From positions 17,748-81,747 of the forward strand of contig DATJOX010000057.1 of the NCBI GenBank assembly GCA_035506675.1: 64,000 nt of DNA, given 5' to 3'. A program made the position numbers and the translations under genes. The notes under the pieces were generated by a model. That model was not told the origin of the DNA. It worked only from the letters and a program-made list of their open reading frames with translations, and did not search any database. Positions 1 through 64,000 of this stretch are shown here, piece by piece (position 1 is the stretch's first letter; each line of letters begins with the position of its first letter). This stretch comes from Methanomassiliicoccales archaeon (GTDB taxonomy: Archaea > Thermoplasmatota > Thermoplasmata > Methanomassiliicoccales > UBA472).

Positions 1-2
1 AC

Positions 3-164
3 GATCGCAAGATCTACCGGTACGTGGATGTCGCATCTGCGGTCATGCCGATGATGGCTGGGGCGGACTTCGTGATGTTCGGGCCAATCGAGTATGCGCG
101 CAGAGTGATGCACGCGGCGGCTTTCGCGGATGAGCTGCTCGCGCAAGCGGTCGCCGACATCTGA
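3..164 (+). CDS. mtrH: 3' end of MtrH-like (MtrH/MtgA family) methyltransferase, truncated by window edge
   Basis: Not in ORF track. Frame from nt 3 reads DRKIYRYVDVASAVMPMMAGADFVMFGPIEYARRVMHAAAFADELLAQAVADI*, resembling the MtrH C-terminal D..S.....AG(A/G)DFVL(F/Y)GPIE.A.....AA.AD segment. Confidence 0.7.
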   Translation, partial: DRKIYRYVDVASAVMPMMAGADFVMFGPIEYARRVMHAAAFADELLAQAVADI

Positions 165-212
165 GATGTGGCATTAAAATGAGAGCTTCTGCTCGGAGAT
201 CCATTCTCGATC

Positions 213-1073
213 CTAGCTGAATTCCACTTCGCTCCCCACGGGCATGAGCTCGAACCCGACGAACCGGTCCGAGATCATCTTCATCGCTTCGAACCCTGAG
301 CAGTGCATCGGGGCGATGCGCTCGACGTTCAGGTTCTTCAGCTGGTCCATGGTCTTGCGGACCCGGTCCTGCGTGGCACCGGAGAGGTGGAAGCCCCCAA
401 GCACCATCTGCACCTTGGAGCCGGTGGATTTCTTCGCATGCGTGACAATGTTCACGATCCCCGGGTGGGCGCAGCCTGAAACGACGATCAGCCCGCGTTT
501 GCTCGTCAAGTAGAGCGCCTGCTCATCGTTGACCTGGTCCTCGAACGTCTTGCCCTCTTCCTCCCGTAGGAAGTTGTTGGTGTGCTCGAAGTCGGTGACG
601 CGAGGGATCTCGCCGGAGATCTTGACCCCGGGAAGGATCTCGGTCAGCGAGGAAACGAAGCTCAGTTTAGCCTTCGGCAGCGACTCCGTGAGAGACTGTG
701 GCGGCGAGATATCGGTCTTGGTGTCCCCGCCGGTGGAGTAGCGCCTTCCGACGAATGTCTTCGGGTGCGCGTAGACAGGCACGCCCGCCTCGATGAGCGC
801 CCCCAGCCCCCCCACGTGATCATAGTGGCCGTGGGTGATGAAGACCGCGTTGAGGTCTTTCGGCTCGACGCCGCAGAGCTTGAGGTTGTTCAGGAACACG
901 GTCTCCGAGGCTCCGGTGTCGACCAGTACCTTGTGACCGGCATCCGTCTCCACAAGGATCGAAAAACCCTGTTCCGAGATGAAGTGCCTGTCGGGCCTCT
1001 CCAGGTGACGAACGAGCCTCGACGGCGCACACACCAGCCCGGACATGTTGTCAACGACGGTGATCAGCTTCAC
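213..1073 (-). CDS. MBL-fold metallo-hydrolase (MJ0448-like family)
   Basis: THGHYDH (HxHxDH), GCAH, GGFH and HCSG motifs; GTG start overlaps ramA TGA (GTGA). Confidence 0.85.
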   Translation of the reverse strand: MKLITVVDNMSGLVCAPSRLVRHLERPDRHFISEQGFSILVETDAGHKVLVDTGASETVFLNNLKLCGVEPKDLNAVFITHGHYDHVGGLGALIEAGVPVYAHPKTFVGRRYSTGGDTKTDISPPQSLTESLPKAKLSFVSSLTEILPGVKISGEIPRVTDFEHTNNFLREEEGKTFEDQVNDEQALYLTSKRGLIVVSGCAHPGIVNIVTHAKKSTGSKVQMVLGGFHLSGATQDRVRKTMDQLKNLNVERIAPMHCSGFEAMKMISDRFVGFELMPVGSEVEFS

Positions 1074-2719
1074 GCCGTTCCCTCTCTGCGCACGATCTTG
1101 AGGTCGCTAAATCGGAGGACGCCCTCCGGGCAGACGGACTCGCAGTTCTTGCAGGCAGTGCCGAGGCAGTACTCCGTGGCGATCCGCAGACGGAACTGCC
1201 CTTCGCCGACCTTCTCGACGCGCAAAGCTCGCTCTGGGCATTCACGCATGCACTTCTTGCAGCCGATGCAGCCCTCGAACTCCTTCATGAGGTAGACGCC
1301 TACGTGCTCGAGCGTCTTCAGTCCGTTGTCACCGATGACAGGTATGTCGCTGGACACTATGCGCAGCGTCTCCTTCGGGCGCTTGATATCGGGAAGCGGG
1401 CGGTACCCTTTGTCCTTGAGCATGCGGTTGAACATCTCGAATGGCATTCCCTCGAGCCAGTAGGCGATCTCGTTCACGTAGATGTCCTCGAACACCTTGC
1501 TGGTAGCGAACATTATGTGCTTTGCCGACATCGAGTCCGCGATCGCCTGCATCTTGTCCATGGCGTCGTCGATCACGAGCAGGTCGTACGCCATCATCAG
1601 CGAGGTGTTGCCGCATTGGTAGGTCCGCTCCAAAACCCTCGGCACCAATCCGACGGTCTGCGCCTTGATCGGGTCCACGTAGGTTCCTGAAGCCCCAGCG
1701 AGATACATCGACTTGACCTGGTCGTCATCGATGCCCACTTCCTCGATGAGCGTGCGGTGCCCCGCCCGGATCGCGCCCATCGCCTTTCCGGCCTCGAGCA
1801 CGTCGTGCTCGGTGATGAACACGCCATCCTGCAGGTGGATCTTCTTGTCTGGAGTTGTCACATAGGGCAACTTGATGATGCCGGTGTCCAGCCCGACCGC
1901 GACCGCTGCCACGACGCCGGTGCCGGTAATGCCTCTCGCCTTCATCGTGCTCGTGGTCTCGATCTTGCCAGTCGAGGGGTTGACGAGACAGCCGGCCTGG
2001 GTCCTAAGCCTCTCATCAAGGACGAAGTTCTGCCATCCGCCATTGTCCTGGGGCTGCAGATCGGAGATCGCGTGCGGGGCCGCGAGCATCCCGTACTCGA
2101 TGCTTTGCCCCTCCATGGCCGGGCCCGCCGCTGCTGATCCAGTGTAGAGCTCACCGTCGACGTACAGACCCATCTCTGCGTTGGTGCCGTAGTCGGTCAC
2201 CATGCACGTCTCCTTGCGTTCGAGCATGTGCGATTTGATTATCATCGCCAGCGCGTCCGCGCCGATCTCGTGGCGTATGGATGGAGGAATGCGCACCTCG
2301 CATTCGGGGTGGACGGACTTGAGCTCGAGGTCCGCTGCCACTCGCGTGTGCGCCCTTCGCTCCGGGACCTTGACGTTATACTTCTTGAGTATCGATTGGC
2401 CGGCGTAAGCGAGGTCGCGGATCTCAATGTTCTCGAACATCGACAATTGCGCCGGATTGCCACAAATCGCCATCCGCCTGATCTCTTTGGGATCGGTGCC
2501 GTGAAGCTCGATGAGCTTGTCGACCGTCTCTGCGATGATGCGATGGCCGACCGCCGACCCGTTTTCAAGCCAGAAATGGAGGTGGTCCATGATGTTTGCA
2601 CCAGGCAGGGGGTGCCTCATCGTGATCGCTGTCGAGATGATCTTCCCGTTCTTTTCGAGGTCGACGAGGTGGGTACGATATCCGCTAGTGCCTAGGTCCA
2701 GAGCGATCCCATAAACCAT
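1070..2719 (-). CDS. ramA: Corrinoid protein reductive activase RamA
   Basis: N-terminal ASKHA motif ALDLGTSG, DYGTNAE, AGPAMEGQ; C-terminal 2x[4Fe-4S] CIGCKKCMRECP and CLGTACKNCESVCP; 549 aa. Confidence 0.93.
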   Translation of the reverse strand: MVYGIALDLGTSGYRTHLVDLEKNGKIISTAITMRHPLPGANIMDHLHFWLENGSAVGHRIIAETVDKLIELHGTDPKEIRRMAICGNPAQLSMFENIEIRDLAYAGQSILKKYNVKVPERRAHTRVAADLELKSVHPECEVRIPPSIRHEIGADALAMIIKSHMLERKETCMVTDYGTNAEMGLYVDGELYTGSAAAGPAMEGQSIEYGMLAAPHAISDLQPQDNGGWQNFVLDERLRTQAGCLVNPSTGKIETTSTMKARGITGTGVVAAVAVGLDTGIIKLPYVTTPDKKIHLQDGVFITEHDVLEAGKAMGAIRAGHRTLIEEVGIDDDQVKSMYLAGASGTYVDPIKAQTVGLVPRVLERTYQCGNTSLMMAYDLLVIDDAMDKMQAIADSMSAKHIMFATSKVFEDIYVNEIAYWLEGMPFEMFNRMLKDKGYRPLPDIKRPKETLRIVSSDIPVIGDNGLKTLEHVGVYLMKEFEGCIGCKKCMRECPERALRVEKVGEGQFRLRIATEYCLGTACKNCESVCPEGVLRFSDLKIVRREGTA

Positions 2720-2895
2720 GTGCAGTCACTTGCCATTGGTATCTACTATGGGTATTTAAAAATAGACGCGGAGAACAACGAGGAATGCACGACAAACCGG
2801 ATTGCTGGAAGGGAGCGCCCGGCTCGCGTCTTCGGTTCTCACGATGAGAGTTCGATGGCACATCTTTTTGGCCCCGGAAGGAGCTTCGCCGGGCA

Positions 2896-3927
2896 ATGAA
2901 CTCGAAGGAGAGGTTTCTCGCGGCGCTGCGACTGCAGGGGGCAGATAGGGTGCCGCTCCTCTATCAGCACCTCGGAGCATCGAGCCACTTGCAGAAGGCC
3001 CTCGGACTGCAGGTGATGACGGGGTTCGATGACCCAGAGGTGTTCGCAAGACTCTCTCTTGAAGCCCATCGCCAATTTGGCTTCGACAACGTCATGGCTG
3101 GCTGGGGGGACTTGATGACCGAGGCGCATGCGCACGGAGCGACCTGGAAGTTCACCGACCCCCGCTTCTATCCAAGGCCAGTTGCTTATGTGCCGATGAG
3201 CAAGGCGACTGAGATACAGCCGGTCGATCCCAATAAAGACCGGCATTGGTCGGTCCCCCTGAAGGCGGCGAAGATCATGCTCGAACGCCTCCACGGAGAG
3301 GTTGAGGTAGTGGGAGCCTGCGTCTCCCCATCCTTGATCGCATGCGAGACCGTGGGAATGGAGACGCTGATGATGGCGTATTTCCAGCAGGAGGACGCGG
3401 TGCACAGCACGCTGCGCGCAATAGTCGAGTCCTGCAGGGCATACGGGGAGAGGGCCAGTGAAACCGGGCTCGGGACAGTCTTCGTCGACGATAGCGGGGC
3501 GGGCATGGAGTTGGTCTCGCTGGACATGTATCAGAAGTTCGATGGCGGCTACCTGTCAACTGTCATGTCACACTGGAAGCGCTTAGGAATCTCCACCATC
3601 ATTCACAACGACTCTGCTCAGCCTTTCTACGAAGCTCAGGCTGGTCTTGGCCCGGCGGCACTTCATGTGCACTTGAAGGCCGTCGACGTTCCGAAGTTCT
3701 TCTCCGACCTCAAGAGACGGCTTTGCGTAATCGCTGGAATCGATCACACTGACCTGCTGTTCAAGAAACCGCCGAACGATGTCGAGGCGGAGGTCACGCG
3801 CGTTCTTGGATTGTGGGGACGCGATCCTGGCCTTATCCTTGCTCCCGGTTGCGAGCTGCCCTACAAGACGCCGCTGGAGAACATAACGAGGATGCGGGAG
3901 GCAGTTGTCAAGCATGGCAGCATCTGA
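2896..3927 (+). CDS. URO-D/MtaA-CmuA family methyltransferase, divergent Zn site
   Basis: MNSKERFLAAL..ADRVP start, APGCEL end typical of the family; HND where MtaA has HIC. Confidence 0.8.
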   Translation: MNSKERFLAALRLQGADRVPLLYQHLGASSHLQKALGLQVMTGFDDPEVFARLSLEAHRQFGFDNVMAGWGDLMTEAHAHGATWKFTDPRFYPRPVAYVPMSKATEIQPVDPNKDRHWSVPLKAAKIMLERLHGEVEVVGACVSPSLIACETVGMETLMMAYFQQEDAVHSTLRAIVESCRAYGERASETGLGTVFVDDSGAGMELVSLDMYQKFDGGYLSTVMSHWKRLGISTIIHNDSAQPFYEAQAGLGPAALHVHLKAVDVPKFFSDLKRRLCVIAGIDHTDLLFKKPPNDVEAEVTRVLGLWGRDPGLILAPGCELPYKTPLENITRMREAVVKHGSI

Positions 3928-4020
3928 AAGGACGACTCAGTGCTTATCTGGAAGCACATTTCGCAGGCCAATGTTTAAGCTTCCTCCACCTACATCGTCC
4001 CAAACGGCCAGGTGTGAGCT

Positions 4021-7000
4021 CTGACGATTTCAGTCCTGTTCGCTGATGACCTCCAGGGCTCCTTGGCGAATTTCGGGGCCAGTCTCGAAAAGTCCGGCGA
4101 ATTCTCTCTGGTGCGCGCGACCTCGAGTGCTGATGCGGGAGCGCTGATTTCTGCCGGCGGACACGACGCAATCATCTCATTCCATCGTCCTCCAGAGCTC
4201 GATGGGCTTGAGCTTCTGAGACGGGCGCGTGCACAACGTGGGAAGATTCCGTTCGTCCTCGTTGTTGGCGACATCAGCCACGACGTGATCAGTGAGGCTT
4301 GGGGTGCGGGTGCTGACTTCGTTCTCAGAAAAGACGTCGACCTCGCGCCGCTCGCGAACGCGCTCTCCAAGAGGATACTCGTGGCGGTCGATCGGAACCG
4401 ACGTGACGAGCAGCTCCTCCTTGCGCAGTTCTCCGTCGAAAACGCTGCGGTCTCAACCTACTGGATCTCGAGCGATGGGAGACTGTTGCGCGCGAACCGC
4501 GAAGCCTGCCGCAAGACTGGCTTTGCAGAACAAGAGATCATGAGAATGCACGTCTGGGACCTTGACCCGATGTTCCCCGAGAACCGTTGGAATGACCACT
4601 GGGACGAACTCTCGCGCAAGGGCCAGATGGTCTTCGAAACCATCCACCGCCGCAAGAACGGTGAAGAGTATCCGGTGGAGATCACCGCCAACTACCTCCA
4701 GGTCGGCGACAAGGCGTACAACTTCGCTTTCGAAGTCGATATCACCGAGCGGAAGGCGTTCGAGCAGCAGCTGACCGAGGCCATCAACTCATACCGGACG
4801 CTATCGGAGAACCTGCCGGGGATCGTATATCGCTGCCACCTCCAGCAGGATGAGCACATGGTCTTCTACAACAAGATGCTCAGCGCCTTGACCGGATACG
4901 AGCCGGAGGAGCTGCAGAAAGACGGCGTCTGCTCGATCGTGCCCCTCATCGTCCCAGAAGACCAGGATCGAGTCCTCGATGAAGTCAGGACGGCAATGGA
5001 GAAGGATGAGACCTTCGAGGTCGAATATCGCCTGAGGAGAAAGGACGGTCAGATTGGCACATTCCTCGAGAAGGGGCGGCCCAGCCGGGACGCTCTCGGA
5101 AAGCCGCTATACATCGACGGCGTGATCTTCGACATCACCGAAAGAGTGGCGGGCGAAAAGGCCGTCGAAGAGAGCGAGAGCCGTTTCCGCCAGCTAGCTG
5201 ACATGCTTCCCGCGGTCGTATTCGAAACGGACACGAGGGGAAGGGTCACTTATGTCAATGCCGCTGGAATGAAGCTTACCGGGTTCACCCTTGGAGAGCA
5301 CGGCACAGATTTCGACGTGATCGATCTCATAGACCCTCAGGAAAGAGAGAGGGGAGTCGCGAGCATGGCCCGACTTCTCAGAGAGGGCGGACAAGGCAGC
5401 GGCCTCTACCACGTGCCGAAGGCGGACGGGGCCGTTCTGGAACTAAGTATCCACGCGTCTCCGATATACAAAGGTGACAAAGCGGTGGGATTGAGAGGAG
5501 TGGCGGTCGACGTCACCCAGCTGCGACGGACCGAGGCCCTCAAGACCGCGGTGTACCGCATCTCCGACTCGGCCGCGGCCTCCGCGAACCTCGAAGAGCT
5601 CTACGCTTCGATCCACTCGATCCTCACCGAGCTCATGCCTGCTGGCAATTTCTTCATCGCATTGAAGGACGAGCACACGAACGAGATCAGCTTCCCATAC
5701 TTCGTAGACGAGAAGGACCCGACCCCTGCGCCAAGGAGAATGGGTCGAGGGGTGACGGAGTACGTGATGGAAAAAGGGGTACCGCTCATCGCCACCGACA
5801 AGGACCTCGAGGAGCTCCGCGAGCGCGGCGAACTGGACATAATCGGGGCCCTGCCGTTGAGCTACATCGGCGTTCCACTGCGGACGGCTACTCAAGCAAT
5901 CGGCGTGATGGCGATCCAGTCCTATGACCCGAAACTCCGTTACAAGGAGGAGGATCTGGGCATCCTGCAGTTCGTGTCGAATCAGGTCGCCTTGGCGATC
6001 GAGCGCAAGCGCAAGCTCGAGGAGGCGCGCGAGTACCTCTCGCTGCTGAAGACCACCTTCGAGTCGACCGATGACGGGGTTCTGATCGTGGACCTCAATG
6101 GTTCGACGCTCGCCTCAAACGAACGCTTCGGGAAGATCTGGAAACTGCCGCCGACAATCCTCGAGACGCGCAACGACGAGATGCTTCTGAACACCGCGAT
6201 CAAACAGCTCGACGATCCCAAACCATTCCTCGAAAGGGTGAGCTGGCTGTATGCTCATCCCGAGGAGGTCGGATTCGACGTGCTGCGCTTCGCCGACGGC
6301 AGGATCATCGAGCGCTACTCCCAGCCGTATATGGCAGGGGGCGAGGTCCAAGGCCGGATCTGGAACTTCCGGGATGCGACCGAGCGCATCCGCGCCACCG
6401 AAGCGCTGAAGAAGTCAGAGGAAGAGCTGAAGGCGATCATCGACAGCGCCAAGGACGTCATCTTCGTGAAGGACTGCGACGGCGTCTACCTGACCGTCAA
6501 CGCGGGAATGGCGAAGCTGTTCGGGGTCACCAAGGAGCAGATGGTGGGCAAGTGCGACCGGGACTTCTTCCCCGAGCATATGGCGAAGGACATCGAGGCC
6601 CAGGACCGGCTCGTTTTGCAAGGTGTGGAGCGGGACGAGGAGGTGCTCCGGACCGTCAACGGAGTCGACTACGTCTTTTCGCTCGTCAAGGCGCCGCTGA
6701 GGATCGACGGCGAGGTCGTCGGCGTCTGCGGCATCGGTCGCGATGTGACCGAGAGGAAGCGCGTCGAGAAGGCGCTCCAGGATGCGAACCAGTCTCTCAA
6801 CATGCTGAACTCGATCACGCGCCACGATGTCCTCAACCAGCTGATGGTCATCCGCGGGTACTCGGATCTGCTCCGAGGAGCGGAGCAGGACGAGAAGCAC
6901 CTTCAGTACATCAACAAGATCGAGAAGGCGGCGCGCGCCATTCGGTCGCAGATCCAATTCACTAAGGATTTCCAGAAACTAGGTTCCTCCGAGCCGCGAT

Positions 7001-7437
7001 GGCAGGACGTGCAGGAGCTAGTAGACCAGGCAGTCTCCACGCTCGAGATCGGGGACATGGACATCAGCGTCGACCTGATGGGCCTGGAGGTGTTCGCCGA
7101 CCCCATGCTCGAGAAGGTGTTCTACAACCTCGTTGACAACACCCTGCGCCACGGTGGCAAGGTGCACTCGATCAAGGTCACCTGCGAGAAGGAAGGGAGC
7201 GGACTGCGCCTCAGGTATGAGGACGATGGAGTGGGCATCAAGCCTGAGGACAAACAGCGCATCTTCGACCGCGGATTCGGGCACAACACTGGATTCGGGT
7301 TGTTCATGCTGACCGCGATCCTTCGGGTCACTGGCATCAGCGCGGAGGAGAATGGAGAGTTCGGCAACGGGGCGAGGTTCGACCTGCACCTGCCCTCAGG
7401 ATCGTTCCGCTTCCGCGAGTGGGACGACAAGGCCTAG
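4021..7437 (+). CDS. Multi-sensor histidine kinase (pseudo-REC, multiple PAS, GAF, HisKA, HATPase)
   Basis: ITRHDVLNQL H-box, NLVDNTLRHG N-box, EDDGVG, GHNTGFGL. Frame is open back to CTG 4021 (TISVLFADD); the track starts at TTG 4063. Confidence 0.9.
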   Translation: MTISVLFADDLQGSLANFGASLEKSGEFSLVRATSSADAGALISAGGHDAIISFHRPPELDGLELLRRARAQRGKIPFVLVVGDISHDVISEAWGAGADFVLRKDVDLAPLANALSKRILVAVDRNRRDEQLLLAQFSVENAAVSTYWISSDGRLLRANREACRKTGFAEQEIMRMHVWDLDPMFPENRWNDHWDELSRKGQMVFETIHRRKNGEEYPVEITANYLQVGDKAYNFAFEVDITERKAFEQQLTEAINSYRTLSENLPGIVYRCHLQQDEHMVFYNKMLSALTGYEPEELQKDGVCSIVPLIVPEDQDRVLDEVRTAMEKDETFEVEYRLRRKDGQIGTFLEKGRPSRDALGKPLYIDGVIFDITERVAGEKAVEESESRFRQLADMLPAVVFETDTRGRVTYVNAAGMKLTGFTLGEHGTDFDVIDLIDPQERERGVASMARLLREGGQGSGLYHVPKADGAVLELSIHASPIYKGDKAVGLRGVAVDVTQLRRTEALKTAVYRISDSAAASANLEELYASIHSILTELMPAGNFFIALKDEHTNEISFPYFVDEKDPTPAPRRMGRGVTEYVMEKGVPLIATDKDLEELRERGELDIIGALPLSYIGVPLRTATQAIGVMAIQSYDPKLRYKEEDLGILQFVSNQVALAIERKRKLEEAREYLSLLKTTFESTDDGVLIVDLNGSTLASNERFGKIWKLPPTILETRNDEMLLNTAIKQLDDPKPFLERVSWLYAHPEEVGFDVLRFADGRIIERYSQPYMAGGEVQGRIWNFRDATERIRATEALKKSEEELKAIIDSAKDVIFVKDCDGVYLTVNAGMAKLFGVTKEQMVGKCDRDFFPEHMAKDIEAQDRLVLQGVERDEEVLRTVNGVDYVFSLVKAPLRIDGEVVGVCGIGRDVTERKRVEKALQDANQSLNMLNSITRHDVLNQLMVIRGYSDLLRGAEQDEKHLQYINKIEKAARAIRSQIQFTKDFQKLGSSEPRWQDVQELVDQAVSTLEIGDMDISVDLMGLEVFADPMLEKVFYNLVDNTLRHGGKVHSIKVTCEKEGSGLRLRYEDDGVGIKPEDKQRIFDRGFGHNTGFGLFMLTAILRVTGISAEENGEFGNGARFDLHLPSGSFRFREWDDKA

Positions 7438-7450
7438 CGGGCGCTGACCG

Positions 7451-7489
7451 AATGAAGAAATGAAAAGTGAAATGAGGAGAGGTCTCCTC
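7451..7489 (-). terminator. Hairpin plus T-rich tract downstream of mtaA
   Basis: GAGGAG-AGGT-CTCCTC (7474-7489) followed on the minus strand by ATTTCACTTTTCATTTCTTCATT. Confidence 0.55.
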
Positions 7490-7496
7490 GGTTTGA

Positions 7497-8507
7497 TTAA
7501 CCCTTTATCGCCTTGACGAGCGCGTGCAGGTTGGCGGCTGGAACGCGCGCCGCGAGCCCGCATCCCGGCGCGACCAGGTCGAAGCCGGCGTTCTTCACGC
7601 GGATCGCTTCCTTGGTCACGTCCTCGGGGGTTCCCTGAAGGAGCGGCCTGACGACGCCGATGTTGCCCACAAGGGCAGCACGGTGGTTCACGATCTTGAC
7701 TGCCGCCTCAGGCTGGACCTTCTCCTCGATGCTCAGAGCGGTGACGCCCGTGTTGATCATGTGATCGAGCAGGATGGTGGTGTCACCGCAAATGTGAAGG
7801 ACCGTCTTCGCGTGCTTCACTCCGGAGAAGCACTCCTTGATGTACGGCTTTGCGTACTCGTCGAACATCTCGCCCGACAGCATGTCGGTCGAGGCGCTTG
7901 GGTCGCTCATGACGATGACGTCCGCGCCCGCCGCGTCGAGGGCCTCGATGTAGGCCTTCTCTAGCTTGGTCGCGAGCTTGATGGCCTTCACGACCGCCTC
8001 CGGGTTGGTGATGATCCAGAGCAGCAGGTTCTCGGTGCCGACCATGTGGCCGGCGATGGTGAACGGGCCGGTGGTTCCGGCGACGATGGGCAAGTCATTG
8101 CCATACTTCTCCTTGGCGATCCTAGTGGCCTCGACGACCACAGGGATCCTTCCCAGCTTCATGGCGTTGGCGGGCAGGTCATCGGGGATGTTGCTCTCGT
8201 CGAACGCGTGGGCCTTGACCATCGGGGTGCGGTCCATCTTTCCGAGGTCGACACGGCAGCCCATGACCTCTGCCTCGACGGTCAAGCAGAACGGCAACCG
8301 GACGCACTCGAGCCCGAACAGCTTCGCGGGGGCGGCTCCGAGCTCGGCCATCTTCTTGGCATCGGTGTGAGCGTCAGGCCAGTAGACCTTGACGGACTCC
8401 ATTGCATCAACGGTCACGATCTGCGTGAAGCAGACGACAGGGGGCCTGTCCAACTTCTTTCGGTCGAGTGCTGCGAGCACCCGGTCCTTCGCGGTGTGGT
8501 GTGGCAT
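7497..8507 (-). CDS. mtaA: Methylcobamide:CoM methyltransferase, MtaA/MtbA family
   Basis: Canonical Zn ligands LHICG and APGCG; GPFT motif; ATG 8507 preceded by AAGGAGG and a TTTAAG box. Confidence 0.88.
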   Translation of the reverse strand: MPHHTAKDRVLAALDRKKLDRPPVVCFTQIVTVDAMESVKVYWPDAHTDAKKMAELGAAPAKLFGLECVRLPFCLTVEAEVMGCRVDLGKMDRTPMVKAHAFDESNIPDDLPANAMKLGRIPVVVEATRIAKEKYGNDLPIVAGTTGPFTIAGHMVGTENLLLWIITNPEAVVKAIKLATKLEKAYIEALDAAGADVIVMSDPSASTDMLSGEMFDEYAKPYIKECFSGVKHAKTVLHICGDTTILLDHMINTGVTALSIEEKVQPEAAVKIVNHRAALVGNIGVVRPLLQGTPEDVTKEAIRVKNAGFDLVAPGCGLAARVPAANLHALVKAIKG

Positions 8508-8570
8508 TACACAATCCTCCTTAACAGTCTTAAACCCGTTCGGTGGCTGGCACAACGAGATAGAGTGTAA

Positions 8571-10553
8571 TTAAGCTTTCGTCCCCCCGCCGACCGCCCC
8601 TGGCTTGCCGCTTGCGCGCGCATGCACCTCGACCCAGTTGACGTACTCCTGAACCTCCTTGGCGCCGAGGCGAAACCGGACCTCTTTGATGTCGACTTTG
8701 ACCGCGATTTCGACGCCGCCCGCATCCTCCGCCCTCTTGCGCGCGATCTCTTCCGCGACGTTCTTCGCGTGGGCGATCGCCTCTTCTTCGTGCTCGAAGT
8801 CGACGGGCTCGCGACCGGGGGCATAGACATGCAGCCTTTCGTCGCGGCTGTGGATCTCCACCATGACGCTTTCTGCCACGATCGAGCAGACAGCACCGAC
8901 GGCGTTTCCCACCTCATGGTTCTCCGGAACGACAACATTCGTTCCGAGCATCTTCTCCACCATTGGGACGTATACGTGCGCGGGTGCGCCAATGGCCACG
9001 ATCGGACGGTCAAGTGTCGCCGCCAGGTGGAATCCCTGGTCGGGATGGGCCCCAGTGATCGCGTCGAGCACATAGGTCCCGAGCCTGCCGCGGAGCATTT
9101 CGCCGGAGCCGTCCAAGAATGCCTTCTTCGAGACCTCCTCGGCTATTCTTTCCCCCATGCGCTTGAGGATCAGCTCCACCGCTTGTTCGGTCGTGCAGTC
9201 GAGCTCCTTCGCGAGAAGCTCAACCCCCGCTCTGGAAGCCTCCACGGAACCGCGCCGATATGCTCCTGTTACGTGGAGCACGTCGGTCGGCGTCAGGCCA
9301 GTGGAAATAAGATGGGTCTTCTCGGTGAGCCGTTTGATGTAGTGAGAAGCAAGGTAGACGTTCGGAAGCAGTTGATGCACCTCGCTCGCGGCGAGCGGCC
9401 CTTTGTCCCGGATGGTCTCAAACACCAGACGCTCTCCCTCGGGCAGCCCAGAGGGATCCCTCGGGATCGCGACCAGGAACTCGGTTCTCTCATGGTCGAC
9501 GATCTTCTTGAGCAGCGACGGGTTCTGGATGCACGCTTCCTCGAGCGGCAGCACCCTGTCCGGTCCGATGGTCAGCGCTCCGCTCTCCGCGCTCAGTCTC
9601 GAGTCGCCGCCCAGTCCTGCCGTCCAGATGTCGATCGCGCGCACTCTCGTCCGCCATTCGCCCACGGTCGCCCCTTCCGCCTTCAGCCTTGGGAATCCGG
9701 CGTCCAGGAAGGCGATGTCAGTGCTTGTCCCCCCGACATCGACGACGATGCAATTGTCGACGCCTGAAAGAGCCTGGCCCCCCATGAGGCTGGCCGCTGG
9801 CCCCGAGAGAATCGTCTCCACTGGATGCTCGCGTGCCTTCGCGAGACCCATAAACGTGCCATTTCCGCGGAATACCATGATGTTCGCGGTCACGTTGCGC
9901 GAGCGCATCGAGCGCTCCACGCCATCAATGAATTCACTCAGTATCGGAAGCAGGCGAGCGTTGAGGACGGCCGTGACCGTCCGCTCTCTGATCCCGAGCT
10001 CCGACGTAAGCTCCCTACCTGCGACGACCGGAAGGCCGGTCAGCTCCCTCACCCGTTCTCGGACGGCGTCTTCATGCACGGGGTTCACTATGCTGAAGAA
10101 TCCCGAGACCACGATCGACTCTACGCCGTCCATCACCGTAGCGATCGCAGCGTCGACCTGCCCGGGGTCCAATGGGGCGAGCGTTCTGCCTCGCGCATCG
10201 TGACCTCCGTCAATGAACGCCGACCTCGCGGCCCCAAGATGCCAGTCTCCATCCGGATGCCAACCGATGCCAATCAGCCCAACCCTTCCTCCCTTCCCCT
10301 GGAGGAGCGAGTTCGTGGCCAGAGTCGTACTGATGCCGACGAGCTCGATCTGCCCGACATCCACGCCCGAAGCGAGGACCTCGTCGACCGCCTTCAGAAG
10401 CCCCTCGGAGAGGTCGTGATAGGTCGTCTGCGCCTTGGCCTTCGCGAGCACTCTTCGCGTCGCCATGTCCACGATTGCGGCGTCCGTGTACGTTCCGCCT
10501 GTGTCGATGCCCAGGCCGAGCGATTTCCGTGACTTGACCGGCTCTTGCTGCAC
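8571..10553 (-). CDS. Hydantoinase/oxoprolinase A-family protein (ASKHA fold)
   Basis: GIDTGGTYTDAA, STTLATN, ILSGPAAS, DVGGTSTDI, GLGGDS motifs; 660 aa. Confidence 0.9.
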   Translation of the reverse strand: MQQEPVKSRKSLGLGIDTGGTYTDAAIVDMATRRVLAKAKAQTTYHDLSEGLLKAVDEVLASGVDVGQIELVGISTTLATNSLLQGKGGRVGLIGIGWHPDGDWHLGAARSAFIDGGHDARGRTLAPLDPGQVDAAIATVMDGVESIVVSGFFSIVNPVHEDAVRERVRELTGLPVVAGRELTSELGIRERTVTAVLNARLLPILSEFIDGVERSMRSRNVTANIMVFRGNGTFMGLAKAREHPVETILSGPAASLMGGQALSGVDNCIVVDVGGTSTDIAFLDAGFPRLKAEGATVGEWRTRVRAIDIWTAGLGGDSRLSAESGALTIGPDRVLPLEEACIQNPSLLKKIVDHERTEFLVAIPRDPSGLPEGERLVFETIRDKGPLAASEVHQLLPNVYLASHYIKRLTEKTHLISTGLTPTDVLHVTGAYRRGSVEASRAGVELLAKELDCTTEQAVELILKRMGERIAEEVSKKAFLDGSGEMLRGRLGTYVLDAITGAHPDQGFHLAATLDRPIVAIGAPAHVYVPMVEKMLGTNVVVPENHEVGNAVGAVCSIVAESVMVEIHSRDERLHVYAPGREPVDFEHEEEAIAHAKNVAEEIARKRAEDAGGVEIAVKVDIKEVRFRLGAKEVQEYVNWVEVHARASGKPGAVGGGTKA

Positions 10554-10564
10554 TCTGGTCCCCC

Positions 10565-11308
10565 CTAAGGCTTCAGCGTCTGATATACGTCGCTCAGTCC
10601 CTTGAGGACCCGGAACCCCTTCTCCGTGATCATGTAGTCGCCTCGGTCGTGACGCTGAATTATAAGCCCCGTGTCCACCAGCTTCTGGATGTGGAATAGG
10701 AGATTGCCTCCGCGTAGGCCAGTTATTTCCGCGAGCGATGAAAAGGTGCGAGCATCCTGACTGAGGGCCTTGATGATCTGCATGCGCTGCCGGTTCGACA
10801 TCGGCTCGAGAACCTGCTTGACAAGTAGCTCCTCAGGAATCTCTGAAATATGCTCTCTCGTGTCAGAAGAGGTCGAATAGATTCGCATCGAGCGCATCAG
10901 GCGCACCTGCTTCCCGAACAGGCGCGCGACCTCGTCGAAGCACTTCTCGCACTTGTCGTATGGCGCGGTCTCGCGAAGCCTATCCAGCTCGCCCTGGTTC
11001 GTGATGATCGTCTCCTCCCGAACCGTGTCCTGCTCGAGGAGCGAGGCGTTCTTCTGCAGGAAGGCGGTGAATGTCGCGCGGCACGGCTCCTTCATGTCGC
11101 ACCGCTTCACCATGTTGCGCGATAGCCCGTCGCCCACGTCCTCCATGTTCTGCGAGACCATTACCTCGAGCAGGTCGCTCCGGGCCCTTCCGGACGTGGA
11201 GTCGATCGGACGCCGCCGGACCTGCATCTGACGCAACGAACTCTCGATTTCGTCGAGTCTGCGCAGGACGAGAGTCATGCTCTTTGCGTTCTGGTCCTCA
11301 TCGCTCAT
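10565..11308 (-). CDS. Winged-helix (ArsR-like) regulator with Cys-containing N-terminal domain
   Basis: C-terminal MSNRQRMQIIKAL..GGNLLFHIQKLVDTGLI..YMITEKG; CDMKEPC and CEKC upstream; start taken at ATG 11308. Confidence 0.8.
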   Translation of the reverse strand: MSDEDQNAKSMTLVLRRLDEIESSLRQMQVRRRPIDSTSGRARSDLLEVMVSQNMEDVGDGLSRNMVKRCDMKEPCRATFTAFLQKNASLLEQDTVREETIITNQGELDRLRETAPYDKCEKCFDEVARLFGKQVRLMRSMRIYSTSSDTREHISEIPEELLVKQVLEPMSNRQRMQIIKALSQDARTFSSLAEITGLRGGNLLFHIQKLVDTGLIIQRHDRGDYMITEKGFRVLKGLSDVYQTLKP

Positions 11309-11335
11309 TGAGGTTGGAAGGCGATCTGGCTTGAT

Positions 11336-11355
11336 AAGGTTTCCCGAGAAACCTT
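11336..11355. promoter_or_regulatory. Perfect inverted repeat AAGGTTTC-N4-GAAACCTT
   Basis: Read directly; lies between the divergent regulator and MTH865 starts. Confidence 0.55.
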
Positions 11356-11377
11356 CACGGTCTGACAAGTGCACCGG

Positions 11378-11394
11378 AATGCACTAAGTGCATT
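11378..11394. promoter_or_regulatory. Perfect inverted repeat AATGCAC-N3-GTGCATT
   Basis: Read directly; same intergenic region. Confidence 0.55.
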
Positions 11395-11449
11395 TCGCTG
11401 CCGGGCATCGATATCTACCCGTGGCAATGTTCACTGGATAAGGTGTACT

Positions 11450-11692
11450 ATGTCACTCGCGAAAGAAGTGATACGCAAGCAAATCGAGCGGGCATTGGCG
11501 GACGCGAAGTTCCCGATCAAGACGCCTGGTGACCTGATCAAGGCATTCCCGAACGGTGCGGACACCACCTGCAAGTACGGGGACATGAAGATGACCGCGG
11601 GAGAGGCGGGCAAGCTCCTCAAGCCAACGGACTTCCCGTTCCAAAGCGCGAAGGCAGTCGCCGATGTGATAGTCACACGCGCCGGTCTCTGA
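11450..11692 (+). CDS. MTH865-family protein
   Basis: 80 aa from ATG 11450: AKFPIKTPGDLIKAFPNGADTTC..TAGEAGKLLKPTDFPF matches my recollection of the family signature. Confidence 0.85.
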   Translation: MSLAKEVIRKQIERALADAKFPIKTPGDLIKAFPNGADTTCKYGDMKMTAGEAGKLLKPTDFPFQSAKAVADVIVTRAGL

Positions 11693-11695
11693 CCT

Positions 11696-11770
11696 CCAAC
11701 CTTTTCCCTTTCGTTTTCAGATTCAAGCGCCTTCGCTGGCAGGGAACCAAAATAAAAGAAGTGAAACGGA
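11696..11770. terminator. Back-to-back T-rich terminators between convergent genes
   Basis: Plus strand CTTTTCCCTTTCGTTTTC after 11692; minus strand TTTCACTTCTTTTATTTT after the corrinoid gene. Confidence 0.5.
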
Positions 11771-11802
11771 AGGGGTTTGTCGAACGAATGGTCTCGGATC
11801 GT

Positions 11803-12441
11803 TTAGCCCTTTACGAGCGCAGTGGCGATCTTGACCGCCTCGATGGCGTCGTATCCCCAGGCGTCCGCGCCGATCTGGGCCGCGAACTCCTTCGAGGTCG
11901 CACCGCCACCGATCATCGTCTTGACGCCAGGCTTCATGTTGGCTTCCTTGAGCATGCGCTCGATCTCCTTCATGCCCGCCAGTGTCGGGGTCATGAGGGT
12001 GGAGGTCGCAACGATGTTCACGGACTCCGCCTTCGCCTTCTCGACGATGTTCTTCAGTGGCACATCGCGCCCGAGGTCGAAAATGGTCATGCCGGCGCCG
12101 GTGAGCATCGCCTTGACGATGTTCTTGCCGATGTCGTGCACGTCACCCTCGACGACGCAGATGACGACCTTGCCCGCCGCTCCGGCCTGTCCGACCTTGA
12201 GCTTCGGGAGCGCGACGTCCAACGCCGCGTACATCGTCTGCGCGGAGAGCAACACCTGTGGCAGGAAGTACTCCTTCTTCTCGTACTTCTGACCGACCAC
12301 TTCCATACCCTTGGAGAGTCCGTTGAAGATGATCTCCTGGGCTGTCACTCCGTTGGCCATTGCCTGCTCCGCGAGCGGCTTGGCCTCCTTTATCTTACCC
12401 TTCACAACAACTTCAGCGAGCTGTGCGAGATAGTCTGCCAA
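11803..12441 (-). CDS. Methyltransferase corrinoid (B12-binding) protein
   Basis: EGDVHDIGKNIV (DxHxxG), DLGRDVP, STLMTPT, GGGA; TTG 12441 with AGGAGG upstream; 212 aa. Confidence 0.93.
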   Translation of the reverse strand: MADYLAQLAEVVVKGKIKEAKPLAEQAMANGVTAQEIIFNGLSKGMEVVGQKYEKKEYFLPQVLLSAQTMYAALDVALPKLKVGQAGAAGKVVICVVEGDVHDIGKNIVKAMLTGAGMTIFDLGRDVPLKNIVEKAKAESVNIVATSTLMTPTLAGMKEIERMLKEANMKPGVKTMIGGGATSKEFAAQIGADAWGYDAIEAVKIATALVKG

Positions 12442-12488
12442 ACTCAACTCCCTCCTTATGGGAATTGCCTGCGGATTACAGTCGTCAA

Positions 12489-12523
12489 TATTAAAAGCTT
12501 GGATGGATGGATGTAACATCCAA
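12489..12523 (-). promoter_or_regulatory. TATA box with upstream palindromic operator for the corrinoid gene
   Basis: Minus-strand TTTTAATA at 12496-12489; TGGATGT-A-ACATCCA at 12508-12522. Confidence 0.6.
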
Positions 12524-12796
12524 ATACACTGGACGTACAGTTCAATAACCTAACAATTGATGACTGAACGTCCGGGGCGGAAGCATCGGATGAGGGCTTA
12601 ACAGACTCAAGACCCAAACTTGCGATTTGCGCACTTTCGGGTGAGGACCCTGCTCGCCAACCGTTCTTCCTTGATTCAACGCATCGATAGGCGCACCAAG
12701 TCGGGTGTTCGTCGAAGAGCGATCCGCTGAGGAAAGGATTTCGCCCTCCGTCGCCAAACGCCGCCTCCCCGCATCATGGCCACCGAGGGCTCGTGT

Positions 12797-12892
12797 TCAG
12801 TAATCATCCTCCTCGAACTGCGAGGCCCCACAGACCGGGCACTTGCCCTGGTTCTTCTTCAACACGCAACCGCAAACGATGCACTCCGGCAA
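12797..12892 (-). CDS. 31-aa CxxC/CPxCG zinc-finger microprotein
   Basis: MPECIVCGCVLKKNQGKCPVCGASQFEEDDY from TTG 12892; the rest of the track ORF looks non-coding. Confidence 0.6.
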   Translation of the reverse strand: MPECIVCGCVLKKNQGKCPVCGASQFEEDDY

Positions 12893-12947
12893 GTGAACCG
12901 CCTGGTAATAAAAAGGAATGCGTGAATAAAATGGTTTGCAGCCCGTT

Positions 12948-13676
12948 CTATCTTCTTCGCGTACGAGGGAGGCGCGAGAGCAAGCCAAGCGGGAGCAGCC
13001 CGATCTCGCTGCAGGCGTATGCGACGGCGCCGGAGAGATCGCCACGCTGAAGCACCGGAGACATCGTGCCCTCGGAGCTGATGCCAGTGAAATCCGTGCC
13101 CCTTGCGAGGGGGCTGAATGCGGGCATCACCACGATCCTTTCTTGGGGAACGTGCACGAAGCAGGGCATCTTGACGCAGGCCCCGATGTCGTCGTACAGC
13201 CTCACAGAAGGGTGCTCGTGCCCGATCACAAGCGGGCGGTCGTCGCAATCCTCGTGACCGTGCACGAAATGGACGCCACCAACCTCGCACTTGTCCTTCA
13301 TCGTGACGCCGAGCTTCGAGGCGATGGTCGCCAGGTAGTTGTCGTGGTTGCCCCTAACAACTATCACATCTCCTTGGTCCTGAAGCAGCGAGAGGAGGGC
13401 GCGCACCTCGGACCATTCTTGAGCGAGGTTGCGGGAGAATTCATGTTTGAGGTCACCAAGGATGATGAAGCGTTTCGGGGAATGGCGTTCGATGATGCGT
13501 GTGAGCGTCTCCTTCATGCGCTCGGTCTGCATTCGAGGAAGATGAAGGCCACTGTCCTCCAGTACCGACTCGTACCCGAGGTGGAGATCGGCGATCACCG
13601 CGGTCGACTCGGTTGGGAGCAGGGCGCAGAGATCGTTGCTGATCAGCAGCCCCGGGATTATCTCAAGATCCTTCAT
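12948..13676 (-). CDS. Calcineurin-like metallophosphoesterase (MJ0037/SbcD-related type)
   Basis: DLHLG, GDLKH, GNHD, HGH, GHEHP motifs. Confidence 0.9.
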   Translation of the reverse strand: MKDLEIIPGLLISNDLCALLPTESTAVIADLHLGYESVLEDSGLHLPRMQTERMKETLTRIIERHSPKRFIILGDLKHEFSRNLAQEWSEVRALLSLLQDQGDVIVVRGNHDNYLATIASKLGVTMKDKCEVGGVHFVHGHEDCDDRPLVIGHEHPSVRLYDDIGACVKMPCFVHVPQERIVVMPAFSPLARGTDFTGISSEGTMSPVLQRGDLSGAVAYACSEIGLLPLGLLSRLPRTRRR

Positions 13677-13780
13677 TCGCCCTCGACCTGATTTCCCAGG
13701 GGCGCTATTTCAACCTTGCTGGGCGGCGTTGGGTTCGGAATTTCGGACACTTTCACCGTGCCATCCGAAAACGCTTAGAG

Positions 13781-14569
13781 TTGGAAACCATACGAGTGGA
13801 CGTGATCCGGCGCACATTCATGATCCTTCCTTCCATAGGCGGAGCGACTGAGCGCCGACTTTGGCGAGAGGGCATCCTAGACTGGGACTGCTTCCTCGGA
13901 TGCCGACAAATCACTGGGATCTCCGAGACGAGGAAACACAGGCTGGACGGGCATCTCGGCATCGCCTCGGAGTTCCTGGAGCGTGGCGAGACGTCGTACT
14001 TCTACAAGCTCCTTCCATCCCGTGAGCACTGGAGGCTCCTCGAGGCGGCCGGCGATGACGTCGCCTTCCTAGACATCGAGACCAACGGTCTCGGGCAGGA
14101 TGCGATCACCACCGTCGTAGGCGTGCACAAGGGAGGCGAAGACACTGCGCTCGTCCGTGGAAGAGACCTTTCTGCCGCAAGCATCTCACGAGCCCTCCAT
14201 GGCGCCAAGCTGATCGTCACTTACAATGGGTCCACGTTCGACCTACCGATGCTGGAACGCGAGTTTCCGTTCGCGGTGCCGAGGGTCCCTCACTTCGACC
14301 TCCGCCACGGCTGCTCGAGATTGGGATACGCCGGCGGACTGAAGAGCGTCGAACGGCAGCTCGGGATCGCGCGCGACAAGGACCTTGAGTACATGACCGG
14401 TGAGCAGGCGGTCTGGCTCTGGCACGCATGGGAGCGGAAGGGGAGCGAGAACGCGCTCCGAACCCTGCTCCGGTACAATATGGAGGATGTGAAGAACCTC
14501 AAGCCGATCTCCCGCATCGTTTACGACGGTCTGATCGCGCGCTCGCTCTCGCAGGGGACGGTAGTTTGA
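13781..14569 (+). CDS. RNase H-like (YprB/RNase_H_2) exonuclease
   Basis: FLDIETNG, TYNGSTFDLP, YNMEDV acidic motifs; N-terminal SIG..TERRLW..GI..W element. Confidence 0.85.
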   Translation: METIRVDVIRRTFMILPSIGGATERRLWREGILDWDCFLGCRQITGISETRKHRLDGHLGIASEFLERGETSYFYKLLPSREHWRLLEAAGDDVAFLDIETNGLGQDAITTVVGVHKGGEDTALVRGRDLSAASISRALHGAKLIVTYNGSTFDLPMLEREFPFAVPRVPHFDLRHGCSRLGYAGGLKSVERQLGIARDKDLEYMTGEQAVWLWHAWERKGSENALRTLLRYNMEDVKNLKPISRIVYDGLIARSLSQGTVV

Positions 14570-16017
14570 ACCCTCACGAGCCGCAGGACGTCGAAGGCTT
14601 CCTCGACGCCGCCCGAGAGGCGGCGGAGGGTATCCTGACCGCAAGCAGCGCGACGGTGATCGCGCACATAGACGCCGACGGCGTCTCCGCCGCATCGATA
14701 GCGAGCAGTGCTCTAGCCCGAGCTGGCATCGAGCACCGAGTGCGTTTCGTCAAGAAGCTCGACGAGGAAGAGGCGGCGCGTGCGAACAAGGATGACAGCG
14801 AAGCCATCTGGCTGGTCGACCTAGGTTCGTCGTTGTTTTCCAAGCTCGAACATCAGGTCGTGTGCGTCACCGACCATCACATCCCTCAGGCGCACGCCGA
14901 CACCGCACTACCCAAAGGGGACCTGCTCAGCTTCACCTCGATGGGCTTCCATGTGAACCCGCACCTTTTCCACATCGATGGAGCGATAGAGCTCAGCGGC
15001 GCTGGTACCACGTACGCGGTCGCCAAGAACATGGACCCGAGGAATCAAGCATTGGCGCCGCTCGCAATCGTGGGCGCGGTGGGCGATCTGCAGGATTCGG
15101 CGACCTGCAGGCTGCGCGGCCTCAACCGCAAGATCCTCGCGGACGGCGAGCATATCGGCTCGCTGAAGATGCAGCGCGACCTGCGCCTCTTCGGAAGGGA
15201 GAGCCGACCGGTATGGCGCATGCTGCAGTACTCCACCGACCCGATGCTCCCCGGGCTCACGAACAACGAGGAGGGATGCATCTCCTTCCTGCGATCACTC
15301 GGCATCGAATTGAAGCAAGGCGACGACTGGCGTTTCTGGGTCGATCTTACTTTCGAGGAAAGAAAGACGATCGCCACCGCCCTCTGCGAGCTTCTGCTGG
15401 ACGGAGGAAACGGACACGCGGGGGTGCGTCGGCTGATCGGCGAGGTCTACACGCTCGAGAAGGAAGCGAAGCGCACGGAGCTGCATGATGCGAAGGAGTA
15501 CTCCACGCTGCTGAACGCCTGCGGTCGGTACAATCGCGCGTCGACCGGGCTGAGCATCTGCTGCGGGGACCGGGGGGAGGCGTACTCGAACGGCAAGATC
15601 CTCCTGCAGAACCACCGCGGCAACCTTGCCGAGGCGATCTCCCTCGTCAGGGAGCTGGGGGTGCAGCGCCGTGGGCACCTGCAGTGGTTCCATGGTCGTG
15701 ATGAGATCCTCGACAGCATCGTCGGCATCGTGGCCGGGATGGTGCTCGGTTCCGGGGAGGTGCCGATGGACGTGCCGATGGTCGCGTTCGCCTTCGCGGA
15801 GGACGAGAAAGTGAAGGTGTCCACGCGCGGCACGAGGCAGCTGGTTGAGTCTGGATTGGACCTCGCCCGGGCGGTGAAGCTTGCGTCCGAGAAGGTAGGC
15901 GGCATCGGCGGCGGGCACAACATCGCCGCGGGCGCGACCATCGCGATGGGCAAGGAGGAAGAGTTCCTGGACGCGATCGATGCGGTGATCGCGTCGCAGC
16001 TGCGCCCTAGCGAATGA
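14566..16017 (+). CDS. recJ: RecJ-like DHH/DHHA1 exonuclease
   Basis: HIDADG, TDHH, GDLQD, GGGHNIAAG; TTG 14566 overlaps the upstream TGA. Confidence 0.88.
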   Translation: MNPHEPQDVEGFLDAAREAAEGILTASSATVIAHIDADGVSAASIASSALARAGIEHRVRFVKKLDEEEAARANKDDSEAIWLVDLGSSLFSKLEHQVVCVTDHHIPQAHADTALPKGDLLSFTSMGFHVNPHLFHIDGAIELSGAGTTYAVAKNMDPRNQALAPLAIVGAVGDLQDSATCRLRGLNRKILADGEHIGSLKMQRDLRLFGRESRPVWRMLQYSTDPMLPGLTNNEEGCISFLRSLGIELKQGDDWRFWVDLTFEERKTIATALCELLLDGGNGHAGVRRLIGEVYTLEKEAKRTELHDAKEYSTLLNACGRYNRASTGLSICCGDRGEAYSNGKILLQNHRGNLAEAISLVRELGVQRRGHLQWFHGRDEILDSIVGIVAGMVLGSGEVPMDVPMVAFAFAEDEKVKVSTRGTRQLVESGLDLARAVKLASEKVGGIGGGHNIAAGATIAMGKEEEFLDAIDAVIASQLRPSE

Positions 16018-16918
16018 CCATCAACAGCACTGCCTTCTCCGTGTGCATGCGGTTCTCCGCCTGATCGAACACTACGCTCTGCTTGCCGTCCATCACTTCG
16101 TCGGTGATCTCCAGTCCGCGATGCGCAGGCAGGCAGTGCATCACTATCGCGTCCTTCTTCGCTTTCTTCAGAAGCGCCGCGTTGATCTGATAGGGCTTGA
16201 AGGCCTTCTCGCGTTCCTTCATCTCCTTCTCCTCCCCCATCGAGACCCAAACGTCGGTGTAGAGAACGTCGGCGCCCTTGGCTGCCGCGACCGGGTCGGT
16301 CGTTACCTCGATCTCCGTGCGGTTCTGTTTCGCTATCTTCCTACCCTCCTTGAGAAGCGCGGCGTTTGGATCATAGCCATTAGGACAGGCGGCCACGAAG
16401 TCCATGCCCACGATCGCGCATCCGAGCATGAGCGAATTGCAGACGTTGTTACCGTCGCCCACGTACGCCAGCTTCTTGCCCGCGAACTTGCCTTTCTTCT
16501 CCTTGACCGTCATCAGGTCTGCAAGAGTCTGGCAGGGATGCTCCAGATCATCGAGCGCGTTGATGACGGGGACGGTGGCGTTCTCGGCCAGTTCGATCAT
16601 GACCTGGTGGCTGAAGGCGCGGTACACGATCGCGTCCACGTAGCGGCTGAGCACCTTCGCGGTGTCAGGGACCGTCTCCCCCCGCCCCATTTGCAGATCC
16701 TTCGGGCTGAGGTAGAGCGAGTGCCCTCCCAGTTGCGTCATCCCCGCTTCGAATGAGACACGAGTGCGCGTCGAGGACTTCTCGAAGATCATCGCCAGGT
16801 TCTTGTTCTTAAGAGGCTCCCTGCCCTTGAGCGCGCCACCCTTGAGGCGCATGGCGGAGTCCAGAAGGTCCTCGAGGTCTTCCTTCACGTCGAGGATCGA
16901 GATCAGATTGAGCTTCAT
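16007..16918 (-). CDS. argF: Ornithine carbamoyltransferase
   Basis: SSTRTRVSF, HPCQ, TDVWVSMG, HCLP; start ATG 16918; 303 aa. Confidence 0.95.
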   Translation of the reverse strand: MKLNLISILDVKEDLEDLLDSAMRLKGGALKGREPLKNKNLAMIFEKSSTRTRVSFEAGMTQLGGHSLYLSPKDLQMGRGETVPDTAKVLSRYVDAIVYRAFSHQVMIELAENATVPVINALDDLEHPCQTLADLMTVKEKKGKFAGKKLAYVGDGNNVCNSLMLGCAIVGMDFVAACPNGYDPNAALLKEGRKIAKQNRTEIEVTTDPVAAAKGADVLYTDVWVSMGEEKEMKEREKAFKPYQINAALLKKAKKDAIVMHCLPAHRGLEITDEVMDGKQSVVFDQAENRMHTEKAVLLMVIR

Positions 16919-17053
16919 GAGCGACGCTTGAATCTCTAGCATCATAAGTCTATGCTGTGCGCTAGGAGACAGGCGTGGAACGGAACTGAATGGGGAAGGA
17001 CAAACGCACACTCGCAGAGACTTATGAGACACGAGCGCGTTTGACCGGACGCC

Positions 17054-18034
17054 ATGACCCGCAAGCCCCTAATCGTGATCGGCGCCGGCATCGCTGGCCT
17101 CTCCACCGGCTGCTACGCCCGCATGAACGGCTACGACGTGCAGGTATTCGAGAAGCACGACAAGCCAGGCGGGATGTGCACTTCCTGGGTGAGGAAAGGG
17201 TACACCTTTGACTATTGCATCCACAACCTGATCGGATCGAGCGGGACGGCGAAGGCGCACCGATATTGGGCGGAGCTTGGCGCGCTCAGCGGCATCGAGG
17301 TGCTGACGTTCAGGGAGATGGTCCAGCTCGAGGATCAGAAGGGGAACAGGGTGGACATCGTCTCGGACGTGGACGCGCTGGAGCGGAGATTGATCGAGCG
17401 GGTGCCGGCGGACGCGGACCTGGTGCGCGAGTACGTTAGTGCGCTGAGAAAGCTGCGGAAGGTGGAAGTCATGGCGCTGATGCTCGATTTGAGACCGCTG
17501 GACCAACTCAGCCTGCTGCCCAAGCTCGGGCTCTTCAAGAAGCTCGGTTCAATCACGGCGGCGCAGTTCTCGGACAAGTTCCAGGACGAGTTCCTGCGGC
17601 GGTCGTTCCGGTACGTACAGTACGGCATCCCCGAAATCCCGATGATCGCGCACGTTGGCATGTTCGCGGCCGTTATTTCCGGTGATGGAGGCTGGCCTCG
17701 GGGAGGTTCGCTGACGCTCTCGAGGAACATCGAGAAGCGCTTCCCCGGGCTGAGGGGCCAGGTCGAGGCTTGGGACGTGATCACACCGGTCACGACCGAA
17801 CGCTACCTCGGCGCCTACCGCGGATTGCAGGCCTGGCCATCGAAAGTCGAGATGTCGACGCTGATGAAGGAGGGACTATCCACGACGCTACCTGGCCTTG
17901 AAGGCTTCTACATGGTCGGTCAGTACGCGCAAGGCACGATCGGACTGACCACCGTGGCGGCCGCCGGACGCAAGCTAGTGAAGCGCCTCTGCAAGGAGGA
18001 CGGCAAGAAGTTCCAGACGAGCGACGCGCCCTGA
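17054..18034 (+). pseudogene. Phytoene-desaturase-family FAD oxidoreductase, apparently with an internal in-frame deletion
   Basis: IGAGIAGL and FEKHDKPGGMCTSW start, C-terminal FYMVGQ, but GGSLTLSRNIEKR joins directly to FPGLRGQVEAWDVITP; only 326 aa. Confidence 0.6.
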
Positions 18035-18057
18035 GCCACGCGTCCCCGCGAACAAGG

Positions 18058-18064
18058 TTTTATT
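18058..18064 (+). promoter_or_regulatory. TATA box for tRNA-His
   Basis: AACAAGG-TTTATTA about 30 nt upstream of the tRNA. Confidence 0.55.
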
Positions 18065-18094
18065 ACCCGCGAAGCGTTCAGAGCATCCCCTCAT

Positions 18095-18169
18095 GGCCGG
18101 GATGGGGTAGCCTGGTTATCCTGTGGGACTGTGGATCCCTAGACCCGAGTTCAAATCTCGGTCCCGGCC
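18095..18169 (+). tRNA. tRNA-His(GTG), G-1 genomically encoded, no CCA
   Basis: Acceptor GCCGGGA/TCCCGGC, anticodon loop CT-GTG-GA (GTG 18131-18133), T arm CCGAG-TTCAAAT-CTCGG, discriminator C. Confidence 0.96.
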
Positions 18170-19362
18170 CCTTCTCCCGACCACACGATCTCGAAATCGC
18201 GTTCGAACATCGAACGGTAGCGCTCTTCGATGGTCTCCGGATCGAGGGGAATGAGAAGTGTCGCGCCAGTCATGATGACCTCATCTCGCAGCGATTGCAC
18301 GAACCTAACCACCTTGTCTGGCTGGTTGTTTGAGAAGAGATACTCGAGTCCGTCGATCATCACCGCCGCCGTCGGGCTCTTCTTCAGGAACTCGCGCACG
18401 GTGTGAGAGAGTATCGAAAGGTTCGTCGGATCGAGGCGGTTCTCGCCGACCTGGCCTGAGAGCGTGAGGACCGTGATACCGGCTTCGCGCATCCCTTCCT
18501 CATCCATCCCTGGGATCATGCGCGTGACCAGCAGCGCCGGGTTCGCCGGCGAGGCGAGGCTGCGGAAGATCTCGTGCGCCCCCTCGGTCTTCTTGTCCTC
18601 AACCAGGACCAAGCGGCCTTTCACCTCACCGACGCTCCGGTTGTCGGTGTGTAGCGGGGATTCGCGCTGGGGCTTCACGTCCACGTTGAAGTATCGATAT
18701 CGAAGGATCGCGTAGGCGAAGATCGCGACCAGGAAGATGAGCCCGGGGGAATAGGTGTTCGGCACATCGAATCCCTCAACGAGGAGAATCGAGACCACCA
18801 GGACATAGACATAGGGCGAGGCGACGCCGAGTGAGAGCAGGGTCGCTTGTCGTCTCACCGCCTTGTCCTTGCTTCCTAGGCAGGTGTCGGTCATCATGTA
18901 GATCGCGGCCAGCCCGATTCCGACCATCACACACATCCAGACGACGAAGCCCTCGGTGATCGGAAAGCCCCAGCCATAGTCGTATAAGGTGACGTCTCTC
19001 GGCGCGTAGGCACCGAGGAACGCGGCCAGGAGCGAGATCAGAGCGAACTCCTTGTGGCGGGTCGTGAACCAACCAGCGAAGCGTTCGTAGGGAAGGAACG
19101 AAGACAGATAGAGCATCCCACAGAACGCAAGCACCAACATGAACAAGCTGATGCGCCCAATGAGCAGCGCTGATGCAGCATCGTCTTGAATGCGAAAGAG
19201 CAAGTCCATTGGGCCGTAGGCAGCGAAAAGCATCATCACGATAAGGAACGCCTTCGCTGGAGGGACGTAGGGGTTCCTGCGATACACGTACACCCCGGCC
19301 AGCAGCCCGATCAGGCCCACGGCTATAGGAATCAAATGAACGGTTTGCATCCCAACCGACAT
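18151..19362 (-). CDS. 7TM (HisKA_7TM-like) plus DUF835 protein
   Basis: About 7 hydrophobic helices then LLVTR, LDPTNL, VMIDGLEYL, LIPLDP typical of DUF835. Confidence 0.8.
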   Translation of the reverse strand: MSVGMQTVHLIPIAVGLIGLLAGVYVYRRNPYVPPAKAFLIVMMLFAAYGPMDLLFRIQDDAASALLIGRISLFMLVLAFCGMLYLSSFLPYERFAGWFTTRHKEFALISLLAAFLGAYAPRDVTLYDYGWGFPITEGFVVWMCVMVGIGLAAIYMMTDTCLGSKDKAVRRQATLLSLGVASPYVYVLVVSILLVEGFDVPNTYSPGLIFLVAIFAYAILRYRYFNVDVKPQRESPLHTDNRSVGEVKGRLVLVEDKKTEGAHEIFRSLASPANPALLVTRMIPGMDEEGMREAGITVLTLSGQVGENRLDPTNLSILSHTVREFLKKSPTAAVMIDGLEYLFSNNQPDKVVRFVQSLRDEVIMTGATLLIPLDPETIEERYRSMFERDFEIVWSGEGAGTEI

Positions 19363-19484
19363 TTCGCTCCGATGTAAGCCTCTGGGGATTTAAATTGAAT
19401 CGGCGCGATTACCAAAAGCGATTCGAGCACCCACAGGTGCACAAATCATTATAGGGAGGGCCGGATGTCCGTTTCCCGATTAGA

Positions 19485-20939
19485 ATGAGCTGGAACGGCC
19501 CACTTAACCAGATCGACGATTACCGCTGGGAGATCCCGAGCACCTACAAGAAGTGCATGCGCACGAGCGCGGTCATCTTCGCGGACAAGAACATGATCAA
19601 GCACATCCGCGAGGACAACGCGCCGGAGCAGGCGGCGAACGTCGCGTGCCTTCCGGGTATCGTCGGGAAATCGCTGGCGATGCCGGACATTCATTGGGGC
19701 TATGGGTTCCCGATCGGAGGGGTCGCAGCGATGGATTTCGAGACCGGCGTGATCTCGCCTGGCGGTGTTGGATTCGACATAAATTGTGGGGTCAGAATAA
19801 TAACCACGAACCTCACGGCCAAGGACGTGAAACCCGGCATTAAGGATCTCATTAACATCCTCTACAAGAATGTGCCCGCTGGGGTTGGATCGGAGGGAGT
19901 GACGAACGTAGCAGCGTCCCAAATCGACGACATCCTCAGTCGAGGGGCCGAGTGGGCCGTGGAGAACGGCTATGGGTGGAAGGAGGACCTGGACGTTACC
20001 GAAGCAGGGGGAAGCCTGAAGACAGCCGACCCGTCAAAGGTCAGTCGAAAGGCCAAGGAACGCGGAATTCCGCAGGTTGGATCACTCGGGTCTGGAAACC
20101 ACTTCCTCGAGGTTGACGAGGTGGCGGAGGTTTTCGATCAGGAGGCGGCGAACGCATTCGGCATCGGACAGAAGGGCCAGATCACCGTCACGATTCATTG
20201 TGGTTCGAGAGGATGCGGACATCAGATAGCGACCGATTACATCCAGCAGATCGAGCGACACGTCCGCGACAACAACATCGAACTCCCTGACCGACAGCTT
20301 GCCTGCGCCCCCATTTCTTCACAGGCAGGGAAGGATTACTTCACAGCAATGTGCGCCGGGGCGAACTTCGCCTGGGCGAACAGGCAGATGATCCAGCACT
20401 GGGTGCGGCAAAGCTTCGAGACGCACTTCAAGCGCTCGGCCGAGGATCTGGGGATGCATCAGGTGTACGACGTCGCGCACAACATCGCGAAGGTCGAGGA
20501 GTACGAGGTCGACGGCAAGATGCGCAAGGTCATGGTGCATCGCAAGGGTGCGACGCGCTCGTTCCCGAAGGGGCATCCTGAGGTGCCTTTGAGGTACCGA
20601 GCGATCGGGCAGCCCGTCATCATTCCGGGCGACATGGGGGCTGGCTCGTACGTGCTCGTTGGCACGGAGCGGGTGATGAAGGAGGCTTTCGGCTCCACCT
20701 GCCACGGCGCCGGCAGAATGATGTCACGCTCGGCCGCCACGCGCAACTACAGCGTCGACGACGTCAGGAAGCAGCTCGCGGACCGGGGTGTGTTCCTGAA
20801 GGCGGTCACGAAGGACGGCATCATCGAGGAGGCGCCTGGCGCTTACAAGGACATCGATGAGGTGATATCAGTCGTCGCCGGTGCGGGGCTCTCCAAGCCT
20901 GTCGTGAAACTGCGCCCGATCGGCGTGATGAAGGGCTGA
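19485..20939 (+). CDS. rtcB: RNA-splicing ligase RtcB
   Basis: MPDIHWGYGFPIG, GFDINCG, GSGNHF, HNIA, HRKGA, STCHGAGR. Confidence 0.97.
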   Translation: MSWNGPLNQIDDYRWEIPSTYKKCMRTSAVIFADKNMIKHIREDNAPEQAANVACLPGIVGKSLAMPDIHWGYGFPIGGVAAMDFETGVISPGGVGFDINCGVRIITTNLTAKDVKPGIKDLINILYKNVPAGVGSEGVTNVAASQIDDILSRGAEWAVENGYGWKEDLDVTEAGGSLKTADPSKVSRKAKERGIPQVGSLGSGNHFLEVDEVAEVFDQEAANAFGIGQKGQITVTIHCGSRGCGHQIATDYIQQIERHVRDNNIELPDRQLACAPISSQAGKDYFTAMCAGANFAWANRQMIQHWVRQSFETHFKRSAEDLGMHQVYDVAHNIAKVEEYEVDGKMRKVMVHRKGATRSFPKGHPEVPLRYRAIGQPVIIPGDMGAGSYVLVGTERVMKEAFGSTCHGAGRMMSRSAATRNYSVDDVRKQLADRGVFLKAVTKDGIIEEAPGAYKDIDEVISVVAGAGLSKPVVKLRPIGVMKG

Positions 20940-20941
20940 GG

Positions 20942-22261
20942 TCAGACCGACAACGCTCGTTCGGCCGCCTTGGCTACCTCGTTCCGAGAACCGTTTGGAC
21001 ACGAGACCATGATCGCCCAGTCGAAGACGCTCCTCGCCTGCAGCGCCTTCGCGAGCGGGGAGTAGCGCGAGAGCGGCCGCACCTTGTCGTCCTCGAGGAT
21101 GCGCACCTCCGTCTTCCCGATCCGAGGTTCCGAGATCAGAAGCTCCCGCTCGGGCATGTCCACGATCACCTCGGATGGGTGGACGCCAGCCCTCGCCGCG
21201 ATGTCCGCCTCGATGCGTTTGCGAGCATCGTAGTCCGAGAACTGCAGCAGCGCTTCCATGCTGGTGTCGTCTAGCTCGGCCATCGAGATCGAGAATGCTT
21301 TCTTGTAGAGGTCACGATACTTCAGGCGGAGCATCATGCGCGCCGGGTATCCCCCTTGCGCCACCAGCTTCTCCGAGAGCGAGCAATCGTTCTCGGCATG
21401 GATGCTCCCGAGCAACGATTCGTCGGCCATCTCGACCGCCTTGCAGAGCATCATCTCCGCGATGCGCACGGTCTTGTGGAAGTAGACAGAGGAATACATC
21501 AGAGCGCGGGCGACGATGAGTCCTTCGACCGCTGCAACCCCACCCTTCTCAATGACCAGATCGCCGTGGAACAGGCTCATCGTATGCATCAGGCGGTCGA
21601 TGTCGATCGTGCCATGCGCCACGCCGGTGTAGTGTGAGTCGCGAAGTAGGTAGTCCATTTGGTCTGCGTCGACGGGCCCGTGAATCATTTGATGCAGGTA
21701 CTCGTGACGGCCACGGCCGAAATGCGCCTGAGAGTTCTCAACCGGAAGCAGGCTTTGATCCGGATTGTCCAGGCTGGTTGATAATGCGACCAGTTCGGCG
21801 ACCTCTGAAGGATCGAGGCCGTGCCGGTCGAGGACGGAACGGATGCTCTCCGTTTCTCCGAGCACCTTCCGTTCGAAGGAGGTCAGGCAGCGCTTCTCGC
21901 CCAGAATGATCTGCCTGCTCAGGCTGACATGATCGAGACCGAGCGCGTGCGCCATGACTTCCTCGAGGGTGTGCGAATAGGGAGGATGCCCAACGTCGTG
22001 CAGCAGCGCCGCGGCGCGCACGGTCTCTGTTTCGTCGGACTTGATCCCCAGGGCTGAGCACATCTGCGAGACGATGTAATAGGTGCCGAGCGAGTGCTCC
22101 AGGCGGGTGTGATGCGCACCTGGGAAGACGAGATGCGCCAGGCCTAGCTGATGGATGCCATTGAGTCGCTGCATCTCCGGGCGCGAGAGGAGGTCAACGA
22201 AGACCCCTTCGAGGCGCACGCTCCCGTGCACGCTGTCGTGTATCACCTTGAAGTCTGGCAC
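20942..22261 (-). CDS. HD-domain phosphohydrolase (dNTPase-like)
   Basis: IHDSVHG, HTRLEHSLG, LLHDVGH, DADQMDYL.RDS. Confidence 0.9.
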   Translation of the reverse strand: MPDFKVIHDSVHGSVRLEGVFVDLLSRPEMQRLNGIHQLGLAHLVFPGAHHTRLEHSLGTYYIVSQMCSALGIKSDETETVRAAALLHDVGHPPYSHTLEEVMAHALGLDHVSLSRQIILGEKRCLTSFERKVLGETESIRSVLDRHGLDPSEVAELVALSTSLDNPDQSLLPVENSQAHFGRGRHEYLHQMIHGPVDADQMDYLLRDSHYTGVAHGTIDIDRLMHTMSLFHGDLVIEKGGVAAVEGLIVARALMYSSVYFHKTVRIAEMMLCKAVEMADESLLGSIHAENDCSLSEKLVAQGGYPARMMLRLKYRDLYKKAFSISMAELDDTSMEALLQFSDYDARKRIEADIAARAGVHPSEVIVDMPERELLISEPRIGKTEVRILEDDKVRPLSRYSPLAKALQARSVFDWAIMVSCPNGSRNEVAKAAERALSV

Positions 22262-22343
22262 TGCCTATGAAATCGCCCAGGCGATATTTATCCCTGATTG
22301 CTGAAATAAGAATGAGACAAGAGCGGCTGCGGCCGCTCTTGGT

Positions 22344-22724
22344 CTAAGCGAAGCCGCCCTTGATCTTGTGGCGGTCGATCTTGATGCCGTTCGGCGCGAT
22401 GACCAGCAAGTTGTGTCCGATGGCCGCGACATCCCCGTTCGTGTCCCTCGCCACCGCCTTGAGCTCATTCGTGATGCGCTTCAGCGTCACCTGGTCGTTC
22501 GCGACCGACGAGTAATCGATGATCACGATGTTGCCGCTGTACGCTGGCTGAACCACCGGCTGGAGGTCCTCGTAACGGTAGATCTCGGCGATCTTGATCA
22601 TTCCCTTTCCGCCCAACGGGTTCTCTTCCTCGAAGTTAAGGGCCCCGAGGTCGATGTACTGGTCCGTCTCGACCGTCTGGACTTCATCCTTGCTCCGTGC
22701 AAAAGGCTTCTTCAGCAGTGGCAT
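22344..22724 (-). CDS. sepF: Cell division protein SepF
   Basis: YIDL, IKIAEIYRYEDL, GNIVIIDY, GDVAAIG, APNGIKIDR; start ATG 22724. Confidence 0.88.
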   Translation of the reverse strand: MPLLKKPFARSKDEVQTVETDQYIDLGALNFEEENPLGGKGMIKIAEIYRYEDLQPVVQPAYSGNIVIIDYSSVANDQVTLKRITNELKAVARDTNGDVAAIGHNLLVIAPNGIKIDRHKIKGGFA

Positions 22725-22897
22725 GACATGCATCCCTCGGGATTGTAATGAGGTCCTCGATATTTAAATCTGAATGCGTCGTTGGCTCGGAACTTTCCGA
22801 CTAGACGAGCTCTAACCAGAAAAACCCCGGAAGGCTATTTAAGCGCAAGAACGGTAGCACTCGCAGTCCATGGAGGAGACGAGCGCCAACGACAACG

Positions 22898-24850
22898 GTG
22901 CTGTGCATAGGGACTGACGGCCACTTTCTGGAGCAGGCGAAGTCCTACCTCGAGTCGAGGGATGGCGTTAGCGTCGTCACAGCGACCTCAGCACGAGAAG
23001 CGCAGGCGCTGCTGAACGGAGGCCGATGCGAAGCGGTCATTTGCGCTCATTCTCCGCCCCATAGCGACGCCCTCCAGGTCTTCACCGATCTGCGTGCGAC
23101 TGGGATCGTGCTCCCCTTCATCATCGTCGCGGACGTTGAGGATGACTCTTTCATCGAGGCGGTGATCCGGTCTGGAGCTGACTTCTGCCTTCGCAAATCG
23201 TCGCGACCGGAGCACGTCCTTCCCGAGCTCCAATACCGCCTGGGACAGGCGATCGCGAGGGAAGAGAGGGGGAGGCAGCTTGAGCACCGCTCTACCATGG
23301 AGCTTATGATCACCGACGTCTGCAAGCGCGTCCACGCCGCGGACGCGGAACACATCGACCTGGAGATCCAGGACGCTTTGCATCGCATCGGGGCGTTCGC
23401 GAAGGTGCGCCGGAGCTTCTTCGGGCTTATTGACGACAGTGGGGACGGCATCAAGAAAATGCTCGCCTGGCCCACGGACCTGTATCCGGAGCCGACCAAG
23501 GAGCTTCCGTTGGTGTCCCTCAACCATCTCTCTTGGATGAAGGAAACGTTGATGCGGGGCGAGCCGCGGCTGGTGTCGGGACCGGAAGAGCTGCCGTCGG
23601 ACGCCGTCGTGGAGAGGAGCGTTTGGCAGAATCTCGGCATCACGCAGATGGTGGCGGTGCCGCTCTTCCTGAAGGGCAAGTTCAGGGGATTCTTTGGTTT
23701 CAGCACGACCGTCGCGTCCGACCCACTGACCGCTGAGGATATGCAGCTTCTGACCCTGCTTTCGCAAGCCGTCGCAACCAGACTTGAGCGTCAGATGCAA
23801 ACGGAGGACCTGCGGGCCGAGAAAGACAAGTTCCAGGCGATCGCGGACTACACCTACAACTGGGAATCGTGGATGGACACGGACTTCAAGCTGCTCTGGG
23901 TCAACCCCGAGGTGGAGAGGATCACAGGATACAACGTCGAGGAGTGCATGACGATGGGCGACTACCCGTTCCCAATCATCCTGGAGGAGGACCGGCTCAT
24001 GGTCCGAGGATGGTTTGAGCATCCTCCTGGTCCGGAAGGAGTCGCATCCCTCGAGTTCCGCTTGCGACACAAGGACGGCAGCGTCCGGGACGCAGCAGTC
24101 TCCTGGCGCCTGGCGGTGAGCTCGGACGGCGAGCAACTTGGTTTTCGCGCTTCCGTGGAGGACATCACGGAACGGAAGAAGATGGAAGAGGAGCTGCAAC
24201 GGGCCTATTCCCAGTTGGTGACTCTGAATCACGCGACCAGGCACGAGATGACCGCAAACCTCCGCGTGCTGCGCAAGGGGATTGAGCTTTGCGCCTCCTC
24301 ATCGGGTGGACACACGTCGCGACTGCTGGAGCGCATGGGGACGAGCGTAGAGAAGATGGAACGCCTCGTGCGCACGCTGGAGGACTTCCAGAACGTCGGC
24401 ACGAAGGACCCACTTTGGCAGAACGTGGAGGAGGTCGCGTGCTCGGCGTTCGAATCGTTGCCCAACGAAATGGAGGCGAGAGTGAACGTCGGAGCTCTAG
24501 AGATCCTCGCCGATCCGCTGCTCGAGCGCGCTTTTGCCCATCTCGCCGAGAACTCCGTAATCCACGGCGGCAAGGCGACACGCATCAGAGTCGACAAGAG
24601 AGCGTCAGATGAAGGCATACTCCTCACATATCGCGACGACGGCGTCGGCATTCCGTTCAACGACAAGCCCGGCCTCTTTCTCAAGGACTACCGGCATCAC
24701 ACAGCTCGCGGCCTCGTCCTCACCCAAGAGATACTGGGTGTGACAGGAATCTCGATCCGCGAGAACGGCGCTCCGGGAGAAGGCGTGCGTTTCGAGATGC
24801 TCGTGCCCTCCGGGCGATACCGCATCGCGGACGGCCTCCGAACTCGCTAG
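22898..24850 (+). CDS. Histidine kinase (pseudo-REC, GAF, PAS, HisKA, HATPase)
   Basis: GADFCLRK REC end, ATRHE H-box, HLAENSVIHG, DDGVG; start uncertain. Confidence 0.85.
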   Translation: MLCIGTDGHFLEQAKSYLESRDGVSVVTATSAREAQALLNGGRCEAVICAHSPPHSDALQVFTDLRATGIVLPFIIVADVEDDSFIEAVIRSGADFCLRKSSRPEHVLPELQYRLGQAIAREERGRQLEHRSTMELMITDVCKRVHAADAEHIDLEIQDALHRIGAFAKVRRSFFGLIDDSGDGIKKMLAWPTDLYPEPTKELPLVSLNHLSWMKETLMRGEPRLVSGPEELPSDAVVERSVWQNLGITQMVAVPLFLKGKFRGFFGFSTTVASDPLTAEDMQLLTLLSQAVATRLERQMQTEDLRAEKDKFQAIADYTYNWESWMDTDFKLLWVNPEVERITGYNVEECMTMGDYPFPIILEEDRLMVRGWFEHPPGPEGVASLEFRLRHKDGSVRDAAVSWRLAVSSDGEQLGFRASVEDITERKKMEEELQRAYSQLVTLNHATRHEMTANLRVLRKGIELCASSSGGHTSRLLERMGTSVEKMERLVRTLEDFQNVGTKDPLWQNVEEVACSAFESLPNEMEARVNVGALEILADPLLERAFAHLAENSVIHGGKATRIRVDKRASDEGILLTYRDDGVGIPFNDKPGLFLKDYRHHTARGLVLTQEILGVTGISIRENGAPGEGVRFEMLVPSGRYRIADGLRTR

Positions 24851-24880
24851 ATTGTGCGTGAGCACACCGCGCGCTGGAAT

Positions 24881-27800
24881 TCAACTTGCAGGGGGTATGG
24901 CGACCACGACCGTGCACTCCGCTCTCTCCGCCACCCCGCGCTCCTTCTTGAACATATAGCCGCTCCGCGCCTCATCCCACTCGCCCTCGAGGATGATGAG
25001 GTCCACGTTCCTCTGCTTCGCGAAGAGCGCCACGTCCCTGCCGGACTCGCGCACTAGCACCACCATCGGCCGGTAGCGCCTGATCACCGCCCAGGTGGGC
25101 AGGGTATGGAAGACGCTCAGCTCGCGCTCCGTGTCCACGAGTGACTCGGGACGGTACACCGAGTAAAGGGGCACGATCGAGGGCATCTCCACGACCTTCG
25201 CGGCAACGATATCCACGCCCGGGAACGGCGCGCCTTCTGTCAGGGCCTGGGCGAGCTCGACCGGCTCTCCCTTGAGCCGCGTCAAAGCAGGGATGAGCAC
25301 ACGCGGCGCGCCTGTGAGCGGTATCGATGGGGCCTCCCAGTTACTGACAATGATGACCTTGCGCTCCCGGAATTCGTTAACCCAGGCGATCCTCGAGAGC
25401 GCGCGCCGCCTGCCCTCGAAGACTTCGCGAGCGGCGGGCACGAAGATGCGCGAGGCGCCAGAATCCTTCACCACTTCCCTGAGACTGACGGAGGTCGCGC
25501 GCCAGCCGCGTTCTCTACCAGCCACGCGGATATCCTGGATCTCGAACGGCACTTTCAGATGCCCAGCATGCTGCACGATCAGTCGCTCAAGATCGTCCAG
25601 GTTGTGCTGATCGGAGTCGTTGTCGATGACGCGCACGAACAACAGCCGTGAACCGGCGGACCTCGCCGAGTCGACCGCCACATGGACCAGGTTCACCTCG
25701 TTGCCAACGCCCCGCAGCACGACGACCGCGGGCGGTCCCTTCTCTTCGTACGGAGGGAGCTCCCTGTCGTAGCCGATCTCCACCGGGACCCCCGCGATCG
25801 GAGCGGCTGGGACAGGTGTGACCGGAACCGGAGGAAGCAAGTAGGCCCTCAGTATCAGCTTCCGGACCTCCTCCAGCCCGAAGAGGACCGGGGCGATCAG
25901 ATAGAGCACCAGGATGTCCTGTAGCGGGACTCCCGTCGCCCCGAAAGCCGAGCCGATGGGCGGGAAGTAGACCAGGATCAGCAGCAACCCGAAGGATGCC
26001 GCGACGGCAACGAGCAGCCACTTGTTCTTGGACAGGCTGACCGACAGCGAGGACTTCACGTTCGTGCGCATCGCGAAGACCACACCCAGTTGGCCGGCCA
26101 TGACCGCGGCCATGAAGATGGTGGTGCCCTGCTGGTAAGCCATCTGGGATGACACGGAGCCGAGCCCGAGGTGCCACCCGGCGCCTTGCCAGAGGTTGAA
26201 GCACCAATAGAGGGCGACCAACCCGGCGATGACCCCGAGGTAAGTCGAGCGGGCGAGCGCGCCCGAGCTGAAAAGGCGGACGGCCTTGCTCCGCGGGGCG
26301 CGTTCCATGATCCCCGGCTCCGGCGGCTCCACCGTAAGGGCCAGTGATGGTGGGATATCCATCATCAGGTCGATGGCGAGCACCTCGATGACCGTGAGCG
26401 GCAGCGGAACGCCGATCGTGACGAAAGCGATGAACGCGATGAGCTCGGCCCAGTTATGCGTGAAGACATAAGCGATGAACTTCCTCAGGTTGTCGAAGAC
26501 CGCCCTTCCCTGTTCGATGCCGTGCACGATCGAAGCGAAGTTGTCATCCAGGAGCACCATGTCCGAAGACTCGCGCGCGACGTCGGTGCCGGAAAGCCCC
26601 ATGGCGATGCCGATGTCCGCTTCCAACAGAGCCGGGGCGTCGTTCACTCCGTCCCCAGTCACCGCCACCGTCTCGCCCCTGTCGCGCAGCGCCTTCACGA
26701 TGCGCAGTTTCTGGTCTGGGGCGATGCGCGCGAACACCAGCTCCTTCTTCTCGAGCACCCGCCCGAGCTCCTCATCGCTCATCGCGGCGAGGCGGGACCC
26801 GCTCACCACCTCTCCCTTCGAAGTGATCAAGCCGATGCTCCTGGCGATCGCTTCAGCGGTGAGCTCGTGGTCTCCGGTGAGCATCAGTACTCGTATGCCG
26901 GCCGCCCTCGCCTCCCTTACAGCCTTCGCGCTCTCCGCCCGAGGCGGGTCCAGGATCGCGACCAGTCCGATGAAGGTCAGCTCCTTCTCAAGGGATTCAG
27001 CTTCGTAGGACGTAGGATCTGCCGGCAGAGCGCGCTCGGCGAGTGCAAGGACGCGATAGGCCTCGCGCGCATATTGATCCATGCGGTTCTTGACAACCCT
27101 TCTGATATCGTCTGTTAGCGGCACGACCGCACCGTTCCAGTATGCATAGGTGCTTCGTTCCAGCACGTCCGCTCCCGCGCCTTTCGTGTACGAAACGATG
27201 CGACCTTCTGGCTCCCGATGGACGCTCGTCATCATCTTGCGCTTGGATTCGAACGGCGCCAGGCCGATTCTCGGACTGCGAGAGAGCTGCTCCTTGTACT
27301 GCATGCCCGCCTTGGCGGCGAAGACAAGCAGCGCGGCCTCGGTGGAGTCTCCAATCGCGGTCCAGCGTGACTTTCTCGGATCTAGTGGTGGAACGACCGT
27401 GGCGGTATTGTCCAGGCAGGCAACGCGCATGAGCTGTAGCAGGTCTTCCGCGTCTCCTGCCTGCACCCGCCGGCCTTCGATCGTCACCGCGCCCTCTGGC
27501 TCGTACCCCTCGCCGCTGACCTCATAGTCCTTTCCCCCGATCCAGGCCCGACGCACGGTCATCTGGCCTTCGGTGATCGTTCCAGTCTTGTCGGAGCAGA
27601 TGACGGTACAGCTGCCGAGCGTCTCGACGGACGAGAGCCGCTTTACGACCATGTTCCGCTTTGACATCGTGAGCGAGCTAATGGCGAGAGCGAGAGTGAG
27701 GGTGACTTGGAAGCCTTCGGGTACGAGGGAGATCATCACCCCGATCATGAAAAGAAGGCTGGGGGCGAGCTCCAGTCCAAGGCCGAAATAGGCAATCAGA

Positions 27801-28684
27801 AGGAAGATGAGACCGACCGCGATCGCGACGATGAAGTTCATTCTCGCGGCACGGTTGATCTCAAGCTGCAAAGGGCTAGCTGGTTCCGCAGTAATCTGGG
27901 TGAGCTTGACTATGCGGCCGAATTCGGTCCGCTCCCCAGTGGCGAAGACGACCGCGGTCCCGGACCCTGATGCCACCGTCGTCCCAGCGAAGATTACGTT
28001 CGCGCAGTAGGCGAGCTCCTTGTGCGATGCGACCGTTGCGACCCCAGGCGCCCGGTGAACTGGCTCCGACTCTCCGGTCAGGGCGGAGTTGTCCACGGCC
28101 AGCTCGAAGCATTCGACGACGCGCGCGTCCGCAGGCACCTTGTCACCCGCCTCGAGCATGAGGATATCGCCTGGCACCACCTCCGCCACCTGCACTTGAA
28201 CGACCTCATTTGCTCGCTTGACCCTGGTGTTGGCAGGCACCAGCTCCTTTATCGCGCGCACCGCGCGCTCGGCACGGTACTCCTGGAAGAGGCTGAACAC
28301 GACGCTTATCAGAACAACGACCAAAATCGCGACGCCCATTCCGATCGACGTCGGATCGTTCGTGCTGAAGCCAGTAATGAAGGAGAGAGCGGCGGCTACG
28401 ACCAGAAGTACCGTGAATAGGTTCTTGATCTGCGCAATGAGGCTCTGGGAGAGGCGTCTCTTCCTTTCCGGAAGAACGTTGCGGCCGTATTTCGCTGCCC
28501 TCGCCTTCGCTTCATCCGGCGTCAGACCGGCCGAGCTCGTTTCGAGGCGCCCGTACAGCTCCTCAACGCTACATCCGAGGCACTTCATAGCCTCGGTGGC
28601 TTCCTCCTCGTTTCCCTCCGCCACGCTCTCGCCCCTTGGCGTCTGCGGCCCAGTGGTCGTGAACCCTTGGGGGATGGAGAGCAT
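24881..28684 (-). CDS. P-type cation ATPase (type II, P2C-like) with C-terminal USP-like extension
   Basis: LTGES, VPEG, DKTGT, GDGVND; M6 LAIDLMMD; about 285 extra C-terminal aa; start may lie slightly downstream. Confidence 0.92.
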   Translation of the reverse strand: MLSIPQGFTTTGPQTPRGESVAEGNEEEATEAMKCLGCSVEELYGRLETSSAGLTPDEAKARAAKYGRNVLPERKRRLSQSLIAQIKNLFTVLLVVAAALSFITGFSTNDPTSIGMGVAILVVVLISVVFSLFQEYRAERAVRAIKELVPANTRVKRANEVVQVQVAEVVPGDILMLEAGDKVPADARVVECFELAVDNSALTGESEPVHRAPGVATVASHKELAYCANVIFAGTTVASGSGTAVVFATGERTEFGRIVKLTQITAEPASPLQLEINRAARMNFIVAIAVGLIFLLIAYFGLGLELAPSLLFMIGVMISLVPEGFQVTLTLALAISSLTMSKRNMVVKRLSSVETLGSCTVICSDKTGTITEGQMTVRRAWIGGKDYEVSGEGYEPEGAVTIEGRRVQAGDAEDLLQLMRVACLDNTATVVPPLDPRKSRWTAIGDSTEAALLVFAAKAGMQYKEQLSRSPRIGLAPFESKRKMMTSVHREPEGRIVSYTKGAGADVLERSTYAYWNGAVVPLTDDIRRVVKNRMDQYAREAYRVLALAERALPADPTSYEAESLEKELTFIGLVAILDPPRAESAKAVREARAAGIRVLMLTGDHELTAEAIARSIGLITSKGEVVSGSRLAAMSDEELGRVLEKKELVFARIAPDQKLRIVKALRDRGETVAVTGDGVNDAPALLEADIGIAMGLSGTDVARESSDMVLLDDNFASIVHGIEQGRAVFDNLRKFIAYVFTHNWAELIAFIAFVTIGVPLPLTVIEVLAIDLMMDIPPSLALTVEPPEPGIMERAPRSKAVRLFSSGALARSTYLGVIAGLVALYWCFNLWQGAGWHLGLGSVSSQMAYQQGTTIFMAAVMAGQLGVVFAMRTNVKSSLSVSLSKNKWLLVAVAASFGLLLILVYFPPIGSAFGATGVPLQDILVLYLIAPVLFGLEEVRKLILRAYLLPPVPVTPVPAAPIAGVPVEIGYDRELPPYEEKGPPAVVVLRGVGNEVNLVHVAVDSARSAGSRLLFVRVIDNDSDQHNLDDLERLIVQHAGHLKVPFEIQDIRVAGRERGWRATSVSLREVVKDSGASRIFVPAAREVFEGRRRALSRIAWVNEFRERKVIIVSNWEAPSIPLTGAPRVLIPALTRLKGEPVELAQALTEGAPFPGVDIVAAKVVEMPSIVPLYSVYRPESLVDTERELSVFHTLPTWAVIRRYRPMVVLVRESGRDVALFAKQRNVDLIILEGEWDEARSGYMFKKERGVAERAECTVVVAIPPAS

Positions 28685-28767
28685 CGACGCTGCTATTAAT
28701 GCGCTTCTGAGCTACCTTCTCTGAAGACTATCGTTAAGAATCGAGTCGCCAGAGCTGTCGAGCCTCG

Positions 28768-29262
28768 TCAACGCTCGTCGTACTTCCAGAGCTTGTCCGC
28801 GACGTAGAACAACGAGCGAATCGCCTTGCCCGGCCTCTTCGCTTTCATTTCTGCTCCGCTGACAAGCGCCTCGCCTACCGCCAGCGGCTTTAGGTTCTTC
28901 TCGTCCCTCACCCAGACGAAATCGCCTGGCTTGATTTCCGGGTCTGCATCAACGATTCCTGGCCCCATCACATCCGCGCCGTTGATCACGAACTTGATCG
29001 CGCCCATGTCCACCGTGGCGAACGCCTTCGATACCTGGTATCTCAGCAGTCCGCGCACCGTGAGGAAGGCCTTCCCCTGGGAAACGAAAGCGAGCACCTG
29101 GTTACCGACGAACACGACGTCGAAGTCAGGGCCCTCCGCCATGTCCACGGTGTCCCCGATCCCGAATACGGGAGCACCCACCTTCGCTGATATCTCGTTG
29201 GCCAGGGCATTGATCTCCTTCTCCCTCAGGCGGCGCCGCTTCCGGATGCGCAATTCCGACAT
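28768..29262 (-). CDS. PUA-domain RNA-binding protein (MCT-1/Tma20-like)
   Basis: VDMGAIKFVINGADVMGPGI, LAVG, GKAI motifs. Confidence 0.9.
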   Translation of the reverse strand: MSELRIRKRRRLREKEINALANEISAKVGAPVFGIGDTVDMAEGPDFDVVFVGNQVLAFVSQGKAFLTVRGLLRYQVSKAFATVDMGAIKFVINGADVMGPGIVDADPEIKPGDFVWVRDEKNLKPLAVGEALVSGAEMKAKRPGKAIRSLFYVADKLWKYDER

Positions 29263-29281
29263 TCTCTGGAAACCTCAGAGG

Positions 29282-29662
29282 TTACTTCTTCCGCTTGCCA
29301 AAAAGCTTGCCTAGGCCGCGCTTCTCCTCGCCATCTTGCTTCGGCTCCGCAGGCTTCGGCGCCTCGACCGGCTTCTGCTCCTTCGCCTTCTCCTCCGGAA
29401 CCTCCATCTTCGGCGCTTCCGCCTTGGGCGCAGGTTTCGGGGACTCAAGTCCCGATTTCTTCGGTGCTTCCTTCAGGGGTTCCGGCATAGACCTTGGCGT
29501 CTCTTTCGGCTTTTCGGGGTTGGAGAGGCGCTTTGCAATCGACTCAAGCTCCTCGAGCGTGGACATCGCCAGGTCGGAGCCGCACCCGGGGCATTCCTCC
29601 TGCTTCGCGGGCACGATGCGCCCACAAACCGGGCACTCAACAGAATCGGCTGGTATGGACAT
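29282..29662 (-). CDS. Zinc-ribbon protein with K/E/P-rich low-complexity tail
   Basis: CPVCG..CPGCG followed by a PKE/APK-rich region; start ATG 29662 preferred. Confidence 0.7.
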   Translation of the reverse strand: MSIPADSVECPVCGRIVPAKQEECPGCGSDLAMSTLEELESIAKRLSNPEKPKETPRSMPEPLKEAPKKSGLESPKPAPKAEAPKMEVPEEKAKEQKPVEAPKPAEPKQDGEEKRGLGKLFGKRKK

Positions 29663-29809
29663 GCGCTGACGCCAGTCCAAACGAGCCCTCCCGATTTAAC
29701 CATTTTGGGAGCAGTATCAGTGTCGGAATTACTCAAATCTGGAATCTGGTCGCGCTCTTTATCAGGCACTTGTCACAAATCACCCGCATCGCACCGTCGG
29801 GGTGGGTTT

Positions 29810-31858
29810 GTGAGCGCCAAGATAAAGGAGGAGAAGCCTGAGAGATACGGTTGGAGCGGGGCGATCCTGGCGGCGCTCACACCGCTCCTCGTGATGATCA
29901 TCATCCCCGTCTTCATCATGTTCGCCGGCATCGAGTTCGGCAAGGCCGGGCCGCAGCTGGCATCCGAACTCGAGAGCCTAATCGTGATGCTCGTGGTGAT
30001 CGGCCTGCCGGCGGTCGTGGTCACGTTCGCAGCGCACTACTTTCGCAAGGGCTCGGTACCGAGGGTCGTCCTCGGCGTCGCAGAGGCGGTCACGGTCTTC
30101 CTCTACATCGCTCTTCTATTCTACTACCTCAATCTGCAAACCGTCTTCGGACTCCTGAGCTTCAACCCAGATCTGGACACTCTCTTTCTGGCCTTAATGT
30201 ACGCGGTTGTCCTGCTTGGCTGGGGATTCGTGGGCGATTTCTTCTCGAAGCGCCGAGCGTATCGCGCGACGATCGGCAGGCCTCTTGAGGCGAAGCCGAT
30301 GCCAATCGGGATCGCTCTAGACTTCTCGCCGCGGGCGGGTGACGCGAGGAAGGGACAACGCACAGCGGTTATCGAAGCCGCGGTGCTGGTAATCGTTCCC
30401 ATTCTGCTGCTCGTCCTCGTTCCAGCGATCGCCTCTTCGCAAGTCACCCCTCTGCCTGCCAACTTCGCTTCGCTCTTCACGATCTTCAACTCAATGGCGA
30501 GCGTCGTCCTCGTCATCGGCCTCATAGCCGTCCCGCTTGCCTGGCTCATGGGATTCTACCGTCCGGGGACGTCTACGCGTGCGCTGTTTTCGAGCGCGTT
30601 CGCAATCGCGCTCCTGGCTTACATCTGGTTCGTGCTCATGGGACACGGACTGAGCGACTGGCTCGCACAGCAGGGAATCTTCTTCGACTACAGCTTCATT
30701 GTCACGCTGCTGCTCGTCGTTCCGTTGTTCCGCGTCCTTGTCGCCGTCGGCGAGCTCATGGAGCAGCGCAAACCCTGGAAGCGCTCGTGGGGCATCGACG
30801 CTCCTGACCGTCCGATAAACACAGCCTCTGCGTTCCTCGATTTCAACCCGCGCACGGGCAGCATCGCCGAGGCCGCTCGGGCCGGAAGAAGGGCCTGGCT
30901 CGCGTGGCTGGTGCTCCCGTTCTTCCTCTTCAATCTGAGCTCGCAGACGATCGCGACCATTGCTAGTGTGGCAAACCGAGGCCCGCTCTCCATCGTGCTC
31001 GACAACATATCCTGGTCGCTGTTCACCATCGCCCTGGTCATCGTCGCGCTCAGCATGGTCTGGGGCTTCTATCCGAAGGGATCGTTCGGTCGCCTGATCT
31101 TCGGGGCCGCGAAAGCGATCTTCATCGTGCTGTTCGTGGTCGCGATCTTTCATGGCGGTTCGCTCGGCAACGAGATCTACGGCACCGGGTTCAAGGTGGA
31201 CCTCGACCCCGTTGTGGGATTGTTCGTCATCCTGGCGGCCATGTTCTTCATCGTTCCGTTCGCAGAGCTGGCCGACAATCGCCGCGCCTGGAAGAAGCGC
31301 TTCGGGCGCTCACTGAAGAAGCTGAGCGCGCCGAAGCAAGGAGCGATGACAGATTTCCGGCTCCGATACGCGCGCTTCGTTGAGGGGGCGAGGGAGTCTA
31401 GGCGGGGGTACATGAGCTATGTCGTGATCCCCCAGCTCTTCATCGTGATCATGAGGGGCGCGTTCCTGAGCGTGAACAACGTCATCCTGAACCAGGCGGC
31501 CGCGAACCTCACCGATCTGAGCACGCCGGTGCTGCTCGTGGGCGTCACAGTGGTGGTCGTGCAGTTCTTCCGCGGGATGTGGGGACCGGGAGCGTTCTCG
31601 CGCTTGGCGTTCGGGTGGATCGCAGCCTTGCTGTCCGTCGTGTGGGTCTACGTATTCCTGTCTGGACTGCTGAACACTAGCGTCACGCTGCAGCTCCCGG
31701 GCACTCCGATCAACATCGATCTCTCGCCATACCTGAACATCGTGCTGATAATATTCATCGTCCTGTCGCTGCTGACGGGCGTGAGGTACACGTTCGAGTT
31801 CCTCTTCAACCGGGCGAGATGGGCGGAGAACCGGGAGAGCCTCGTGGTCTACGAATGA
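29810..31858 (+). CDS. Polytopic membrane protein built of four ~171-aa repeats
   Basis: GTG 29810 (MSAKIKEEK); repeating (G/H)(F/Y/M)x(R/P/G)xG(S/T/A)xxR motif at 30035, 30551, 31064 and 31574. The track N-terminal extension is antisense of the neighbouring gene. Confidence 0.8.
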   Translation: MSAKIKEEKPERYGWSGAILAALTPLLVMIIIPVFIMFAGIEFGKAGPQLASELESLIVMLVVIGLPAVVVTFAAHYFRKGSVPRVVLGVAEAVTVFLYIALLFYYLNLQTVFGLLSFNPDLDTLFLALMYAVVLLGWGFVGDFFSKRRAYRATIGRPLEAKPMPIGIALDFSPRAGDARKGQRTAVIEAAVLVIVPILLLVLVPAIASSQVTPLPANFASLFTIFNSMASVVLVIGLIAVPLAWLMGFYRPGTSTRALFSSAFAIALLAYIWFVLMGHGLSDWLAQQGIFFDYSFIVTLLLVVPLFRVLVAVGELMEQRKPWKRSWGIDAPDRPINTASAFLDFNPRTGSIAEAARAGRRAWLAWLVLPFFLFNLSSQTIATIASVANRGPLSIVLDNISWSLFTIALVIVALSMVWGFYPKGSFGRLIFGAAKAIFIVLFVVAIFHGGSLGNEIYGTGFKVDLDPVVGLFVILAAMFFIVPFAELADNRRAWKKRFGRSLKKLSAPKQGAMTDFRLRYARFVEGARESRRGYMSYVVIPQLFIVIMRGAFLSVNNVILNQAAANLTDLSTPVLLVGVTVVVVQFFRGMWGPGAFSRLAFGWIAALLSVVWVYVFLSGLLNTSVTLQLPGTPINIDLSPYLNIVLIIFIVLSLLTGVRYTFEFLFNRARWAENRESLVVYE

Positions 31859-32527
31859 TCAGCTGAGCTCGATGCCCTTTGGTCCGATGCGGAACGTCAT
31901 CGCGTCGATGGGCGCGGCGGTGAAGCGCATCTTCACGAACTCGAGGTAGCGCTCCTTGCGGTCGACATACTGGATGTCGCGTCTGCTGAGGCGCACGATG
32001 GTGTCGAAAGCTTGCTCGGCGACATCCCCGAAGCGGTGCACCATGCCCTCGTCGCAGGTCGCGACCATCGTAACGCCGCCGGCGAGCGCACTGCCCAGAA
32101 GATAGTCGATCTGCTGTCGGAAGTGCGAGATGCTCATCTCTAGCGCGAGCGCCCCCAGGTTGTCGATGACGAGGGCATCGACGTTCCCGAGCGCCTCGAC
32201 AATACCGGTGAAGCCGACCTCGCGCCCGTCCATGAACGGCGAGGCGCCTCTCGCGTCGCTGACCGTCATGAAGTGCACGCGCTTCTCCGCTTCGTAGCTG
32301 TCGAAGGGCCATCCGAATGCGGATGCCGCTTCGAGGAGATCCTCGCGGCGTTCCCGCACCGCTATGAACAAGACCCGCCTGCCCTCTGCGGCACAGGCTT
32401 GCGCGAACTGCAACGAGAGGATGGTCTTCCCCGACCCGGAGCGCCCGCTGATGAGGACGCTCCTTCCCCTCGGATATCCTCCGACCGCTGCGTCGATGCC
32501 GGCCACCCCGGTGCTCACCCGCTCCAT
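31859..32527 (-). CDS. KaiC/RAD55-family ATPase
   Basis: MERVSTGVAGID, GRSGSGKT Walker A, LVIDN, LEFVKMR. Confidence 0.88.
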   Translation of the reverse strand: MERVSTGVAGIDAAVGGYPRGRSVLISGRSGSGKTILSLQFAQACAAEGRRVLFIAVRERREDLLEAASAFGWPFDSYEAEKRVHFMTVSDARGASPFMDGREVGFTGIVEALGNVDALVIDNLGALALEMSISHFRQQIDYLLGSALAGGVTMVATCDEGMVHRFGDVAEQAFDTIVRLSRRDIQYVDRKERYLEFVKMRFTAAPIDAMTFRIGPKGIELS

Positions 32528-32694
32528 TCCTCGCCTCTCAGCTTGTATGGCCTGATGGAATAGATAACATTGCGCTCCGCGCTCCAAGATAGCACGGCTC
32601 CAGTTGCTCGAGGGTTCGGATTCAAGCACCCTCACGGAATCAATAAATAAGGTCTCGGTACTAGGCCGAAGCACAGTTCAAGGGGTGCAAAGAG

Positions 32695-33420
32695 ATGGGA
32701 ATTAGTATCGCAATCTGCGAGGTCGACTCGGACGCCTCGCTCTGCAAGGTCAACAAGACGACTTACGTGAAGGTATACCTGCCGAACATCAAGGGGCACG
32801 AACAGTACGCGGAATTCGACATGATCATCGCTGGCCCAGAGGCAAAGAAGACGATGGGGGCGGAGTGGGACGCGTTCGTGAAGCGCAACCGCATTGACCC
32901 TGAGGCCGAGGCGATCTACGTAGAGAAGATCAAGAACGAGGCGGACCGAAAGAAACTGGAGCCATTCGCGACCCGAAACTACACTGGCTGGGTGTTTGTG
33001 GACAAAGCGCCCGCGGACGTGGCGCGCGAGATCATCTCGAAATCCTCGCCCGACGACCGCCTCACTGGCTGGGACATGGTGTCATTTGAGGAGATGGGCG
33101 AGACCTGCAAGAAGTGTGGGCTGTCCTGGGACAAGGGGCGCGGATGCATCGGGGACTTCGGACCGGAGGCGTCCAAGCTGCCGGAGATCGCAGCGAAGAA
33201 CGGGCTTTCGATCATCGCGAACGTGGTCGAGTCCTCGAAGACCAAGAAGACATTCTCGACCGAGGACGCGAACGAGCTGCTCCGCGAGGTCAAGGTACTG
33301 CGGGAAAAGCTTCCGGCGGAAGGCAAGGCGATGGTCCACCGCTACTCTGGCGTGCTCGACAGGCTCGAGGCGATGGCCAACATAGCATTGAAATACAGGA
33401 CGAAGTTCTATTTCGTCTAA
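32695..33420 (+). CDS. Hypothetical protein with Cys cluster
   Basis: Coding-like codon use; CKKCGLSWDKGRGC; TAATG-coupled to the PadR gene. Confidence 0.75.
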   Translation: MGISIAICEVDSDASLCKVNKTTYVKVYLPNIKGHEQYAEFDMIIAGPEAKKTMGAEWDAFVKRNRIDPEAEAIYVEKIKNEADRKKLEPFATRNYTGWVFVDKAPADVAREIISKSSPDDRLTGWDMVSFEEMGETCKKCGLSWDKGRGCIGDFGPEASKLPEIAAKNGLSIIANVVESSKTKKTFSTEDANELLREVKVLREKLPAEGKAMVHRYSGVLDRLEAMANIALKYRTKFYFV

Positions 33421-33767
33421 TGGCCTGGGCTCTCCCGCAGGAAGAAGTCAGCAGGGGCTTTCAGAAGTACGGGTTCAAAGCCGGCTTCCTGAAGCTCGTC
33501 GTCCTGAAGCTCATTGCCAGGGGACCGACTCACGGCTACGCCCTCATCAAGGAGATCGAGAAGGCCACGGATGCGGAATGGTCGCCATCCCCGGGATCCA
33601 TTTATCCGGCGCTCCAGGAGCTGGAGGTCGATGGGCTGATCGAAGTGCACAACGAGGGGCGCAGGAGAATGTACGCCATCACCTCCAAGGGGCAGGAGAC
33701 GCTGAAGCAATCATTGGAGCACGCCTCCGAGGCGATGCGTCACCTCACAAAGCTCCTCGCGATCTAG
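33420..33767 (+). CDS. PadR-family transcriptional regulator
   Basis: THGYALIKEI, SPGSIYPALQELE, RRMYAITSKG. Confidence 0.92.
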   Translation: MAWALPQEEVSRGFQKYGFKAGFLKLVVLKLIARGPTHGYALIKEIEKATDAEWSPSPGSIYPALQELEVDGLIEVHNEGRRRMYAITSKGQETLKQSLEHASEAMRHLTKLLAI

Positions 33768-33801
33768 CGCGCGCATCAATTCATTAAGTACCATTTCGAA
33801 C

Positions 33802-34284
33802 TTGGTGGCAATCATGACGCTCGAAGGGAAGGCTTTCGCGGAGCTACGCGTGTCCGACGTCCAGGACCTGTTCGTGACCGAACCGGCAAAGGTGCAGAAG
33901 AGCGCGAAGATAAGCGAGGTCATCGAAAGGATGCTGGCATGCCCGGCCTGCAGTACCGTGTACGTCATCGACGTCGAAGGGAACCTTGTTGGCGCGGTGA
34001 CGCAAACGAAGATCCTTGAGCTCATCGGCCTCCGCGTCGGCGTGCGTGAGAACAGTTCGGTGGGTTTCATGCACCTGCTGCGCGACACGCTGAAGGAGAA
34101 TGCAGAACAGATCGTCGCCAAGACGAAGACGGTCAAGCGCGACACGAAGTTGTCTGATGCGCTGAGGATCATGGTCGAGAACAGAATCACCGAACTGCCG
34201 ATCGTCGATGACGACCACAAGCTGATTGGAGAGCTGAATGGTCTCGAGCTCTTCGCGAAAGGCAGAGACCTTTTCCAAAAGTGA
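33802..34284 (+). CDS. CBS-pair protein
   Basis: VYVIDVEGNLVGAVT and ELPIVDDDHKLIGEL. Confidence 0.88.
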   Translation: MVAIMTLEGKAFAELRVSDVQDLFVTEPAKVQKSAKISEVIERMLACPACSTVYVIDVEGNLVGAVTQTKILELIGLRVGVRENSSVGFMHLLRDTLKENAEQIVAKTKTVKRDTKLSDALRIMVENRITELPIVDDDHKLIGELNGLELFAKGRDLFQK

Positions 34285-35028
34285 CTACTTGGAGCAGACA
34301 GGGCATTTCTCGTCGCGTTCGACCGGCACGACCTCGAACGAATTGCATTCCAGGTCGACAACCAGGAGCCTCGAAGCGAGAGGCTCGCCGAATCCCGTTA
34401 TCAATTTGATCGCCTCAGACGCCTGAAGCGAGCCTATGAAACCTGCCGCGGCGCCAACCACCGGCGTCTCCCGTGCAAGCGTCGCGGTCTTCGCGAAAAG
34501 GCAACGGAGGCAGGGCGTTCTCCCAGGTATGATCGTCGTCAGCTGGCCGTGCATTCCTTCGACCGCTCCGTGCACGAAGGGCTTGCGGGCAGCGACACAG
34601 CATCCGTTCAACTCCATGCGCGTGTCGAAGTTGTCGGTGCAGTCGAGGATGACATCCGCATCGCCCATCAGCCTGGTCAGGTTGTCCGCGCTCACTCTCT
34701 CTTTCACCAGACGGACTCTGAGATCGGTGTTGAACTGCGTCAGCTTCTCCATCGCGCTCTCGACCTTCAACTGCGCCCCGTGCACGTCCTTCTCCCAGTG
34801 CAGGATTTGCCGGTTCAGATTGCTGAGCTCGACGACCTGATCATCGGCCAAGACCAGTTCTCCCACACCAGCAGCCGCAAGATACAATGCTGCCGGGGAG
34901 CCGAGACCGCCGACCCCAAGCACCCCGACCCTTGCGTCCTTCAGCCTTCGTTGGGCCTTCTCGCCGAACCCTTTCAGGTCAATCTGCCTGCGGAAGCGCG
35001 CTTTCTCGACCTCGGTCAGTCTCTCCAT
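34285..35028 (-). CDS. ThiF/MoeB/HesA E1-like adenylyltransferase (copy 1)
   Basis: RFRRQI, GVGGLG, SNLNRQ, DCTDN, CLRC, CPVC; start ATG 35028. Confidence 0.92.
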   Translation of the reverse strand: MERLTEVEKARFRRQIDLKGFGEKAQRRLKDARVGVLGVGGLGSPAALYLAAAGVGELVLADDQVVELSNLNRQILHWEKDVHGAQLKVESAMEKLTQFNTDLRVRLVKERVSADNLTRLMGDADVILDCTDNFDTRMELNGCCVAARKPFVHGAVEGMHGQLTTIIPGRTPCLRCLFAKTATLARETPVVGAAAGFIGSLQASEAIKLITGFGEPLASRLLVVDLECNSFEVVPVERDEKCPVCSK

Positions 35029-35212
35029 GCCGCTTGTCGAATGCTCCCAGATTTCAATAAATGTTTCCAGAGTCAGGATTTCGCGCACCGGATGGACAGC
35101 ACGATACGTATCGGACGTGACTGAGAACAGATTGCTGGCACTGCGAAATCGCTCAATAATGCAGAAAATGCTCATATAGTGCATTGCTGCTGCAAGCGCA
35201 CAAGGTGCCAAC

Positions 35213-36145
35213 ATGGCAGAAACTGTGATCACGGTCTCCGGCCTCACGAAGAGGTACGGAAGCCTCACCGCCGTCGACGCGATCTCGTTCGAAGTCTACG
35301 CAGGGGAAGTGTTCTCCTTGCTCGGGCCGAACGGAGCGGGCAAGACGACCACCGTCGAGATCCTCGAGTGCCTGCGTCCGAAGACCGCTGGCGACGTCAG
35401 GGTCCTCGGAATGGACATTGACAAGCAGGTGCGAGACATAAAGAAGCGCATCGGCGTACTCCCCCAGGACTTCAACGCCTTCGACCTCTTGACCGTCAAG
35501 GAGAACATCGACTACTTTGGGGACATGTTCGACAAGCGCTTGCCTGCCGACGACCTGATCAAGGCGATGGACCTGGAGGAGAAGCGAAACGAGTGGTTCA
35601 AGAACCTGTCCGGGGGACTCAAGCAGAGGACGGGCGTGGCGATCGCGATGGTCAACGACCCGGATATCGTTTTCCTGGACGAGCCCTCGACCGGTCTCGA
35701 CCCGCGCGCCCGTAGGGATGTCTGGGAGGTCATTCGGAACCTCAAGCAGAAGGGCAAGACCGTCATCCTCACCACCCACTACATGGAGGAGGCGGAGACG
35801 CTCTCCGACCGCCTCGGCATCATCGACCACGGCAAGTTCATCGCGTTCGGAACGCCGCGCGAGATCGTCGACAAGTATGGAACGGGTGCGAGGGTGATCG
35901 TTTCCAATTGCGACAACGTCTGCTGCGACACCCTGAAGGAGCAATGGCCACAGGGCGAGTACAAGGGCAAGGACGCAGTCATCCGTCTGGAGAACAAGAA
36001 CGCGCTCTCTGAGATCGTCTACACCCTCGACCGCTCCGGTGGCAATTACGAGCAGATACAGGTTACCAGGCCAACGCTCGAGGACGTATTCCTCAATCTA
36101 ACTGGACGCAAGATCGCGGAGGAGGCTGCTGCCAATGGCAAATAG
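35213..36145 (+). CDS. ABC-2-type exporter ATP-binding subunit
   Basis: GPNGAGKTT, LSGG, FLDEPSTGLD, TTHY. Confidence 0.95.
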   Translation: MAETVITVSGLTKRYGSLTAVDAISFEVYAGEVFSLLGPNGAGKTTTVEILECLRPKTAGDVRVLGMDIDKQVRDIKKRIGVLPQDFNAFDLLTVKENIDYFGDMFDKRLPADDLIKAMDLEEKRNEWFKNLSGGLKQRTGVAIAMVNDPDIVFLDEPSTGLDPRARRDVWEVIRNLKQKGKTVILTTHYMEEAETLSDRLGIIDHGKFIAFGTPREIVDKYGTGARVIVSNCDNVCCDTLKEQWPQGEYKGKDAVIRLENKNALSEIVYTLDRSGGNYEQIQVTRPTLEDVFLNLTGRKIAEEAAANGK

Positions 36146-37232
36146 GGTGTGGGTCGCGTTCAAGGCCGATGTCAAGGGCTTCTGGCGCAACAAGTCGAAC
36201 GTCTTCTGGACGATCGCATTCCCGCTGCTGCTGATCCTCCTGTTCGGTGCGATCTTCGCCGGCTCGGGGACAGTGAACGTGCCGATCGCGGTGCAGGACC
36301 AGAGCAACTCGATCGCCTCCCACGCGTTCCTCGACGCACTCAATCAGACGCATTCGGTATCATTGACCTTCATCGACCGGAACGCGAACATCGATCAGTA
36401 CATCCACGACAACTCGCCGAGCGTCGTGCTCATCATACCGGACAATTTCACGAGCGCGTTCGTTCCAGGGGCGCCCAATGGAACGGCGACCCTGCAGATC
36501 CGCTCCGATCCCACTGTCCAATCGTCGGGCATCGCCCTCGGACTTCTCAACGGGATCGCGCAGCAGTTCAACCTGCAGATCGCGCAGGGCGGTAACATCA
36601 TCGTCCTGACGCACACGGACATCGTGCAGAAACACTTCAAGTTCATCGACTTCTTCCTGCCAGGGGTCATCGCGCTCACGAGCATGACCACTACCATCTT
36701 CTGGATGGTCTCGGTGATGACTCGCTTCCGCACCAACGGCATCTTCAAGAAGCTGATGACCACGCCGATCACGAGGTACGAGTGGCTCGCGTCGCAGATA
36801 CTGTGGCAACTGGTCGTGGTGTTCATCTCCGTGGGCGTGATCGTGCTGGTCGGTGTAGCGGCCTTCGGCATGACGATCGTGTTCAGCCCGATAGCGATCG
36901 TGACGATCGTGCTCAGCAGCGCGCTCTTCTCGAGCATGGGCATGATCATCGCGCGCTTCATCCGCGACGAGGAGACGGCGAGCTCGGCGGCGAACGCGAT
37001 CACGTTCCCGATGATGTTCCTCTCGGGCATCTTCTTCGAGCTCTCGTCGATGCCGGACTGGCTGCAGGGCATCGCGCACGTTCTCCCGCTGACGTACGTC
37101 GGCGACGCGTTGCGCGACTCGATGGTCTACGGCAACGACGCGGCCGCGCTCGGAAACATGGCGGTCGTGGCCGTGCTCGCGGTCATCTTCTTCGTGGCCG
37201 GAGTGCTCGTCTCGAAGTGGAAGACCGAGTGA
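36135..37232 (+). CDS. ABC-2-type exporter permease
   Basis: Six TM segments, PMMFLSGIFF, LPLTY. Confidence 0.92.
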   Translation: MANRVWVAFKADVKGFWRNKSNVFWTIAFPLLLILLFGAIFAGSGTVNVPIAVQDQSNSIASHAFLDALNQTHSVSLTFIDRNANIDQYIHDNSPSVVLIIPDNFTSAFVPGAPNGTATLQIRSDPTVQSSGIALGLLNGIAQQFNLQIAQGGNIIVLTHTDIVQKHFKFIDFFLPGVIALTSMTTTIFWMVSVMTRFRTNGIFKKLMTTPITRYEWLASQILWQLVVVFISVGVIVLVGVAAFGMTIVFSPIAIVTIVLSSALFSSMGMIIARFIRDEETASSAANAITFPMMFLSGIFFELSSMPDWLQGIAHVLPLTYVGDALRDSMVYGNDAAALGNMAVVAVLAVIFFVAGVLVSKWKTE

Positions 37233-37311
37233 GCGTGCAAACCCCTTTCCGTCTTATTCTTTCTTGCGGAATATGTCAATGGACACTCAGCGTGCTAATC
37301 CTTAGCAATGC

Positions 37312-37442
37312 TTTATATGTCACTTCCCGATACATCTCGGTCCCGGCGTGGGCTTGGGGGAAGTTGCGCCTTCGTTCGGGACGCACACCTCTTGTCATCA
37401 CTTACGAAGCGCAAGCGTTATTCCGCCCCATTTGGATGCCGG
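37312..37442 (+). promoter_or_regulatory. TATA box and ~100-nt self-complementary 5' leader of the aminotransferase
   Basis: TTTATAT 37312-37318; pairings CCGGCGT/ATGCCGG, TGGGG/CCCCA, TTGCGC/GCGCAA, TTCGT/ACGAA. Confidence 0.5.
37326..37347 (+). repeat. Degenerate direct copy of the tRNA-His 3' end
   Basis: ATCTCGGTCCCGGC (37334-37347) is identical to 18155-18168; both copies are preceded by CCCGA. Confidence 0.6.
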
Positions 37443-37446
37443 CCCG

Positions 37447-38604
37447 ATGAAGCTCACCGTCTCCGACCGCTCCCAGATGATAGTGCAGTCCGAGATCCGC
37501 AACATGACCCTGGAGTGCAACAAGATAGATGGCATCAATCTCGCGCAGGGAGTGTGCGACCTCGACGTGCCGTTGGAGGTCATCGGGGGCGCGCACCAAG
37601 CGGCGCTTCATGGCTATAACCAGTACACCCGGTACGACGGCCTTCCTGCCCTTCGAAAAGCACTGACCAAGAAGCTGCGCGACTTCAACCACATCGAGGT
37701 GGAGGAGGAGGGAAACATCATCGTGTCCGCTGGCGCGACCGGCGCATTCTATTGCGCCTGCCTCGCGCTCCTGAACCCCGGCGACGAATGCATCGTCTTC
37801 GAGCCGTTCTACGGATATCACGTCAACTCGCTCCTCGCGGTCGATGCGGTCCCCGTCTACGCGCAGCTTCGTCCACCGGACTGGAAGTTCGACATGAAGG
37901 AGCTCGAGTCGCTGGTTACGGGTCGCACCAAGGCGATGGTGGTGAACACCCCCTCGAACCCTTCCGGCAAGGTGTTTTCGCGGGAGGAGCTGCAGAAGCT
38001 CGCGGACTTCGCAAAGAAGCACGACATCTTCGTCTTTACCGACGAGATCTACGAGTACTTCGTGTACGACGGGCGAGAGCACGTCAGCATGGCGACTCTG
38101 GACGGAATGTTCAACCGCACCGTCACCATCGGCGGCTACTCGAAGACCTTCTCGATCACCGGCTGGCGCGTCGGTTATGCGGCCACCGCGAAGATCTGGG
38201 CGCAGATGATCGGGTACGTGAACGATCTCGTGTACGTGTGCGCTCCTGCTCCGCTGCAGATCGGCGTGGCGAACGGGATCGAGAAGCTTCCTGCGTCCTA
38301 CTACGAAGGCATCTGTGCCGATTATCAGAAGAAGCGTGGGCAGATATGCGAAGCCCTTGCGGCCGCTGGCCTCGCTCCATACGTTCCAGAAGGGTCGTAC
38401 TATGTGCTCGCGGACGTGTCGGCGGAGCCTGGAACGGACAGCAAGGACCGTGCGTTGCACATCCTCAAGAAAACGGGAGTCGCGAGTGTGCCCGGGAGCG
38501 CCTTCTATCACGACAAAAGCGGGGAGTCACTGACGCGCTTCTGTTTCGCGAAGAGAGACCAGGTGCTTGAGGACGCGTGCAAACGATTACGGCAGTACGA
38601 GTGA
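37447..38604 (+). CDS. PLP-dependent aminotransferase class I/II (aspartate aminotransferase-like)
   Basis: INLAQG, NTPSNPSG, DEIY, GYSKTFSITGWRVGY; start ATG 37447. Confidence 0.93.
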   Translation: MKLTVSDRSQMIVQSEIRNMTLECNKIDGINLAQGVCDLDVPLEVIGGAHQAALHGYNQYTRYDGLPALRKALTKKLRDFNHIEVEEEGNIIVSAGATGAFYCACLALLNPGDECIVFEPFYGYHVNSLLAVDAVPVYAQLRPPDWKFDMKELESLVTGRTKAMVVNTPSNPSGKVFSREELQKLADFAKKHDIFVFTDEIYEYFVYDGREHVSMATLDGMFNRTVTIGGYSKTFSITGWRVGYAATAKIWAQMIGYVNDLVYVCAPAPLQIGVANGIEKLPASYYEGICADYQKKRGQICEALAAAGLAPYVPEGSYYVLADVSAEPGTDSKDRALHILKKTGVASVPGSAFYHDKSGESLTRFCFAKRDQVLEDACKRLRQYE

Positions 38605-38653
38605 ATCGCTTTCAACGGCACCGCTGGGGGGCTAGCAAACGGCAGAACAGGTG

Positions 38654-39739
38654 ATGAAAAGACTCTCGTTCCTGAACCGTTACCTGACGCTCTGGATATT
38701 CATCGCGATCGCGCTGGGCGTCCTCCTCGGAGCTCTGGTTCCTGGGGTGGCCGACTTTCTCACGGCTGTCAGCGTGGGAACGACCTCCATCCCGATCGCC
38801 GTCGGCCTGATGTTGATGATGTGGCCGCCGTTGGCAAGGGTCCGCTACGAGGAGCTCAAGGATATCCCCAAGCAGCCCGAAGCGAAGCGCATGTTCGGCA
38901 CCTCGCTCGTGCTCAATTACCTGGTCGGGCCGCTACTGATGTTCGCCCTCGCCTAGATCTTCCTTCCGGACAATATCTTCTTCCGCATCGGGCTGATCCT
39001 CACCGGCCTCGCGCGCTGCATCGCAATGGTCATCCTGTGGAACACACTTGCCGGGGGCGACCCTGAGTATGCCGCAATACTCGTCGCGCTCAATTCCGTC
39101 TTCCAGATCTTGCTCTACTCGTTCTACGCATACTTCCTGATTGCAATCGCGTCCAACTGGATCGTGCCAGGGTCGGGGACGGAGATCAACATCAGCGTGG
39201 TCGACGTTGCGCAGAGCGTGCTCATCTACCTCGGCATCCCGTTTGTGCTGGGAATCTTGACCAGGTACACCCTGCTCCCGAGGATCGGAGAGAAACGTTA
39301 CACCGAAGGCCTGATGCCAAGACTGGGCAAAATCTCGCTGCTCGCTCTGCTGTTCACCATCGTAGTAATGTTCGCTTTCAAGGGACAGTACATCCTAGAC
39401 CAGCCGCTTGACGTGGCGCGCATCGCCGTTCCTCTTGTGTTCTACTTCCTGATCATGTTCTTCCTATCGTACTGGCTCTCGATCAAACTGAAGTTCGACC
39501 ACGCGCATGCGACGGCGCAGAGCTTCACGGCGGCGAGCAACAACTTCGAGCTGGCAATAGCCGTGTCGATTGGCGTTTTCGGGATCAGCTCGCTCGTCGC
39601 CTTCGCAGCCGTGATCGGTCCGCTCATCGAAGTGCCGGTGCTGATTTCACTGGTGAATGTCGCGTTCTGGATCAAGAAGAGGCGTTTCGACGCGAATGGA
39701 ATGGTGAAGGAGGACGCGTCGCTGCGAACTCTTGAATGA
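38654..39739 (+). pseudogene. acr3: Acr3 arsenite efflux transporter interrupted by in-frame TAG at 38954-38956
   Basis: LMMWPPLARV, GLARCIAMV, ASNNFELAIAV, GPLIEVP; the two track ORFs are one frame with a single TAG between them. Confidence 0.85.
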
Positions 39740-39779
39740 GATGCTTTCTACGGGGGGGAACAGGTCGCACCGCCCCAAC

Positions 39780-40187
39780 TCACTTCTCGGGCACTTCGCT
39801 CAGCTGGCATAGATACTGCGCGAGTTTGCCCGCATCCCTGCGCCAGGCGCGCATGCATCGGAGCACCTCGTAGTTCCGTTCCGGTCCGACCCCCGGCGAG
39901 GAGGCCATTCTGGACTCCGCCTCGATGAAATCACTGACGGCGTCGATCACGTCGTCGATCTCCGCGATGGTGTCCACGTCCACGTTCTCGATGGCATCCT
40001 CGAGGAGCTCGATCTTGCCGATGACGGCCTCGATGCTCATGCCCACTCCGGTCCGGAACCGTGAGGCGATGGGCATGAAAGGCGACTTCGGGTCGTCGCG
40101 GGCGAGCCTGACGTCCTCCAGGCACTTGCGAATGTCCCGGGAAAGCGAGATCGCCTCCCGGACGTCTGATCCGGAAAGGCCGAGCAC
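39780..40187 (-). CDS. Hypothetical helical protein
   Basis: TTTATA box about 27 nt upstream of the GTG; coding-like codon use. Confidence 0.6.
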   Translation of the reverse strand: MLGLSGSDVREAISLSRDIRKCLEDVRLARDDPKSPFMPIASRFRTGVGMSIEAVIGKIELLEDAIENVDVDTIAEIDDVIDAVSDFIEAESRMASSPGVGPERNYEVLRCMRAWRRDAGKLAQYLCQLSEVPEK

Positions 40188-40228
40188 GAATGAAATCTGT
40201 CAGTTAACGGGTATAAACCTTCGCCAAG

Positions 40229-41941
40229 TTATTTTGCGCCGAGGGCGCCGGGCGCGACGCGCCAATGGTTCTCTGGGACTATGATCTCGAACCTCGCCCC
40301 CTCCCCCGCGATGCCGTTCTCGATGATCGTCATGCCCGTGAGCCCGAGTATCTGGCGCACCAAATGCAGGCGCATTTCGTCCATTTCCCCGATCTCGAAG
40401 ACCGTCTGTTTCTCGTTGTCGCCGAGGCCCTTCCCGTCGTCCTCGTAGATGAGACGGTACTGGCCGTGAGAGGACCCCCCGCTGAACCTGATCTCCTTCA
40501 CGTCGATGCCCTGCCGCGCTGAGTAGTTGAGGAGTATCTGGAATGCGCGCTCCAGCATTCGGTCCGCATACACCTCGACGTCCTCGAGTTTCACGTTGAC
40601 CTGCCGGAGCGATGCGTTGCTGAGGGACTTGGACATCGCGAACACCTGCTTGACGCGCAGCCATTCAGGCGCGTTCAGCCCGAGCTTCTCGTAGTCCCGC
40701 GCGAACTCCATGTGATGCTCGATGTTGCTCGCGCACTTCGAGATCGAGTCGGCGTGCTTGGAGACCTTCTCACCGCCCTTCAAGCGAACGAGCTCCGCGA
40801 AGCCTCGGATCGCGGTCAGCTGTCCTTGCACGTCCCCCCTGGTCACATGCGAAACCAGCCCGAGCTTGAAATTCGCCCGCTCCAGCGCCTGCCGGTTCCT
40901 TTCCTCTTCAGTCATGTCGCGGATGATCAACAGACGACCCTGGATCACATCGAAGTTGTTGCGAAGGGGGTTGACTCGGAGTTCATAGTAGCGTTGCTCG
41001 GTGCCTTTGTGGCGGGTGAAAGAGCGCTGTCCAGATGCGCTCAGGTCCTCTTCCCTTAGCCCTAAGACTTCGAAGATACCCTTGCCCGCCACCATGCTCC
41101 TGTCCTTCGTTCCAATCATATCCAAAGCCGACTGGTTTGCATGCAGCACTCGGTCCTTGTCATCTAGGATTATCAGGGTATCGTCCATCCCCTCGAAGGC
41201 GACGTCCATCGCCACAGGGAAGACGGAGAAGAGGTCATACCGGACCATGGCCACGAAGCAGAGGATGCCCGTTCCGACGAAGGACAGTATCCAGAGGAAC
41301 GTGAATTCGACGTCGAGGAACGAGGATTCTCTGATCGCGAAGGCAACCAGCGGAAGAGTGATGCCGACAAGCACCGTCCCGACCTGCTTCCTTGTGAACC
41401 GATTGGAGTTGAAGTAAGCGGAGACGAGCGTGACCCACCCGACGAACAGAAGCGCGGCGGTGTAGATCACCCAGACCCAGTATCCGGGTCCGGGCACGAC
41501 ATCCAGACCGCCGGTCCAGCCAGTGAATCCGGCCGGGTCCATCTGCACGCTGCTGTAGTAAAGGTGGGCGATTGGGTCGGTCATCACCAGGACGAGAACT
41601 GCGAGCGGGACCGCCCAGAGGAGCACGAAATGCCTCGGTTTGAGGTACCGGTTGAGGTTCGTGTACCGCAGCACGAAGACGAGGTAGAGAGGGACCATGG
41701 AGACGTTCGCGATGTACTCGACGTTGTTCCAGAAGAGCATGGAATCGAGGTCGGCAGAGGTCAGCTCCATTAGGTAAGAGATGGCCAGAAGAGCGGTCAT
41801 CGCCATGATGACCGAGAATGACAGTCGGACGACGGCCCGGCTCTTCGTCCAGGCGTGCATCGCCAGCAGGATGCAGGAGAGAGCGGAAGCTACAAGCAAG
41901 AACGATACGACGAACTCTCCTGCCATCTTGAATTCCAGCAC
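40229..41941 (-). CDS. 7TM-PAS sensor with degenerate kinase core
   Basis: HisKA_7TM-like N-terminus, PAS, EDDGKG; H-box reads VTRGDVQGQL. Confidence 0.85.
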   Translation of the reverse strand: MLEFKMAGEFVVSFLLVASALSCILLAMHAWTKSRAVVRLSFSVIMAMTALLAISYLMELTSADLDSMLFWNNVEYIANVSMVPLYLVFVLRYTNLNRYLKPRHFVLLWAVPLAVLVLVMTDPIAHLYYSSVQMDPAGFTGWTGGLDVVPGPGYWVWVIYTAALLFVGWVTLVSAYFNSNRFTRKQVGTVLVGITLPLVAFAIRESSFLDVEFTFLWILSFVGTGILCFVAMVRYDLFSVFPVAMDVAFEGMDDTLIILDDKDRVLHANQSALDMIGTKDRSMVAGKGIFEVLGLREEDLSASGQRSFTRHKGTEQRYYELRVNPLRNNFDVIQGRLLIIRDMTEEERNRQALERANFKLGLVSHVTRGDVQGQLTAIRGFAELVRLKGGEKVSKHADSISKCASNIEHHMEFARDYEKLGLNAPEWLRVKQVFAMSKSLSNASLRQVNVKLEDVEVYADRMLERAFQILLNYSARQGIDVKEIRFSGGSSHGQYRLIYEDDGKGLGDNEKQTVFEIGEMDEMRLHLVRQILGLTGMTIIENGIAGEGARFEIIVPENHWRVAPGALGAK

Positions 41942-42009
41942 CGCTTGCCCTTAAATCTATTGCCGTCATCTTATCGAAATTGATTCAGCGGTCTGGACAG
42001 TGGCTCGGA

Positions 42010-43002
42010 TCAGATCCCTAAGCTGCTAATGACGCCCCCCGAGTTCGCGTCGATCATGAACGCGATCTTCGTGCCTTCGTGGTCGTAGCGCGCGAACCAG
42101 ATCGGAGCATGCAATAGCTCAGCCTCTCCGACCTCCACCTCGGTATGCAGCTGTTGGATCATGTGATACTGCTCGTGCGCCTTCGTCGACTGCAGCTGCG
42201 TTACGAGCGCCTTCGCCTGCGAGCGCGCGACCTCCTCGCCCACGTCCCCGTTCAGCACCTTCACGTCCTTAGGCACCTTCGCAATGTCGAAGAACGTGCG
42301 CTCTTCTAGGCGGAACTGGTATTCGCGGGGTTGCGTAGAAGCGAGCGCCTTCATCGCCACGATCGGGAAGTTGTAGTTGTCCGCGATCTCGAAGCTCTTT
42401 CTTGCGCCACCGCGACCGCCCATGGTCGTGCCGATCATCGTGCCCGCGACGAGCGGCCCCCCAAGGCCGAACCCCCTTCCGCGCCCTCCACCCATCGCCA
42501 CCCCCATAAGCCCGATGAGCGCCGCGGTGGTCGCCACCTGCCCGGCCTCGACCGCAACAGCGCTCGCCACGATCGAAGTCGTCGCGGACGCGGATACGAT
42601 CCAGTACGGCACCATGGACAGGTTCATTTCCTCAAGCTTGGACTCCTCCATGAGATGACGGTGCAGGATACCGACGTCCATCATTCCGCGCACCCTCGTG
42701 ATTACCTGTTCGCTTGTCGAGAGCGTTATCGGCAGCATCGTCTGCTTCGCGATGTTCTTCCAGCCGGCGTTTCCGAGCGTGATGCCCGTGCCGCAATACG
42801 CGCAGGTAATCACCATCTCCCCGAACTGCGGATTGATCGGAGCGCCGCAGGAGGGGCACTTGAGCGCCTTCGCCTCTGTCGGCGCAAGAACGTCCTCCGC
42901 CGCCTTCGCGTTCTTCTCCAGCGTCTCCTTCACGTTCGTTCCGCACTTCATGCAGTAGGTGGCATCATCGGGAAGCTGGGAGCCGCATTTCGGGCAGTAC
43001 AT
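42010..43002 (-). CDS. Multi zinc-ribbon protein with Gly-rich segment
   Basis: CPKCG..CMKCG, CPSCG..CAYCG; GVAMGGGRGRGFGLGG. Confidence 0.8.
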   Translation of the reverse strand: MYCPKCGSQLPDDATYCMKCGTNVKETLEKNAKAAEDVLAPTEAKALKCPSCGAPINPQFGEMVITCAYCGTGITLGNAGWKNIAKQTMLPITLSTSEQVITRVRGMMDVGILHRHLMEESKLEEMNLSMVPYWIVSASATTSIVASAVAVEAGQVATTAALIGLMGVAMGGGRGRGFGLGGPLVAGTMIGTTMGGRGGARKSFEIADNYNFPIVAMKALASTQPREYQFRLEERTFFDIAKVPKDVKVLNGDVGEEVARSQAKALVTQLQSTKAHEQYHMIQQLHTEVEVGEAELLHAPIWFARYDHEGTKIAFMIDANSGGVISSLGI

Positions 43003-43211
43003 GGGTACACTCTCTCATCCCCCAAACCGGACTGGACGCTATTTGAACGTTGTTTCGCGCCATTCTCGAGGACGAAAGCAGCAGAGTGCACGCGCAACAG
43101 TGTTCGATAAGCACCCGAAGCTGGTTGACGTCAGCGCCGCCATTTCGACGAATGTGCGTTGGTATCCGACTTGAATATTGAAACGCTTATATGTGAGCGA
43201 CTGGCAAATAG

Positions 43212-44516
43212 ATGACGAATAGGGTGGCTGAAAAGAGAGGAGTGCGTTCCGAGACAAAAGGCGCTTCGTCGAGGGCGCCATCCGCCAAGAAGAAGAGCGG
43301 CGTCAAGCCCAGCGCTGCCAAGAAGAAGAGTCCCTATCGCAAGCGCCGCAATCGCAACCTTGCCGCCGTTATCGTGATCGTCGTGGTAATCATCGCCACG
43401 ATCGCGCTCACTCGGGGTACCGGGAACACGCAGACGGGAACAAGCATCACTGTTACAGCTCCGACGCTAGCTAGTCTGCACGAAGCTCGTTCGGCGCTAG
43501 AAATAGACTGGACCTCGAGTGGGAACGTCGGCGACCTCGTCAGAATCGAGTATTCGCGCGGAGGCGGGTCGCTGAGCACGATCACTACGTCCACACCGAA
43601 CACCGGAGTCTTCTCGTGGAACATCCCGGACGGCACCGAGAGCAGCAGCTCCTACTACGTCAAGGTCACGAGCCTCAGCAACCCGTCCGTCTCGGACAGC
43701 AGCGATACCTTCGAGATCGCCCCGAACTCCGGCGCCTATGCCGGCACCATCACCGTCTCACAACCGGGCGCGGCCGCCTCATATGCTCGAGGGTCCGCCT
43801 GCGCGATCGTCTGGACATGTGCAGGTGATGTGGGCTCGAGCGTGAAAGTCGAATGGAGACACGGCGGTAGCTCGGTCCTGAACCTCATCTCGCCCTCACT
43901 AGCGAACGCTGGCCAAGCGATTTGGACGCTGCCCTCTTCTTTGGTTCTCGCGGACGACTACGTCGTGCGCGTCACAAGCACTGCGGACACATCGATCTAC
44001 GCGGAGAGCGCGCAGTTCCGAGTGGTCCTCGACACCGGCGCTAGCCTCCAGGTGGGGCAGTTTGCTGAGTACTCTCTGCACGTAACCATCGACAACCAGT
44101 CAGGAACCCACACCGGCTCCGGCACTAACCGAATCGAGGTGAAGGAGGTCACGCCCAACAACGTCACCTACAACATCTCCACCACCACCGACATCGCCCA
44201 GAACGAACTGGCAGGTCAGCACGACCAGCTCGCGAGCCAAACGGCGCTGTTCGGGGGCATCGACCTCGCCAACCCCGGCGCTGGCGTCACGATCACCTTC
44301 AACAAGATGGAGCTCGTCGAGACGATGTACGGAGCGAAGTCCTGCGCCAACTACACCTACTCGACCGACAAGGGCCAGGTCGGCTTGATGTGGGTGTATG
44401 GCAACGTGCTGATGGAGTTTGAGGTCACGGGGCTAGCGCCTCCGTCATCCGGGCAGGGAACGATGTTCATCACGTACACGCTCACTTCAACGAACCTCTC
44501 GCAGGTAACGGCGTGA
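43212..44516 (+). CDS. Membrane-anchored surface protein, two Ser/Thr-rich Ig-like repeats plus C-terminal beta domain
   Basis: Basic N-tail, one TM helix, ITV(T/S)xP..I.WT..G.VG..V.IE repeats (Kre9/GPI-anchored-like). Confidence 0.8.
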   Translation: MTNRVAEKRGVRSETKGASSRAPSAKKKSGVKPSAAKKKSPYRKRRNRNLAAVIVIVVVIIATIALTRGTGNTQTGTSITVTAPTLASLHEARSALEIDWTSSGNVGDLVRIEYSRGGGSLSTITTSTPNTGVFSWNIPDGTESSSSYYVKVTSLSNPSVSDSSDTFEIAPNSGAYAGTITVSQPGAAASYARGSACAIVWTCAGDVGSSVKVEWRHGGSSVLNLISPSLANAGQAIWTLPSSLVLADDYVVRVTSTADTSIYAESAQFRVVLDTGASLQVGQFAEYSLHVTIDNQSGTHTGSGTNRIEVKEVTPNNVTYNISTTTDIAQNELAGQHDQLASQTALFGGIDLANPGAGVTITFNKMELVETMYGAKSCANYTYSTDKGQVGLMWVYGNVLMEFEVTGLAPPSSGQGTMFITYTLTSTNLSQVTA

Positions 44517-44770
44517 AGCCGAGAGGGCGAGTTTTCTCGTTTTGGCGAGGGCGAATGAAGACCTTATATTCGACTACGGCAGATGGGGTTCAACTTCCGT
44601 GGGGTTGGAGGGCGGAGAAGGTCCACGGGGACGATTATCCATTCATTGCTCATCTAGGCTTCCTCAACCACGATCACTTACACTTTTCTCCTACCTCCCT
44701 GGCTCATCAGAGCCATTATATCGAAGTCCGGGTTATTATCACGCCAAACCTCTTATGATGGGGGGAAAGC

Positions 44771-46264
44771 ATGAGAAGATACTCTAGTCCAGACTTGAGA
44801 AGGGCGAAGACCGCCGCCATTGCGGCCTCGAAGACGCTGATCGTCGTCGCGGTCGTTGTGATCGTGGCCATCGCAGCCGTCGCCGCAGTCGTCCTGATTG
44901 GGAACAATGGCGGGAACGCGAATCCGAAGATCACGGTTACCGCTCCCTCGACGGGCGGTTCATACCAAGCAGGATCATCGATGACGATCACCTGGACGTC
45001 AGCAGGTGACGTGGGAGCGAATGTGAAGATCGAAGCGGGCTCGAACGGCGTGATATCCGACACCATTGTCGCCTCGACGCCCAACAGCGGCTCGTACCAG
45101 ACCACGATTCCCTCGAGCACCGAGGCGGGCACGACCTACTTCGTGCGCATCACTAGCCTGACGAACGCGACGATCCACGGCGACTCGGGAACCTTCACGA
45201 TCACAGCCGCGCCAGTATCGTACGTAGGCACGATCACTGTCACATCGCCGGCGGCCTCGAGCGTCCACGAACAGGGATCGAACCTCGCTATCGCCTGGAC
45301 GACGACCGGCAACACCGGCGACCATGTGAAGATCGAGCTCGTGCGGGGCACCTTGGTCACACAGGTCGCCGCTTCGACCCAAAACAACGGTTCGTTCTCG
45401 TACTCGATCCCGAACTCGGCGGTCGCGAACGACTCGTACCTTGTTAGGATAACCAGCCTGGCGAACTCGTCGATCATCGGTTCGAGCGGACATTTCTCGA
45501 TCACTGAAGTGGAAACGCCAACCGCCGCCTTCACGCCCAGCAATCCATCGGCGGGCAACTACACCTTCACGGTCGCAAGCATCAGCCCGTCAGATGTGGC
45601 AAAGACATCGGTTGCCATCACCGTCACGCCTAGCGTCGGCGCCGGGCATGTGAGCGCCTGGACGGGGGGTGGGAGCGACCTCGCTGCGGGCGTTTACTTC
45701 ACAGTCGGCTGGATGAAGCCTGGATATGTGTACAGCGTGCGCGTCAGCTATGTCCCGAACAATGGCACCATCTGGAGCACTATCGTCACAACGTCGGGCG
45801 GGGCGCCCCTCCAGATCGGGCAATACGTGAACTACAGCGTTAGCGTGACGCTCGTCAACCTGACGGGGACACACGTTGGGACCGGGTTCTCCCTCCTGAC
45901 CATCACCGCGCTCAACTCTACGAACGTGACGTACACGATCACTAGCCACTACAACTTCGATGGGGTCTGGGAGAATCAGACCTACGTGGATGTCTACGAC
46001 CGGAGCGGAGGGTTCGGGGGCTTCGATATGAACTCGCCGCCGTACGGGCTCACTTACACCGCCAACGGCACGGAATACGTGAGCACACCGTGGGGCCTCA
46101 AACCGTGCCTCAAGATCGACATCACAGGAGGGCACACCGAGGGGAGTTACTGGCTATACGGACATGTCCTAATCAAGATGCACATCGTGGTGAGCATCCT
46201 CGGCTACGGAACCAACATCACGTACACACTATCGGACACCAACATCCCTTCGATCACGAGCTAA
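44771..46264 (+). CDS. Paralogous surface protein, same architecture
   Basis: Hydrophobic N-terminal helix, two ITVT(A/S)P..WT..G repeats, LQIGQYVNY domain. Confidence 0.82.
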   Translation: MRRYSSPDLRRAKTAAIAASKTLIVVAVVVIVAIAAVAAVVLIGNNGGNANPKITVTAPSTGGSYQAGSSMTITWTSAGDVGANVKIEAGSNGVISDTIVASTPNSGSYQTTIPSSTEAGTTYFVRITSLTNATIHGDSGTFTITAAPVSYVGTITVTSPAASSVHEQGSNLAIAWTTTGNTGDHVKIELVRGTLVTQVAASTQNNGSFSYSIPNSAVANDSYLVRITSLANSSIIGSSGHFSITEVETPTAAFTPSNPSAGNYTFTVASISPSDVAKTSVAITVTPSVGAGHVSAWTGGGSDLAAGVYFTVGWMKPGYVYSVRVSYVPNNGTIWSTIVTTSGGAPLQIGQYVNYSVSVTLVNLTGTHVGTGFSLLTITALNSTNVTYTITSHYNFDGVWENQTYVDVYDRSGGFGGFDMNSPPYGLTYTANGTEYVSTPWGLKPCLKIDITGGHTEGSYWLYGHVLIKMHIVVSILGYGTNITYTLSDTNIPSITS

Positions 46265-46334
46265 GCAAACCCGCTTCCATCCTTCTTTCTTTTCCATGAG
46301 CGAGCGAAGCTAATGAATGCCGTCAGAGTCAGCT

Positions 46335-47069
46335 TCAGGGCTCTCTCCACTTCATTCTGAACGAGACGAGCAGGAGAAGGAGCACGGACGCGATCGCGAG
46401 AACGATGAAAGAGTACGCAGGCTCGATCGAATACCCGAGCCCCATCGCACCCTGGAACATGGAGGACGCTTCGGTGGTCGGGATCACAGCCGCCACCGGA
46501 ACGAGGTACGAGGGCAGGAAGGACATCGGGTAATACACCGGCGGCAGCACCGAGAGGATCGTTGTGATGAACCCATTGATCACGAACGCGTTCTGCGTGT
46601 TCGGGGCGTACGCCGAGAAGAAGAACCCGATGGCCGTGGTCGCGACCCAAAGCAGGAGCATTACGCCGAACGCGAGCACGAGCGAGGCGGCGGACGCGCC
46701 GTTCGCACCCATCAGAGCGAACAGAATGAGGAGCGCCGGAGCGCCGAAGATCAGCTCGGAGATCGCGACCCCGAACATGTACGTCAGCGGGGAGATCGGT
46801 GAGGCGACCGCGATGTCCTGGAACTTGTTCTGCAACTTGTAGGTCGCGAGGTCCGTGCCCACAAATAGCCCGAGCTCGGTCGTCGTCATCGTGAGCGCGC
46901 CCGCGATACCGAAAGTCAGCGCCTGTCCATTGCTCACGACGAAGAGCACGAAGAGCAGCGTGAACGGGGAGGTGAACAGGAACACCATGAAGAGCGGGTT
47001 CCTGAGCATCGGGATGAAGCCCAGGTAGTAGGCGATCGCCCAGAGCTTTCGCATCCTAAGGTTCGCCAT
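46335..47069 (-). CDS. ABC-2-type permease
   Basis: Six TM segments, LPPVYYP, IPTT. Confidence 0.88.
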   Translation of the reverse strand: MANLRMRKLWAIAYYLGFIPMLRNPLFMVFLFTSPFTLLFVLFVVSNGQALTFGIAGALTMTTTELGLFVGTDLATYKLQNKFQDIAVASPISPLTYMFGVAISELIFGAPALLILFALMGANGASAASLVLAFGVMLLLWVATTAIGFFFSAYAPNTQNAFVINGFITTILSVLPPVYYPMSFLPSYLVPVAAVIPTTEASSMFQGAMGLGYSIEPAYSFIVLAIASVLLLLLVSFRMKWREP

Positions 47070-47988
47070 TCACTTCCTCCTCCCCCTTCTCCGCCTCGCC
47101 GACGATGTCAACGAAAACGTCGTCCAGGGTCACCGGCCCGACGGAAAACGATGCCCCTCGCGCGACCGCGTCGTCACCGAGCCTCTTCGCTCCATCAGTT
47201 GAAGTGAGCACGCGGAAGTGGCTGGCGATGCGAATGGCATGCCCGTACTTCTGAAGCTCGTCCTCTTCGAACTTGTCGAAGACGTCCACCCTCGAGGTCT
47301 CGGAAGCGATGGACTCGCGGATGCTCTTGGGCGTTCCTCTGGCGACTATCTTACCCTTGTTGATTATCGCCAGATCGTCGGACAAAGCCTCCGCTTCGTC
47401 CATGTAGTGAGTGGTGAGAACGATGGTACGGCCTTCCTTCTTGAGGCGCGTGAGCTGTTCCCAGACGTGCCGTCGGCTCACCGGGTCCAGCCCGATACTC
47501 GGCTCGTCCAGGAAGAGGAGTTCGGCGTCGGTCGCGATCGTCATTGCCACTATGACTCGCTGCTTGAATCCCCCAGACAGCCACATTGAGTTCTGATCGG
47601 CGACCTCCGTGAGCTCGAGTGCCTCCATCGTGTCGTTCGTGCGCTTCGTGGCGTCGGCCTTACTCATGCCTCTCATGCGCAGCGAGAGCATGATGTGGTC
47701 CCGGGGGGTGAGCGGAAAGATCGTCTCCGCCTCCTGGGGGGTGAACGCGATGCGCTCTCGCACCTCCTTGGCCTGCTTCACGACGTCGAGACCGAGCACT
47801 TCGACGCTTCCAGATGTTGGAAGGAGCTGGGTGCCAGCGATGCGCAGGAACGTCGTCTTGCCGGCACCGTTGCGGCCGAGGAGCGTGAAGATCTGCCCCC
47901 GCTCGATCGTCAGGTCGAGATTGTCGACCGCGAGCTTGTCGGACCCCTTGTAGCGCTTCGTCAGCGCGGAGGCTTTGAGGACGTACAT
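47056..47988 (-). CDS. ABC-2-type ATP-binding subunit
   Basis: GRNGAGKTT, LSGG, FLDEPSIGLD, TTHY. Confidence 0.94.
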   Translation of the reverse strand: MYVLKASALTKRYKGSDKLAVDNLDLTIERGQIFTLLGRNGAGKTTFLRIAGTQLLPTSGSVEVLGLDVVKQAKEVRERIAFTPQEAETIFPLTPRDHIMLSLRMRGMSKADATKRTNDTMEALELTEVADQNSMWLSGGFKQRVIVAMTIATDAELLFLDEPSIGLDPVSRRHVWEQLTRLKKEGRTIVLTTHYMDEAEALSDDLAIINKGKIVARGTPKSIRESIASETSRVDVFDKFEEDELQKYGHAIRIASHFRVLTSTDGAKRLGDDAVARGASFSVGPVTLDDVFVDIVGEAEKGEEEVNGEP

Positions 47989-48222
47989 GCGCGAGAGAGG
48001 CTAGCCGTCCAGCATGGTAATAATGATTGCGAGCCTCCGTCATTGTCAGGAAAAGGGTTTTCGAACCTGCGGGTTCGGCGCAAAAGCATCCGAGATGCAG
48101 ACCGACGCGACAGCGCCTTTTTCGCCCAATCGCAGCAAATCGCACGACCAACGTCTATCATTTCGTCGCTGGGAACGGCGGAACAGCACGAATTGGTGCT
48201 TGAAGAGTCAGAAGGAAACAAA

Positions 48223-48834
48223 ATGAGGAAGGGACCCTCAGTCAGAGCCCTGGCCGCATCGATGCTGCTCACGTTCATACTGATCGCATCGATGATGGCT
48301 CTCGCAGCCCCCGCTGCCGCCGCGGCCATCAGCAAGCCGGGATTCAACCTCCCGGGAAACGTACTGGTCACCGACCAGTTCAACAACCGAGTGATCGAGA
48401 TCAACCACGCGGGCAGGATCGCCTGGCAGTACAGCGCCGGCATCAACCTCGCGGCCTTCGCGAGCCGGCTGCCTAACGGCAACACCCTGATCACGGATTC
48501 CGGTAACGCCAGGATATTCGAGGTGACCCCGCAGAGGAACGTCGCGTTCACGTACTTCACGAACACCAGCGAGAACAGCAACCCGAACCCGTTGCCGACC
48601 AACGCGGTGAGGCTTAGGGACGGCGGCACGATGATCGCCGACCAGTTCAATCACCGCGTGTTCAAGATCGACGCGAACAAGGACATCGTCTGGCAGTATG
48701 GCATGACGAACGTCGTCGGGAACACGCCTGGCCTGCTGAATGCGCCCTACACCGCGTTCGTGATCGGCGACTACACCGGACAGACCGTTCCGCCGGGCAC
48801 GGTGTTCGGAGTGCAGATGATACCTGCCGATTGA
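48223..48834 (+). CDS. Secreted short beta-propeller-repeat protein
   Basis: Signal peptide from ATG 48223; three G..L(V/I)(T/A)D..N.R(V/I).E(I/V)......W.Y blades. Confidence 0.8.
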   Translation: MRKGPSVRALAASMLLTFILIASMMALAAPAAAAAISKPGFNLPGNVLVTDQFNNRVIEINHAGRIAWQYSAGINLAAFASRLPNGNTLITDSGNARIFEVTPQRNVAFTYFTNTSENSNPNPLPTNAVRLRDGGTMIADQFNHRVFKIDANKDIVWQYGMTNVVGNTPGLLNAPYTAFVIGDYTGQTVPPGTVFGVQMIPAD

Positions 48835-49164
48835 AATTCTTTGAACGGAGCCGCGCGGAGATCAGCGCCGCGGCTCTCATTTCGTCTAATCCAGCCTTCT
48901 CTCCAACAGCAGAATGCTATCACCGCGACGACCGCGACCGAACGAACCTGTGCCAGCGCCACGTCGGTGGCCTCCACTTCACGTTCTCCAGCTCGACACG
49001 AATCGAAAAGAGACTGGCCTGCGTCTCTTCATTGGACCTCGTGACAATCATTAACAGCTTCGATGCGCATCACGGCCTGAACGTTCCCGCCTTGGCAATC
49101 AGAAGACGTCGTCATGGGGCGAGACGTGAGCTTGCGCAGTTCCATCATAGAAGGGGGAAGTCAT

Positions 49165-51921
49165 TTGACGTCGGCTTCATCATCGGGACCTTCGGTCGCC
49201 AAGCGATTCGCAATACTCTCGATCACGCTCCTTTTGTTCAGCTCGACAATCCTGGTTGCCGCGGTCGCAGGGAGTGCGGACGGATCGCCAATCGAAGGAC
49301 AGGTTTTCGGAGCGGCAATCAGCGCACCCCAGCCTGTTGGGGCAGCCAAGTCGATATTCTGGACTCAAATGGCCCCCGCCTTCATGGAGGACGCGATCAA
49401 TCAGGGATCGATTTACGGAGCAGTCGGCTGGGAACCGTTCTGCTCGCATGCGTCGATCGACGGCGCCGCCAAGGTCCTCGCAGAGTCGGGTGATGTCTGG
49501 CAGCACAGCCCTGGAGCGGTGATGGCCATGTCCATTTCATTTCCTTCTGTTCCGGGAAATCAGGAGCTCGCGGCCAGAGCCGTCAGGGCGACCATGGACG
49601 CAACGAAATGGATCGAGGATTCCATCGCGCAAGCATCGACGAATCATTCCAGCCTATTGACCATGGGAGCTCAGCTCACGAGCTTCAACACGACCGTAAT
49701 GGGCGCCGCCCTGCAGACCATGCAGTTCGAATACGGCATCGATGCCGGAATGATTGACGGCCTTCAGAACCTCACCGAAGGATTCCTAAACTTGGGCCAG
49801 ATCGCCGGGTATGGTGGGTACCCTGATGCGATGACCTTCGCTCAAGTGATCTCTAACACTTCTCTTCTTCAAATGGCCACGACCATGTCCTATAGTGACT
49901 CGATACTCGGAGTGGTGAGATTGGGTCATGTCAACGGCGACCTGCGTCAGCTTGCTTACACCGTGGCGATGAACACCTCACTCTGGGGAGGAAAGACGCT
50001 GTTTGAGGACTACGGCGTCCAAGTCGTAGGCCCCGCCCCATTCGCTAACAGTGGTGCCGTCCTCGACGCAGTTGCCGCAGGGAACATAGACATGGGATAC
50101 GTGACGAGCGGAACGGTGATCCTCAAGCGGATCAACTCCAACGCTCAGGTGGATGTCGTCTCGAACCTCGAAAGTGAGGGGTCCGCGATCCTTGTGAACC
50201 CATCCTATCAGTCTCCCATCGACCTGAACCTGAGGGTTTTCGCGACGCCTGGTCCGTCCACTATCGAACATCAATTGTTTCTGCGTTGGGCAACTGCCAA
50301 CGGCTTCGCCGTTTATTTGAGGGGGACGGTTTCCACCCCATCCGCACCGCAGACGCTGCAAGCGATTCCTGAAGTGGGCCAAATAGACTTAAAATGGACC
50401 CAACCGGCCTCGGATGGTGGGAGGGCGATTAGCAACTACACAGTATATCGTGGCACTGCTCCAAGCGTTCAGACTGTTCTAGCGTTGACCGGAACGGCAA
50501 CGTCCTATTCGGATGCTAGAGTGATTCCTGGTCAGAAGTACTACTACTCCGTCAGCGCCAACAACTCAATCGGCGAGGGTCCTATGTCGGACGAGGTCAG
50601 CGCGTGTTCGATTGTGGTGCCCTCAGCGCCGCTCGGACTCGTCGCCCACGCAGGAAACGGATCGTGTGCTCTCAACTGGAGCTCGCCGGTGATCACTGGA
50701 AGCGAAACGCTCACCTATCACGTGTTCAGGGACGACGGACCCATCTGGAACGGAACGGAGACATCTTGCATTGACATCGGACTGACGAACGGTGTCTTGT
50801 ACGAGTACAAAGTGTCCGCGAACAACTCGAACGGCTGGGGTCCGAACAGCACTGCGGTCACCGCCATGCCCCTCCTGCCAAGCGCGCCGAGCGTGCCCTT
50901 GCACCTTGCGGCAACGCCTGGCGTCGAGAACGTGACTCTTCACTGGGACGCGCCCACGTTCAGCAATGGCTCTGCGGTCTCGGGGTACCGGGTCCTATTC
51001 GGGACGTCGCCCACAACCATGACGGACCAGGTGCTTTCATCTCAGCGCGACCTTGTCCTCGAGGGACTAACGGGAAGATCTACGTATTACATCGTCGTCG
51101 CGGCACGCAACGATGCGGGTTGGGGCGCGAACACGAGCATCGTGACAGCGACACCGCTGATCCCTCCTCCCCCGAGCGTCTCGTTCGTCGTTACCAGACT
51201 CGGCTCTCTAATCCCCATCATCACCGCCAAGGAGAACCAGACCCTCGTGTTCAACGCGAACGCGACCTACTCGCAGTTCGAAGCATTTGACACGCTCAAC
51301 TTCACCTGGAACATGGGAAATGGGATCACGAGATACGGAAGTTACTTCAACGACTTCGCGTACACGGGCATCCGGACCTACACGATCAAGCTGACCGTGA
51401 AGGGCCCCGAGAGCAACGCAGCGAACAAAACCACATCGTTCGTCGTCACTTCTGAACCGAGGCCGGACCTGCGCATCCTCTCGATGACAGTATCGCCGTC
51501 GAACCTGAGCAAAGGGGAGCAGGGCACGTTCACGGTGACGCTTAGGAACGTCGGTGACGACATCGCTACATCACCTGCGGTCGAGTTCTACCGGCTCATG
51601 TCGGACGGCGCGAAAGTGAGATTGGGCAACTCCAGCAACCTGGTTATAGCGGGCGCTCAGGCAACGTCACTTGAGCCGGGGCAAGAGGGCACGATCACGT
51701 TCAACTGGGCTCCACAGACGATAGCGAACATGACGGTCACTGCCTACGCTCACGCTCCCCGAGAGATCAACACCGCCGACAACACGGACTCGATCGGCTT
51801 CGTGGTGGTTCAGATCCCGGCCCCGGCTTCCGACGGGACTCTTGTCACCATCGCTGCCGTCGCCGCTATTGCGGGCGTGCTCATAGCGGCATTCATGCTC
51901 TACGTGGCTCGGAAGCGATGA
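49165..51921 (+). CDS. Surface protein: permuted NMT1/SsuA-like binding domain, 3x FN3, PKD-like, CARDB-like, C-terminal TM anchor
   Basis: TTG 49165 after GAAGGGGG; signal peptide; WEPF and RLGH..DL.QL motifs; PSAP..L.W..P FN3 repeats; PDLRI..MTVSP; terminal TM followed by RKR. Confidence 0.85.
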   Translation: MTSASSSGPSVAKRFAILSITLLLFSSTILVAAVAGSADGSPIEGQVFGAAISAPQPVGAAKSIFWTQMAPAFMEDAINQGSIYGAVGWEPFCSHASIDGAAKVLAESGDVWQHSPGAVMAMSISFPSVPGNQELAARAVRATMDATKWIEDSIAQASTNHSSLLTMGAQLTSFNTTVMGAALQTMQFEYGIDAGMIDGLQNLTEGFLNLGQIAGYGGYPDAMTFAQVISNTSLLQMATTMSYSDSILGVVRLGHVNGDLRQLAYTVAMNTSLWGGKTLFEDYGVQVVGPAPFANSGAVLDAVAAGNIDMGYVTSGTVILKRINSNAQVDVVSNLESEGSAILVNPSYQSPIDLNLRVFATPGPSTIEHQLFLRWATANGFAVYLRGTVSTPSAPQTLQAIPEVGQIDLKWTQPASDGGRAISNYTVYRGTAPSVQTVLALTGTATSYSDARVIPGQKYYYSVSANNSIGEGPMSDEVSACSIVVPSAPLGLVAHAGNGSCALNWSSPVITGSETLTYHVFRDDGPIWNGTETSCIDIGLTNGVLYEYKVSANNSNGWGPNSTAVTAMPLLPSAPSVPLHLAATPGVENVTLHWDAPTFSNGSAVSGYRVLFGTSPTTMTDQVLSSQRDLVLEGLTGRSTYYIVVAARNDAGWGANTSIVTATPLIPPPPSVSFVVTRLGSLIPIITAKENQTLVFNANATYSQFEAFDTLNFTWNMGNGITRYGSYFNDFAYTGIRTYTIKLTVKGPESNAANKTTSFVVTSEPRPDLRILSMTVSPSNLSKGEQGTFTVTLRNVGDDIATSPAVEFYRLMSDGAKVRLGNSSNLVIAGAQATSLEPGQEGTITFNWAPQTIANMTVTAYAHAPREINTADNTDSIGFVVVQIPAPASDGTLVTIAAVAAIAGVLIAAFMLYVARKR

Positions 51922-52007
51922 TCGCGGGTCTTCGACAACTCAATATCGGGATCTGATGGAGACTGGCAGGACCGAACGGATAAATACCGCCAATCCTTCC
52001 CGAGCTC

Positions 52008-53141
52008 GTGGCGAAGAATCCTGGTACTGCTATCGCAATCGTAGCAATCGCTTGCCTCTTGCTGATCGGCAGCGTCAACCTGATGCAGCTCGTGAGCGCG
52101 GATGACGTGCCTGCGGGGAAAGCGCCCGCGCCCTCAGTCTCCGAGCAGCACGTGCACAATCAGGCGGAAACGTATGAAGGCCAAGCTCAAGGCAACTTCG
52201 ACAACGAGGCTTGGTGGATCACCATTTCCCAAGGCGACCTCAAGACGCTCATCACCGCCAGGAACTACTCCAACGGCAACCAGGTCACCGTCGACTACGG
52301 CATGAACTTCAACTTCCATCTCGGTGGCAAGTTCTACATCGCGATGTTCACCATCGACCAAGTGCTGATCAAGATCGGGGACGATTCGCTGCTCGTTCCG
52401 CTGAAGAACTGCGCTGGGTTCCAACTGAGCTACACGAGCGTCTCGTACGACGGCAACACACCCACGATCGATTGCAGCGTGGCGTTCAAGGACGTCCGAG
52501 TGCACCCTGAGTCCGCATCCTCGGCATTCGATCTGACTCTCTTCAACCACTACCGCGGCGATTGGAACAGCACGAGCATCAAGGTCGAAGCGTTGCTGGA
52601 CTTCACCGGCACGAACCTCGGTCCGTATCCTGCTGGCACACCGTTCACCGTCGAGATCCATTACATCATGCAGCTGACCGACCCGAAGCTCCAGCTCGGA
52701 CCGCCGGACTTCAACACCCTCCGGCCCTCGCGCTACACAAACGACACGATGGAGTACAACCTCACGGGCAATGACGGATCGCCGTACACGCTCTCCAAGC
52801 TTGACATGAACGACGCCTTCACGATCAACAACGAGACAGGGGCGTACGCCGCGACGGGATACTCGCGCATCGACTCCCCCAACTCGACGAACGGCATGCA
52901 ATACAACCACAATGCGCGCGTGGTAACTCACGGCTTCCCAGGACTCGTCTACGGGTCCACAACGCTTGTGAGGAGCGACCCGCAGATCGTCGTGTACCAC
53001 GACCTCGCTAGTGACGATGGATTCTTGACAATCCTCGTTGCGATAGCTGGTGTAGCCGCGGCAGGATGCCTAGGTGCGTTTGTGTTGGTGAGAAGAAAGA
53101 GAAGGACTGAGAGGGGCAACAAGGAGAAAGGCGCCAAGTGA
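52008..53141 (+). CDS. Exported beta-rich protein with C-terminal membrane anchor
   Basis: N-terminal signal peptide, C-terminal TM followed by RRKRR; TAAATA box 27 nt upstream. Confidence 0.78.
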   Translation: MAKNPGTAIAIVAIACLLLIGSVNLMQLVSADDVPAGKAPAPSVSEQHVHNQAETYEGQAQGNFDNEAWWITISQGDLKTLITARNYSNGNQVTVDYGMNFNFHLGGKFYIAMFTIDQVLIKIGDDSLLVPLKNCAGFQLSYTSVSYDGNTPTIDCSVAFKDVRVHPESASSAFDLTLFNHYRGDWNSTSIKVEALLDFTGTNLGPYPAGTPFTVEIHYIMQLTDPKLQLGPPDFNTLRPSRYTNDTMEYNLTGNDGSPYTLSKLDMNDAFTINNETGAYAATGYSRIDSPNSTNGMQYNHNARVVTHGFPGLVYGSTTLVRSDPQIVVYHDLASDDGFLTILVAIAGVAAAGCLGAFVLVRRKRRTERGNKEKGAK

Positions 53142-53291
53142 GCCCCCATTTCAACCATTCATCTTCACATGCATCAGGAAAGGAACGCCTAGCCTCCCTC
53201 TTCAACTTGACGCGCCCTCCTGTTGGCGGATACATGCACTGATTATTATCAACACAAAACCTTAATCCCGATGGCTGCTACAGTGATCTAG

Positions 53292-53816
53292 ATGGAGCAG
53301 GGAGAGAACCTCGAAATAAGAAATCCGCGCGGAATACTGCGCATACTAGTCCTGTTGGCTAGCTGGCTCGTTGCGCTCCAGACGATCTTCCTGATGGCCA
53401 AGATCTCACCGGCGAGTTTCGAGGGACTCGGAGACCTTTCCACGCAGACCGTATCTCTGATCCTTCTCCAGATAGTCCTGCTCTCCTGCATCATCGGTAT
53501 CATCGCGCTCGCCAGCCTTTCCAGCGAGAACTGGACAGTAAGACTGGTTCGCCGCGCCAGGATTGTACTGCTGTTATTTGGGGTGATCCTGGGGGTCGAG
53601 GGTGTGTCCACGATCTACCTCAGTAATTTCATAGTGTCAGGGTCGAACCAGATCCTGATGGGGAGCTTCGGCCTGGTGCTGTACACACTAGGTATTCTCT
53701 CGATGATCTCGTACATGCAGAACGAGAGGGGACTGACGTTCCGAAGGGAGGCTCAAGCACTTTCCGCAATCGTGTTCTTGTTGCTGATGCTGCCGATGGC
53801 CCTGGTTCTGGTCTGA
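53292..53816 (+). CDS. Hypothetical membrane protein (about 5 TM)
   Basis: Hydrophobic helices throughout. Confidence 0.65.
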   Translation: MEQGENLEIRNPRGILRILVLLASWLVALQTIFLMAKISPASFEGLGDLSTQTVSLILLQIVLLSCIIGIIALASLSSENWTVRLVRRARIVLLLFGVILGVEGVSTIYLSNFIVSGSNQILMGSFGLVLYTLGILSMISYMQNERGLTFRREAQALSAIVFLLLMLPMALVLV

Positions 53817-54008
53817 AGGCGGCCTGAGGCCACGGGAATTCGAACAAAACGAGGCTACGTCACAATCGCGAACTAATCGCATTCAACGCTAGCAAGACCT
53901 CCTGTGACTCGGAATCGGAGGCAAGAGCTTTCGCCTCGACGGACCATCGATCTTTTCAACTCGATCGCATTGACCCGTGCATCCATGATCGCATGAGGCT
54001 GCCATGCG

Positions 54009-54030
54009 CATCGTCATTGGGTTGACGATG
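54009..54030. terminator. Hairpin CATCGTCA-N6-TGACGATG between convergent genes
   Basis: Perfect 8-bp stem 11 nt beyond the 54041 stop. Confidence 0.4.
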
Positions 54031-54040
54031 TCCTAATGTT

Positions 54041-54529
54041 CTAGTCGCTCGCCCCAGGGTCTTCGATCCCCGGCATCATCACGATGCAGTCCTTCTCTTC
54101 GCCGAGCAGCCCGTCGAATTCCGCCTTGATCATCATCGCCTCGTGCTCGCTCGGCACATTCATCAGTATCCCGATCGCTGAGCCGTATTCCTGGCACATC
54201 CATAGCATCCGCACCAGGAGCTCGTCGGCGTCGAACTTGTCGCCGTAGTGCAATAGCTCGAAAGGATAGTCCTTCTCGATCACGAGCGCGGGTATGCAGG
54301 CCTTCGCGCAGCCGTACTTCTTCTCCTCCAGCAACGAGCGCACCTCGCTCACCAACTGTTTGCGCGTTGCGTGCTCGTCGCTCGGGACCCACTCGTGCAG
54401 TGCGAAGACTATCTCGAAGAACTTCTTCGGCTTGTGTTTCGCTCGCGAGCTAGGCGGTTTGTTCAGTTCGCTCGCGGGCGGCACCCTGTCGATCGCAGGG
54501 CACTCGTTCGTGGTACTTATGGCGAACAT
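54041..54529 (-). CDS. Hypothetical protein
   Basis: AGGTGA ribosome-binding site before the ATG; alpha/beta pattern. Confidence 0.65.
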   Translation of the reverse strand: MFAISTTNECPAIDRVPPASELNKPPSSRAKHKPKKFFEIVFALHEWVPSDEHATRKQLVSEVRSLLEEKKYGCAKACIPALVIEKDYPFELLHYGDKFDADELLVRMLWMCQEYGSAIGILMNVPSEHEAMMIKAEFDGLLGEEKDCIVMMPGIEDPGASD

Positions 54530-54660
54530 CGTTCGTTCACCTTTGAGGCGTTATCGCCTCGGATAAGCACTCGGGAGGGGAGCTTAAGAAGACTATTATC
54601 TTGAAATCGAAATTGATTCGATTTGAACTCGTGCATCTGGATAGACGGTCCACGTCCTGG

Positions 54661-57225
54661 TCATCGGAACTGCCCGGCGGGCACGAGCATCTCGAACCTT
54701 ACGCCCTTTCCGGGCGTGCCGACCTCCCTCATTGAGATGTTCGACTCAAGAAGGATGTCCCTGCAAAGGTGCATGCCGATTCCCGAGGTATGCGTCACCT
54801 CCTTCAGGAAGATGCTATCCTTCTGCTCTTGGGGGATTCCTGGACCTTCATCCTCGTAGATCAGGAGAAGCTCCCCGTTGTCCCTCTTTGCAGTCAGCCG
54901 TGCGGTGGTTGGGTGCCGCGCGTACTTCACGCTGTCCTCCAGGAGGTTATGGAAGACCAGTTTCAGCATCGGGTCGGCCAGGATCTCGAGCCCGCGCACG
55001 CTGTCGCCGATGTCGAACTTCTCCACATCCTTCAGGATCGGCAGGCTCTCGATGACGCTCTCGACGTTCTGCCACCTCGGCCCCTCCTCACCCGAACCCT
55101 GACCGCGCACGAGCTGCAGCCGCTGATCGATCGCCTCGGTCGCCCCTTCCATCTTCGCTATCCTCGCCGCCACCTTGCCCTGCGAGGTCTCCTTGCCAAG
55201 AAGGAACAGATTCCCCTTGAGGACCGCCAGCTGGTTGCCGACATCGTGCCTGGTGATGTTGTTCAGAAGCTCCAGCCGCGTCATTGCTCGCCTGAGCGAC
55301 AACTCGATGCGCTTGCGGTCGGTGACGTCCTGCACCACCCCGTGGATCTTCAAGACCTTGCCCGCACCATCCATTTCGGCGGTCGTAGTGATCGAGACAG
55401 TCCTCCTGGAATGATTGTCCAGGACCACGTCGTGCTCGATCTGTTTCGAGTAGGTCTTCATGCCTTCGGCCGAGGCCCTCCGCATCCTTTCGCCTTCCCT
55501 CTCGATCATCTTCGACAGCTCTGGCGGGAGGAATCTTTCCGAATATGTCGAGGCCCTCATGGAATATCCTCCCTCTTTCTGCGCTGTCGTGCCAAGGATG
55601 GCGTAGAACCGGTCGTTCAATAGGAAGGTGTTCGTCGTAGGGTCGAAGTCCCAGTGCGCCAGCTGTGCGATATCCATGGCTGCCTCGAGCTGCTGATGAG
55701 CCTCCCTTATCTCGTCCAGCATCAGCTGGTGCTCGGTCATGTCGTGTACGATGCCGGTGACTATCCCTTTGGTGCTATCGAATTCCGCCACGCCATGCAG
55801 GTCAACGATCTTGCCGTCGTTCTGTCGGCGGACCTTGATGCGGACGTCAAGTTTCTCCCCCCGATTGATCAATCCTTCGAGCGCCGAATCCAACATCGCT
55901 CGGGACTCGGGCAAAGGCATCCTCATGATCTCGGCAAGAGTCGCTTTCTGCATGTCCATTCCGAAGAGCTTCATCGCTCCGGACGAGCCCGTGACCGTCC
56001 CGTCCTTCAAATGGATCTCCCAGTGCCCCGCCCCCGCTGCCTCCTCCGCCCGACGGAGCCTTTTCTCGGCCTCCTTGAGAGCATCCTGAGCTCTCCTCCG
56101 CTCCGTAACGTCCCGCGCGATCGCGAGGATAGCTGGCTTTCCGCGATAGTCGATCAACCTCGCGTTAAGCTCGGTCGTGATCAGCTTGCCTTGCTTCGTT
56201 AGCTGCTCCGTCTCGAAGACCGCGTTGCCGTTCTTCAAGACCTCATCGCTGTGACGCATAACCAACAGGGACGATTCGGGTGAATCTATCTGTTCCGGGC
56301 CCATGGCCAGCATCTCCTCCCGCGAGTATCCGAGCATCTTGCAGATCGCGTCGTTCGCCTCGAGGAATCTGCCGCCTGGATAGAATATCAGGATCCCGTC
56401 GTTCGCGCTGTTGAAGATCTCGCGGAACTTCAGCTCGCTCTCGTTCAGCTCCGCTCTCGCTCTTTCCCTCTCGGTGACGTCGGTGTCGGCCCCACGGTAG
56501 CCGAGAAGCGTTCCGTTCGCGTTCACGATGGGAGCGCCACTCGATTCGAGGACAACCTCCCTACCATCCCGGTGCTGATTCTCGTTCAGAAAGCGGCGGA
56601 AAAGGCGCCCTTGCGCGAAGAGTTCCTTCGTAGCCTCGGTGAGCTTCTGCCGTTTGGATGGCACGAAGAAATCGTAGTAGTGGTAGTGCCCGACCACCTC
56701 CTCCGGCGAGTACCCCAGCATGTTCTGGACGGCGGGGCTCGAGTAGATGTACAGACCGTCGGTGTCGACCTCCCAGATCCATTCCTCGCTGCTGTTCGCC
56801 ACCTGTCTGAAGCGCTCCTCGCTCTCCCGAAGAGATGCTTCCGCCTTCCTGCGGTCAGTGATGTCGGAGATAGCATAGATGGTGCCGTGGAACACCCCTT
56901 CTTGGATCATGGGACTAGCGATCACATGAGCCCAGAACTCCGTGCTGTCCAGCCTCCTGAGGCGATAATCCTGGTTACCTGACATTCCGCGTGCGCGGCT
57001 GGCGAGGTTGTTCTTGGCGCGCTGGGCATCCTCGTCCGCGATCAATCCGAGGACCGAACGCCCATTCAACTCCCCATCACCGGCTCCGATCATCTCAAGG
57101 GCGCGCTTGTTGGCGAAAACGATCTTGTGAGCGCGGTCAGTGGCGATGATTCCCTCGCCAATCCCGTTCAGGATCGCTGAATGGGGTAGATCGAGCTCGA
57201 CCAGCATCTCCCGGAGGCCAGTCAT
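54661..57225 (-). CDS. Multi-PAS histidine kinase
   Basis: About five PAS/PAC units, ITRHDVGNQL, EDEGPG, FEMLVP. Confidence 0.9.
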   Translation of the reverse strand: MTGLREMLVELDLPHSAILNGIGEGIIATDRAHKIVFANKRALEMIGAGDGELNGRSVLGLIADEDAQRAKNNLASRARGMSGNQDYRLRRLDSTEFWAHVIASPMIQEGVFHGTIYAISDITDRRKAEASLRESEERFRQVANSSEEWIWEVDTDGLYIYSSPAVQNMLGYSPEEVVGHYHYYDFFVPSKRQKLTEATKELFAQGRLFRRFLNENQHRDGREVVLESSGAPIVNANGTLLGYRGADTDVTERERARAELNESELKFREIFNSANDGILIFYPGGRFLEANDAICKMLGYSREEMLAMGPEQIDSPESSLLVMRHSDEVLKNGNAVFETEQLTKQGKLITTELNARLIDYRGKPAILAIARDVTERRRAQDALKEAEKRLRRAEEAAGAGHWEIHLKDGTVTGSSGAMKLFGMDMQKATLAEIMRMPLPESRAMLDSALEGLINRGEKLDVRIKVRRQNDGKIVDLHGVAEFDSTKGIVTGIVHDMTEHQLMLDEIREAHQQLEAAMDIAQLAHWDFDPTTNTFLLNDRFYAILGTTAQKEGGYSMRASTYSERFLPPELSKMIEREGERMRRASAEGMKTYSKQIEHDVVLDNHSRRTVSITTTAEMDGAGKVLKIHGVVQDVTDRKRIELSLRRAMTRLELLNNITRHDVGNQLAVLKGNLFLLGKETSQGKVAARIAKMEGATEAIDQRLQLVRGQGSGEEGPRWQNVESVIESLPILKDVEKFDIGDSVRGLEILADPMLKLVFHNLLEDSVKYARHPTTARLTAKRDNGELLLIYEDEGPGIPQEQKDSIFLKEVTHTSGIGMHLCRDILLESNISMREVGTPGKGVRFEMLVPAGQFR

Positions 57226-57345
57226 CGAGGCCGAAGCCCCGAACGGGATATTTAAGCGATTTGTATCCTGGTCGTGCTGTGATAATGTGGCCTCTGTATG
57301 TCACCGAATCGGCTGATCTGGACCTCTGCCGATGTCCAGCGGGCC

Positions 57346-57621
57346 TCAGCCGCCCGCCATCGGTGGGAATAGAATGATGTCATCGCCTTCTTTGACTCTC
57401 GTCGCCAGGCCACCGGTCTCTTTCACGCTCTTTCCGTTCACCATCATGCTCACATATGGACGAAGGTCGCCCTCGCTCATCGCCGCTCTCCCGAGCTCTG
57501 GATGCGCCTGCGCAAGCGCGGCGAGAACGTCCCCCGCGGTATCGCCCTTCGCCTCGATCTCCAGCACTTTCTCGCCAGCGATGTAGCGGAATTGACCGAA
57601 CAGCTTCACACTGACCTTCGT
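57346..57621 (-). CDS. MoaD/ThiS/SAMP ubiquitin-like sulfur carrier
   Basis: KVSVKLFGQFR..VNG..FPPMAGG* with C-terminal di-Gly; start either ACG 57621 or GTG 57609. Confidence 0.92.
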   Translation of the reverse strand, partial: TKVSVKLFGQFRYIAGEKVLEIEAKGDTAGDVLAALAQAHPELGRAAMSEGDLRPYVSMMVNGKSVKETGGLATRVKEGDDIILFPPMAGG

Positions 57622-58412
57622 AGGGATCCCCCCTCGCCATGCGGTTCGAGAGAACAGCAGGCACTGCAGCGCGAATCGCGCCTGATCTCCAGCTCGTGGA
57701 ACTCCATGTATTCGCCATCGTATACCAGGAGTCGGTTCTCGAGCGTCCTCCCCACACCCGTGACGACCTTCACCGCCTCCGTGACTTGTAGGGCGCCGAG
57801 AACGCCGGCAGTTGCCCCCAGGATCGGGAAGACCTCCTTCGGCGGGACGTGTGGGAACACGCACTCCAGGCATGGAGTCCTCCCTGGAACGAAAGTTGAC
57901 ATGCGCCCCTCCATACCCCAGACCGAGGCATGGATGAAGGGGATGCGGTGTTTCAATGACGCACGGTTCAGCAGAAACCTCGTGGGGAAGTTGTCCACCG
58001 CGTCGACGATCAGGTCGTGCCCCGCGGTCAGATCTAGAACGTTGCCTTCATCGATCGTGCCCTTGAAAACGTTCACCTCGATGTGCTCGTTGATCTTCAT
58101 CAACTTGTCCCGCCCGCTCTCGACCTTCGGCCTGCCCACATCCTTGTCCCAGTGAAGGATTTGCCTGTTCAGGTTGCTGAGATCCACGACGTCCAGATCC
58201 GCGAGCGTTATGTGCCCGAAACCTGCGACCGCGAGGTAGATCGCGACTGGGCTTCCCAGTCCTCCGGCGCCGGCGACGAAGATCCTCGCGTTCTTGAGCT
58301 TCCGCTGCCCCTCCTCGCCGATGCCCTTGATCAAGATCTGGCGAGCGTATCGCTTGCGGTCGTACTCGTCCAAATCCGCGGTGATGGGTCGACTAGGCGA
58401 TGCCGTCGTCAT
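57606..58412 (-). CDS. ThiF/MoeB E1-like adenylyltransferase (copy 2)
   Basis: RYARQI, GAGGLG, SNLNRQ, DAVDN, CLEC, CSAC; overlaps both neighbours. Confidence 0.93.
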   Translation of the reverse strand: MTTASPSRPITADLDEYDRKRYARQILIKGIGEEGQRKLKNARIFVAGAGGLGSPVAIYLAVAGFGHITLADLDVVDLSNLNRQILHWDKDVGRPKVESGRDKLMKINEHIEVNVFKGTIDEGNVLDLTAGHDLIVDAVDNFPTRFLLNRASLKHRIPFIHASVWGMEGRMSTFVPGRTPCLECVFPHVPPKEVFPILGATAGVLGALQVTEAVKVVTGVGRTLENRLLVYDGEYMEFHELEIRRDSRCSACCSLEPHGEGGSLRRSV

Positions 58413-59340
58413 AGTGAGGCCTCCCAGGATGTGCCTTCCGGATGAACCGGTGCTCGAATATCTCTTTCTCTGGCAGAAGGCGCGAGATATAGCTCATGTC
58501 CTTGAGCACCTTCACGAACACCATGGTCGACTGGACGTACTGGGACGGCAGCGCCGCGCAGTACTTCGGCGACACCTTGTATGTCTCGAGCACGTACTCC
58601 GGATCGACGGTCTGCACGAGGCGGGAAACGATCCTAGCCGCCGCATGTGGGTCCTCCCGAACGAAGGCGCAGGCGCGCTCGTGCTGTTGAAGGAACTTGA
58701 TGACGGTATCATCGTCCCGCATCAGCGACGCGCTCACCAGAATCCCGTAGCTCGGGTTGTATGGCCACAGCTTGCTCGGAGGCACGACGATCTTGGTGTT
58801 CGCAAACCTTCTCGAAGCGACTGCCAGAGGAGGTGTGCCAATGGCCGCCGGAAGCTCTCGGTCGGTGATCGCCTCGAGCACGAAATCCGCCCACTGGTAG
58901 TTCTTGACCTCGATGTCATAGCCAGATTCTCGCACTATGTCCCGCGCGATCACATCGTGGATCGAACCCTTTGGGGGGGTGCCGATTGCCTTTCCGTCGA
59001 ATTGCTTTAGCACCTCGTCGATGCTCCCTAGCTCCTCAAGCCCGAGATATTCGGCCTGCGCGATCATCACCGTGCCTTCGACATGCCCTCCTGCCACGCA
59101 CTTGATCGGCACTCCGCGGGCGATGCCGACCACGGCCGGCGGCAAGCCGAGGTATCCCAGATCAATCATGCCGCCCTCGAATGCTTTGACAATGTCGGGG
59201 CCTGAGGCGAACAGCCTCCATTGGACGTCGAGGCCTTCCTTCTGCAGCCAGTCGACACCCTCCAGGATGAAAGAGGTATGGTAGAAGGTCGAGAGATGGC
59301 CGATGCGTAGGGGCGCGTCGCGCATGCTGATTGGAGGCAC
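58393..59340 (-). CDS. NMT1/THI5/SsuA-fold binding protein lacking a signal peptide
   Basis: LRIGHLSTFYH, FASGPDIVKAF..G.IDLGYLGLPP, TPPKGSIHD, WPYNP; in-frame TGA immediately upstream of the GTG. Confidence 0.85.
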   Translation of the reverse strand: MPPISMRDAPLRIGHLSTFYHTSFILEGVDWLQKEGLDVQWRLFASGPDIVKAFEGGMIDLGYLGLPPAVVGIARGVPIKCVAGGHVEGTVMIAQAEYLGLEELGSIDEVLKQFDGKAIGTPPKGSIHDVIARDIVRESGYDIEVKNYQWADFVLEAITDRELPAAIGTPPLAVASRRFANTKIVVPPSKLWPYNPSYGILVSASLMRDDDTVIKFLQQHERACAFVREDPHAAARIVSRLVQTVDPEYVLETYKVSPKYCAALPSQYVQSTMVFVKVLKDMSYISRLLPEKEIFEHRFIRKAHPGRPHYDDGIA

Positions 59341-59367
59341 TCAGGACGTTCTTCATTGTTTTGTTGC

Positions 59368-59429
59368 GTGGCCCGGAACCCTACATTGATATCTCCGCAT
59401 CTCGCCGAAACTAGGTGGCCCAACCCTAC
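59368..59429. repeat. Direct repeat GTGGCCC(GG)AACCCTAC x2
   Basis: Copies at 59368-59384 and 59415-59429 in the comE intergenic gap. Confidence 0.6.
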
Positions 59430-59477
59430 TGCGCTCGTTGCCGTGGATTTGGTGGGAACCAGCCTTGGGCCATGAAT

Positions 59478-60020
59478 CTAGATCGCTTTTGCGAACCTGC
59501 TGATGATATCCCTCGGCCCCATGGGCACCAGCGGAACATCCGCGTTGCCCGCCTCGACCTCTGCAACGATTGCGCCGGAAGGCATTTCCTTGACAAGCTT
59601 GTGAAGATGAGAGACGGAGGAAGTCCTTCGCACCGGCGCTATACCGGCAGCCTTCGCGAGCTCGCTCAACTTGATCCCGCATGACGATGCGCTCGGCTGG
59701 CAACCCGTCGAGCCATAGACCCCGTTGTCCATGATAACCAGAAGATAGTTGCCCCGGGCCTTGGCGGAGATCGTCGTCAGGCTGCCTAGGTTCATCAGAA
59801 TCGACCCGTCGCCGTCGATCGCTATCACCCTTCTGTCCTCGCGCGCGATCGCCAGGCCAAGACCGATTGAAGATGCCAAGCCCATCGATCCGAGCATATA
59901 GAAATTACGATCGCGATCGGCAACGCGGAACAGCTCCCTCGACGGAAACCCAAGGTTGCACACGATGAGTCCATCACCAGCCGCTTCGGCCACCGCTCGG
60001 ATCGCATCGATGCGTCTCAT
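59478..60020 (-). CDS. comE: Sulfopyruvate decarboxylase beta subunit
   Basis: NFYMLGSMG, DGDGSILMNLG (TPP motif), DNGVYGSTG; ATG 60020 overlaps the comD TGA. Confidence 0.9.
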   Translation of the reverse strand: MRRIDAIRAVAEAAGDGLIVCNLGFPSRELFRVADRDRNFYMLGSMGLASSIGLGLAIAREDRRVIAIDGDGSILMNLGSLTTISAKARGNYLLVIMDNGVYGSTGCQPSASSCGIKLSELAKAAGIAPVRRTSSVSHLHKLVKEMPSGAIVAEVEAGNADVPLVPMGPRDIISRFAKAI

Positions 60021-60517
60021 TGCGACCTCCAGAAGGCATTGTCCAGGAGTATCGCGACCGGCTTCCTCTCCCCTATTGATCGGCTCCAGCCTCCGACGAT
60101 CGCCTGTTCCGCTTCGCCCGGCCCCGGCTTGATCGCCGGAATCCCCATCGATCTCAGCAGCGGCTCCGTCAGCAGGCCCATCGGCACCTGGGCTGAGACC
60201 TCTTCGCCCTCGACCCCCCTGTGACTGACGATTATCAACAACGGGATTCCATAGAGCAGATCGAGCGAGGCGAGGGCGTTGATCGAATTGCCTAGGCCGG
60301 AGTTCTGCATGAGCAGTGCTGGCTTCATCCCGCCCAGGTACGCGCCGGCGCATATCCCGACACCCTCCTCTTCCCTCGAGACCGCGAGATGCCGGATCGA
60401 CGTGTCGGCCTCGATGAGAGCTATCAGATCAGTCAGGTTGACGCAGGGCACGCTGGTGACTATGCCTATGCCGATCTTCTTCATCCCGGAGAAGACCTCG
60501 TTCGCTTGAGCATTCAC
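60017..60517 (-). CDS. comD: Sulfopyruvate decarboxylase alpha subunit
   Basis: VPC, REEEGVGICAGAYLGG, LMQNSGLGN, HRG. Confidence 0.9.
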   Translation of the reverse strand: MNAQANEVFSGMKKIGIGIVTSVPCVNLTDLIALIEADTSIRHLAVSREEEGVGICAGAYLGGMKPALLMQNSGLGNSINALASLDLLYGIPLLIIVSHRGVEGEEVSAQVPMGLLTEPLLRSMGIPAIKPGPGEAEQAIVGGWSRSIGERKPVAILLDNAFWRSQ

Positions 60518-60557
60518 TTGCAGTCACCCGAGCCATGGAGTATCATGCTCTCATGCC

Positions 60558-61814
60558 TCAAGCGGCACACCTCCTCAACTCCCTTTGCACATCGGAGGCG
60601 AGCGCCTTGACATCTGCTCCTGCTTTCTTAACCTTGAGATCGAAATGCAGTTGCGTCACACCTCGCTCCGCCCTGAGCAACCTCTCTCCCCCACCAGTAA
60701 TGTTCAGCAGCACGACGTCTTCCGGGCCGACGCTTCCAGATTCGGCCGACTTCACCAAAGCGGCGACCGCGATCGCCGCCGCCGGCATAACGTCTACGCC
60801 CTCCGCTCTCTCGAAGAGCCTACGAGCGCGTTCTGCCTCGTCATTCGTGATTCCCTGGACAGACCCATGAGTGGATTTGAGGGCATCAATCACCCCTCCC
60901 TTCTGCGTGATCGGCGGCCTGCGGTTGAACAGCACCTCATCGTACATCCCCTTCGGGCATGCGGGATCGATCACGGCGTCCTTCAGAGCGGCGAGTATCG
61001 GCGCACAAGGCAGGTTCTGCGCAAGGTCCAGTACCGGCATCGCGCTCCCGAACCGCCCGTCCCGAATCAACCTCATCGACGCCTCCCAAGCGGCGATCGC
61101 TCCGGTCGCGCTCCCCACCGCCTGAACGTAGCGGTCCGGGATCCGGCCGATGGTGAGCGCTGCCTCCAGCATCACCGTCCCCATCCCGTCCCTTCGCGCG
61201 ATGTTCCTTGCCCCTCCCTCCGGGACGAAACCCTCTAGGCATGCGAGCTGTTCAGCGAGGACGATCGCGTCCGTGTAGTCGCCATCGACCGCAATCGTGC
61301 AAATTGTCTCGTGTCGTGATCCTTCGCCAGGCAACCATATCTTGTTCATCGCTGTAGCCGGCACCACCAGCGCCAGAGGTCGTCGGGTGACTGAGCAGGC
61401 GTGCGCGAATGCTCGACCGGTGTTCCCGGCGGAGGCGACGACGAGGATGTCCTCTTTCCCTTTTTCGATGAGACGCTCGACCGTCGGCGCCGCCTCCAGC
61501 TCTTTGAAGCTGCAGGTATGGAAAAGGGCGTTCTTGTCAGGCCAATAGCCATTGAACGATACGAACAGGTGCTTGATGCCGACCTCGGAGGCGAAGCCCT
61601 CGCTACGATAGGTCACGCTTCTTCCGTTCAACGCGGGAATGATGTCATTGGTCGGCAACCAGTCGAGGAACTTCCACATGCCAGGAAGATCCCTCGGAGT
61701 CAATCGGATCGCCGAATACTCGGCCCTGAGGAAGTGTGGATCGCTCGGACATGTGATCGCATGCTGGTCGCATTCGGAGCTGCAGCCCAGACAGCGCACG
61801 ACGTACTTCTTCAT
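60558..61814 (-). CDS. Cysteate synthase (threonine synthase-like, PLP)
   Basis: NGYWP, TCSFKELEA (PLP Lys), ASAGNTGRAFA, EGGARN, VLLNITGGG; adjacent to comDE. Confidence 0.9.
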   Translation of the reverse strand: MKKYVVRCLGCSSECDQHAITCPSDPHFLRAEYSAIRLTPRDLPGMWKFLDWLPTNDIIPALNGRSVTYRSEGFASEVGIKHLFVSFNGYWPDKNALFHTCSFKELEAAPTVERLIEKGKEDILVVASAGNTGRAFAHACSVTRRPLALVVPATAMNKIWLPGEGSRHETICTIAVDGDYTDAIVLAEQLACLEGFVPEGGARNIARRDGMGTVMLEAALTIGRIPDRYVQAVGSATGAIAAWEASMRLIRDGRFGSAMPVLDLAQNLPCAPILAALKDAVIDPACPKGMYDEVLFNRRPPITQKGGVIDALKSTHGSVQGITNDEAERARRLFERAEGVDVMPAAAIAVAALVKSAESGSVGPEDVVLLNITGGGERLLRAERGVTQLHFDLKVKKAGADVKALASDVQRELRRCAA

Positions 61815-61868
61815 TGGAGGATAGCGTTGCGAAGCCGCCGTAGAAATACCTTGTCGACCGCTGCGACG

Positions 61869-62507
61869 CTAGCGATACTCGGAAAGTCCGATGCGCTCCT
61901 CCACGCTCCAAACATAGTAGCCATGGCGTTCCTTCCTCGCTGCATTGACGGTGAGCTCGTCCTTCTTCCCCAGCGGCTCCCAGAACGAAAGCCCTTCGAG
62001 CATTTCCCACATCTGGTACGAACGCTCCGTCTCCTCATAGCCCAGCTTCCTTAGAAGCGACCGGGACTCGCTCTTCGGGGACTCGATGCAAATCGTTTCG
62101 TCCTTTGTGTGGGAAATGAAATCCTCGAACATGATCGTCGCGATGCCGTGGTGCCTCATCTCCGGGCGGACGTAGACCTGATGAAAGGTCGTTGGGTACC
62201 AGACGACCCCGAGCGCGGAGAAGTGCCGATGCGGGTGCCCGTCCTCATAGATATAATATCCAGCCGGCTCAAGCAGCTCGGTCGAATCGACCCAGACGAT
62301 CTTGGCCTTCTGCTTGGATGGTTCAAGAAGCGGGAATCCAGGGTCCGCCCCCTTGGCCTCCTCCTGCAAAGCCCTGAGGATGTACCGGTCGCGGTAGTCG
62401 CGCACTCCAGTGATCTTGACGAATGGCGCTTCCACGCACGATTTCGCCCTCTCCATCGGCACTGCGAACGATAGCCTAGGCTCGTTAGCGAAAGCTTGCA
62501 GACTCAT
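61869..62507 (-). CDS. GNAT-fold acetyltransferase-like protein
   Basis: VYVRPEMRHHGIAT resembles acetyl-CoA motif A; LLRKLGY. Confidence 0.7.
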   Translation of the reverse strand: MSLQAFANEPRLSFAVPMERAKSCVEAPFVKITGVRDYRDRYILRALQEEAKGADPGFPLLEPSKQKAKIVWVDSTELLEPAGYYIYEDGHPHRHFSALGVVWYPTTFHQVYVRPEMRHHGIATIMFEDFISHTKDETICIESPKSESRSLLRKLGYEETERSYQMWEMLEGLSFWEPLGKKDELTVNAARKERHGYYVWSVEERIGLSEYR

Positions 62508-62517
62508 CCCCTCCGAC

Positions 62518-62554
62518 TGTCTGACAGATATCAGACATCTTAGCTATAATAGCT
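62518..62554 (-). promoter_or_regulatory. Promoter with palindromic operator upstream of the GNAT gene
   Basis: TGTCTGA-N6-TCAGACA (62518-62537) and AGCTAT-A-ATAGCT containing the TATA box (62542-62554); GGAGGGG before the ATG. Confidence 0.55.
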
Positions 62555-62716
62555 TTCGGAGAGGGCTCCGAAAGTGAGATATTGCGATGTCCAGATAAAT
62601 TCATCATCGCCGCAATAGTCGTCAGACACTTCGGCATATCCCGGTGCTCGATTCAAAATCTCCCGCACAAGGCGAACGTCTTAAGACCAACACGCTCCGC
62701 TGATTTCTCGATCAAC

Positions 62717-63580
62717 ATGAAGCTCATCGATGTCGGTGGCGTCAGCTTGAACTACTCGGAGAGCGGGAACGGGGAACCGGTCGTCTTCTCGCATGGCATT
62801 CCGACGGACTACCGTGCGTGGAACGCGCAGGTCCCTGAGTTTTCAAAGGAATACCGCGTGGTCGCGTACAGCCGCAGATGTTCCTGGCCGAACTCGTCGA
62901 AGGACTTCAAGTCAAGCACGCTTGAGAACAACGCGAGCGATCTCGCGGGATTGATCCAAACGCTCGACGTTGGTCCAGTTCACCTGGTCGGGCACTCGTA
63001 TGGAGGAGGAGCTGCCATTCGCGTTGCGCGCCTTCATCCGGAACTCGTGAGAAGCCTCGTGCTGATCGAGCCTTACATCCCAACCGTCGTCATCAAGGAC
63101 CAGTCAAGCATGTTGCAGCGACTCTCCCTCCTGCTCCGCAGCCCATCCGTCGCCCTCGACGCGAATCGATTCAACAAACAACACTTGGCACCTGGTGTTG
63201 AAGCGTTGAAGACGGGCGACAAGGAGAAGGCGGCAAGGCTCTTCGCTACCGGTGTCCAAAACAACCCCGTGGCCTGGGAGATGCTTCCCCCTGATGCGCA
63301 GAAGATGATGATCGAGAACGGTGACAACGTGCTCGAATTGACCTCGCCCACCTCCCCGTTCTCGAAGGAGGATGCCCGCTCCGTGAAGCCACCGACGCTA
63401 TTAGTGAGGGGAGAGAACGGAACGAAGTCGCTGGCGGCGATCGTCCAGACCCTGCACGAAAAGATCTCGAACAACCGCATGGAGGTAGCGCCCCTGTCGG
63501 CGCACTTCCCGCACCTCGAGAACCCCACCTTCTTCAACGAGATGCTGATGAAGTTCCTGGTGGAGAATAGAAAGAAATGA
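62717..63580 (+). CDS. Alpha/beta-fold hydrolase
   Basis: HGIPTD, GHSYGG nucleophile elbow, AHFPHLE; start ATG 62717. Confidence 0.92.
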   Translation: MKLIDVGGVSLNYSESGNGEPVVFSHGIPTDYRAWNAQVPEFSKEYRVVAYSRRCSWPNSSKDFKSSTLENNASDLAGLIQTLDVGPVHLVGHSYGGGAAIRVARLHPELVRSLVLIEPYIPTVVIKDQSSMLQRLSLLLRSPSVALDANRFNKQHLAPGVEALKTGDKEKAARLFATGVQNNPVAWEMLPPDAQKMMIENGDNVLELTSPTSPFSKEDARSVKPPTLLVRGENGTKSLAAIVQTLHEKISNNRMEVAPLSAHFPHLENPTFFNEMLMKFLVENRKK

Positions 63581-64000
63581 GCGAGAAGAAGCCGGATCGC
63601 ACCATCACGCCGCAGCTCGGCGCACCCATCCCTCAGAAGCAAGGGCCGAACAAAGCGCTGGTCGTGGGCGTGGTCTTGATCGCGCTAGTGCTGGTTGTCG
63701 CGCTTCTCGCGGTCATCTTCTATGGACTGAACACAAACGGGAATGGAGGCGGAGGGGGGAACGGTACACACGTCGCCGAGCTGAACATCACCGTCGGCAG
63801 CGACATGGAATGGACGATGCACAACGGCTCCTCGGTCAACGGAGGCGTGCTGGCCATGTACCGCTGGACCGTCCTCGCGATACATGGCACAACGATAACG
63901 ATCAACGAAACGACGACGCTGGCAGGAGTGCCTGCCTCGACGACGAGCAAGAACGTCACGAAGAACGACTTCCTCATCGGCCCGACCCCCATAGGCACCC
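63577..64000 (+). CDS. Membrane-anchored surface protein, truncated by window edge
   Basis: Not in track. MSEKKPDRT..ALVVGVVLIALVLVVALLAVIFYG..LNITVGSDMEWTM..; ATG overlaps the hydrolase TGA. Confidence 0.75.
   Translation, partial: MSEKKPDRTITPQLGAPIPQKQGPNKALVVGVVLIALVLVVALLAVIFYGLNTNGNGGGGGNGTHVAELNITVGSDMEWTMHNGSSVNGGVLAMYRWTVLAIHGTTITINETTTLAGVPASTTSKNVTKNDFLIGPTPIGT

Follow-up and report, generated by a model that had tools for sequence, protein, structure and literature searches.

A rearranged coenzyme M gene cluster from a Methanomassiliicoccales archaeon and a candidate MMP16-independent protein for its last step

Every form of biological methane production, as well as the anaerobic oxidation of methane (AOM), depends on the biosynthesis of coenzyme M (CoM), a pathway whose final step is the least settled. 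MMP16/ComF, which catalyses the conversion of sulfoacetaldehyde to CoM, has recently been argued to be the main CoM synthase (Chadwick et al. 2025, PMC12068725). The genome table of that report (Table S1) contains a gap, in that Methanocella (M. conradii and M. paludicola), Methanoregula boonei and Methanoperedens (M. nitroreducens) have the genes for sulfoacetaldehyde without MMP16, a situation left unexplained there.

Two other groups of described systems bear on the locus presented here. In the ubiquitin-like (Ubl) thiocarboxylate relays (ThiS-ThiF-ThiG, MoaD-MoeB-MoaE, CysO-MoeZ-CysM, HcyS-HcyF-MetY and QbsE-QbsC), an E1 gene is translationally coupled to a gene for a beta-grasp protein ending in Gly-Gly, as it is in our locus. 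Proteins of the TauA/SsuA type bind C2 sulfonates, which are chemically near to CoM and sulfoacetaldehyde, and the binding-protein fold also occurs in enzymes, namely Thi5/NMT1 and MqnA/MqnD.

A remodelled coenzyme M operon

The window, i.e. the whole stretch of 64,000 nucleotides that was analysed, contains six co-oriented genes, all on the minus strand. The initial annotation had described such a set with overlaps among its last three members; its coordinates were confirmed, and the six genes could be identified as those of cysteate synthase (CS), ComD, ComE, a TauA/SsuA-fold protein (SBP), an E1 and a Ubl. CS (60558..61814) scores 519 bits against TIGR03844 (cut-off 324.9) over residues 4-395 and thus passes the curated equivalog cut-off at full length; its best relatives are of the same order, with 54-58% identity. 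Cysteate synthase converts O-phosphoserine and sulfite to cysteate. After a gap of 40 nt follow the adjacent genes of the alpha and beta subunits of sulfopyruvate decarboxylase, ComD (60017..60517; TIGR03845, 203.5 bits, cut-off 147.95; 58-63% identity to homologues of the same order) and ComE (59478..60020; TIGR03846, 223.5 bits, cut-off 221.5). Both are above the curated cut-offs, ComE only marginally, and the ATG of ComE overlaps the ComD stop codon.

The spacer between ComE and SBP (59326..59477, minus strand) has a length of 137-152 nt, which varies with the start codon assumed for SBP. Inspection of its sequence revealed neither a T run of four or more nor an archaeal promoter that could be called; a promoter could nevertheless lie within it. 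SBP, a cytoplasmic protein of the NMT1_2 family (50 bits), extends from 58393 to 59325 if it starts at an ATG, which is the probable start, or to 59340 if it starts at a GTG. It is followed by a ThiF/MoeB/UbaA-type adenylyltransferase (E1, 57606..58412; PF00899, 247 bits) and by a SAMP1/MoaD-type ubiquitin-like sulfur carrier of 87 aa (Ubl, 57346..57609; PF02597, 60 bits). The SBP and E1 genes share 20 nt, and the TGA of E1 overlaps the GTG start of Ubl.

The sequencing runs that contain this sequence are wetland and peat metagenomes, and the genome appears to be a metagenome-assembled one (MAG) of wetland origin. A contig of a related strain (~93% identical) from a peat metagenome joins ComE and SBP in the same way, with a spacer shorter by 94 nt, and therefore the junction is not specific to this assembly. 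Short contigs from a second wetland run cover the start region of SBP, the SBP/E1 overlap and the Ubl gene with zero mismatches.

As the initial annotation had stated, no ComF/marker-16 gene belongs to the cluster; MMP16 is missing from the entire window, and no cluster protein matches TIGR03287/COG1900. It had also counted a canonical ComF elsewhere in the genome as evidence against its proposal, and such a gene exists: MMP16/ComF lies on another contig (C19:6991-8187; TIGR03287, COG1900, 452 bits, cut-off 364), and the genome has a second COG1900 protein besides. In relatives of the same order, the layout is CS, an ATPase, a GTPase, an FeS protein, ComD and ComE, followed by a convergent MMP16. 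Here, the order is CS-ComD-ComE-SBP-E1-Ubl, the ATPase/GTPase/FeS trio is missing from the genome, and MMP16 has been displaced from its order-typical position and adjoins cysK. SBP was not detected in the genomes sampled from the order. The genome has thus been rearranged precisely at this locus, which we regard as a remodelled coenzyme M operon.

Fold, conservation and distribution of SBP

TauA and SsuA are the best matches of SBP both in fold and in sequence (Foldseek E 7e-16, TM 0.72-0.79). When the AF2 model of SBP (pLDDT 87.6) was used as a query in Foldseek, TauA, 3UN6 and SsuA were at the top, followed by the enzyme Thi5. A fold of this type would suit a C2 sulfonate ligand. However, we rejected the assignment of SBP to the SsuA/TauA binding proteins of ABC transporters, with which it has only the fold in common. 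Its identity to them is ~16%, and its scores are below the cut-offs of the SsuA family model (SsuA_fam, TIGR01728; 84 bits, cut-off 163.5) and the TauA model (30 bits, cut-off 304). It carries no signal peptide or lipobox, its N-terminus leading directly into strand 1, and no permease or ATPase genes of a transporter adjoin it at the locus in the window.

The alignment of the SBP family has 53 invariant columns, including six His, two Cys and four acidic residues, and the invariant residues span Archaeoglobi, the Thermoproteota-type Hecatella and Methanocellales. An invariant Lys is absent from this alignment, which makes a Schiff-base mechanism unlikely; for the same reason the Lys/His PLP site of Thi5 has no counterpart in SBP. 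Thi5/NMT1 and MqnA/MqnD are among the structural matches and offer a precedent for catalysis on this fold, although their substrates and chemistry are different.

It is improbable, in our view, that SBP is non-catalytic, serving as a cytoplasmic holder that keeps reactive sulfoacetaldehyde or CoM sequestered, as a sensor, or as the relic of an uptake system for CoM or a sulfonate, while thiolation is left to MMP16, to L-ASST or to an uncatalysed reaction with sulfide. Such a role would agree with the nearest solved structures, which are transport binding proteins, and with the two COG1900 proteins of this genome, and an uncatalysed back-up reaction was left possible by Chadwick et al. (PMC12068725). 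However, the export signals and transporter partners are missing, and the conservation described above is unusually strong for lineages so distant. SBP is also incorporated in biosynthetic operons (CS-ComDE-SBP) and is found in genomes without any COG1900 protein, in our own data and in Table S1 of PMC12068725.

In a sample of 401 genomes of the Methanoregula phylum, CS was present in 62 of the 68 SBP carriers. MMP16 was absent from 38 of 191 CS-positive genomes; 34 of these 38 had SBP and four had neither, whereas SBP occurred in only 28 of the 153 with MMP16. A Fisher test gave an odds ratio of 0.026 (p = 2e-16), a value that is uncorrected for phylogeny and may correspond to perhaps 6-10 independent contrasts. 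Several SBP genomes had zero COG1900 proteins, and the published Table S1 agrees independently with the occurrence of SBP where MMP16 is missing. Nevertheless, SBP is not a simple replacement of MMP16, because MMP16 is present in this genome and in 28 of the 62 in which CS accompanies SBP.

CS was located within 3 kb of SBP in 30 of 107 SBP loci, and MMP16 within 9 kb in none of the 107. CS, ComDE and SBP are contiguous and co-directional in eight genomes of a divergent clade, whose nearest named proteins belong to Geoglobus and further Archaeoglobi, and the same unit is present in one Hydrothermarchaeales genome. In Hecatella, SBP divergently adjoins com genes, and in 18 Methanoregula loci it is ~2.7 kb away from them.

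There is a slim chance that SBP serves a different step in the route through cysteate, either in the supply of sulfite for CS or in the conversion of cysteate to sulfopyruvate, or that it makes another product of sulfoacetaldehyde in archaea without methyl-CoM reductase. SBP tracks CS closely (the 62 of 68 carriers above), an aminotransferase step is missing from the CS-ComDE-SBP operon, and the NMT1-fold enzyme Thi5 binds PLP. Methyl-CoM reductase is not known from Geoglobus, Hydrothermarchaeales and Hecatella, nor are these archaea known to use CoM. Because the operon or its SBP-com association occurs in these archaea, the SBP product could be a different sulfonate. On the other hand, an upstream role would not account for the concentration of SBP in genomes without MMP16, and the alignment without an invariant Lys speaks against PLP. 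The Hydrothermarchaeales operon is moreover preceded by genes for an MtaA-like URO-D methyltransferase, a corrinoid protein, RACo and MtrH, which form a CoM-methylating kind of system. Our view is that SBP is probably an enzyme that serves the step from sulfoacetaldehyde to CoM independently of MMP16.

The E1 and the ubiquitin-like protein

The E1 has two CxxC motifs and no rhodanese domain. It is below every specific equivalog cut-off (MoeB, 280 of 449 bits; UbaA, 232 of 450; ThiF, 213 of 275), and therefore its membership is established at the level of the family. Its identity is 71-73% with the E1 encoded next to SBP in Methanocella and 76% with the M. luminyensis E1; it belongs to an orthologous group with 58-79% identity across Methanocella, Methanospirillum and Methanomassiliicoccus. 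The Ubl matches the beta-grasp family and ends in Gly-Gly (PPMAGG), with 83.2 bits against SAMP1 (NF041918, cut-off 60) and 74.8 bits against MoaD_arch (cut-off 49.5). In the 23 genomes sampled from its family, there is no other strong match to the ThiS family. Apart from this pair, the genome encodes another, stand-alone E1 and a second, small Ubl.

The initial annotation had named MoaE and ThiG as partners that the Ubl might serve instead. In this genome, which is 99% complete, PF02391 found no MoaE at E <= 1 and matched in control genomes. For ThiG there were only partial matches (<=33 bits, profile positions ~160-230), compared with matches to the same model in 14 of 14 control genomes. 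With MoaE absent and no real ThiG found, the Ubl cannot serve either of them here.

An E1 or Ubl gene was within 9 kb of SBP in only 12-14 of the 107 loci, and none was nearby in the Methanoperedens SBP loci and the CS-ComDE-SBP operons of Archaeoglobi. Triads of SBP, E1 and Ubl were found in the window and in the loci L021, L071, L163, L164 and L165; they recur in Methanocellaceae-type contigs and in two separate SBP clades, and homologues of SBP and E1 apparently occur together on several contigs of 4-12 kb. The order in L071 is IscS, IscU, SBP, E1, Ubl, ATPase, GTPase and COG2000 FeS protein, and in L164 SBP, E1, Ubl, PALP and CGS follow in succession. In two Methanoregula loci, L066 and L081, E1-Ubl stands beside ComDE. 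Synteny of the six genes, which the initial annotation had named as a check, was found in part: SBP is widely tied to com genes and the triads exist in several lineages, but most SBP loci are without E1 or Ubl.

In another explanation, somewhat less likely than the one proposed below, SBP works in the CoM pathway and E1-Ubl is a general sulfur relay (for CysO/CysM-like synthesis of cysteine or homocysteine, tRNA thiolation or protein modification) that was placed here by co-transfer or rearrangement and is no dedicated sulfur donor for CoM. Next to the closest E1-Ubl pairs of the same order, in M. luminyensis-like relatives (432 and 105-108 bits), CBS/CysK-like PALP genes lie downstream, joined in one genome (G846) by a cystathionine-gamma-synthase-like gene, and with such neighbours E1-Ubl resembles a CysO/CysM-type route. 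The pair may thus serve the synthesis of cysteine or homocysteine, or several acceptors. The succession in L164, the wide spread of the E1 group and the operons without E1/Ubl are in agreement with this. However, the PALP enzyme encoded beside E1 elsewhere has no orthologue in this genome, where the best matches are two ordinary CysK-like paralogues. The mutual overlaps of the SBP, E1 and Ubl genes, the recurrence of the triad in two SBP clades and the position of E1-Ubl beside ComDE in L066 and L081 also favour a link with the CoM pathway.

Proposed role and comparison with known systems

We suggest tentatively, at a little under an even chance, that in this remodelled operon SBP acts in the replacement of the aldehyde by a thiol and E1-Ubl supply the sulfur. 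By the functions annotated for their families, CS, an unlinked aminotransferase and ComDE would produce sulfoacetaldehyde. SBP, as a non-orthologous alternative to MMP16/ComF, would bind the C2 sulfonate and catalyse the replacement or be indispensable for it, and the translationally coupled E1 and GG-ending Ubl would provide the sulfur. In this scheme, adenylation of the Ubl C-terminus would be the task of the E1, after which an IscS- or ThiI-like persulfide donor would turn the adenylate into Ubl-COSH. This thiocarboxylate might attack sulfoacetaldehyde in the SBP cleft, and an acyl shift and elimination would yield a thioaldehyde, to be reduced to CoM. The cluster itself contains no reductase gene; purely as speculation, the two invariant cysteines of SBP or an external Fe-S protein could be the reductant. 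The gene identities, operon structure, fold, conservation, synteny and distribution are observed, and all the chemistry after sulfoacetaldehyde is inferred.

The initial annotation had read Ubl-COSH as the donor of the CoM thiol and the binding-fold protein as catalyst or substrate holder. The latter part gained support from the com operon structure and the distribution relative to MMP16, and it is the well-supported part, because most SBP lineages are without E1/Ubl and E1-Ubl stands elsewhere beside CysK/CBS-like genes. Delivery of sulfur by a putative Ubl thiocarboxylate is plausible and less well supported; the donor role is still conjectural.

More widely, it is possible, with the odds somewhat against it, that this NMT1_2/TauA-fold family is an unrecognised MMP16-independent CoM synthase in Methanocella, Methanoregula, Methanoperedens and ANME-2, fed in some lineages by a dedicated Ubl thiocarboxylate. 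If so, the pathway would be completed for major archaea of wetlands, rice fields and AOM, Ubl sulfur-carrier chemistry would have a new type of acceptor, and the loci in Geoglobus, Hydrothermarchaeales and Hecatella would mean that archaea without methyl-CoM reductase also make CoM or a close thiol-sulfonate. The SBP route might explain CoM synthesis in wetland and peat habitats, which are possibly low in sulfide. The candidate role is directly testable, because a CoM-auxotrophic MMP16 deletion mutant of M. acetivorans exists.

SBP resembles MMP16/ComF in the reaction proposed for it and in its clustering with CS and ComDE, and the ATPase, HypB-like GTPase and COG2000 FeS protein are neighbours common to both. 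However, MMP16 has a COG1900 fold with a ferredoxin-like part and SBP a class II periplasmic-binding-protein fold; genetic evidence exists for MMP16, whereas the role of SBP is proposed from genomic comparisons; and SBP is concentrated in genomes without MMP16, yet both occur together here and in 28 of the sampled genomes. SBP differs from TauA and SsuA in its invariant His, Cys and acidic residues and in being housed in biosynthetic operons. As in the Ubl-thiocarboxylate relays, a candidate acceptor enzyme is encoded alongside the E1-Ubl pair, and in Methanocella IscS and IscU are just upstream. Unlike in those relays, the E1 here has no rhodanese domain and the relay is a putative one, indicated by gene adjacency and overlaps; a JAMM protease was not noticed in the genes that we looked at. 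The putative acceptor has a binding-protein fold, which is known in none of them, and an aldehyde would be turned into a small-molecule thiol, for which a net two-electron reduction is required.

Organization of the CoM gene cluster

The initial annotation read six co-oriented genes at 57346-61814, and family matches bear this out, with every gene on the minus strand. Cysteate synthase (CS, 60558-61814; TIGR03844, 519 bits, cut-off 325) is followed by the sulfopyruvate decarboxylase genes comD (60017-60517) and comE (59478-60020), the stop of ComD overlapping the start of ComE. Next comes an NMT1_2/SsuA-like protein of 310-315 aa, here called SBP (58393-59325 or 58393-59340), which overlaps by 20 nt a ThiF-family adenylyltransferase of 268 aa (E1, 57606-58412). 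The TGA of E1 in turn overlaps the GTG of a SAMP1/MoaD-type sulfur carrier of 87 aa that ends in GG (Ubl, 57346-57609).

Only one gap in the cluster is sizeable, the stretch of 137-152 nt that separates ComE from SBP. Sequence of the cluster was found in wetland and peat metagenomes. In a peat run (X3), a relative of about 93% identity has ComE and SBP joined on one contig with a spacer 94 nt shorter; the missing stretch lies within 59383-59478 of the window, and its absence leaves a gap of about 43-58 nt. In a second, wetland run, exact short contigs cover the start region of SBP and the SBP/E1 overlap. Because of this shared join and these exact contigs, the junction is not an assembly artefact. 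Directly downstream of Ubl, after 120 nt and likewise on the minus strand, lies a multi-PAS histidine kinase of 854 aa (54661-57225), beside which no response regulator was noticed.

Linkage and features of SBP

CS, ComDE and SBP form a contiguous, abutting operon in eight Archaeoglobi-type genomes (loci L138-L144 and L151, including Geoglobus acetivorans) and in Hydrothermarchaeales, and in Hecatella the SBP and com genes are adjacent and divergent. These archaea are without methyl-CoM reductase, or at least not known to possess it, and the gene set may point to CoM or another C2 sulfonate beyond methane metabolism. However, the Hydrothermarchaeales operon is preceded by genes for an MtaA-like URO-D methyltransferase, a corrinoid protein, RACo and MtrH, which has to be set against this caveat. 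CS, ComDE and SBP loci in archaea not known to have the reductase lie at L090 7627-10951 and L034 7555-10933; the com/SBP locus of Hecatella adjoins hemL, hemC, cobA and hemD.

In 18 Methanoregula loci, SBP lies about 2.7 kb from CS-ComDE, and between them are an ATPase, a HypB-like GTPase and a COG2000 FeS protein, a trio reported to co-localise with CoM genes (Chadwick et al., PMC12068725). CS is within 3 kb of SBP in 30 of 107 loci, and MMP16 (ComF, COG1900), the known enzyme of the step from sulfoacetaldehyde to CoM, is within 9 kb in none of them. On the SBP tree, adjacency to com genes requires at least four to five separate placements, the deepest branches included.

Two other neighbours were observed. 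A DUF362 protein that carries a 4Fe-4S domain occurs 1.4-3 kb from SBP in ten Methanoperedens loci (e.g. L031 12283-13353) and in Hecatella (L034 5979-7070); it could be an electron-donating partner, or its proximity could be coincidental. Methanogenesis marker protein 8 (DUF2099; TIGR03275, 329 bits) directly adjoins SBP or E1-Ubl in several lineages (L014 8976-9809; L020 11072-11902; L161 7388-8206; L164 6379-7200).

Homologues of SBP with 50-68% identity were found in Methanocellaceae, Methanoperedens, Methanoregula, ANME-2, Hecatella and Hydrothermarchaeales, and a more divergent branch occurs in Archaeoglobi, including G. acetivorans. The closest structural match of the AF2 model (pLDDT 87.6) is to TauA, which binds taurine, then to 3UN6 and SsuA, and then to the enzyme Thi5. 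A part in a transporter was ruled out, since no aligned member has a signal peptide, a permease or ATPase partner is missing, and the protein scores below the SsuA cut-off. An alignment of 26 sequences from all these lineages has 53 invariant columns, among them H16, H81, H123, H215, H299, H304, C76, C256, D55, E83, D124 and E216, with no lysine among the 53. Judged from the alignment, these residues resemble a catalytic or metal site rather than a transport receptor. Some neighbours of SBP might suggest methanofuran or aromatic amino acid synthesis, namely an MfnA-like gene and PEP synthase in M. conradii, and aroE and tyrA in Methanoperedens. We set this role aside because neighbours of this kind are confined to their lineages, whereas linkage to com genes recurs in different phyla.

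SBP and MMP16 across genomes

We searched for CS, MMP16 and SBP in 401 genomes of the Methanoregula phylum. CS was present in 191, of which 153 had MMP16 (28 of these with SBP as well) and 38 did not; 34 of the latter carried SBP and four had neither. SBP occurred in 68 genomes overall, 62 of them with CS. Among genomes with CS, SBP tested against MMP16 gave a Fisher odds ratio of 0.026 (p = 2e-16), a value uncorrected for phylogeny and backed by an estimated 6-10 independent contrasts only. The survey agrees with Table S1 of PMC12068725, in which M. conradii, M. paludicola, M. boonei and M. nitroreducens have the sulfoacetaldehyde genes and no MMP16. SBP, ThiF and ubiquitin-like proteins go unmentioned in that paper, and in the library searched we found no relevant literature tying SBP, ThiF, ubiquitin-like proteins or sulfonate binding to CoM biosynthesis.

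The genome that carries the window (1.97 Mb, 61 contigs, 99% complete), which we assign to Methanomassiliicoccales, belongs to an order with small genomes. The initial annotation had proposed that a Ubl thiocarboxylate donates the CoM thiol with SBP as catalyst or substrate holder, and had named a canonical ComF elsewhere in the genome as evidence against this. Such a gene is present: MMP16 is found at 6991-8187 of contig C19 (452 bits, cut-off 364), adjoining a cysK-like gene, which rules out an organism without ComF, and a second COG1900 protein is encoded on contig C13.

Other members of the order show two layouts. One has CS, ATPase, GTPase, FeS protein, ComD and ComE, then a convergent MMP16; the other has MMP16, CS and ComDE. 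In our genome, CS abuts ComD, SBP-E1-Ubl come after ComE, and MMP16 is retained at an unlinked site. The trio, which in the order stands between CS and ComD, is absent from the whole genome and, by comparison with L132-L136, has been lost.

The nearest relatives of CS, ComD, ComE and MMP16 are from the same order (47-63% identity) and those of SBP from Methanocellaceae (63-66%), which rules out joint acquisition of all six genes. Among the sampled genomes, no other member of the order has SBP, and it was not found in 399 of 400 others of the phylum. SBP-E1-Ubl may have come as one block from Methanocellales; however, pairs of the M. luminyensis type are about as closely related to its E1 and Ubl.

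The E1-Ubl pair and the source of sulfur

SBP-E1-Ubl triads occur in the window and at L021, L071, L163, L164 and L165, and SBP and E1 homologues appear to sit together on several further contigs of 4-12 kb. The order at L071, from Methanocella, is IscS, IscU, SBP, E1, Ubl, ATPase, GTPase and FeS protein, and in two Methanoregula loci E1-Ubl adjoins ComDE. The cluster E1 falls in a broad orthologous group, its closest named homologue being from Methanomassiliicoccus luminyensis. There and in genome G846, CBS/CysK-like and cystathionine-gamma-synthase-like genes come after the orthologous pair, and L164 has the same two after SBP-E1-Ubl. The pair with the CBS/CysK-like PLP enzyme lies within L161 7388-11959 (G846), L160 7361-9841 (M. 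luminyensis-like) and L164 10077-13647, and two of these three loci also have the cystathionine-gamma-synthase-like gene. Such loci look like a route of the CysO/CysM type, in which a thiocarboxylate would serve the synthesis of cysteine or homocysteine in Methanomassiliicoccales.

Neither E1 nor Ubl was found near SBP in Methanoperedens or in the Archaeoglobi operons. The breadth of the E1 group, the CysK- and cystathionine-gamma-synthase-type neighbours and the SBP loci without E1-Ubl speak against a dedicated role of the pair. The three downstream genes had been taken as one extension of the com genes. The links of SBP to com genes and of SBP to E1-Ubl do recur, but E1-Ubl also stands beside CBS/CysK-like genes and is missing near many SBP.

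MoaE is absent from the genome and ThiG has only partial, non-specific matches, so these partners, suggested at first as possible users of Ubl, are ruled out here. There are three E1 genes and only two of the ThiS family: the Ubl of the cluster, and a small gene (C59:69982-70164) whose product also ends in GG and which lies upstream of what we read in the sequence as dnaG and lon. This small protein and a stand-alone MoeB/UbaA-like E1 (window 34285-35268, minus strand) are probably the pair with housekeeping duties in tRNA thiolation or protein modification. Among 23 sampled genomes of the family, only this one gave a strong, full-length SAMP1-type match.

Beyond gene identity, we infer all of the chemistry. 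On balance, we favour SBP as an MMP16-independent component of the step from sulfoacetaldehyde to CoM, most likely the enzyme itself. We offer more tentatively, and with some doubt, the suggestion that the thiocarboxylate of Ubl is its sulfur donor. The coexistence of SBP and MMP16 in many genomes may reflect condition-specific routes, with a possible split in which one route uses free sulfide and the other protein-bound sulfur.

Follow-up and report, generated by a model that had tools for sequence, protein, structure and literature searches.

The window, a stretch of 64,000 nucleotides from a Methanomassiliicoccales archaeon, contains the gene of a leaderless protein with the SsuA/NMT1 fold. 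It is best explained as a cytoplasmic protein that descends from the SsuA/TauA sulfonate-binding fold and has become enzyme-like, and we infer for it an activity at the end of coenzyme M (CoM) synthesis. Taking synteny, distribution, operon slot and fold together, we are moderately confident that it is a non-orthologous CoM synthase or the substrate-binding catalytic subunit of such an enzyme. The family is nearly universal in archaea that have the CoM precursor pathway and no known last enzyme, and it clusters with com genes; therefore, it is the best candidate for the missing enzyme.

The candidate gene belongs to a string of genes on one strand, with the order cysteate synthase, ComD, ComE, candidate, ThiF-type E1 and SAMP1-like Ubl (Table 1). 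Further neighbors in the window are genes for a PAS histidine kinase and a GNAT protein.

Table 1. Features of the gene string around the candidate; positions are those of the window.
Feature	Position	Strand	Profile match or proposed role
Cysteate synthase	60558..61814	-	TIGR03844 519 bits, above cut-off 325
Sulfopyruvate decarboxylase alpha subunit ComD	60017..60517	-	TIGR03845 203.5 bits, above cut-off 148
Sulfopyruvate decarboxylase beta subunit ComE, 180 aa	59478..60020	-	TIGR03846 223 bits, above cut-off 221.5
Leaderless SsuA/NMT1-fold protein	58393..59340	-	Candidate CoM synthase or substrate-binding catalytic subunit
ThiF/MoeB/UbaA-type E1 adenylyltransferase, 268 aa	57606..58412	-	PF00899 247 bits
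SAMP1/MoaD-type ubiquitin-like sulfur-carrier protein (Ubl), 87 aa	57346..57609	-	NF041918 SAMP1, PF02597 ThiS

The open reading frame of the candidate encodes 315 amino acids if the GTG at 59340 is the start codon. The start of the public gene call is an ATG six codons inside the frame, at 59325, which yields a protein of 310 amino acids and is probably the genuine start. The original prediction had stated that an in-frame TGA directly precedes the start, and indeed the plus strand reads tca at 59341-59343, immediately upstream of the gene on the minus strand. With either start, a mere 5-10 residues precede beta strand 1. The candidate protein was found to have neither a lipobox nor a signal peptide, as had been claimed, and it also lacks a hydrophobic stretch or membrane segment (maximal Kyte-Doolittle 19-residue mean of 1.32). 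The claim that no permease or ATPase is adjacent also held, as neither a permease nor an ABC ATPase is encoded within about 5 kb in the window. An explicit contrast to the leaderless candidate is provided by a canonical NitT/TauT transporter elsewhere in the genome (contig C49), which has a membrane-anchored binding protein of 365 amino acids.

The predicted SsuA fold was verified by an AF2 model with a pLDDT of 96.3. The protein has the class II periplasmic-binding-protein fold, and the best Foldseek matches were TauA and SsuA (TM 0.72-0.78, E ~1e-15), while structures of THI5 (4H67, 4ESX) formed the second-best group. At the sequence level, the protein matched Pfam NMT1_2 with 50 bits and PF09084 (NMT1) with 30.3 bits, above the cut-off of 20.5, and it scored 84 bits against TIGR01728, below the cut-off of 163.5. 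When the PDB was searched by sequence alone, a partial match to TauA was the only result, with weak similarity over the first lobe. The candidate shares the two-lobe class II binding fold with SsuA and TauA (2X26 and 6SSY of E. coli, 3KSX of Xanthomonas), but its identity to them is 14-17%, and it has no leader, anchor, permease or transporter operon. Methanosarcina uses an SsuA protein for the uptake of CoM (PMC12068725), and thus the fold can hold CoM. A precedent for catalysis is THI5/NMT1, the HMP-P synthase, which is a cytoplasmic enzyme of the same fold superfamily and not part of a transporter. However, it catalyzes a different reaction, with PLP and its own histidine, it is about 15% identical to the candidate, and the gene context of the candidate consists of CoM genes and not of thiamine genes. 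Another cytoplasmic enzyme with a binding-protein fold is DszB, the 2'-hydroxybiphenyl-2-sulfinate desulfinase, which acts on a C-S bond of an organosulfur oxyanion. It has another substrate and cleaves the bond instead of forming one, and it was missing among the top 50 Foldseek matches of the candidate.

An alignment of 34 sequences with identities of 38-100% revealed invariant cores comprising Y20 and H21; C81, G84, G85, H86, E88, G89 and T90; and S126, H128 and D129. The motifs HLSTFYH, CVAGGHVE and SIHD, which the original prediction had highlighted, were confirmed in the candidate protein, and the invariant His/Glu/Cys/Asp set is missing from the classical SsuA/TauA members. The proposed conservation of His and Cys residues applied to the cores of the His motifs, to the invariant C81 and nearly to C261, which is absent only in one subgroup of the Methanosarcinaceae, but not to C224. 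Thus, of the three cysteines that had been considered suitable for metal or persulfide chemistry, two are conserved and the third is not. In a profile search of the PDB, 3UN6 from Staphylococcus aureus ranked first (E 1.4e-7), and in this protein the motifs xTH(S/T), GHxEG and SxH align with H21, H86/E88 and H128 of the candidate. 3UN6 is a binding protein for ABC import that was crystallized with zinc, and the shared motif residues may be its zinc ligands. It differs from the candidate in being an importer component with an N-terminal leader, and the alignment begins at its residue 34.

Cysteate synthase forms L-cysteate from O-phosphoserine and sulfite. In the window, ComE starts with the ATG at 60020, and its gene is separated from the candidate gene by 137-152 nt, depending on the start of the latter. 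The end of the candidate gene overlaps the E1 gene by 20 nt, and the GTG start of the Ubl gene overlaps the stop codon of the E1 gene (GTGA). The E1 contains two CxxC pairs and no rhodanese domain, and its score against the SAMP-activating E1 family NF047750 is 232 bits, below the cut-off. It is one of three E1 proteins encoded in the genome; a second one, at 34285-35268 of the window, has an uninformative gene context. The Ubl ends with PPMAGG, and its score against NF041918 is 81 bits, above the cut-off of 60. A Ubl profile search of the genome revealed no second SAMP1-type carrier, and therefore this Ubl may be a general rather than a dedicated sulfur carrier. A role of the E1 and Ubl in MoCo synthesis was rejected for this genome, because MoaE was not found by tblastn. 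In Methanoregula, however, MoaE comes after the E1-Ubl pair in the vicinity of ComE. The arrangement resembles the systems ThiS-ThiF-ThiG, MoaD-MoeB-MoaE and CysO-MoeZ-CysM, in which a beta-grasp Ubl ending with GG and a ThiF-type E1 are also found beside a presumed acceptor enzyme. In contrast to these systems, the candidate acceptor is outside all known families. RNA-seq runs were sought, and DNA metagenomes from wetland and peat were all that turned up.

The original prediction had named orthologues with signal peptides in ABC operons as the finding that would speak against it. Neither property was seen in more than 100 orthologues. In alignments covering at least six archaeal lineages, no orthologue had a signal peptide; none was part of an ABC operon with a permease, and in no locus examined was a permease adjacent. 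Leaders or anchors are present in the sister clade and in the classical relatives, and they are absent throughout the candidate clade. In other lineages, the orthologue does have an orphan ABC-type ATPase as a neighbor, though no permease accompanies it.

In at least five lineages from four phyla, the orthologue adjoins the genes for cysteate synthase and ComDE. A tight operon with the order cysteate synthase-ComD-ComE-candidate and gaps of 3-24 nt was found in Archaeoglobi (Geoglobus ahangari and MAGs), and a tight operon of this order is also present in Hydrothermarchaeales (L068), while in the bathyarchaeon Hecatella (L016) the gene is located beside the com genes in divergent orientation. 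About 30 Methanoregula loci have the arrangement ComDE-cysteate synthase-FeS-cobW-ABC ATPase / HTH-candidate, and L121, the only one of them with gene calls downstream, has a class-I aminotransferase gene next. Clusters of the Methanomicrobiales type have the order HTH / ATPase-GTPase-FeS-MMP16-cysteate synthase-ComD-ComE. The Methanoregula version of this cluster lacks MMP16 and has a gene of the candidate family after the HTH gene, so that one gene appears in the slot of the other. In a parallel manner, the order cysteate synthase-ComD-ComE-MMP16 in one locus (L127) corresponds to cysteate synthase-ComD-ComE-candidate elsewhere. Of 108 loci, 18 from several families, among them loci of Methanocellaceae and Methanolobus, encode a Ubl and/or an E1 beside the gene, and 26-31 of the 108 encode a trio of ATPase, GTPase and Fe-S protein there. 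The same trio has been reported to be colocalized with CoM genes (PMC12068725). Counting against the candidate, the context is different in Methanoperedens, in which the gene lies away from the com genes and beside aroE-tyrA, and in Methanocella, in which it is found among genes for PEP synthase, mfnA, a purine phosphoribosyltransferase and methanogenesis marker 8.

MMP16/ComF (COG1900, TIGR03287) acts as CoM synthase in Methanosarcina and Methanocaldococcus, and the authors of PMC12068725 allow for 'a non-orthologous enzyme'. Their S1 table lists all Methanoperedenaceae as positive for comDE and cysteate synthase, with zero entries for both mmp16 and cog1900, and it also has zero entries for mmp16 in Methanocomedenaceae, Methanocella conradii, M. 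paludicola and Methanoregula boonei (PMC12068725). Both Methanoperedens and M. conradii carry a gene of the candidate family, and the latter species grows in CoM-free medium without requiring yeast extract (PMC3328440). The candidate occupies the same operon slot as MMP16 and has the same genomic company (cysteate synthase, ComDE, and the trio of ATPase, GTPase and COG2000 Fe-S protein), but it is unrelated in sequence and fold and has no ferredoxin-like domain; searches of Pfam and NCBIfam yielded no match to COG1900/TIGR03287. MMP16 was connected to the final step of CoM synthesis as late as 2019-2025, and back-up routes that lack an explanation were acknowledged along with it. Two further points count against the candidate: most MMP16-less lineages have a COG1900 L-ASST paralogue that is a possible back-up synthase, and uncatalyzed chemistry has been suggested. 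Methanoregula boonei 6A8 reportedly needs CoM, which would weaken the case for the candidate if the strain carries the gene; the literature searched contained nothing usable on this requirement. It also contained no paper that ties SsuA/NMT1-like proteins, thiocarboxylates or ThiF to CoM synthesis.

A phylum-wide search from the window genome detected the family in only 2 of 301 genomes, showing that the window lineage is atypical, and therefore the phylogenetic profile was redone around a Methanoperedens genome, with 401 Halobacteriota genomes as the sample. The family was present in 67 of these genomes, always as a single copy, and 60 of the 67 also had ComE. The 67 carriers include one genome (G644) with an extracytoplasmic Tat/lipobox protein of the sister clade, which has to be discounted; because this genome contains neither ComE nor MMP16, the values within the ComE-positive group are unaffected. 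Among the 209 ComE-positive Halobacteriota, the family was found in 35 of the 41 genomes without MMP16, compared to 25 of the 168 genomes with MMP16. The Fisher test for association with the absence of MMP16 gave 1e-17, a value that ignores kinship, and the signal comes from about six or seven independent lineages. In 14 of the 25 double carriers, the protein is a variant that lacks C261 and the C-terminal HPxxxHY, and MMP16 is absent in 45 of 48 named carriers. The window genome also carries a bona fide MMP16 (452 bits, contig C19), and thus the candidate is not strictly a replacement. Co-occurrence and clustering with the genes that form sulfoacetaldehyde, the criterion applied in PMC12068725, were likewise observed for the candidate family. 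Together, the profile against com genes, which the original prediction had proposed as a check, revealed frequent co-occurrence with ComE and complementarity to MMP16, and the predicted link to CoM intermediates was strongly supported by synteny, this distribution and the slot replacement seen among orthologous clusters.

Two groups of carriers are compatible with an enzyme that acts on CoM itself, for example a metal-dependent, thiol-activating alkyl or methyl transferase or a salvage enzyme, or that makes another sulfonate in archaea without MCR. The family occurs together with cysteate synthase and ComDE, and without MCR, in Geoglobus, Ferroglobus, Hecatella and Hydrothermarchaeales, for which the use of CoM is not known; and in five MCR-positive MAGs of Archaeoglobaceae, ComE was undetected and the gene overlaps a radical-SAM gene next to MtrH and RACo. 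Both patterns also count against a CoM synthase. In MtaA-type and epoxyalkane:CoM transferases, it is zinc that activates the CoM thiol. Nevertheless, we consider this reading unlikely, because it leaves unexplained the specific retention in MMP16-less lineages and the slot replacement next to ComE, and because the family is missing from most methanogens.

Next in order, and improbable as well, is that the protein is the ligand-sensing half of a split regulator, which would respond to CoM, sulfoacetaldehyde or sulfite and control the divergent com operon jointly with a small HTH_3 protein encoded immediately upstream. LysR-type regulators have an effector domain of the same fold. In about 26 loci of Methanoregulaceae and Methanosphaerula, an HTH_3 gene is located 0-100 nt upstream on the same strand, and the pair is divergent from the ATPase-GTPase-FeS-cysteate synthase-ComDE operon; moreover, a homologue of this HTH adjoins the canonical NitT/TauT transporter in the window genome. 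However, the HTH is found in the same place in MMP16 clusters without a candidate gene (L125, L126), and thus it does not need the candidate, and no HTH is adjacent in the loci of the window, Archaeoglobi, Hydrothermarchaeales and Methanoperedens. A sensor role predicts neither a distribution complementary to that of MMP16 nor the use of its operon slot, and the invariant His/Glu/Cys/Asp set and a mean identity of 65% across orders are more suggestive of a catalytic site.

The linkage to cysteate synthase, a sulfite consumer, the presence in non-methanogens with cysteate synthase and ComDE, and the binding of sulfonates, nitrate and bicarbonate within the fold family would all agree with a non-catalytic cytoplasmic carrier or chaperone of a reactive sulfur oxyanion or sulfonate, which might hand toxic sulfite to cysteate synthase or buffer sulfoacetaldehyde. 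We regard this as quite improbable. The family is absent from 143 of the 168 genomes with ComE and MMP16, and many such taxa are positive for cysteate synthase in the S1 table, which argues that cysteate synthase does not need the candidate. Furthermore, the complementarity to MMP16 and the linkage to Ubl/E1 and the trio would remain unexplained, and the MCR-positive Archaeoglobaceae MAGs keep the gene without ComE. That the candidate is an ordinary transporter binding protein for the uptake of CoM or sulfonates, with an overlooked leader or a distant transporter partner, is very improbable and was rejected because the protein has no leader and no permease is adjacent: public sources label the family as ABC transporter substrate-binding protein, SsuABC imports CoM in Methanosarcina (PMC12068725), and an ABC-type ATPase is frequently close to the gene, but the stop codon before the start, the clade-wide lack of leader, lipobox and anchor, the missing permeases, a score far under the cut-off of the SsuA family and the tight operons with biosynthetic genes do not fit to uptake.

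If the candidate is a CoM synthase, it would act at the end of the pathway, either substituting for MMP16/ComF or partnering it. Its cleft may have retained the sulfonate-binding pocket and would hold sulfoacetaldehyde, the product of ComDE. H21, H86, E88 and H128, with D129 and C81 nearby, could form a metal site specific for the family, which would polarize the aldehyde and/or activate the incoming sulfur. The putative sulfur source is either sulfide or a C-terminal thiocarboxylate on the neighboring SAMP1-like Ubl, which the likewise adjacent ThiF-type E1 would charge. The resulting thio-adduct or thioaldehyde would then be reduced to 2-mercaptoethanesulfonate, and the reductant might be the C81/C261 pair or an external donor, for example the trio of ATPase, HypB-like GTPase and COG2000 Fe-S protein. 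In its most specific form the proposal is tentative: possibly, the candidate is a metalloenzyme with a binding-protein fold that forms CoM from the Ubl thiocarboxylate and sulfoacetaldehyde, and it would be the missing, non-orthologous synthase of ANME-2a/2d, Methanoregula and Methanocella. This form would imply that CoM or a closely related thiol-sulfonate is produced as well in the MCR-less Geoglobus, Ferroglobus, Hydrothermarchaeales and a bathyarchaeon.

The clades of the methane cycle that have the precursor pathway and lack MMP16 include the nitrate- and metal-dependent ANME-2d, which have no COG1900 protein whatsoever, the marine ANME-2a/b, Methanoregula from peat and Methanocella from rice fields. 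With a named candidate gene, this gap in CoM synthesis becomes directly testable. If the proposed function is true, it would represent a new reaction type for the binding-protein fold and a new acceptor enzyme for sulfur transfer from Ubl thiocarboxylates. The label 'ABC transporter substrate-binding protein' would be corrected for thousands of database entries, and the prediction of CoM auxotrophy from genomes would be improved. It would also raise the question of the role of CoM-pathway genes in non-methanogenic archaea.

The gene for the SsuA/TauA-fold protein, here called the leaderless gene, lies in a string of six genes on one strand. These encode cysteate synthase (CS), sulfopyruvate decarboxylase (ComD and ComE), the binding-fold protein, an adenylyltransferase (E1) and a ubiquitin-like sulfur carrier (Ubl).

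Coordinates of the six-gene string and of a separate aminotransferase gene in the window
Feature	Coordinates	Strand	Remarks
Cysteate synthase	60558-61814	-	TIGR03844, 519 bits
ComD	60017-60517	-	
ComE	59478-60020	-	
Binding-fold (leaderless) gene	58393-59340	-	after ComE
ThiF/UbaA-type E1	57606-58412	-	20-nt overlap with binding-fold gene
SAMP1/MoaD-type Ubl	57346-57609	-	C-terminus GG; start overlaps stop of E1
Class I/II aminotransferase	37348-38604	+	418 aa; about 20 kb from com cluster

The leaderless ORF encodes 315 amino acids from a GTG that is immediately preceded by a TGA codon (plus strand 59341-59343, 'tca'). The public gene call starts at the ATG at 59325, six codons inside the ORF. 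With either start, the first beta strand begins after only 5-10 residues, and no hydrophobic segment was found. These features uphold the original prediction of a cytoplasmic protein for which no leader is possible, and the absence of an adjacent permease or ATPase was likewise confirmed, as neither lies close to the gene in the window. Pfam assigns the protein to NMT1_2/NMT1, while its score against the NCBIfam SsuA family (84 bits) is far below the cut-off of 163.5. An AlphaFold2 model computed from 36 sequences was very confident (pLDDT 96.3), and its closest structures were TauA and SsuA (TM 0.72-0.78), followed by Thi5.

Only 47 clusters at E <= 1e-30 emerged when 1.84 billion cluster representatives were searched. 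The leaderless clade (identity of at least about 38%) is set apart by a sharp gap from a sister clade (30-37%) and from classical binding proteins, which have 24-30% identity and leaders of about 30 aa. In the sister clade (P0136, P0141, P0155, P0157, P0159, P0160 and L108:6004-6930), leaders are of the Tat or lipobox type, the His motifs are replaced by the Cys-based motifs LP(S/A)xCQ and NPCC, and the tail P(E/K)LxxxVxG is conserved. This clade resembles a relative located outside the cytoplasm that probably has a redox or metal site of its own. Residue conservation was scored over 34 sequences representing every leaderless subclade. Y20, H21, C81, G84-G85-H86-x-E88-G89-T90, G125, H128-D129, N147, G168-T169-P170, N195-P196, Y198-G199, H220, S257-P258 and Y260 were invariant, and S126 and S197 had one exception each. 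Conservation of His and Cys, originally proposed as a check, holds for H21, H86, H128, H220 and C81; C261, together with the C-terminal H304-P-x3-H309-Y310, is missing only in a Methanolobus/Methanohalophilus subgroup. The function of this variant (L110, L113-L116, L119) may be reduced or altered; its genomes always contain MMP16 (ComF), and Ubl is directly adjacent, with E1 less than 2 kb away. A PDB profile search retrieved 3UN6, a Staphylococcus aureus binding protein with zinc in the crystal, which shares the motifs TH, GHxEG and SxH with the leaderless family. To judge from the sequences, the invariant residues are more like those of a catalytic or metal site than those of a receptor for transport.

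We inspected 108 loci and, for several, also predicted the genes. In Archaeoglobi (Geoglobus ahangari and MAGs) the leaderless gene follows ComE in a tight operon, CS-ComD-ComE-leaderless gene, with gaps of 3-24 nt, and a Hydrothermarchaeales MAG has the identical gene order. In the bathyarchaeon Hecatella, it and CS-ComDE are divergently oriented. About 30 Methanoregula loci contain ComDE-CS-FeS(COG2000)-HypB/CobW GTPase-ABC ATPase, with HTH_3 and the leaderless gene divergent. At L121, the sole locus of this type with called genes downstream, a class-I aminotransferase gene directly follows the leaderless gene. Conversion of cysteate to sulfopyruvate calls for a class-I-type aminotransferase, and the similar gene in the window is a candidate for this step. 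In Methanocellaceae, Methanolobus and others, Ubl and/or E1 adjoins the leaderless gene, and in three genomes, Methanocella arvoryzae among them, one cluster unites it with E1, Ubl and the ATPase/GTPase/Fe-S trio. This trio, whose ABC-type ATPase is an orphan, accompanies CS/ComDE and either MMP16 or the leaderless gene (L059:4242-6405, L121:4282-6445, L125, L126, L111 and L118). It has the appearance of a module that inserts a metal or supplies electrons for the last step of coenzyme M (CoM) synthesis; no close homologue was found in the window's genome. Methanoperedens is an exception, with the leaderless gene before aroE-tyrA. In two Methanocella loci (L120:8087-8920, L081:8976-9809), the functionally uncharacterised methanogenesis marker protein 8 (TIGR03275) is encoded 3' of the leaderless gene, and PEP synthase, MfnA and hypoxanthine/guanine phosphoribosyltransferase precede it. 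Neither in Methanoperedens nor in Methanocella is the gene's context informative.

The same 401 Halobacteriota genomes were searched for the leaderless family, MMP16 (TIGR03287, E <= 1e-60) and ComE (TIGR03846). The leaderless gene was found in 67 of the 401 (counting the sister-clade protein of L108), each time in a single copy. The phylogenetic profile against the com genes, originally proposed as a check, supported the suggested link to CoM intermediates: carriers were concentrated among ComE-positive genomes lacking MMP16 (35 of 41), compared with 25 of 168 having both and 7 of 192 lacking ComE. For the difference within the ComE-positive set, Fisher's test gives 1e-17 (uncorrected for phylogeny). 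Six genomes with ComE have neither MMP16 nor the leaderless gene, and in three of these all ComE hits are weak; 14 of the 25 genomes with both genes contain the variant without C261 and the C-terminal motif. MMP16 is missing in 45 of 48 named carriers. This pattern agrees with a published table (S1, PMC12068725), in which every member of the Methanoperedenaceae is comDE+, CS+, mmp16 0 and cog1900 0, and mmp16 is 0 for Methanocomedenaceae, Methanocella conradii, M. paludicola and Methanoregula boonei. M. conradii, which carries the leaderless gene, grows with acetate and a CoM-free vitamin mix, yeast extract being dispensable (PMC3328440), and therefore makes CoM without MMP16.

MMP16 and the leaderless gene also exchange places. 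Two clusters from MMP16-positive genomes lacking the leaderless gene (L125, L126) have the order HTH_3 | ATPase-GTPase-FeS-MMP16-CS-ComD-ComE, with proteins 51-72% identical to their Methanoregula counterparts. The Methanoregula cluster is the same, minus MMP16 between FeS and CS and plus the binding-fold gene after HTH. Similarly, CS-ComD-ComE-MMP16 at L127 parallels CS-ComD-ComE-leaderless gene elsewhere. Such a swap is a classical signature of non-orthologous displacement.

The window's genome (1.97 Mb, 99% complete) is that of a methanogen, since McrA is encoded on the same contig. The leaderless family is rare in its phylum (2 of 301 genomes). The leaderless gene-E1-Ubl module (57346-59340) has 63-76% protein identity to Methanocellaceae modules (L002, L053, L111), and its GC content equals the genome average (0.603 versus 0.601). 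It is plausible that an old transfer joined a Methanocellaceae-like module to the CS-ComDE operon. Outside the window, the genome encodes a canonical NitT/TauT system (C49:63575-66822), in which an HTH_3 regulator accompanies a 256-aa ATPase, a 277-aa permease and a binding protein of 365 aa that is anchored in the membrane at its N-terminus. The system may import CoM or a sulfonate; its HTH is 37% identical to that ahead of the leaderless gene in Methanoregula.

Three independent lines of evidence, namely linkage, complementary distribution and slot replacement, point to action of the leaderless protein at the sulfoacetaldehyde-to-CoM step. A sulfonate-binding fold fits both substrate and product, and an SsuA protein mediates CoM uptake in Methanosarcina (PMC12068725). 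In the mechanism favoured here, the cleft would anchor the sulfonate of sulfoacetaldehyde, and a putative His/Glu metal site (H21, H86, E88, H128) could activate the carbonyl and/or the sulfur nucleophile. The sulfur might come from sulfide or from an Ubl thiocarboxylate produced by E1, and C81/C261 or an external Fe-S partner may provide the two-electron reduction. No paper linking the leaderless family or the Ubl/E1 pair to CoM synthesis was found in the literature searched.

Several observations do not fit. The window's genome also encodes a true MMP16/ComF (contig C19), and the presence of both candidate enzymes counts against simple replacement. Archaea that lack MCR, namely Geoglobus, Ferroglobus, Hecatella and Hydrothermarchaeales, combine CS-ComDE with the leaderless gene. 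The intact clusters in these McrA-less archaea (L102, L103, L104, L106 and L107 from Geoglobus and Archaeoglobi MAGs, L068 from the Hydrothermarchaeales MAG and L016 from Hecatella) suggest that organisms without MCR also make CoM or a related sulfonate. In Ferroglobus, the leaderless gene overlaps a MiaB/MtaB-type methylthiotransferase gene beside Sua5. In five MCR-positive Archaeoglobaceae MAGs that carry the leaderless gene, ComE was not detected, and the neighbours of the gene are MtrH, RACo and a radical-SAM gene. At one such locus (L105:5998-10649), it overlaps the radical-SAM gene, after RACo and an MtrH-like methyltransferase; neither ComE nor MMP16 was found in that genome. CoM supply in some lineages could involve L-ASST paralogues or uncatalysed chemistry.

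In view of these misfits, rival readings retain some weight: the protein might serve the HTH regulator as its sensor, act as a chaperone for sulfite or a sulfonate, or be an enzyme that modifies CoM. Databases label the family as ABC transporter substrate-binding protein; the reading as an ordinary subunit of a transporter can essentially be dismissed. A role at the sulfoacetaldehyde-to-CoM step would make the family, like THI5, a binding-fold protein turned cytoplasmic enzyme, and provides a functional hypothesis of high value that is directly testable.
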